From the NCBI GenBank assembly GCA_053919585.1, contig CM132796.1: a stretch of 64,000 nt of DNA; one strand, 5' to 3'. Below the pieces are notes generated by a model, which did no database searches, was not told the origin of the DNA, and worked only from the letters and a program-made list of their open reading frames with translations. Of this stretch, positions 1-64,000 are shown piece by piece; positions within the stretch are counted from its first letter, which is position 1; the number at the start of each line of letters is the position of its first letter. Position numbers and translations under genes: made by a program. This stretch comes from Euprymna scolopes (taxonomy: Eukaryota).

Positions 1-13806: not shown

Positions 13807-14519
13807 ACTAACAAAAGTACCCGTCGTTGATTGGGTTCAAAAACAGCCTACAGAAAGTGGACTCTCATTTATGAAAGTATGATAGGTTATGAAAAGGAAG
13901 GGTTGTAAAGAGATAGCTTCGAATTTGGGGGTATCAAAACCAAAGCAAAATATGATGAAAGTAAAAATAAAATAGCTAAACCCCATAATTTATTATACCA
14001 TACCTGTTCACACTGAAACACTTATCACAATATTCTGTGGATCTATATTAAAAAAAACTTGTTTAACTGTGTGGCATATTTACATTCTATAGAGGTCAGG
14101 TGCGAACGAACACCCCATATTTTATTATACCATATTTCTTAAAACTGAAACATAATTATCACAGTATACTTATGCAGATAGATATGAAAAGTCTTTATTA
14201 AAGATTGTGCATATTTCCATTCTATTTTATTATACCATCGCTATTTAAGCGAAAACATACTTATCAAAGTATTTTTGTGTACATCTATATCAAAAACACT
14301 TGTAAACGTTTTTTTTTAATTTTTAATATTTTTATTTCCATACTTTGTGGACCAGGCGCGAACGCAGACCCCACAATTTTAATGAACCACCGTTCTGCCA
14401 GATCAAAAATACCCATTCCTTTGTCTCGATACATCTTCTATCATAATATGTAATCAGTTTTTTAGTATAGTCAACCCTATAGGAACCTCTTCGTGACCAG
14501 ACACACACACATTCAGCTT

Positions 14520-14530
<11 letters not shown>
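13807..14530 (+). mobile_element. HINE/DINE-1-like Helentron-associated non-autonomous element
   Basis: 5' ACTA..ACCCGTCGTTGATTGGG hairpin head (same head at 35704-35775), internal subrepeats, 3' (CA)n-cattcagctttatatta, inserted in (TA)n. Confidence 0.65.
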
Positions 14531-14587
<57 letters not shown>

Positions 14588-14642
14588 CACAGTTTAACCC
14601 AGCTTTGCTTGGGCCCTCTGTACTGTTCATGGCTTTATGTAC

Positions 14643-14700
<58 letters not shown>

Positions 14701-14791
14701 AGAAATATGGAAATAGTATTCCGACACAATTGAGAAATAAAAAGGAACAAACCGTATTATGTGTTCATCAACGTTACGGTTTGTTCCTTTA

Positions 14792-14842
<51 letters not shown>

Positions 14843-15072
14843 TTTGTACTCATGTTCAGATAACCTATATCTAAAATTTCAAGTGTTTAGACCCAAAATA
14901 AACGGGGGGTTTGATAGAGTCTGAAAAGGTCAACGCTTCCAAATTTGAACTCTTGGCATCCACATTCTCGCTCAAAACCCTATTAAAAAGCTTGGTGCAC
15001 GTCTGAATACCTTTATGTAAATGTTCAAATGTTTCGACTTCAATTTTGATGAATGCTTTACTGGAGACCACA

Positions 15073-16013
15073 ATATATACAAAAGCGAAAATGTATGCAT
15101 GCATGTATGTATGTATGTATGTATGTATGTGTGTATGTTTGTGTGTCTGCTAAAAACTTTCGACAGCCAGAACAAAAATTTACCAATTTGGTCTCATATG
15201 AAAGCCTCATCCTTTGCCCGACAAAAATTGGCCAAAAACGTTAATTTTTTCACCCTGAAATTAGCACTTTTCTACAGGGGAAGGAGGGTCAGCAAAAACC
15301 GTCCTCTCATGACGAAATCGGTTCTGCGCATACGTCAGACCACGTCACCTTATTGAGTTTAAATATTTTAAGAACTGACACAATTTCATGTACATCGTGT
15401 TAGCTCAGTTGGTTAGAGCGTTGTGTCATTATCTAAATGTTTTGGGTTCGAATCGTGGTGTGAGATGTCTTCTTTTTTCGCTTTTTTTAAAATTTGAATA
15501 TTGAAGCAGGGTTATTTCTGTTTTTTTTTACTTCGCTAATTCTTAGCTTTTCATTAACAACCCCACCCCGACCGACCACACACACCCAAAACACCGGGGT
15601 ACTCCCCGATTTTTTTAAATTTTAATATTGAAACAGACTTATTTAAGCCATTTGTCACGTGTTTTATTTTTTTTTGGTTTTTATTTTTCATATTTTTTAA
15701 AGAAGTTTTAACGTTAGTTTTTCTATTTTCTTTTTGTTAGTTACGTTAGTTTTTTGTCTGTTTTTTTTCGATTTTTTAAAGTTGTAACTTTTAAAAATAT
15801 TTACTTCGCGTATTCTTATGTATTGATTACCCCCCCATACCGCCCGGGTACCCCTCGTTTTATTTTTCACATGAGTTTTAACGTTCGTTTTTCTGTTTTC
15901 ATTTTTTGTTTTTTTTACTTCGCTTATTCTTATGTTTTGATTAACACCCCCTACCCGCGTCCGACCACACACACCTCCAAACACTCGGGCAACGCCGGGT
16001 AACCCCCGATAGT
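15073..16013 (-). mobile_element. HINE-like element, same family as 35776-36344
   Basis: Minus strand begins ACTATCGGGGGTTACCCGGCGTTGCCCGAG and ends gcagac..(catac)n attttcgctttt.tatata, as at 35776-36344. Confidence 0.7.
15397..15466 (+). pseudogene. tRNA-derived sequence (Ile-like) embedded antisense in the HINE
   Basis: A-box TAGCTCAGTTGG followed by TTAGAGCG, and B-box GGGTTCGAATC. Anticodon arm and acceptor stem are decayed, so this is not a functional tRNA. Confidence 0.65.
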
Positions 16014-16800
16014 ATATATATAAAAGTGAACGTGTCTGTTTGTGTGTGTGTCTGTGTACATTTCCCTACGCAATAATTCTGTCAATTTTCAGTCTACAGA
16101 GTCGAAATTTGATATACAGTGTACTGAGAAAAATCGATGTGATCGGTTTTCCGCCAGAAATTTGGCTGTTAAGGGGTCAAAGTTCAACGATTTGATCTTT
16201 GAGAACTCTACCAAACTCCTGCGACAATTTTGGGTCTAAACACTTGAAATTGTAGATAAAGGTTCTTTGGACATAGATCTCGCTTAAGAATTATATTTGA
16301 GCCCCCAAAAAATGAATTTTAAAGGGTCACAATAGGGGTAAAAATTAAAACAATTGACCGTTTTTTTTGTTTTGTTTTTTGTTTTGCTCAGTATACACCT
16401 CCAGACACCCGGAAACGCTGAGCACCCATATCTCTAAAAGTGAACGTGTCTGTTTGTCTATCTGTGTGTCTATCTGTGTACATTTTCCTACGCAATAATT
16501 TTTCAGTCTACAGACTCGAAATTTGATATACAGTGTACTGAGAGAAATCTATGTGATCGGTTGTCGGCCAGAAATTTGGCTGTTAAGGGGTCAAAGTTCA
16601 ACAATTTGACCTTTGAGAACTCTACCAAACTCCTGCGACAATTTTGGGTCTAAACACTTGAAATTGTAGATAAAGGTTCCTTGGACATGGATCTAACTTA
16701 ATAACTTGATGTGATCCCAAAACAATAAAGGTTAAGGGGGCATAATAGGGGTCAAAGTTAAAAGAATTGACCATTTTTTTTTGCTCATTTTTAATTATTT
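16014..16800 (-). mobile_element. Two head-to-tail HINE-like units of the 'ttgacccc/aaaatttcaa' subrepeat family
   Basis: 16020-16350 is duplicated at 16435-16780. Related copies lie at 14860-15070, 29116-29890, 36515-37290 and 62250-62706. Confidence 0.65.
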
Positions 16801-16984
16801 CTTTTTCTACCAGCGTTTGTTTAATTTTCTATTTGAAGCAGTTATCAATGGTCATTATTGAGCAGATATTTTTAAAATTCTGACTCAAAGAGAAGACACT
16901 AAGTTTGCTCTGAATAAGACACCTTAAAAAGGTTTAAACACAAATACATTCATTCGGGTATGTAAAATAGTTTTTCCTTTGGTA

Positions 16985-19900
16985 ACAATAAATAACTCAA
17001 TCACAGAGTCAAGACACGGAAAACGCAACCATATATTTATTTAAAACAATGCTTTGGTTTTAACGCCGTTTATCTTATTACAAAAAAATAGAAAGAAAAC
17101 ACGTATTATCAAAGAAAGCAAATATTTTATTCATAAGAATTAATTTAGTTTAAACAATTGTTGCAACACACAAGATTTATTTTCGGAACAGAAAAATATT
17201 TGAAAACGAAAAAATTGTATAGAAATGTATCAATATATAATTGTAAAAACATTTATTGAACGATCTGTGTAAGAAAATATAATTTTAATTAAACAATTTT
17301 GTAATGAAAACAAAATTGGATTTTTATAAAGTAAAACAGTTTTTATTTCTTTGAAATAAAAACTGTTTAAATGAAAGCTTTTTTTAATTAAAGCAACTTT
17401 GAAGGGTCAACAACAAATTTAAAATTTACATTTTTTTGCACACATAAGCGACATTTTGCGAAAGTTTAGTGAAACGGAACAAGAAAAGATGGCCGCTCTC
17501 CGCATATTGCAAAAGTGCCTTTTGTTGTTTCTTGAACACAAAAGGTGTTAAAACTAAATTAATTTTTCTAAATTGTTTTATTATTTGGTAATACAAGAAG
17601 TGTTTTCGTTTGTTTCGTAATAACACAAGAAATGTTAAAAACTAAAGTAATTTTTTTATTAAATATATGGTTTCGTTTTTCGTGTATTCCGTTTGGTTTC
17701 GTTACATAATCACCCGTATACCCTTAGCTTAATTTTTTTCCGAGCAGTGAACTTGGACATTACCTAAAAATATACAAATTATTTTTATATAAAATGATTT
17801 TTAAAAAGAACAATAAACAAGTAAGAATATTTTTAAAAAATATTATGGGGTGTGTATTCTCTTTTAAAAATAATATCTCCTTCAATAACGGTCATAAAAT
17901 GTGTTTCCAATATATATTTATTCAATAGTGGACCAGTTTTCCTACCTAGCGAAAATGGATAAGTTTTCTGGGTACACGTTTTCCGGATACGAGTTTTCCG
18001 GATACGAGTTTTCCGAGTGAATGTAGGAAAACTCGTCCCCGGAAAACACGTATCCGGAAAACCCGTACCCGGAAAACTTGTACCTGAAAACTCACACCCG
18101 GAAAGCTCATCCCTTTTTGTTAGGTAGGAAAACTAGTCCCCTATTGAATAAATATTGATTGAAAACACATTTTATGACCGTTCCTGAAGAAGATATTGTC
18201 TTTAAAAGAGCATACACATCCCATAATATTAAAAAAAATATTTTTACTTGTTTACTGTTGTTTCAAAACAATTAAATTGATTTTTCTAAGTGGTTGTTTT
18301 CTACCTAGCTTTGAAAGATTTTTAATGGTTCAGCTTATTTTAAAGAGCTTATTTAATCCGAAAAAAAAATCATGTAATGTCGAGTGATACTATTGAACAA
18401 AAAATGTCACACATGAGATAATCACGTCTTAGGAATCTCAATAATCGCTCAAAATAGAAAATTCAAGAAAATACTTAGGTACACATAGTTTTAAAACAAA
18501 GAAAATAAATGTTTATATTATTAGGTAACGTCCAAGATCACTGCTTGCAAAGAAATATAAGCTACCGGAAGTGGATACGGTTGATTTTGTAACGAAACAG
18601 AACACACCGAAAAACGAAATCATATATTTATAAACAAAATTACTTTAGTTTTTAACATTTCTTGTGTTATTACGAAACAAACATAAAAAACGAAAACATT
18701 GTAGTAGTATCAAATAATAAAACAAATATTTTATTTAGAAAAATTGGTACTTCATGTGAACGTGGACCCTACTTTTATTTAATGATTGCTCCCTCAAAAG
18801 GTTTTCTATAGTTTATTTAATCATTTGAATATGTATGAAAAGATAATTTAACAAAAATAATATTTAGTGTAGTAAATAATAAAAAAAATAAAATGAAATA
18901 AAAATAAAATAAAAACACGCAGGAAATAAAAGTATGAATCAAATTTTCCCAAAGAAAAAAAATAAGTAAAATAAATACACACACGATTAAACATAAATCT
19001 GAAATATATATGAAGAAAGTGAAAAAGAACGCTCTGAGGGAGCAATCATTAAATAAAAAAAAAACGTTTACGCAGGGTCCACGTTCCCCCGTGACGTACC
19101 GAAAAATTAATTTAGTTTTAACACTGTTTCTGTTCACGAAACAACAAAAACATTTGTGCAGTATGAAGACGGCGGCCATCATTTCTTGGCACATTTCCAA
19201 AACTGTCGTCAAGTGGCGCTCTCGGTCAAAAACATTTAAATGATTGATTTGTTGTTGGCCCTTCAAAGTCGATTTAATTAAAAAAATGTTTCATTTAAAT
19301 TATTTATTTGTTAGAAAAAAAGAAGCTATTTTACTTTATAAAAATCCAATGTTGTTTTTATTAAAAGTTGTTTAATTAAAATTATATTTTCTCATGCAGA
19401 CCTTTAAATAAATGATTTTACAATTATATATTGATAAATTTTTATACAATAAATGTTTTGGTTTTCAAATATTTTTGCGTTCGAAAAAAAATCTTATTTG
19501 TTATTTGTTTGCCGCAGTATTTGACCAAGCAGAAATTGGAGTTATCGTCCCCTAACAATAACCGCCGTCTGCATATTGCGCAAGTGCCCCCGAAATGACT
19601 TTTAAACGATACCATCCCCTCCCTATGGATAAAATGACCTTCTAAATAAGAACGTTATTATTTTAGCGCGGTACCAAAAATACATAAGTACCCTGTTTTT
19701 TTTGTTGTTTCGTAATAACGCAGGGATTGTTTACACTAAATTAATTCTTCTAAATAAAATAATTGCTTTATTTGATAATACGTAAGTGTTTTCTTTCTTT
19801 TATCTTTGTTTTATAATAACACAAAAGTGTTAAAACTAAAGTATTTTTTGAAATGAATATATGGTTTCGTTTTTCGTGTCTTGACTCCGTAATCAAGTTC

Positions 19901-20110
19901 ACTTTTTTAAAACAATGGTAAAAATAATTGTTTTAAGATTGCGTAGTCGCCTTTACAAACAATATCTTCATCAAGATCGGCCATACAATGTGTTTTCAAT
20001 CGATATTTATTCAATAAGGGACCAGTTTTACTACCTAGCAAAAAGGGACTAGTTTTCCTGGTGTCGGTTTTCCGGGTACCAGTTTTCAGAGGACGAGTTT
20101 TCCGAGCACT
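16985..20110. mobile_element. Foldback DNA-transposon-like element (18025-20110, long TIRs with 15-bp GGAAAACNNGTNCCC terminal repeats) plus an adjacent inverted partial copy (16985-18015)
   Basis: 18026-18250 is the reverse complement of 19920-20105 and of 17820-18015. 16990-17760 is the reverse complement of blocks in 18515-19900. Confidence 0.7.
18746..19100. mobile_element. Merlin-type MITE
   Basis: GGTAC..GTACC termini (Merlin GGNRM pattern), ~50-bp imperfect TIRs, and an 8-bp TSD GAAAAATT at 18738-18745 and 19101-19108. The paralogous copy near 17560 has an empty site. Confidence 0.8.
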
Positions 20111-20459
20111 TTCCATGTATGCTTTTTTTTTTCCTAAATTCGAGATTTTCATCTATATTTTTCCTTTGCTTTAAAAGAATAGTGCGATAAAATTATTTCA
20201 GAAGAAGCCGAGGTCAGATGGCAATGTACAGCTGACGCCAGCGAAATTTAAAAAAGCCTACCCAGAGCAATTAACACCTTTCAAGTGAACTTTCTTGGGT
20301 GGGGACCTATAGACATTTCATGAATAGCTGCGAGAATTTTATAAAGAAAGTAAGCAAGTTTCTAATAAAAAAAAACTATTTGTAATGCTTTCATTTTTAT
20401 TCTCAAAAAAGAAAAAAATTAAAAGAATCGATTTGAAATTGGGCTATAATTTTTCCAAT

Positions 20460-20527
20460 TTCGATACCGATATTCAAAAAAGTTCCGGTTTTGCGATTCC
20501 CGATTCCGATTAATCGTCCCAACACTA
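20460..20527. mobile_element. Isolated terminus of a hAT-like MITE
   Basis: Reverse complement TAGTGTTGGGACGATTAATCGGAATCGG with repeated CGAT motifs; the partner end was not found. Confidence 0.35.
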
Positions 20528-20928
20528 ATATATATATATATATATATATATATACTGGTAGCCAAATTAAATATTAAAATGCTTATATATTTGGTTCCAT
20601 GAGACGAAACTACATTAAAATTTTCAGGCTTTTTGAAGATTATATTACTATTCCATACTTAAAATTTTATGACAATAAGTAAAAGAGACCATATATTTTC
20701 AATCCAATGAAATATGCTCAAATTCGTCTACATTTGTATATATAGTATTCTGCAGGCCAGCTTCAGTTTTTCTGCTTCGGTTGTTTCCACTGTGGCCTTG
20801 CTAGGCCAATTTATCTATCTATCTACCGATATATATATATATATATATAATTTTTGGTAAAGTACAAAAATATGTACACGGCAATTATGTAGGGAATAAA
20901 TATTGTAAATGATTAAAATTATATAAAA

Positions 20929-21787
20929 ACTAGAATACCCGTGACCCGTTCAGTTAGTATGGTATATTAGCTATGGAATTAATGTATGAGCGTGACACTT
21001 GTGACGTAAAGAAAATAGTTGTTTTTTGTGACATAACAGAAACATTTCTGTGAAAGTATATTAAAATGAAAAAAGAATATAGATAGATTTCTATGAGTCG
21101 TTCTGTTTATTATAATTGATTATTTTTGGAAAAACTTACAGCCATTGAATTATAAGTGGTTTGACATACTTATATGTAAATGTGCACTGAATAGATACCA
21201 TAATTATTTAAGTTAAATTCAAATTTTGATATATATTTTAATGTAAACGCGAAAAAAAAAACAATTGGGACACCGAGAACGTACGCAGTAAAACAACATA
21301 TTTTATTGTCGCGTTGATTATTTATTTGTAAGGCAAATAAAAAAAACATATTTTCGGGGTTATTTATTTATGTTGGTAGTGTAGAAGAAAACATATTAAT
21401 GTTTTTTTAAAAAAATTGCATCAAAAATGGAGAATAAATTTTAAAAAATGAAGGCGGTTGGAAAATCGTCGTTGTAAAATGCTCTTATGGTTGTCATTGG
21501 GTTAAAGTAGATTTATTTATAAGAAAATTGCGTTAAAATAACTCAAGCGTAATACGGAATTGAACGATGTAAAATATGCACACAGTATTAACACTTGTTT
21601 ATTTGGATAATTTAAAGGCGAAAAAAAACACACAATTAGGACGGTGAAAACGTACACAGTAAAACAATACGTTTTATTGTCCCGTTGATTATTTGTTTAT
21701 GTACGCATGCGCAACCGAAAGTCGTAAACTGGATGTTGGGTTACAACATCCGTTACAATGTCATTTGAGATTTATAATTATATAGAT
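20929..21787 (+). mobile_element. HINE-like element with an internal ~85 bp direct repeat
   Basis: ACTAGAATACCCGTG head and ..gagatttataattatatagat tail; internal repeat at 21249-21330 and 21618-21700. Confidence 0.5.
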
Positions 21788-23192
21788 TAGCCTCTAGGGG
21801 ATGATATCATTGTGCATAAATCACACGCAGCTTTAATTTAGATATAGTATTTCCATGTTTGTTTTCTCCCTGGTAATTCACATATTTTTATGGTTAATTT
21901 GGAGAAATAAAACAAATAACAAACAGCAAATGTCAGTTTATTAACATCTTTATGAAAAGTGTATTTACTTTTGTTTAAATATTGCACCGACCCAAATTTT
22001 ATAACTTAATAAAGACTAATATCTTTACTTCTTCAATCCAGCAGACAATGTTCTTTTTTTCTTCCAGTTTCTTTCCGGGGATATCTTTCTTCGTGGAGGA
22101 GCCACTGTTCTCCAGAAAGTACAGGAGTATATTTTAAGACCATTGCTACAATAATTATATATTTTAATATAATGATAGCCGAAATGAGGCTATATAATAA
22201 AGGCGGTTTTTTTTTTCATTTTTGTCTACAGTTGTTTGATTGGCATTTTAAATGTCATATTTCGCGAAATAAACTAAAAATCGTTCACATTCATAGAATA
22301 AAGCCGTTGATTAAAGGTTATTCTTCGTGTTATTCCATATTATAAGGGGATTTCCTTTTCATGTTTATTATAAGGGGATTTCCCGTTAATCTATATTATG
22401 AGGGGATTTCCTTTTAATTTTTGTACATGTATGCGTGCATTATCATTCTGTGATGCTTTTTTGATAATAGTTTTCATAAAAAAGTGCTATGGTTTTAATA
22501 TCGAATATTTATTAAATTAAATTATACACATCGTTAAGAGATTTTTATTTTCGAAAAACCAGCCATTTCTTTGCAATTTTAGTCGTCGAACGATATTTAT
22601 AATAAAGTAGCTGAACCTGTTGAAATTCCAAAACAGCATATTTCATTTGTCATACATTGCTGCTGGGAATTCTGTGTACGATTAGCGTATAGTATTGTAA
22701 CCATTTTGTTTCAAACTGTAAAAATACTTATCAAAATAATCTGATTAACAGAATGCCAGAATATATCTCGTTATTAGTGTTTATCTCCAATATCCTTATA
22801 GAAATCTGTGACATATTTACATTGCACAGATGTTCAACGCGAACAGAAATCCCAATATATCTTTATACAATCTTTAAACAGAACAGGTACTACCCTTGGA
22901 TCCTAGCCAGAAGTCCTAGAAGGTATGTTTTTATTTTCACGTACAACTCAAACATGACATTCTTTATTTTATTTTTTTTCATTGCGTCTTTGGTGATAGG
23001 TATATCCTATTTATTAAAAAAGATTACATAAGCGATACTGTGGTATTTTTGTTCACTACCTGAGTGCTTTAAAGGGAGAGGTTATCTGCCCTTTGTTTAT
23101 ATTCTCGTCGCAACCACAGTATCACTTATAAAAATATAAATAAATAAACGATCTTACATCTAAAAGCGATAAAAACCGTGCATAGAATTGTT

Positions 23193-23312
23193 GAGATCTC
23201 GTAGTCCGGTGTTAAGACGTCAGGCTACGCATCGAGCGGTGGTGAGTTCGAGTCGCAATAAGTTGAGCTATACTGACGAAAAGTGAAACTTCAAAACGTG
23301 TCGTGTCTATAG
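23193..23312 (+). mobile_element. tRNA-headed SINE-like unit ending in a degenerate type I hammerhead
   Basis: A-box-like GTAGTCCGGTGTTAAGAC and B-box GAGTTCGAGTC (23244), then CTATA-CTGACGA-aAAG TGAAA CTTC-aAAA-CGTGTCGT-GTC-TATAG. Confidence 0.6.
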
Positions 23313-23347
23313 ATAACTTAATTTCATGAACGTAGAAAATATTTAAA

Positions 23348-23396
<49 letters not shown>

Positions 23397-23402
<6 letters not shown>

Positions 23403-23827
23403 CAACTAAGTTGACACGCCGATTCTCGCCAGATCCTCGAAAAAAAGCAACGATGAGGCTTGCCAGTACCAGATTATTGTCCGTTTACGAAGGCTAGGAG
23501 CTGTATGTAACCATGGCTCTACAATTTGGATCACCTTTGTCGCCGACGCTGTTAAAACAGCAGGGCTTGCCTTTTTCCTGTTGTTCTTGGCCTTCGGGCC
23601 GGGATCAAAGTGTAGTATCTGTACTGCAGATGTTGCACTTAAGATAATTTGTACCAGTCAATGGAGGGGACACCCTCTATACTGGGACAATTATTAATTT
23701 TGGTAACCAGAGTGCCTCGTTTTTGCCTACTTTTAGGGGAGCTAATTTTTATCCCACATTAAAAACGGCCTTGTGCCTAATTTGCTTTGGTGGGGAATCA
23801 AATAAATACATTAAAACAGCAGGGCTG

Positions 23828-23831
<4 letters not shown>
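23397..23831 (+). mobile_element. Second 5S rRNA-headed SINE with a different body, interrupted by a 243-bp insertion
   Basis: 23410-23510 matches the 5S-like head of 7106-7348 (gttgacac.ccg...tcgccagatc..cgaa..gaaggctagg...tgtatgta). Confidence 0.72.
23568..23810 (+). other. Retroposed structured sequence with a 16-bp TSD
   Basis: TTAAAACAGCAGGGCT at 23552-23567 and 23811-23826; three consecutive hairpins; A-rich end AAATAAATACA. Confidence 0.7.
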
Positions 23832-23881
<50 letters not shown>

Positions 23882-24300
23882 GCAGTGAACCATATTCGGA
23901 TGTCATAAAATAAATAAGTCGATTAAAAAAAAAAAAACGATATGTAATAAACCCCCCAAAATGTGAACCATATTCGAATGTTATAAAATAAATAAGTCGA
24001 TTAAAAAAAATGAATCACGAATAATAATAAAACCCGGGGCGCTTTTCGTCAGACAGACTTTTCAATGATATACATCTGAAAGAAGGAAAAGAAACGTTTT
24101 TGTTTTTTTATGATATATATTTTCATATATATTNNNNNNNNNNNNNNNNNNNNNNNNNNNNNNNNNNNNNNNNNNNNNNNNNNNNNNNNNNNNNNNNNNN
24201 NNNNNNNNNNNNNNNNNNNNNNNNNNNNNNNNNNNNNNNNNNNNNNNNNNNNNNNNNNNNNNNNNNNNNNNNAATATATATTTTCATATATATTATATAT

Positions 24301-25334
24301 TACTATCGGGAGGGGGGCGTCCGTCTTTGCACGGTCGTAAATTACGCGTATATATTATATTTTTATTTATCCAGTTTTCTTATATGTATTATAATCGAGT
24401 CGTAATTTCAAAAGTAAAATTAAAAGTAGTTGGGTGTCCTCTGCTAGAATCAAAACCGAAAGCAAAACTTTAGCAATCAAAGCGAGTGAAGTTACCACAG
24501 TCCCAACAGGACAGACATATGAATTGATTCAAAATAAACAAAGTTGAATGTACAAGATCTGTAAGAACATTTTCAATTTTGATCCTTTCTTTATGCCTTA
24601 AAACTATTTTAACCGGCTTAAGACCGATAAAAGTATGGCCCATAAAAAAGTCTAACATTTTAGACCCCTATTGTGTGACTTTTACTTTCGGAAATAATCG
24701 AGTTTGTAAAATATGGAAATAGACAGTCAGGCATAGTGCGTTTTATGAATTAGACTTTGTCCGGGCGTAAAATATGCTAAAATATGATATTTTCATGTGT
24801 CCAGATTTCATATATATTATTAGAGAGTCGTGATTTCAAAAGTTAAAAAAAAAATAAATAAATGGGTGCTATAAGCTAGAATAGAAACCGAATTGAAGTA
24901 TTCAAAGCTGGGAACGTTACTACTGTACCACGCATATCAACTGGAAAAAAATTAGTAATTAATATAAACTAAGTTAAATGTACAAAATGTGTAATGATTT
25001 CTTCAATTTTTGACCCTTTTTTGACGTCTTAAAAACTAGTTAACCAGCTAACGACACATAAAAGAACGGCCCTAAAAAATACACGTTTTAGTATCGGAGG
25101 TGAAAGAGTTTGAAAATATTAAGAAAGACAGACGAACATACAGCTTTTTATATATTAGATAATAATAGGATTAGTGTATCAATCCAATGGAAAATCAGAA
25201 GGGATACCTAAAACATCTGTGAGTTTATCATTACCGTGTCCATTACGAAGACATACATTAAATCCACAAATGCATTTGAAAATGTCTGCTTTGTGTAACG
25301 TAAAAAAGTATTCTGAAATACTCTCTTTTAAAGA

Positions 25335-25398
<64 letters not shown>

Positions 25399-26614
25399 GC
25401 ATGAATGAATCTATACTCTTTTAATTTTTTTTGTGAACTGGTTGGTTGGTTGTTTTTGTTTTACGGTATATCAACCTTTTTCAGGTTATTTAATGCCGAA
25501 TCTAGTTATTTTGAGGAACGATTTTTGATGGAGTATATGCATGCGTAACGTAATAGCTATTGGTTCATGTTTAAATTTTAGCTTTGCAGCAAACATGTCA
25601 TCATAGTTCAGACATTAACGTACAAGGAAAAAGTAAACCTTAAGCTAAACCTTTTGGTTTCGATTCTCGGTAGTGGCGCATTAAAAAAAACTTTTTTAAA
25701 TCATTACTATATATTGGGTCTAAAATTATAAATAGGAACTCTGTAATAATCAAAACATTATATATTTAAGCACATACTACAACCGGGCAATGCCGGGCGG
25801 CCTGCTAGTATTATTATCGTGATTTCAAAAGTAAAAAAAAAAATTTTTAGTTCCATGAGCTAAAATCGAAACCGAAAGCAAAACTGTAGCATTAAAAGCT
25901 CGGGACGTAATCACTGTGCCAACGTAGGACGCATATGAACTGATTAAATATACAGTTAGGAAAACGTACAAAATATATAAGGATTTTTTTCGATTTTGAC
26001 CGTTTTTGACTCTTTGAAAACTTTAACCAGCTAAAGACCCATAAAATAACGGCTAATAAAAAATCCAATTATTTGAGGGCCCTAACGCTGCTCTGCGAAT
26101 TTTAATTTCGGTAGGGATAAATTTAAAAATATGGAGACAGACATACAGACAAAGTGTTTTTGATATATTAGACTAACAGGGAGAGCAATCATTTTTGTAC
26201 GGGCGTAAAATACGCTTAAATATAATAGTTTAATTCGTCCAGATATCGTATATATTATTATAAAGTCGTGATTACAAAAGGAAAACAGATGTATTCGCGA
26301 TCCATCAGCTAGAATCGAAACTGAACTGTAGCGTTCAAAGCTGGTGACGTTTCCACTGTACCAACGTAACACTCATATGAACTGACGAAAAATTGAAAAT
26401 GAAAAATAAAGTAAGATTTATGCACAAAATGTATAATGACTTTTTTCAATTTGGACCTTTTAAAAACTATTTTTACCGTCTTTAAACCTATAAAAGAACG
26501 GTCTGTAAAAAAATCCAATTATTTGACGCTCCTAGCGCCGCCCGACGACTTTCAGGAAGGATTAGAGTTTGAAAATATGGAGACAGACGGACAGAGAGAC
26601 ATATTATATATTAG
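24301..26614 (+). mobile_element. Four diverged head-to-tail HINE-like units (~24301-24753, 24754-25160, 25817-26171, 26172-26614)
   Basis: Shared blocks gagtcgtgatttcaaaagt, gctagaatcgaaacc and aaaatatggagacagac..tatattagact; 25160-25810 is intervening sequence. Confidence 0.7.
25441..25512 (-). mobile_element. Retroposon 3' tail fragment ending in (CAAC)n
   Basis: Minus strand ggcattaaataacctg..aaggttgatataccgtaaaac..aaccaaccaacc; a second copy lies at 30455-30510 inside the BEL element. Confidence 0.55.
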
Positions 26615-27028
26615 ACTAGCCTGGGTGTCCGGCGGTGCACTGATGTTTGAACGTGTGTGTTGAGCAAGAAAAAAATGGTAGTAAGCAGACTGGCACGCTG
26701 AAACCCGTACTGCGAATGAGGAAAAGAACGTGAAAAAAAAAACGTGATGTAATTGCCGTTGCGTCCATCGCCAAAATGGAACTGGCGAAGGTTTAAATTA
26801 AAGCTAGTCAATCGAAAAGAAGGGATTACTTTCGAAAATATCTGCGAAAAAATACGACTCCTCCCTGTAGAAAAGTGCCCAGTTGAGGGTAAAGGAATTA
26901 ATGTTTTTAGCCAATATTTCGATATTTGTCATCAGAAGGGTTGACCTTCAAAACGATCCCGATCTTGTCAAAACATAGGTAAGCATACATACATACATTT
27001 AAACAGGGATGAGATTTATATTATAGAT
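26615..27028 (+). mobile_element. HINE-like element, same family as 61826-62246
   Basis: ACTAG head; shares 'cccctgtagaaaagtg..agttga' and 'attaatgttttagccaa' blocks with 61826-62246; (CATA)n..tatattatagat tail. Confidence 0.7.
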
Positions 27029-27581
27029 TTACACACTGTCTTATGCTTCCATGTACGAAAAACAGAGTAAAATACGTGCTCGTACGTCTTGAACAACATC
27101 CGAGTGTAGAAACATCTTGCGAAATTACTTAAAACGAATCAACAGAGGCGCATAATAATTACATTTTTGATGTGATTGTTTGATTTTCCACACATTCACT
27201 CATTTCTTCTCTCATTTAAATTCTGTCAATTTTTTTCCTATTTAAAACCATTAACTATGAACGAGTCTATTACTATGTAAGTTATAGTTGAATGATCAAC
27301 GTCCCTGCATTAACACATAGAATTGGGTTAAGCAATAGACCCGACTGTGTTTGGAACCTGTTTAAGAGATTCGAGAGCTTGAGCCCATGACCTTCATAGG
27401 ATCTTGACCTTTATACAGATTGAGCACATTATTTAGGAATTTAGCATAGGAAGTACTTTTAGAGTAAAAAAAAATTAACATATTCTATTTTCAATTGTTT
27501 CTGTCTCCGTAGATAAGGCTAACATGATTCAATTTCCATTTTAAGTTATTTAAGGCAAGTTGACGTTAATAAATGTTGACG

Positions 27582-27807
27582 TTATTTTTTCTTTCTGAAT
27601 CCCATGCGTCTGTGAATAATAGACTCAATTAGATTGAAAAGCGTTTTCCCCGTCTCTGTGCAGATTCCTCGAAATATCGACTCTTTTTCAGTCTCATGTG
27701 TCCGAGTGAACTCATACAGGATTATGTGACATTCCTCTGGCGTCTTTTGATTTTCTAAGACGTCAGAATCGTTATCATCATTTATGGAAATCTCAAAACC
27801 GCTTGGC
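27582..27807 (-). CDS. Candidate terminal coding exon of an unidentified host gene
   Basis: Acceptor-like tttcatttag|G at 27808, then an open, protein-like frame PSGFEISINDDNDSDVLENQ..IIHRRMGFRKKK-stop. It is unique in the window and no homology was recognised. Confidence 0.3.
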
Positions 27808-28089
27808 CTAAATGAAACATTCACAGAGAATAAAACGATCGAGTAGATTTCGGAATTTGCAGATGACCATAGAGAAAAATGTACAAAAATATATTCAATT
27901 TAATAAAATTAGGCAACATTCATGTATTAAGTACGTACCAATGGTTTCCGACTTACATACTTTTTCATGTATATTCACGTATAATATTTTGAAAATATAT
28001 CACATATTGTGTAAAGTGATCCAGTATGGATGTAATTGTTCTTATTGCGAAAACACTCCTTAGTAATATTATGGCAAGTTTTCTGCACT

Positions 28090-28270
28090 TCGCCTTATGA
28101 CTCCACGCAGGGATTAAACATTAATTATTCCATTTTATATATATAAAAAGGAAGTTATGAAATATATGAGGCATACGCCTGACGAATTCACACGCCAATG
28201 AAACGCTGAATATTCTTTGTTGCTTAATTGACATATATATTTTCAAAAATTACTACCAAGCTCTACCTAT
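28090..28270 (+). ncRNA. Family-A hammerhead/pLTR remnant: a degenerate tandem copy at 28090-28130 and a better copy at 28174-28227
   Basis: GC-CTGACGA-ATTC..AAT-GAAACGCTGAATATTC..GTT-GCTTAA, followed by the same tatatatttt..actaccaagctctac tail as 35457-35495 (reverse). Confidence 0.6.
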
Positions 28271-28507
28271 TTATTGAGCAGAAGTAAATACTGAAAATAT
28301 ACACATGAAATTATATCTTCGTATATTAAGTTATGTGATTAAATGAAGNNNNNNNNNNNNNNNNNNNNNNNNNNNNNNNNNNNNNNNNNNNNNNNNNNNN
28401 NNNNNNNNNNNNNNNNNNNNNNNNNNNNNNNNNNNNNNNNNNNNNNNNNNNNNNNNNNNNNNNNNNNNNNNNNNNNNNNNNNNNNNNNNNNNNNNNNNNN
28501 NNNNNNA

Positions 28508-29116
28508 ACCAGGAAGCCTTGACGCTGAGGTGGAAGCAAAAACCAACTACTTAACCGTCTCGACCACGAGTGAGAGTAATTGATTAGCGTGTTACGTTAA
28601 GGCTTATAAAGCGAGGGAAAGAGGTTTGATTGACAGGAAGACGCTAAATGAGGTCATCGCGGGATCGTTATGATGACGTGGCAGTATTTTTAGTTTTCGC
28701 TTCCCCAAGATTATGGTGGGTAGGTGAAGGGGGAGCAGCTCCCCATTTAAAGGGGATTGTCCAAATCGAATAGCAATTGTCTGATATAAGGAGAAGCTCC
28801 AAATTGATCAAAAGCTGATTGCTTTCTGGACATGTCGGCACGAAAGCCGAGAACACGACCCGTTTGAATTTAGTTTCACTGTATTTATACTAAAAAAAAA
28901 CAGGACAAACAGGGGAGAGAGCGAAATAGCGCGAATCTCATAAAAGTCGACGTAAATAAATCTGGAGGCGACGCGGGTTCCCAAATCGTTGATATTATTA
29001 TCTGGGTGGTATATAAACACTAAGCGATAGTATCCACTCCGGGACCGACGGCGAAAAAAGCCTTTTCGAGACATACAAAAAATGGGCGCGCGCATTTGCC
29101 TTTTATATATATAGAT
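28508..29116 (+). mobile_element. HINE-like element whose 5' end lies in the gap
   Basis: Ends gacatac..gcgcgcgcatttgccttttatatatatagat and carries an antisense tRNA A-box-like motif at 28550-28568. Confidence 0.45.
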
Positions 29117-29890
29117 TTCAAATATTTAGACCAAAATTTGTCTAAGTAATTTAGTAGAGCACGCAGGGGTCAATTTTTTTCAATTTGACCCCAATTTTTA
29201 CCCCTTAACATTTAATATTTTAGTCTCAAATCAAAATACAAAGTTTTACCCATGTTCAAGTTACCTACATCTAAAATTTCAAAAGACCCAAAATTGGCGG
29301 TGGACTTTATAAAGCCTGCAAAGTTCAACTCTTTCAACTTTGACCTTTTGGCAGACAAATTTTCGCTCCAAAGCTGTTTAAATGCTCTCTATATATAAAT
29401 TTCAAATATTTAGACTAAAAATTGGCTGAGTAGTTTGCTAGACACTGCAAAGGTCAAATCTTTTAAAGTGTTACCCTTGGCAGCTCAATTCTTCGATCCA
29501 AACCGATTAAAAAGCTTGCCGTATCTCTGAATACCCTTTATGCAAAATTTCAAATGGTTAGACTTGGAATTGTCTTAGTATTTTGGTAAAGACCACAAAG
29601 GTCATTTTTTAAAACTTTGACCCCAATTTGGACCCATTAACACTTATTTTTGGAGGGCTCAAATAAAATAACGTTTGATCCATGTCCAAGTAATCTACAT
29701 TCAAAATTACAAGTGTTTTGACATAAGGAGATTGGTAGAGTTTCAAAGGTCAAATCGTTGAACAGTCAACTTGCCGAAAACCAATTAAAAAGATGTTTGC
29801 AAATCTCAATACACCTTTTATCAAATTTAGAGTCTCTAGGAAAAAAATTGACAGAATTATTTTGTAGGAATATGTACACAGACACAGTTA
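29116..29890 (+). repeat. Interspersed repeat made of ~110-150 bp subrepeats (family of 16014-16800 and 62250-62706)
   Basis: Recurrent aaaatttcaaatatttagac..aaattg..agt.tt.gtaga..aaaggtcaa..ttgaccc units; ends aatatgtacacagacaca. Confidence 0.65.
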
Positions 29891-29983
29891 TTAACTACGT
29901 AATTTACTCACATAAAATTAATATACGAAAGTATAAATTTATGCGTAAACTAAGTATTTACTTAAAAAGTGTTCAATATGTAG

Positions 29984-30313
29984 TGTTAGAATTTTTTTTT
30001 AATTTCTAACGCGCCTCTCTTTTCTTGGTTCCTTGTTATCCGAACAGCTTGGTTAATTTTGAGAAAGAATAACACAATAAAATTCTTGTATTTAAAATAA
30101 CGTATATTTACAAGTAAAGGTTAAAGTTTCCAAAACAATTGTTCTGGAGGAGTTTCTGTTTGTTGCAGAAAAAGAGTAATTTCTGAGAAGTGCTCGCTGT
30201 TAATCTTTTTTTATTTTTTATTGTTGCAAGCAACTCCAAGTAATAGTGGGTAATTTGCATAAGTGGCTTTATGCAAATTATCTTACAAAGTTTGAGTACA
30301 AATAATTCTAACA
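29984..30313 (-). repeat. 3' LTR of the BEL/Pao element
   Basis: Near-identical to 35131-35456; TG..CA ends with a 10-bp terminal inverted repeat. Confidence 0.95.
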
Positions 30314-30550
30314 CACTCCCTCCAAGAAGATTGCAATACGTTTATTGCAATAAAAACAGGAGAGATGTCTCTGAAATATATATAAAGAGTTTATAAAAAA
30401 ATAATTTGCCGCTTTATTTTTCTATATCTTTGTTTTTCATTTTTTTTTTAAATTGTTGGATGGTTGATTTTTTTTTGTATCAACCTTTTAGATCATTCAA
30501 TGCCAAGAATATTTTTTTTATTAAATATGAAAGTTGAATTTGTTTAATTA

Positions 30551-33500
30551 TTACAGATAATCAATATTATCTTTCATCATTTGATAGAATTTAGCAGAGG
30601 CTTTGCGTTTGGGTCTAGTCCTGAGTTGATTGGCCACCTCTTCATTACTGTTACTATTGCCTAATTGCAGTGTTTTATCATTAAGTCCTTCACTAGAATC
30701 ATTTTGGAAAGGCTTACTGATAGGTTCTTTCATTCGAGTATTACCTTGGGGACATGATATTTCCATAGGGTATAGGTTAGAAATGGAGTGATACTCTATT
30801 GCCCCATTACCTTGCTTCAGTTTAACAGCTCGTATTTTATTGTCAAACCCTATTACATTTTCTAAAACCTTGCCCAGCATCCAGAAGGATCTCCATTTAG
30901 TCGTGGATTTGATCAATACGACATCCCCTACTTTTATTCTATTTTCCCATTTATTTTGGTAAATATTCCTGCCATGTTCTCTTAAACTTAGCAAATAGCT
31001 TTCATACCATAATTTAAATTTTAATATTTCTTCTTGAAAATTTAAAGTTTTATTCAATGAGTTTGAGTAAGGTTCTTCCTGCCAAACCTCTTCCTCTTCA
31101 GATTTTAGAACTAAAGAGGAATTCCCATATATTCTCAAAAAGGAATTAGGAGTTATAATTTCAAGATTAGGAGAGCTTAATCTATAAGTTAAAGGTCTAG
31201 AATTTATAGCCAACTTAATATTTGACAATGTTGTTAAAAGTTCAAAATAGCTAAGTCTAGATCTTCCTATGACCTTGAATAGGCAACCCTTAAGAACTCT
31301 TATCAATCTCTCCCAAGCCGAACCAACCCACACAGAATATAAAGGGATTTTGATATGTCGGATATCTAATTTCTCTAGTTCTTCCTGAAACGTCTTTGAC
31401 TGTAGAGAACTTTCAAGAATACAACCTGCCTTTTAAAAGGTTTTAGCGTTATCACTGTATAAAAAGTGAGGTACAGAATACATGTTGCAACATCTCTGAA
31501 AGGCCAGCATAAAATTTCGGGTTGACATATCGGGTAACAGTTCAAAATGGACTGCCCTTATGTTAAGGCAAGTAAATATTAAAACAAACATTTTTACTGT
31601 ACTTCCACCCACTTCATTCTTTATCCACAAATGACATGTGTAGTCGATTCCCACATGATTGAAAGTTTTCACTAAATTGACATGATGCCTAGGCATATCC
31701 ACAACTTTAGGATATTTATAAGCCAAAGCATTATACTTTTTTGCAGGTTGAACAATTATTTATTTCTGCCTTTACAACAGTCAAACCTTGGGGAATCCAC
31801 ACACCTTGCTCTCGCAAATAATTTAATGTGGTACCTATTCCCATGTGTTGCACCTTAGCATGGCAATAGTTAATGAATAATGACGTAAATTTATTTCTTT
31901 TAGGCAATAACACAAGGTTATATACTTCATAGTTGAAATATAGGCATTTGCTTATCCTCCCTTGAGATCTCAAAATTCCATCAGAGTCTATGAATAAATT
32001 TAAATTTGAAACCAAAGTGGGGACATTTTTATTTCTTTTGTCCTGTGATTTCAAAAAGTCAATCTCCTTGAAGAAATGCTCACTCTGTATTAACCTTATC
32101 CAGTACATTTTTGCTTTCTTCAATGGATTAACACCATTTTTTTCTTACAAAACGGTTTGAACAATAAACTTGTTATTCTCAATAATTTCTTGTAATCAGA
32201 ATATTTTTCAATGTCCAAAATGGCAGTTTTTGTTTTAATTATTTGATTACAATTAACATTTACTGTTCCCTTATGGTCAGGTGAAATACTCATTAAAGGG
32301 TATTTAGGCCAATTTTTAAATTCGTTGGTAAGCCAACTTGGTCCTTCCAAACATAATTTTCTATTTCTTAAATATTTATCGTAAGATATTCCCCTAGTTA
32401 ACATATCAGCCGGATTTTGATCTGTATGAACATAGTGAAACATTATTGGTAGTTTAAATTCATCCTCAAGAGCTTTTATTAATCCATTTACTTCGGATAT
32501 TCTATTTTTAACAAATTTAGATTTTACTTTCTTTTGTGATTAACCAATTTAAAACTACTTGAGCATCCGCGCATATATTAATAAATTGAAACTGAATATC
32601 TTCATAAGTTTCAATTAATGTTGGAAGACATTTTAATGCCAGTATTACTCCCATTAGTTCCAAAGTAGGGACACTAAGTTCATTACCTTTCCTAAATTTA
32701 CTTATTTGCTTGTTGTCAAAGGAAATAGATTCTTGATCATTGGGTCTTATTCCCATAGATTCAAGACTAAAGGGATTTTCTAAGCCGTTGTCTACTTCAC
32801 TGTCGGATAAAATATTCTCTAAGGGATTGAAATACGATTTAAGGGGATCCATTATTAGGTTAATTACTGTTTTATTATTTTTTTTATTGGTTTTAATTGA
32901 GTGTTAAGCAAGTCATTTCTCTCGGCTGAACTGATAAAATTGAAAATGTTTCCAATAGGAGCTACCCTATCATATATGATAAAGTTATAACCACCCCCTA
33001 TCTTTTTTATGGAAAAGGAAATATATTGAATTATGTCTATCCCCATGAGCATATCTATTTCAATAGTGTCGTGTTCTTTATTTAAGTAAAAGGACTCATC
33101 AAGCAGATTTACACCCTGTAATTTTAATTTATTAATTACATCTTTCATTCCGTGCATCATGTAATTTATATTCATGCTTTCGACTACCAATAGCGGAACA
33201 AAAAAATTCTATTCTTTAATTTTACACCAGTAGACATTTGTTTAAATTTCTTAACTTGCCGTCCTAAATAACTATGTATCTCCTGCTCTGATGAGAACTC
33301 GTTATAATTTGGGGATAATGCTAGAGCAGCTTCTTTTGTTATAAAAGATATTTGGCTGCCACAATCTATTAAGCACCTAACTTGTCTTTGCTTATGACCA
33401 CATTTTAAATTTAGGGTCATAGTAGGTAACATTACAAGTGTCCATATTTTTCAAGGCGTAACACAAGTTTGTTTGAACAGCCTTTTGAGGACACAAAGTA

Positions 33501-34810
33501 GTTACATGTTCTTTTTACATGTGAGACACGGGAACTTAAACAACCCCCTTTTCCATAGCATTCTGATTCATTGTGACCTGAACTAGCACATCTGGTGCAC
33601 AAGGACAGTTCTAAGATTATTGCTAGTTTAGCTTCATAATTAGGATAAGTTTCACACTTTCCGAAGTAGTGTCCTTTCGAGGAACATAGCTTACACACGG
33701 ATTTTTTATAGCTTTTACTTTTAAATTTTGTACAGTTGGTACTTTATCTTTTGGGGTTATTTTAAAACTACGTTTAAAGTCATAGCTACTGAAATTTTTT
33801 TATCCTTAGCAATATTTTTTATAGTTAAAGTCCGAGTTAGCGTTTTTAAAATATCCCTATAGTTATCAAATATTTGCTTTAAGTTGGGATAATTATTATT
33901 AACTTTATTAATTAATTCTTTAACAACTACTTTGGGAAGTTTAGTCATAATAATGTGACTAATTAGAATATTTCCAGAAGAACCCTCTTCCAAAAAATCA
34001 ATTTCATATTGTTTTAGCTCATATAAGTAGGCCCTTATTTCTGATATATAATATCTAACATTCAAATATTCTGGACTATATTCCTCACCAGGTTTAGCTT
34101 TTAATGTTTCGTCGATAATATATGCTTTATCTAAAAACTCTTCTTTCAATAAATCTAAAGCAATTTTATAATTCGTATCGGTTATTGACAAATGTCTTGT
34201 TTTAAGGCATAATCCTTCAAGTAACCAACCAAATAAGACAGTTTAGCTGAGTCTGACAATTTCCTTCTAGAATCAATCACATTGTTAAATTGAATTGAAT
34301 TGTGAAAGGCGAACTTGTCCTTTTCATTTCCCGAAAAAGTGCTGCAATTCAAAGGAGGAGGTTTTCCCTCACTTAAAGTTTCTTCAATAGACAACGTTGA
34401 GTCTTGTCATCTTTACTGGTTATATAGTCCTCGTATTTGTCTGTACTCACAACATTATATTCGGCTTGACTATCTAATTCATTATTCAAGGCTTCTTCGT
34501 CTTTAATACTATAATCAACCCTTTGTGAAAAGGTATTAATTACCTCATTCCAATAATTGATTTTGGACACTTCATCAATGGCTTTTAACTTTTTTTTTTT
34601 TTTACACAGGGAAGTATTCAGGGTAGAATTGTCATTCATGGTCTCCAGACTATTAAAGTACATTGTTACTTTTCTTTTATGTGTAGCCCGGTTTCGTTTA
34701 AAAGACAGTAATTTTTCTCGTATCATTTCAATATTCATATCCTCTGGTTTTTCTTCTCCCAGAAGGTTTTTAGGAGTTCCCTCCATGGTGACGTCTTCCT
34801 TAATAGCCAT
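30551..34810 (-). pseudogene. gag-pol: BEL/Pao gag-pol polyprotein, frameshifted
   Basis: Gag (LSDSAKLSYLVGYL, NYKIALDLLKEEF), Cys/His knuckles (CKLC..H..C, LCTRC..H..C), protease LIDCGSQISFI, Pao RNase H SVPTLELMG/NPADMLTRG, and integrase GIDY..FTCLNIRAVHFEL..SDNAKTF..AWERLIR..INSRPLT. Confidence 0.93.
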
Positions 34811-35130
34811 TTATTTTAGTAGGTATGAATAAGTACCGAAATGTGAATACAAGTGCAATAAAATAATTTTGTTTTTAATCCACGCGGGTAGAGTTTTTGT
34901 ACGTTTTGAGCGTTCCAAATTCACGTTTTATAAAACTCTAGTAAGTATGTTCCAGAAAAGTTTTTTTGAATATGTCATAGTATACTGTTAGTTTGGATCC
35001 AGAATAATAATTTCTCTTGTGGAGTATCCATCCTTGAGGTAACATCACTTGGAGAAGGTTCATTCCTCGTTGGTTATCTTTATTAAATGTTTTGGACGCG
35101 AATACCACGATGTTAACTGTTTTGGAAATA

Positions 35131-35456
35131 TGTTAGAATTTTTTTTAAATTTCTAACGCGTCTCTCTTTTCTTGGTTCCTTGTAATCCGAACAACTTGGT
35201 TAATTTTGAGAAAGAATAACACAATAAAATTCTTGTATTTAAAATAACGTATATTTACAAGTTAAAGTTTCCAAAACAATTGTTCTGGAGGAGTTTCTGT
35301 TTGTTGCAGAAAAAGAGAGTAATTTCTGAGAAGTGCTCGCTGTTGATCTTTTTTTTTTTTTTTTTTTTTGCAAGCAACTCCAAGTGATAGTGGGTAATTT
35401 GCATAAGTGGCTTTATGCAAATTACCTTAAAAGTTTGAGTACAAATAATTCTAACA
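35131..35456 (-). repeat. 5' LTR of the BEL/Pao element
   Basis: Near-identical to 29984-30313. Confidence 0.95.
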
Positions 35457-35498
35457 GTAGTAGAGCTAGTTAGTAAGTTATAAAATATATATTGCGAT

Positions 35499-35551
35499 TA
35501 AGCTACACTGAATATTTCGAGTTTCATCCACTCTAGGATTCTTCAGGCTTA
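35499..35551 (-). ncRNA. Type I hammerhead ribozyme, family A (left arm)
   Basis: UAAGC-CUGAAGA-AUCC uagagu GGAU-GAAAC ucgaaauauucagu GUA-GCUUA. Confidence 0.72.
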
Positions 35552-35633
35552 TGCGCGAATTCTGTGGTTGTTTGTCGTTTTTATATACTTACGTGCGTAT
35601 ATAAAAATGACAAACAACCACAAAATTCGAGCA

Positions 35634-35686
35634 TAAGCCTGAAGAGTCCTAGACTGGATGAAACGCGGAATATTCAGGGTAGCTTA
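35634..35686 (+). ncRNA. Type I hammerhead ribozyme, family A (right arm)
   Basis: UAAGC-CUGAAGA-GUCC uagacu GGAU-GAAAC gcggaauauucagg GUA-GCUUA; predicted cleavage after 35681. Confidence 0.78.
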
Positions 35687-35775
35687 ATCGCCCTATATAT
35701 TTTACTAGCAAAAGTACCCGCCGTTGACTGGGTTCAAAAACAGCCTACAGAAAATGGACTCTGATTTATGAAAGT

Positions 35776-36344
35776 ACTAGCGGGGGTACCCGGCGTTGCC
35801 CAGGTGTTTGTAGGTGTGTGTGGTGTTAAATAAAAAAGAAACCGGGGGGTTCGGATCGAACCCGAAGCTCTGAGGCAAAGTTTGAAAATAAAATCGGCCA
35901 GCCAGAATGAGTTACTGAACCAAATTGACAGGTGCGCGGACGGAAGTCGTCGAGCGTTACGACGACGACGATGACGAGGACGTCGAGGACGACGACGACG
36001 TCAATGACCAGGTTTGTTTGTTATAGGCGAAGTAAAAAAAGAAAACAACGTTTTAATTTAGCGGGAGCGGGGGTAATCAAAACATCGAAAAAAAACACAA
36101 AAAATCTAACGCATGCGTAGAATCGGTCATTGTCACGAGGGCTGGTTTTTGTTGTCAAAAATTGTCGATTTTGGGGTGAAAAAATGAACGTTTTTGGCCA
36201 ATTTTTCGATATTTTTCGAGCAAAGGACGGCGGTTCAGTGTGATACCGAGTTTGTGAATTTTCGTCGCGTCTGTCGAAAGTTTTTAGCAGACATCCAAAC
36301 ATACACACATGCATACATACATTTTCGCTTTTATATATATAGAT
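35776..36344 (+). mobile_element. HINE-like element with an internal (ACG)n tract
   Basis: ACTAGCGGGGGTACCCGGCGTTGCCCAGG head; tail matches the reverse complement of 15073-15260. Confidence 0.72.
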
Positions 36345-36348
36345 AACT

Positions 36349-36426
<78 letters not shown>

Positions 36427-36514
36427 TTATAAATTAGAGTTTCACTAGCTCTGACGTTGATATCACAAATCTACTATTACTTCTAGTATTTATTTGCTTC
36501 CCAACTAACGCAAA

Positions 36515-36695
36515 ATGTTTAACTTTGACCCCTTGACAGCCAAATTTCTGGTCGAAAACCGCATAAAAAGATTTTCATAAATCTTAATACTCCTTATACA
36601 AACCTCGAGTCCGTAGACTTAAAATTGACAAAAAAATTTCGTCGTGAAATGTACACACACAGAGATACAAACAGATAATTTCATATATATATATA

Positions 36696-36734
<39 letters not shown>

Positions 36735-37290
36735 GTGTTTGTACATTTCCCTGCCAAACTACTCTGTCAATTTTCTACAGACTCCAGATTTTACATAATG
36801 GGTATTGAGATTTTGTCAAATATTTCTACTCAGTTTTCGGCTAACAATTGGCTGTCAAGGTGTAAAAGATCAACAATTAAACCTTTAAAAACACTACCAA
36901 ACTACTTCGCCAATTTTGTGTTTAAACGGTTGAAATTTTAGATGTACGAGTAGTTTACTTGGGCATGGATCAAACTTTTTAATTTGATTAGAGCTCAAAG
37001 CAATAAATGTTAAGAAGTCAAGACTAGGATCAAAGTTATGAAAAAATTGACCCCTGCGGTCTCTACATAATTACACATCAATGTTAGGTCTAAAGAGTTG
37101 AAATTTTACATAAAGTGTATTAAGACATAGGGAAAGCTTTTTAAACCGAGTTTTGACTGAAAAAAAGATTTGACCTCTGCAGTCTCTAGCAAAGTATTCA
37201 GCGGATGTTGAGTCTAACATTTGAAATTTTACATAAAGGGTATTCAGACATGCAGCATTTTTTTATTAGTTTATGCGCGAAAAATTTGTC
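36515..37290. repeat. Tail-to-tail pair of subrepeat-family elements sharing a (TA)n/(GT)n centre
   Basis: 36520-36680 (+) and 36730-37290 (-) both match the 16020-16350 and 62250-62706 family. Confidence 0.6.
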
Positions 37291-37351
37291 TAGCTTTTAG
37301 TAAATACTAATATTATTAAAAAAAACTTACGTAAGAAAAAAAAATTACCCC

Positions 37352-38560
37352 TCACATCATGATTCGAACCATCATAAGCAAACGAGGCTTATATCCCGTT
37401 TGAAGAAAATGATTCGGAGTTAAAATACTAACGTTTTTGTCGGCAGAAGCAAGATAAGTGAGGAGTTTGTCATATATTGCCTTTTGCACATCAGATAGTT
37501 CAGTCAGAAATTCAAAATAATCCAACTTTCTTCTACCCAACAGTTTCCTCAAACATTGTTTGACAGTTTTAATAAGTATTTCCCAGTCCCCTCCCCCTGC
37601 CAGGCAGAGTAAAGGGGAATTGTTCGATGGACGATGTGTATGGATTTAAATTGTTCCTTCAACTCATCCGATGCGAGCACGTACGATAACAATATTCCGA
37701 TCGCAACAAAAGATTTCGCGTTATCGGAATATACATGCGTAGGGATACCAAATACATTGGTAAACCTAACAAACGCCATCATAAAAGAGCGGATGCTCAT
37801 ATCCGGCAATAATTCCAAGTGAATTGCACGCAAACTCATGCATGTAAAGAGTAATATGTACATTTTAACTTCTCCCCTCCAACTTTAATAGAAAATTGAC
37901 CGATGAAATCCACACAAATTAGTTTGAATGCGCGAACAAAGTTCACCCTATGAGCAGGCAATAATGACACTAAAGGTCCCTTACAAGGCAGAGCATTTAT
38001 TTTTTTACATACGCTGCAAGTACGCACAAGTGCTTTTACGGCTTGTCTCCCTGGAGGGATCCAAACCTGAGAGAGTGTTAACTTACTAATGATTGAATTA
38101 ACCCCCATGTGGCAACAGTTAAGATGAGCTTCCTGAATCGCCAGTTTTGTTAAATAATGACTTTTTCCTAACAAAAGGGGGAACTTGACCTCGAAGGGCA
38201 GAATGTCAGAATTCTGCATCCTGCCTCTGGTTTTAATTACCCAATCTTTATCAAGGAATAACACTAAGACAGTTACCCTAGGGGGAGGCACCTTACAGGA
38301 TGGTTGTTTCAAATAACATATTTCATGAGGGAAAGCCTCCATTTGCGTATTAGAAAATAGCAATAATTTGGCCCTATTAAAATTGTCAGCACTACGGTGA
38401 CATAACAAATCATAAAATGTCAACACTTTTTCTAAGACGCTGATTGCCTTAGATAAGCTGGAAATACCATGTAATATCTAACGCTGATTGCCTTAGATAA
38501 GCTGGAATACCACGTAATATCTAACGGGAAGGGATTTTCAGAAGGACGTGTCTCCGGAGA
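37352..38560 (-). pseudogene. pol: Fragment of a second BEL/Pao family (integrase Zn finger and catalytic core)
   Basis: AHLNCCHMGV..CSVCKK, CVDFIG, LLFTCMSLRAIHLEL, SDNAKSF; no LTRs. A 44-bp tandem duplication lies at 38437-38523. Confidence 0.9.
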
Positions 38561-39578
38561 GTGTAATTAATAAAATAACAGATATAATTATCTGTAAATA
38601 TTAAAGTGAAAAAAAAAAAAAAACGCCAATATTATTTCAAAAAAAAATTGTGTAATGATAAATAAACACGCTAACTAAATGGCCGCCTGCGATTAATAAA
38701 GCCAACATTTGGGCAAAGCTCTAAGGAATATGATCCAGCTAAACATTTATAACCAAATTTGAAATTCCCGAACGACACCAAGGCTGCTTGTAAAAAAAAA
38801 ACTGGGGGGCGGCGGAATTAAACCCTTTCCCTCCCACTATTTTTTAAATGAAATAGCAGCGGTATACTTACCCGCATGTTGAATTTACTTATAACGGCAC
38901 TAGTTGAATTTCAGAAGACCCTCTCCCCTCGCTGTTCTCTTATATCGCAATTTCTTAAACGTCACTTGCAAAAATTCAAAAAGCGATCACGTTTTTGTTT
39001 TAACGGTTAATTAAAAAAATGTCTTTTGGGACGCTGATATTAAAGCTTAAAGTTTTCGCAAATCAGTTTGCACTCTGGAGACGAATGCGTGTTCAAGATA
39101 AATGTATTTTAATTTTTATGTTTAATTTCTAATATTAATAACTACATTCTATTTCAGTACTTAATTTATATTTTTAGCTCCTGATTGTTTTATTTAATGA
39201 TAGCGCTTTCTTGTCATAAATGTTTATTATATCTACCAAGTTGATTGCATGAACAGATTAGGAAATTGTATTCATTGTTAATTTGTGAGAGGTGAATCTA
39301 TCACTATACGTTCCCTTTAAAAAACACGCCAGTTGGACTTTTATTAAGTACAATACTTAATAATTTTTTTTTGTTAAAGGAGAGTAGAGAACGTTTTGTG
39401 GAAGCGCTGTCGGCAGCTCCCGTTACTCTCGCTTCTCTTTATTTGTCCCTCAGTCCTCATTTTTTTTAATTAGTAATTTTTCTGACAAAGGGAGAAGAAA
39501 AAGCGGTATTCTAGGTTGGCAGTATTTTGCGTGAACAGTCGACAGAGATGGCGGAAATTTTCTGTTCTATGTCTATCC

Positions 39579-42500
39579 TTGTAGCCATGTCACTAGTAAG
39601 GGTGCTGGAGGTAAACGTTTTATCTGGGCTGACGTTATCCGCCTGATAGTCAGGGACCCGAACCTTGGATTAACCACTAAGGAGGCTGTCCTATCAGCAG
39701 GCGCAAAGTACTGGGACTGCTTTATTGCCATTTAATGAATGGATTCTGGACCATACAGTAGTCTCTGGTGGGGCCTCTCGATGCCATACTAGTGGGTAAT
39801 TGTTACGGCTTTACCTTATCATGTGCTACAAAAAAAAATTCTTCGTTACTTTTCTCTCTTTGTTTCCCCTCTCTGTCCTGCTCTAAGCAAGTCTGATGAC
39901 CTAGTCCACAAACTCGAAAATTCCATCATGACAAGTTTCAATAAAAAATACACGATAAAACCCGGATATGAATCTTCCAACGTAGACACCCACTACTATG
40001 TCTCCTTCTCCAACATCAGAGGTCTACGTTCTAACCTTCCAGAGGTTGAAGCCCAATTACAGGAGACTAAACCAGACCTTTTATTTTTAAGCGAAATTGG
40101 AATTGGACAGACTATTTCCCTAAATGAGTTCGTAATTCAAGGATACTCTAACCTAACTTCCAAATCTGACCCCCAAGATCGCCATGGGCATGGAATATGT
40201 GCCTATATAAAAGATGGCTTTCCATGTGGTAGGGACATCTCCAGAGAAGATCCTAACTTACCCTATATGTGCTTCCGAGTAGCACTAGCTCACACTACGG
40301 CATTTATATTTACTCTCTATCGCCCCCATAACAGCGGAGTTACTATCTTTAAAATCATATCTGAGAAAATTGACCAAGTTCTATCAGCTTATCCTTCAGC
40401 TAACATTCACATATGTGGAGACTTCAATGTTCATAATGTGGAATGGTTGACCCACTCAAACAAGACCGATGATGAGGGGAGATTCTGTCATGATTTCTCC
40501 ATTGCTTATGACCTCACTCAGATTGTTACACGAAGCCACCCGTGTGCCCGACAATGACGGCCAGTATGCAAGTCTCCTAGAAATGTAATACGTCCTCAGA
40601 CGTACCTCTCCATCGTACAGTATATCGATACACTATGGCTGACTGGGATAGTTTCCGTACATTTATATCGGATCGTCCTCTGCGTTCCATGTTTAAAAAG
40701 GATGTTTCGTCTATAGTATCAGACCTGACAGAATGGTTAATTGTAGGTATAGACAATTTCATACCCTCGAAAAAGTTCCAGCAAAAACCTAACAGCCAGC
40801 CATGGTTTTCTTCAGAATGTGCTGCTGCTACTGCGCATAGAAATTACTTTTTCCACTGCTTCCAACGTAATAGATGTATGGAAACTAAAGCCGCTTTCAG
40901 GACTGCCAGCAACCATTGTAAGAAAGTAATAAAGAACGCAATGGAGTTGTATGCTTAGTCCGTCAAGTCCAAAGTAGCTGAGCAGCGGCTTGGTTCCCAC
41001 CAGTTTTGGCAAATTGCAAACAGAATCCTGAACAGAAGCGTGTGCTCTATCCCAACTATCATCAATGGATCTGAGTTACTCTCGTCAGCATCAGACAAAT
41101 CCAAACTCTTTGCCAAGAACTTTGCAGCCAATTCTACCCTTTGCGACCAAGGCCGCCAACCCCCAATATTTCCTCCTGTATCAGAAAACACACTATGTGA
41201 TATACAAATATATGTATGTGATATTGCCAAGCTAATCAAAAACCTTGATTCAAGTAAAGCAACCGGCCCTGACGGTATTCCAATTATACTACTCAAAAAA
41301 CTTCAACCAGAACTACCACCTATACTTACAAAACTGTTTAAACGTTGTCTGAAAGGAAAATTGCTTCTCATCATCCTGGAAAATCTCATCAGTATGCCAT
41401 GTATTTAAGAATTCAGGTGATCGTTCATGCCCCTCTCAGTACAGGCCAATAAGTCTCCTGTGTGTCATGAGTAAGTTGCTGGAATCTGTGTTAAATAGAG
41501 AAGTAGTCAACCATCTCAGCAAAAATAACCTTCTTAGTGACACACAATATGGTTTCCGTTCTGCTAGATCTACAGCAGATGTGCTTACAGTTATATCTCA
41601 TAGGATTAGCGAATCTCTCGACAGAGGCAACCTTTCTAGGGCAATTGCACTTGACATATCAAAGGCCTTTGATAGGGTATGCCATAAAGGTTTACTTCAC
41701 AAGATCTCCATCTATGGTATAGTTGGAAATGTCTTCTTAATTATTAAATCATTTCTCTCTGATAGGTTCATAAGAGTAGTAATTGATAGGCAAAAATCAG
41801 AAGCTCACAGTATTAATGCTGGAGTCCCTCAGGGGTCCATCCTGGGCCCAACTCTTTTCCTGATCTACATTAATGATCTTCCAAATCACATCCTTACATC
41901 ATTCGTAGACATTTTTGCTAACGACACTACCATCTATGGTCGCACATCTAAGACAGTAAACGACCAAGTTCTCTCCGATTCTCTCTCCTCTGATCTTGAT
42001 CACATTGTACAATGGGGAAAGAAGTGGCTGGTTACTTTTAATGCATCTAAAACCAAGCTTCTATTTTTACATCATCAACCTTCTGATCCCAATTTGGCAT
42101 CAATTAAAATGAATTGCTCTCGTCTTGGGGAGGCCTCAAGTTTTGACAGGCTTCTGGGCTTGATCTTTACTCCTGATCCTTAATGGAAGACATACATCAA
42201 ATCTGTTGCCAAGGCTGCTGGAAAAATGGTCGGATCCTTCTATCGATTCAGTAGATATCTCACTGCTGAGGCAATTCTCTATCTATATAAGAGCCAGATA
42301 CGTCCAAGGATGGAATACTGTTGCCACATATGGGCAGGAGCTGCTAGAAAAGACTTGTCGGCCTTGATAGGGTTCAAAATAGACTTCGTGGCCTGGTGGG
42401 AGATGTCCTTTTCTCTTCGCTGCAACCTCTACCTCACAGAAGAGATGTTGCGAGTTTGTCTCTGCTTTATCGTTATTTTCATGGAAAGTGTTCGACTGAG

Positions 42501-42865
42501 CTTCAATCAATGGTCCCCCCTCACCAAACTTTCACAAGAAACACTAGACTAGCTGAAAACATTATCAATAATTTTCCACACTCTTTATCTGGTCCTAAAC
42601 CTAAACATAGATTCCATGATCAAAGCTTCTTTCTTAGAACTGCACACCTGTGGAATTGTCTTCCGTTTTCCTGCTTTTCAGCTGTCTATATTATGGTTGT
42701 CTTCAAGTCCAACGTGAACAAGTTTCTGATGAGCCGTTCCACTTAAGTTAACAAATTTACCGAAATTCCTATCGATTACTATATTGTCCTTTTTACTACT
42801 CTACACTCTTCAACCCTTATCCTTGAATGGCCGATCGGCCTTGATAAGTGGTGACGCCTATGTAA
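39579..42865 (+). mobile_element. Near full-length single-ORF CR1/L2-group (jockey-superfamily) LINE
   Basis: Structured 5' region, APE plus RT ORF, and the 3' end ggccttgataagtggtgacgcctatgtaa shared with the truncated copies. The 5' boundary is approximate. Confidence 0.9.
39928..42746 (+). pseudogene. LINE ORF2 (apurinic-like endonuclease plus reverse transcriptase), frameshifted
   Basis: SNIRGL..PDLLFLSE..ICGDFNVH (APE); KATGPDGI, QYGFRSARST, ALDISKAFDRV, GVPQGSILGP, FANDT (YADD site mutated), MEYCCHIW. Confidence 0.93.
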
Positions 42866-43991
42866 TTAATAAAGCAAAAATTTGGGCAAAGCTCTCAGAA
42901 ATATGATCCAGCTACACATTTATAACCGAATCTCAAATTTCTGAGCGACACCAAGGTTGCTTGAAAAAAAAATGGGGGGGGGATTAAACACCTTTCCTCT
43001 CCCACTATTTTTTAAATAAATTTTCAGCTCACATAAGCATGTTTGATAACTGACAACAGTAGCACAAAATGCAAAAAAAAAAAAAAACATTAAAACATGA
43101 CATTACAATTACAATCAACATTGGCAATCTCAATTTAAACATGGCAACGAAAAGGCCGCCAGCCATTAATCTCAATTAAAAATAATCAATGATTAAAAAT
43201 CAAATTAATATCCAATACGTGCAATAAACACATTCAAAGTGTGGCTTTTACAATTAACATTGAAATTGCGAAAAATAAAGCATTAACGGTTTCTTACTTC
43301 CTGTTCTTTTTACGTCTACAGAATTTGAATCGAAGTTTTTTTTCAATTTAGCCTCAGACAAATGATCTACGTGGGATCTTAAATTAAAAAAAGATGCAAC
43401 TATATCCTACGCAATTTTAGACGTAAGAATAATTCCTAATTGTCTTTACTTATTTTTATTAAGAGTGCAAACATATCGTTAAACGAAACTTATTAATGTC
43501 TTATTAGTTTTTTCTGACATAAATTACCTTTACGAAATAATTACATTTCTGATTTAACGAAACAGAAAAAAATCTCTTTTAATCTGCTCAAATTATGAAA
43601 AAAAATATTCTGCTCGTCTTAAATCAAGAATTTACACAAATTATAACTAATCATTAAGTTAGCAAAAATAATGAGATATTACGCCTTGAAAAAACACCTG
43701 AGGATATATTTAAACTAGCTATTTTGCCAAAAATGAGAATCTAAACGTTTGCGCAAAGAGAATCAGTTTTTTTTGCCGTTTTGCAATAAGAGGAGAATGT
43801 GAGAAATTTCTTTCTCACACACCTCAAATTCCTCCCTGCAGTAACAAATGAATTCCACAAACAAAAGCAATACCTTTAAACTAAAAAATTATTCACAAAT
43901 AAAAGCAATGAAAGTTATAGTCCTGTAGCAAAACAGTGGCCTGATTTGTCCCCATACGCATGAAGTCTTTAGTATTCCTATTGTTGGAATG

Positions 43992-44909
43992 TTAGTTCAT
44001 TGTTTCTTTAGATGGATCCATGAAAATCATAGAGAACACGACGGGAATAATGGCGCCTATAATCAGGCATAATGTGAGCCCTATGGGCCTCAAGAAGAAA
44101 TAAGATAAGATCCAATAATCGGAAAAATAACATGCCAAACAGAAGTAGAATGTCCTCCTTGATTTGAATAGGTTCAGCAAAATCAGTAGTCTGTATTGTA
44201 GAGATTTTTCCTTCATACACCGACTGTTCGGTGACCATGAAGGAATTGTCTTGGCTCCCTAGTGAGGGAATCGCTGGTTTGAGTCTGTATCGTTCCGTGT
44301 TCTTTCTCAATCTGAAAAATAAACAGATGAATACAAAAAAAAGGCGCCAAGTCAAATCACCTGACACGTTCAAATTTAAACCAATCACAGACCGCCTACC
44401 AAACCGTGTAGGCGGGCTAAAAGAAAGATGGCGGTTGAATCTGGAATTTCTCACAACATATATATATATATGCATGTGTGTATGTGTGTGTGCGTGTGTG
44501 TATGTCTGTGTGTGTGTGTGTGTGTGTATTAACACAGAAAATATTTTGCATGCTTTTGTTTGGTCCATGCTTCTGTTTTTTTGCAATGGCAGTTCTTGGT
44601 GTATTTTTGGAGACAATTCTGGGCTATTCAATATAAATGGAGTGATCCTGGTTTCAGCAAGTCGATTAAGTCTTCCTGATCTACTTTGTGCTGGGTCAAT
44701 TCACGCAGTAAATATATTTCATGCTTTTGTTTGGTCCGTTCTTCTAAAATTTTGCAATGGAGGTTCTTAGTGTATTTTTGAAGACAGTTTTGGTCTATTT
44801 TCGTAGCAGATGTATTTTCTGACATTGCCTCATTTGTAAGACATACTTGTCCATAATGTTTGACCAGTTTCGTGATGGGTGTGCTTTTTTCTGTCGGATC
44901 GTGTTTCAT
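43992..44909 (-). other. Possible decayed gene segments: hydrophobic frames after a splice-acceptor-like site, with an upstream ~85 bp direct repeat
   Basis: tttatttttcag| at ~44313, overlapping frames ILLLFGMLFF and GLTLCLIIGAIIPVVFSMIF, and a repeat at 44538-44620/44709-44790. No homology recognised. Confidence 0.2.
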
Positions 44910-45135
44910 AATGTATGTACCATTTGGAGGTTTATATTTTTGATGCTCATTAGATATTGCTGTTTATGCCAGTAAAGAATGGCAAAGCAGTATGTTAACA
45001 AGGTCATGGCTGATTGTTTAATGGCCGTTAATTTTTTTTTTTTTAAATCTTGTTATATAGATTTTTCTTACACGGCGTACATATTCACATTCATTTTTTT
45101 CTCTCATCTTTGCATGTTGAATATATACATATATA

Positions 45136-45186
<51 letters not shown>

Positions 45187-46429
45187 ACGTTGATATGTGT
45201 ATATTGAGATTTATGTATGCCATTATAAAAATGAGGTGAATGCAATATTTTTTACTTCTTTCCACTTCCTATTCATGTGATTGTTGTGAGAATTTCTGCT
45301 GCATCGATAATGTCCAATTTATTGTCAGTTCTTGCCGTTTTTCAACTGCCATGTTGCAGTTTTACCGCCTTGCGCACGGAAAAAAATATCAAAGCGAACA
45401 AACATGTTTTGTCATCCGACCTCTTAAAAATAGCAGGTTTATATATCAGGAGGTTATCTGCTGGAAATCAAATCCTAATTAATAACCATTCTCTTGCCTC
45501 GGCATAAACGAAAGCAAACAAATAAACGAGAATATATATTTTAGGTTGCAACCAAAGTTTAAGAAAGGGTTTATATTATATACTTATCGGACGGCCGGAC
45601 AGGCAGGATTTAAAAAGACTAAGTCTCTTTAACAAATGCGTGATGGATCTTCGAGAGATGTTTTAAAAGTAATAACACATTTTTTTTATCTTCCCAATTG
45701 GGTCAGATGGGATTGAAAATTTGCATTGGTATAATGAATTGATTTACTTGTTTATGACTTAAAAGTTTATTCTTTCTGTAGAAGATATTGACAGTTTGAG
45801 ACTAAGACAGCAACACTTTTCCTAGACGTTCATCAGAAGCAGATATGCCTCATTGAATTCCTCCATACAGAAAAAAATTGAATCGATAAACACTCAATAG
45901 CGCCTGTTGAGCATTCATTAAACCGATCCAGTGGATTTCAGCACAGTTTAGAGAAAGGTTCCTCGATTTAAGAGTGCTCACAACAATGCGAATGACAAAG
46001 CGAGCTCCGAACCTTTACGAGCATTGAAATAGGCTAAAAACTAGCATTGAGAATGTTAGTAATTATATAGAAAATTAAATTCAGGAACACGAAAACTTCG
46101 CTCATTTTGATTGCATAACTTTTGTCTTAGTATGTCTTTCACGTTTTAGTTTTCAAGTTAAAAAATACCAGACCTCACTTTTGTGAACGATCCATTTTAA
46201 AATAATAAAACTACATTAGTTTAAATGAGATTATAAACGAAATATCCATATTTAACAATTATATGCTCTAAGAATTGATCAAATGGGGCACAAAAGTAAG
46301 GCGAGTGTCTTCTTTAGAGATATATGATAACTAGGGTTATAAAAAGAGAATGTTTTCATTATTTTCCCTCTCGAGTATATATCAGTTAATATATGTTTTC
46401 AGATAGAGTGACGTGGTTCCTGATTGATT

Positions 46430-46443
46430 TACCGTGTCTGTGT

Positions 46444-46517
<74 letters not shown>

Positions 46518-47207
46518 CGAGATAAGACACTGATAGAATTCCGATGAAAATCCTGATAGATATTACTTGAAGTAACAATTTCAGGGTGATCTTAGCCAAA
46601 AAAGGAAACACTCAATATTTCAGAATAGAGCAAGTCACCGAACTTCCAACAATCGTACTCAAAATATATTAACTACTGAACCAAAAACACTAGAGAGCTC
46701 CATTGGCTCCCACTATGCTAACCCCATAAATGAGACATATGATAACACCCAAGTTACTCAGGAACCCCATCTTGAAAACAACTCGAACCTAATTATCCCT
46801 TTCCCCTCTGCAAGTTTATCCCACCTCCATAGTAGAAACTCCAACAGCTTAAGCACCACTAATGCAAATGTAAAATCCCACACGTATATCGGCGCAACTG
46901 CAAATCTAATTAAACTGAGAATTTCCAACCATGTAAGCTCCTTTAATAATGACAATCCAAATAGCAATAGAGCCACCTCCTTAACAACTCTGATTAAAGA
47001 CCTCCAACGTAGGAATATTCCGTACTAAAATGGGATTTATTGAAAAAATCCAATTCATACACTTATAAATCCAGATTCTGCAACCTTTGCACCTCAGAAG
47101 CAGCTGCAATAACAAATCCTAAAGCCACGATACACACCAAACATGAGCTTATTTCGTTATGCAAGTACAGGAAAAAAATCAAGTATAGCCAGCTCAAAAC
47201 CACTTAA
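46430..47207 (+). pseudogene. Penelope-like element (Naiad-type) C-terminal GIY-YIG endonuclease remnant
   Basis: Manual translation of 46872-47207 gives KSHTYIGATANLIKLRISNHVSSFN..RATSL..IPY / LKWDLLKKSNSY..RFCNLCTSE..KHELISLCKYRKK-stop. Confidence 0.82.
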
Positions 47208-47813
47208 GTCACCAAACCTGAACTAGTTTTTGCAATTTGCCCCTATGTGTACACGCATGAATCTGCACGTGTATGAGTATATATGTATGCATGCATGAGG
47301 GGCTGGATGCTGTATGCTTTGTATTTGTGTTAATATATACGTATGCCTATATGTGTACTTATGCATGTGCGTGTTTGAGTATATAATTGCCTGTACACGT
47401 CTGTGTNNNNNNNNNNNNNNNNNNNNNNNNNNNNNNNNNNNNNNNNNNNNNNNNNNNNNNNNNNNNNNNNNNNNNNNNNNNNNNNNNNNNNNNNNNNNNN
47501 NNNNNNNNNNNNNNNNNNNNNNNNNNNNNNNNNNNNNNNNNNNNNNNNNNNNNNNNNNNNNNNNNNNNNNNNNNNNNNNNNNNNNNNNNNNNAATTCCCT
47601 TATCTATGTGGGTGTATAGATGTACGTTTTGTGTTGAGTGTGTATACATATGATTATATACTGGAGTATATGTATACATGTGTATGCGCGTGTGTGTGCA
47701 TGCATACGCGTAATAATCTGTATGCATATATATATAGTATAAGAATGCGTGTGTATATAAGTGTGCATTTATATATGCATGGTATGTATCAGTGTGTGTG
47801 CGTATGTGCTGGA

Positions 47814-47861
<48 letters not shown>

Positions 47862-50499
47862 AATTTATATATTATAATAAAAGAATGTATATATGTAAAA
47901 ATATTTTAACCTTTATATATCTAATTTTAAATAAATAAGAATGTCAATATACTAAATACTAATCATAGTGGGGGTTATATGTAGTTAATTAATCTTAATC
48001 TTATAAATACAAGATTGATAAATTAAAAAAAATTAAAAAATGTATCCATTTTAAATGTGGAAATTGATGAATTGCACAGGTAAGAAATTCATTTTTATAG
48101 TATGAAAAGGTTAGTAATTGCAATTAAGAATAGGAAATTGGATCAAATGTTTGTAACATGTCTTCTTCCTAAGATTAAATGTGGTGGTGTTTGATCAACA
48201 CTGCTGGGGAGCCATGATGTAATATACTGTTTTGTTTTTAAATCCCCGAAACAGTGTTTCAAGGTAAACAACTGATGATCCCTTGAAAAATAAATTATTG
48301 CTATTATAGTAAATTCGAGAGCGAGTTGATGCAGTGATTGCAGGTGATTAAATGACTTACTTACTAGATGGTTTTCTTACGAATGATAAAAAATATTTTT
48401 TGCATAGTTTTNNNNNNNNNNNNNNNNNNNNNNNNNNNNNNNNNNNNNNNNNNNNNNNNNNNNNNNNNNNNNNNNNNNNNNNNNNNNNNNNNNNNNNNNN
48501 NNNNNNNNNNNNNNNNNNNNNNNNNNNNNNNNNNNNNNNNNNNNNNNNNNNNNNNNNNNNNNNNNNNNNNNNNAGCCGTAAATTAGCACTCTCTAGCTGT
48601 CTGCATTTCCCCGGACCATCTGTATGCGCAAATGGGGAATTCTCCCCTCTCTAAAATAGAACTATTAGATAAACCCGATCAATTGTTGATGTATGTATAC
48701 GTTTAACTGTGAGGTGCACGCTCGTTGTATTTGTATTTGTAGATATATCAGTGTGCGCACCTTTATCTATGTTTAAACAAAACACTTATGTAGATATGTT
48801 TATTTGCTGTATGTATGCAATGGTATGCATATGCGGGTGTAATTTGCATGCTTGCACATCATTATAGGAATGTTCGGCCGTTCATATGGACGCAGCTGTA
48901 CACTCAGTTACACGCGCATGCAGGCGCGCCTGGGTGTATATGTAGTTCTCTGAGTGTGCGCTTTTTCTCTTATGTGTGCTTGAATGTATGTTTTATGATG
49001 TGTATATATGTAAGTGTGTACACATGTGCATTAGTATAAGGATACGTGTGTATATAAGTGTGCATTTATATATGCATCGTATGTATCAGTGTGTGTGCGT
49101 ATGTGTATACTATGTATATGTACATGCACGTGTATATATATATATATATATCTGTATATGTGCGTATGTATGTGTGTCTGTGGATGTATATGTGCTTATA
49201 TCTGCACTTATGTTTAGATTTGACTGATTGATATGCAGTTTATTATTATATAGATATATAAATTCAACCACGTTTTGGCAAATCAAATCTCCCAACTATA
49301 AAAATAGCTAATTAACCAGAGTATATAAAGCACTCACTCGAACATCGATCCCAACCCAACGAACAGACAAACCTACTCATCCACAGATCGTCTCCAAACA
49401 GAAATATATAGATTTTAAATAAATTTTAAATAAAATTAATTAAACCAGATGACACTACGACAACAAGCGTAATGAACAAAGTGTTTCTCAGTTAATCAAG
49501 TTGCCTTTTAATATACCCTCCAAATTAAAAGAACCCAACCATAAACTCACTTAAATAAGTAACCCTCCAAGCATTCAAAAAAGAACATGTCTCATCTCTA
49601 TATCCACCTATCCCCCTCACCCATCCGCACAGCAAAAACAGAACGCACACCCCCATTGAAAATCACAAGAATATCCATTTACCATTTGAACTTAAAATCA
49701 AGAGGTCACCATATTACCGAATACTAAAATACAACCGCCCGAACAAATTCTATTAAGCACCTGTCTGCTCGCCTAACTTTAACCCTTCCCCCTCTCTCTT
49801 GACCCGTTCTACTTCACCCCACTCTCCTCTTTCCCTCATCTAAAAGGCTTCCCTCACACACTATCAACAAGAAAGCGAACAAGCACTCTACTGAGATTCA
49901 CACTAGAAGCCAGTGATTCAAATCACAGTTCTGAATATAATCTCCCGGATTATTTTGCTATTTTGCTACCCAACACTATTGATTTCGAGGTCCATTGCAT
50001 ACATAACTCAATTCTCAAATTCGCTTACCTACGGGGATAATTACAATAACTACCTAATGAATTAATTTTATTCAAACAATTTTCACTACATAAATATATG
50101 CAAATAATAGGGGGGGAAATAAATTCAATCCAGCGACTGACACCCTTTCTAACTCAACAATAAACAACAACATATGCAAATAATAAATAAAATATTTATC
50201 AATATTCAAATTTTATTTTTAGCTGCAATATTTTAAGTCTAAAAAATTCTTATTTTTTACTTTACTAGAATATCTTGTTCTTTACTTTTCCAGGTTGAAT
50301 TTCTTGTCCTTTACTTTTCCAGGTTTAATAAAATCTTAAGAATATTACTTTTCATGCGCGCATTTTTCCATATAATCCATGATTTTTCCAGGCATTGCTA
50401 TTGTATTAATATATAAATTTATAATATTTATTAATGATTGTCAAAAAAATTAGCTCTCAAACACACATTTAGCAATATTTATCATTCAATCACAGTAGT

Positions 50500-63634: not shown

Positions 63635-64000
63635 AACAGAAAGATANNNNNNNNNNNNNNNNNNNNNNNNNNNNNNNNNNNNNNNNNNNNNNNNNNNNNN
63701 NNNNNNNNNNNNNNNNNNNNNNNNNNNNNNNNNNNNNNNNNNNNNNNNNNNNNNNNNNNNNNNNNNNNNNNNNNNNNNNTAATAACAAGATAAGTTTTAA
63801 ATACCAATTACCTACTTAGACCAAGTCAATCAAATTACTACCACACCTTTAATGAAACAAATACCTAAACGCCGATGGTTTTTCTCCCAACACATTTTCT
63901 GCGTTACTACGTTCGCACTCAATATATTGATTTAAATTGTTTACAGTTCTTTTTCACTTACATATATTGGAAAATATCAAACTAGAGAATCCTCCAAATA

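What the first reader, a model, noticed from the sequence alone, without database searches (positions are those of the whole stretch)
35481..35704. Palindromic cassette with back-to-back TATA boxes, each pointing at a hammerhead ribozyme on its own strand
Seen: a ~220-bp palindrome. Its centre holds TTTTATATA/TATATAAAAA, and each arm carries a complete type I hammerhead (stem I UAAGC/GCUUA, CUGAAGA, 4-bp stem II, GAAA, GUA site). Comparing five copies suggests stem III derives from a self-complementary ACGCTGAATATTCAG(C/T)GT, suited to hairpin or dimeric folding. Known: HHRs occur in Penelope pLTRs and retrozymes, usually as direct tandem repeats, and inverted pLTRs are known. Inference: this is a coding-free, divergent double-pLTR unit. 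It could yield self-cleaving RNAs of both polarities or a long hairpin RNA (an siRNA source), possibly as a non-autonomous ribozyme retroelement.
Basis: partly seen in the sequence, partly recalled or inferred. Interest (0 to 1): 0.8.

Follow-up and report, generated by a model that had tools for sequence, protein, structure and literature searches.

The report
Mirror-image Penelope retrotransposon tail with hammerheads
The palindrome is real, but it is a decayed insertion scar of a Penelope-like retrotransposon: two copies of the element's ribozyme-bearing 3' end joined head to head. This shape recurs thousands of times in this mollusc genome, and nothing shows it to be a promoter-plus-ribozyme device.

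Summary
OBSERVATION CONFIRMED. Two 108-nt arms (35481-35588 and 35597-35704) are 91% complementary. Each arm carries a complete type I hammerhead core with a 5-bp stem I and a 4-bp stem II. TATATAAAAA sits next to the centre.

WHAT IT IS. This is one old copy of a roughly 345-bp non-coding repeat, built as inverted short arm, variable junction, long arm, then a roughly 170-nt tail on one side only. The repeat is nearly always embedded in (TA)n. The arm plus tail is the 3' end of a Penelope-like element with a C-terminal GIY-YIG endonuclease. That element resembles the Hydra clade: CxCX5C linker, no CCHH motif, (TA)n targets.

HOW IT FORMED. Subfamily variants are mirrored in both arms of a copy (82 observed, 23 expected). 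Junctions differ between copies and sometimes include 3'UTR bases. Both results indicate that the palindrome is made afresh at each insertion, with joining favoured at a natural ATGCGCAT palindrome. This fits reverse transcription primed from both target strands at two alternative start sites.

THIS COPY. Stem III is degraded in both arms, and a younger poly(A) retroposon has cut off the tail.

NOT SUPPORTED. There is no evidence for TATA-box promoter function, self-cleavage or siRNA production. The element is not a tandem retrozyme.

The scan had already noted similar hammerhead palindromes elsewhere in this genome.

The parts
35457..35480 (-). Remnant (about 24 nt) of the family's one-sided tail, which is about 170 nt long in intact copies. 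On the - strand it reads ..ATAACTTACT|AACTAGCTCTAC.. The rest has been lost.
   Evidence: The alignment with 15 other copies shows the tail continuing in them. The unmapped ends of RNA-seq reads just before 35460 spell the canonical tail (table 7).
35481..35588 (-). Long arm (sense on the - strand): PLE 3'-terminal segment carrying a type I hammerhead motif at 35499-35551. Predicted cleavage is after 35504 on the - strand.
   Evidence: Stem I has 5 bp and stem II 4 bp (AUCC:GGAU). Stem III is degraded: A:U, C:G, then mismatches.
35589..35596 (.). Junction between the two arms. Bases 35593-35597 (GTGCG) match native PLE 3'UTR sequence just upstream of TATATAAAAA.
   Evidence: Junctions differ in length (20-49 nt between fixed anchors) and in content among 27 copies.
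35597..35704 (+). Short arm (sense on the + strand): the same PLE 3'-terminal segment, with the hammerhead motif at 35634-35686. Predicted cleavage is after 35681. The arm ends at the no-tail terminus (..ATATATTTTAC).
   Evidence: (Hammerhead_1 at 35636-35680, 15.6 bits).
35349..35459 (-). Context, not part of the element: about 90 nt of the 3' end of a young poly(A) retroposon plus A21. It replaces the rest of the tail.
   Evidence: at least 39 other copies at 95-98% identity, all starting at query position 5-15 (most at 11-15). The T-run 35349-35369 is read.
56230..56505 (-). Older relative in the same window: an inverted arm plus tail lying at the 5' side of a 5'-truncated PLE copy.
   Evidence: (arms 56400-56505 and 59440-59545, 78% complementary).
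56563..57866 (+). Decayed PLE open reading frame: the C-terminal part of the reverse transcriptase (RT), a linker, and the GIY-YIG endonuclease.
   Evidence: related copies L080-L086 encode FDIIDFYPSI, YRDDGL, CNCRSRTLC, VYQATIF..KYYVGMT. Protein-atlas leads.
59270..59545 (+). 3'UTR and hammerhead arm of that PLE copy. It ends ..ATAACTTAGT with no tail, directly followed by (CA)n(TA)n.
   Evidence: A Tc1-like transposon (57866-59270, - strand) is inserted between the endonuclease region and this 3'UTR.
28150..28340 (+). Solo older arm plus tail of the same superfamily. Its core is mutated (CUGACGA is kept, but stems I and III are broken).

Best explanation
The cassette is a dead insertion product of a Penelope-like retrotransposon (PLE) of the Hydra-like type, which has a C-terminal GIY-YIG endonuclease. 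Only the last 110-280 nt of the element's RNA were copied. That segment is a piece of 3'UTR containing a type I hammerhead, followed by two alternative reverse-transcription start sites.

The segment was copied twice, once from each strand of the cut target. One cDNA started at the proximal site (terminus ..ATAACTTACT). The other started about 170 nt further downstream (terminus ..AAGTAGTTAT), which produces the one-sided tail. The two cDNAs were then joined head to head, preferentially at a natural 8-nt palindrome (ATGCGCAT) that lies just upstream of TATATAAAAA in the 3'UTR. The result is a palindrome whose centre looks like two divergent TATA boxes, with a hammerhead on each strand pointing outward.

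SHOWN HERE
- The architecture and the recurrence of the element.
- Its continuity with a PLE open reading frame.
- The mirrored variants in the two arms.
- The variable junctions between copies.
- The microsatellite targets.

INFERRED
- Priming from both strands and the two start sites, by analogy with the in vitro behaviour of the Anolis PLE.
- A role for the 8-nt palindrome in joining.

This particular copy has since decayed. Its arms are 9% diverged, both stem IIIs are broken, and a later retroposon removed most of the tail. It is unlikely to do anything now.
For: 1. RECURRENCE. At least 40 full-length palindromic copies at 79-92% identity lie on many chromosomes, and the first-look search gave 3109 candidates.

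2. FIXED ASYMMETRIC ARCHITECTURE. Of the 36 fetched copies, 34 align over at least about 335 nt of the 395-nt reference, that is, through the tail. The other two are the window copy, whose tail is cut, and one short copy. Of the 34 copies with both termini found, about 30 have (TA)n or another AT-rich microsatellite on both flanks.

3. LINK TO A PLE.
- In locus L084 a decayed RT, linker and GIY-YIG reading frame runs through a 3'UTR straight into ..CAATAGAAGGTGCG|TATATAAAAACGAC. From there, 217 nt of arm (with its hammerhead) and tail are 95% identical to the mini-element reference.
- The 271 nt of 3'UTR has at least 40 copies at 88-92% identity, the same age class as the mini-elements.
- Whole-genome exact counts give 2226 arm inner 24-mers, 1045 of them preceded by native 3'UTR.
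- The window itself holds an older copy with the same layout at 56230-59555.

4. HYDRA-LIKE FEATURES. The endonuclease is C-terminal. CNCRSRTLC matches CxCX5C. There are no cysteines between the GIY and YIG motifs. CRLC lies next to LNE. A canonical hammerhead is present. The targets are (TA)n. These come and are compared with the clade definition in PMC8557442, section 11.

5. MADE AFRESH AT EACH INSERTION.
- The majority sequences of the two arms are identical at 103 of 103 positions.
- The same minority variant sits in both arms of one copy 82 times, against 22.9 expected.
- Arm-to-arm identity within a copy is 0.925, against 0.887-0.891 between copies.
- Junctions differ between copies, and up to about 30 nt of 3'UTR appear on one side or the other.

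6. HEAD-TO-HEAD IS THE RULE. On contig C1, 80 exact arms include 11 pairs in (-,+) order. Their gaps are -4, 4, 4, 12, 30, 49, 51, 262, 715, 848 and 1663 nt. No tandem or tail-to-tail pair lies within 2 kb.

7. LITERATURE.
- PLE insertions often carry an inverted 5'-truncated copy at the 5' end and a tail at one end only (PMC8557442).
- A purified PLE protein cleaves and extends both DNA strands and starts reverse transcription at two internal RNA sites. The tail is the sequence between those sites (PMC11167929).
Against: - The window copy is not flanked by (TA)n, and no target-site duplication can be read.
- Every partner PLE copy I could inspect is decayed, so no intact mobiliser was shown.
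- Pfam barely detects the old reading frame: GIY-YIG scores 16.1 bits (E 0.014), below the cut-off, and there is no RVT_1 hit. BLASTP against the genome's young PLE is weak. The RT and endonuclease assignments therefore rest on motifs read by eye and on protein-atlas leads.
- The tail here is about 170 nt, against 30-40 nt in described PLEs.
- Priming from both strands has been shown only in vitro, and for a different clade (Poseidon).
- The 36 copies were retrieved with this palindrome as the query, so the constancy of the junction position in that sample is partly a selection effect. Only 6 loci carry the perfect 28-nt junction.
- Rfam models do not reach their gathering scores for the hammerhead.
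Confidence: 0.7

Rival explanations
1. The roughly 345-bp palindromic unit is a self-propagating, non-autonomous element, a parasite of the PLE. Each arm would be transcribed from the centre by an internal or opposite-arm promoter. The RNA would carry the reverse-transcription start sites, would be mobilised in trans by PLE protein, and the palindrome would be regenerated at every cycle.
For: Seven of 11 head-to-head pairs on contig C1 have their junction within about 50 nt of the arm start. That is far more than uniform 5' truncation of a 2-3 kb element would give. The mirrored variants and variable junctions fit this model as well as the by-product model. Family-level RNA is abundant, about 1000x per strand in 6% of each run, against 0-3x over the neighbouring young retroposon. 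Penelope is reported to have an internal promoter downstream of its transcription start site (cited in PMC8557442). Non-autonomous relatives derived from PLE pseudo-LTRs are known (preprint 10.64898/2026.07.22.740005).
Against: No read starts were detected at the centre or downstream of the TATA motifs, and read depth is lowest at the centre. Several junctions contain 3'UTR bases that a centre-initiated RNA would not carry. The subfamily variants of the mini-elements also occur in a PLE-attached arm (L084), so PLE RNA alone suffices as the template. A natural palindromic octamer explains the hot spot without requiring a transcription start site.
Confidence: 0.2
2. The cassette is a functional host or element device. 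Divergent TATA promoters would drive self-cleaving RNAs of both polarities, or read-through would give a 108-bp hairpin that feeds an siRNA or piRNA pathway.
For: TATAAAAA motifs lie 36 nt upstream of each hammerhead's stem I. The whole palindrome folds into a -151.8 kcal/mol hairpin, and it draws generic long-hairpin miRNA-model matches. Reads with opposite-strand joints occur in RNA-seq (table 5).
Against: All the miRNA matches are far below gathering scores (for example 77.9 against 119), and any long inverted repeat would produce them. The TATA motifs are native 3'UTR sequence mirrored by the junction. This copy's hammerheads are degraded. Copies decay neutrally: 18 of 68 arms have lost a core box. 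No small-RNA data could be examined.
Confidence: 0.06
3. The cassette is a DNA-level structure: a foldback or MITE-type DNA transposon that targets TA, or a local inverted duplication or assembly artefact.
For: The flanks are TA-rich, as with Tc1/mariner-derived MITEs. A Tc1-like transposase lies between the older arm pair at 56400-59545.
Against: The element's termini are not inverted repeats. They resemble each other in direct orientation (AGTAAGTTAT.. and ..AAGTAGTTAT). The inverted repeat is internal and asymmetric. Eleven other copies of the Tc1-like element carry no hammerhead arm, and the window's Tc1 copy is an independent, truncated insertion. Dozens of dispersed copies rule out an artefact or a one-off event.
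Confidence: 0.03

Closest known systems
Hydra-clade Penelope-like elements (Craig, Yushenova, Rodriguez & Arkhipova 2021, PMC8557442)
   Same: [quoted passage not shown] They have no CCHH motif, a CxCX5C linker and a CxxC near the conserved E/N residues. They carry a canonical hammerhead and nearly always insert into (TA)n. They were reported from aquatic invertebrates, including Mollusca.
   Different: Clade membership was not tested here by phylogeny. The DKT and RWK motifs were not located. All copies seen are decayed. The tail is about 170 nt rather than 30-40 nt.
Complex PLE insertions: pseudo-LTRs with an inverted 5'-truncated copy and a one-sided tail (Evgen'ev & Arkhipova 2005 and Arkhipova 2006, as summarised in PMC8557442)
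   Same: An inverted 5'-truncated copy abuts the 5' end of the direct copy. The hammerhead lies in the repeated terminal region. The tail is present at only one end. The targets are microsatellites.
   Different: Here both copies are truncated to about 110 nt at nearly the same point, so the whole insertion is a coding-free palindrome of about 345 bp. The truncation point clusters at a natural 8-nt palindrome.
In vitro mechanism of the Anolis Poseidon PLE (Frangieh et al. 2024, PMC11167929)
   Same: Both target strands are cleaved and extended. Reverse transcription starts at two internal RNA sites a short distance downstream of the hammerhead, and the tail is the sequence between them. The target is AT-rich. 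This would produce exactly the head-to-head arms with one tailed end that are seen here.
   Different: A different clade and host. Nothing here was tested biochemically. In that system the hammerhead was not needed for insertion, so its role here also remains open.
Metazoan non-LTR retrozymes (Cervera & de la Pena 2020, PMC7229834; Li, Clavereau & Pollet 2026 preprint)
   Same: Short, AT-rich, non-coding repeats with type I hammerheads. They are related to PLE pseudo-LTRs and abundant in molluscs.
   Different: Retrozymes are direct tandem repeats, whose two flanking ribozymes excise a monomer that circularises. Here the two hammerheads lie on opposite strands, so any transcript carries only one sense ribozyme. 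No tandem pairs were found among 80 arms.

Membership tests
Hammerhead ribozyme, type I | Conserved catalytic core: C3-U4-G5-A6-N7-G8-A9, G12-A13-A14, the A15.1:U16.1 pair, and H17 not G | tested here: met
   Both arms read CUGAAGA ... GAAA ... U-A. In the family, 50 of 68 arms keep all boxes in register.
Hammerhead ribozyme, type I | Three helices around the core, with helix I open | tested here: inconclusive
   In the window copy stem I has 5 bp, stem II 4 bp and stem III only 2 contiguous pairs followed by mismatches. Typical family members show 5/4/6-of-7. The hammerhead fold is not the predicted minimum-energy fold: -14.3 against -17.5 kcal/mol for the majority type, and -6.9 against -14.8 for the window + arm.
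Hammerhead ribozyme, type I | Score at or above the Rfam gathering threshold (RF00163 or clan CL00010) | tested here: not met
   No hit at gathering threshold. Hammerhead_1 scores 15.6 against 34 bits. Hammerhead_3 scores 19.7 against 48.5 bits on an intact copy.
Hammerhead ribozyme, type I | Self-cleavage 3' of H17 | not testable with these tools
   RNA-seq showed no accumulation of read ends at 35681/35682. However, the reads are family-level, and the equal first-mate counts on both strands suggest an unstranded library.
Penelope-like element terminal region (Hydra-like clade) | Sequence continuity with a reading frame encoding RT followed by a C-terminal GIY-YIG endonuclease | tested here: met
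   On the L084 - strand the order is RT pieces, endonuclease, 3'UTR, arm and tail. The window region 56563-59545 has the same order. Domain calls rest on motifs, a sub-threshold Pfam GIY-YIG hit and protein-atlas leads.
Penelope-like element terminal region (Hydra-like clade) | Endonuclease without the CCHH motif, and a linker Zn-finger modified to CxCX5C | tested here: met
   CNCRSRTLC, then VYQATIF..KYYVGMT with no Cys between the GIY and YIG motifs. For contrast, the genome's young PLE (L065) has GIYSILCLDCGRIYVGET.
Penelope-like element terminal region (Hydra-like clade) | Insertion into (TA)n microsatellites | tested here: met
   Of the 34 copies with both termini found, about 30 have (TA)n or another AT-rich microsatellite on both flanks. 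The window copy itself does not.
Penelope-like element terminal region (Hydra-like clade) | Inverted 5'-truncated copy at the 5' side, and a tail at one end only | tested here: met
   In the aligned copies exactly one end is tailed. The older PLE copy in the window has the tail on the inverted arm only.
Penelope-like element terminal region (Hydra-like clade) | Placement within the Hydra clade in an RT/endonuclease phylogeny | not tested
Metazoan non-LTR retrozyme | Direct tandem repeats, each monomer with a sense hammerhead, so that a monomer can be excised | tested here: not met
   Among 80 exact arms on contig C1 there are no same-strand pairs within 2 kb, against 11 head-to-head pairs. The window has no tandem copy.
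MITE / foldback DNA transposon | Terminal inverted repeats at the element's ends, flanked by a target-site duplication | tested here: not met
   The ends are AGTAAKTTATAAAAT.. and ..AAATTAAGTAGTTAT, which are similar in direct rather than inverted orientation. The inverted repeat is internal. A target-site duplication cannot be read within (TA)n.
TATA-box (RNA polymerase II) core promoter | TATAAA-type box with transcripts starting about 25-35 nt downstream | tested here: inconclusive
   The motif is present. No start cluster was reported near 35625-35640 (+) or 35545-35560 (-) in three RNA-seq runs, but depth near the centre is only about 10-90. The motif is native 3'UTR sequence in 1045 or more arms.

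The most novel reading that the evidence does not exclude
These head-to-head hammerhead mini-insertions may be the in vivo footprint of PLE reverse transcription primed from both target strands. Their features are one tailed and one untailed end, arms copied from one template, and junctions clustering at an 8-nt palindrome. They may also have become a self-propagating, non-autonomous family in a mollusc, with each arm transcribed outward from the junction. If so, the family would be a natural system, numbering very roughly 10,000 arms, for working out how PLEs build their inverted pseudo-LTRs and what the hammerhead does.
Probability: 0.2. Interest if true: 0.6.

Novelty: new member of a known kind. 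Interest (0 to 1): 0.38.

Why it matters
For genome annotation, hammerhead palindromes of this kind, of which this genome holds very many, should be masked as insertion products of Penelope-like elements. They should not be called ribozyme genes, miRNA hairpins or promoters.

For transposon biology, the family offers genome-scale evidence on how these elements integrate. It has one tailed end, mirrored variants, variable junctions and a palindromic hot spot. These features match the two-strand, two-start-site mechanism so far seen only in vitro with a lizard element. The family also extends Hydra-like PLEs, with a classical long-stem-III hammerhead, to a large mollusc genome.

Tried and rejected
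- RFAM AT GATHERING THRESHOLD. No hammerhead was found; the only hit in the window is a 5S-like sequence. In E-value mode the region draws many plant and animal miRNA models, all far below threshold. These are generic long-hairpin matches and I rejected them.
- MY FIRST STRICT DESCRIPTOR. It required at least 3-4 bp in stem III and found nothing, because this copy's stem III is broken.
- ARMS AS TERMINAL REPEATS OF THE TC1-LIKE TRANSPOSON AT 57866-59270. Rejected. Eleven other copies of that transposon have their own terminal repeats of about 215 nt and no hammerhead arm.
- THE GENOME'S ABUNDANT YOUNG PLE AS MOBILISER. This family has reading frames of up to about 806-870 aa and a canonical CCHH endonuclease. 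It shows no sequence similarity to the cassette.
- NAIAD-TYPE ASSIGNMENT OF 56400-59555 (first-stage note). Rejected, because the endonuclease follows the RT.
- PFAM AND BLASTP ON THE OLD PLE FRAGMENTS. Both were nearly uninformative.
- RNA-SEQ. Of the reads laid on the stretch, 99% come from other copies and the libraries look unstranded. The data therefore cannot show a transcription start site, cleavage, or expression of this locus.
A full census of junction positions was therefore not possible.
- MAJORITY-RULE LINE. I printed one for the non-coding 345-bp repeat, only to compare the two arms column by column.

Full report

The window region 35481-35704 is an inverted repeat of two 108-nt arms. 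They are 91% complementary and 8 nt apart. Reading the sequence, each arm in its own sense runs as follows: TATATAAAAA, about 26 nt, then UAAGC, CUGAAGA, a 4-bp stem II with a 6-nt loop, GAAA, a partly self-complementary stem III built around GAAUAUUC, GUA, and GCUUA.

An RNAMotif-style descriptor that I wrote finds exactly these two sites in the 64 kb: 35634-35686 on + and 35499-35551 on -. Composition-matched random sequence gives 0.06 per window.

Rfam does not confirm the motif at curated thresholds. Hammerhead_1 scores 15.6 bits against a gathering score of 34. On a better-preserved relative, Hammerhead_3 scores 19.7 against 48.5. Nothing appears at gathering level.

In this copy stem III has two mismatches in each arm. 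The hammerhead fold is predicted to be about 8 kcal/mol worse than the best fold. As one RNA, the whole palindrome would form a -151.8 kcal/mol hairpin.

2. IT IS ONE COPY OF AN ABUNDANT, ASYMMETRIC REPEAT

A search of the window's own 5.9-Gb genome returned at least 40 full-length palindromic matches at 79-92% identity on many chromosomes. The first-look search gave 3109 candidates.

Alignment with flanks shows that the repeat is larger than the finding. On one side only, the arm continues past ..ATAACTTACT for about 170 nt and ends at ..AAATTAAGTAGTTAT. On the other side the arm stops at ..ATAACTTACT. Of the 36 copies fetched, 34 align over at least about 335 nt of the 395-nt reference and so include the tail. 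The exceptions are the window copy and one short copy. About 30 of the 34 copies with both termini found have (TA)n or another AT-rich microsatellite on both flanks.

The window copy is atypical. Its tail stops after about 24 nt (35457-35480) and is replaced by about 90 nt plus A21 of a much younger poly(A) retroposon, which has copies at 95-98% identity. Its other end is not in (TA)n.

3. THE ARMS ARE THE 3' END OF A PENELOPE-LIKE ELEMENT (PLE)

The window's second arm pair (56400-56505 on - and 59440-59545 on +, 78% complementary) encloses 2.9 kb. Part of that (57866-59270, - strand) is a truncated Tc1-like DNA transposon. Its other copies carry their own terminal repeats and no hammerhead arm, so it is an unrelated nested insertion.

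The remainder is an old repeat. Better-preserved copies (L080-L086) encode, in order:
- reverse-transcriptase motifs (FDIIDFYPSI, YRDDGL);
- a linker;
- CNCRSRTLC;
- a GIY-YIG domain, VYQATIF..KYYVGMT.

Pfam sees only a sub-threshold GIY-YIG match. The protein atlas places the two pieces next to HTH_animal/RVT_1(/GIY-YIG) clusters and GIY-YIG clusters respectively. I treat those placements as leads.

The reading frame lies on the window's + strand. The + arm at 59440-59545 is therefore the element's own 3' end, without a tail and abutting a microsatellite. The - arm plus tail at 56230-56505 is an inverted copy at the 5' side of a 5'-truncated element.

In locus L084 the link to the younger subfamily is direct. 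The endonuclease frame runs through a 3'UTR into ..CAATAGAAGGTGCG|TATATAAAAACGAC. From there, 217 nt of arm (with its hammerhead) and tail are 95% identical to the mini-element reference. That 3'UTR has at least 40 copies at 88-92% identity.

Genome-wide, the arm's inner 24-mer occurs exactly 2226 times, and 1045 of these are preceded by native 3'UTR sequence.

The protein features, the hammerhead and the (TA)n targets match the published definition of the Hydra clade of PLEs. That definition is a C-terminal endonuclease, no CCHH motif, a CxCX5C linker and a CxxC near E/N, and the clade was reported from molluscs among other hosts (PMC8557442). The features do not fit Naiads, which have an N-terminal endonuclease and lack canonical hammerheads.

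4. THE PALINDROME IS REBUILT AT EACH INSERTION

The majority sequences of the two arms are identical at all 103 compared positions. Minority (subfamily) variants are mirrored: the same variant sits in both arms of a copy 82 times, against 22.9 expected if the arms were independent. Arm-to-arm identity is 0.925 within a copy and 0.887-0.891 between copies.

The junctions differ from copy to copy. Several contain up to about 30 nt of native 3'UTR on one side or the other.

The native sequence just upstream of the arm is ..GAAGATGCGCATATAAAAACG... ATGCGCAT is its own reverse complement, and the simplest junction is the perfect palindrome TTTTTATATGCGCATATAAAAA. That exact junction, as a 28-nt pattern, occurs at only 6 loci.

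On contig C1, 80 exact arms include 11 pairs in (-,+) order. Seven of the pairs have gaps of 51 nt or less, and the other four have gaps of 262-1663 nt. No tandem or tail-to-tail pair lies within 2 kb. Head-to-head pairing therefore looks general, and the junction is variable but strongly biased to this spot.

5. MECHANISM (INFERRED)

Published work describes PLE insertions with an inverted 5'-truncated copy at the 5' end and a tail at one end only (PMC8557442). It also shows that a purified PLE protein cleaves and extends both DNA strands and starts reverse transcription at two internal RNA sites downstream of the hammerhead. The tail is the sequence between those sites (PMC11167929).

Applied here, one strand primes at the proximal site (..ACUUACU) and the other at the distal site (..AGUAGUUAU). 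Both cDNAs run towards the RNA's 5' end and are joined where a self-complementary stretch lets them pair.

This accounts for five features: the outward-pointing hammerheads, the single tail, the mirrored variants, the variable junctions and the microsatellite flanks. On this reading the 'divergent TATA boxes' are simply 3'UTR sequence reflected at the junction.

6. WHAT REMAINS OPEN

RNA-seq from three bulk libraries shows many family-level reads in both orientations. Depth is about 1000x at the outer arm and about 10x at the centre. However, 99% of the reads come from other copies, and no read starts mark the hammerhead site or a position downstream of the TATA motif. Promoter activity, cleavage and small-RNA production are therefore untested.

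A self-propagating, non-autonomous family is not excluded. The clustering of junctions would fit it. I give this reading 0.2.

Among the 68 arms sampled, 50 keep all core boxes and 46 keep workable helices. This is what neutral decay from a functional ancestor would give.

7. COMPARISON AND VERDICT

The element works like, and by the tested criteria belongs to, the terminal region of a Hydra-like PLE inserted in the known complex inverted form.

It is not a retrozyme, because there are no tandem copies. It is not a MITE, because it has no terminal inverted repeats. It does not pass Rfam thresholds either as a hammerhead or as a miRNA.

Earlier notes of this scan had already flagged hammerhead palindromes in other windows of this genome, and one follow-up read them as Penelope-type insertion scars. 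My results agree and add three things: the link to a PLE reading frame, the clade assignment, and the evidence for rebuilding at each insertion.

The finding is a new member of a known kind. The window copy itself is a decayed relic, and the family is a useful natural record of PLE integration.

Noticed in passing
window 63469-63646: A second, unrelated head-to-head hammerhead palindrome, abutting an N gap. Its ribozyme is the minimal PLE type, with a 2-bp stem III (GAAAC AAUAAU GUA) and a long stem II. The junction lies only about 10 nt upstream of stem I.
   Followed up: partly
window 57866-59270 (- strand): Truncated Tc1-like DNA transposon. The transposase begins MVKTEEHSENLRKRV.. and has frameshifts and stops, and the 3' terminal repeat is missing. 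The family has at least 40 copies at 83-88% identity, each with terminal repeats of about 215 nt.
   Followed up: yes
window 35349-35459 (- strand): The 3' fragment of a young poly(A) retroposon. It has at least 39 other copies at 95-98% identity, most starting at the same point, and it contains a small hairpin (GGTAATTTGCATAA..TTATGCAAATTACC). RNA-seq coverage is almost nil.
   Followed up: partly
window 35707-35837: Another repeat immediately right of the cassette, with two similar units (..GTACCCGCCGTTGAC.. and ..GTACCCGGCGTTGCC..). Bases 35775-35816 reach about 1000x per strand in RNA-seq. The flanking read ends are T-rich on one side and G/A-rich on the other.
   Followed up: no
G000 C12:14496712-14504984 and many other places; locus L065: A different, much younger PLE family with open frames up to about 806-870 aa and a canonical CCHH GIY-YIG endonuclease. 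It is often found as inverted or tandem clusters a few kb apart, and the first-look search gave 15396 GIY-YIG candidates. It has no sequence similarity to the cassette.
   Followed up: partly
L084:717-905 (- strand): A rearranged companion insertion: an inverted tail fused directly to an arm that starts at the hammerhead's stem I (..GTAGAGC|ATAAACCTGAG..). The fusion point therefore lies upstream of the ribozyme core, not at the cleavage site.
   Followed up: no
G000 C1:67357285-67357601: Two palindromic junctions of this family, each with a 4-nt gap between the inner 24-mers (which would fit a GCGC centre, not read), only 265 nt apart. This suggests a tandem pair of mini-palindromes.
   Followed up: no
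window 7234-7350 (- strand): The only Rfam hit at gathering level in the window: a 5S rRNA-like sequence at 40.8 bits (threshold 38) with several non-canonical pairs. It is probably a 5S-derived repeat or pseudogene.
   Followed up: no
window 30551-31333, 37836-38426, 39823-42183, 50762-51670: Other retroelement debris around the cassette: DUF5641 and integrase zinc-finger fragments, an endonuclease-plus-RT (LINE-type) pair, and a further RT fragment.
   Followed up: partly
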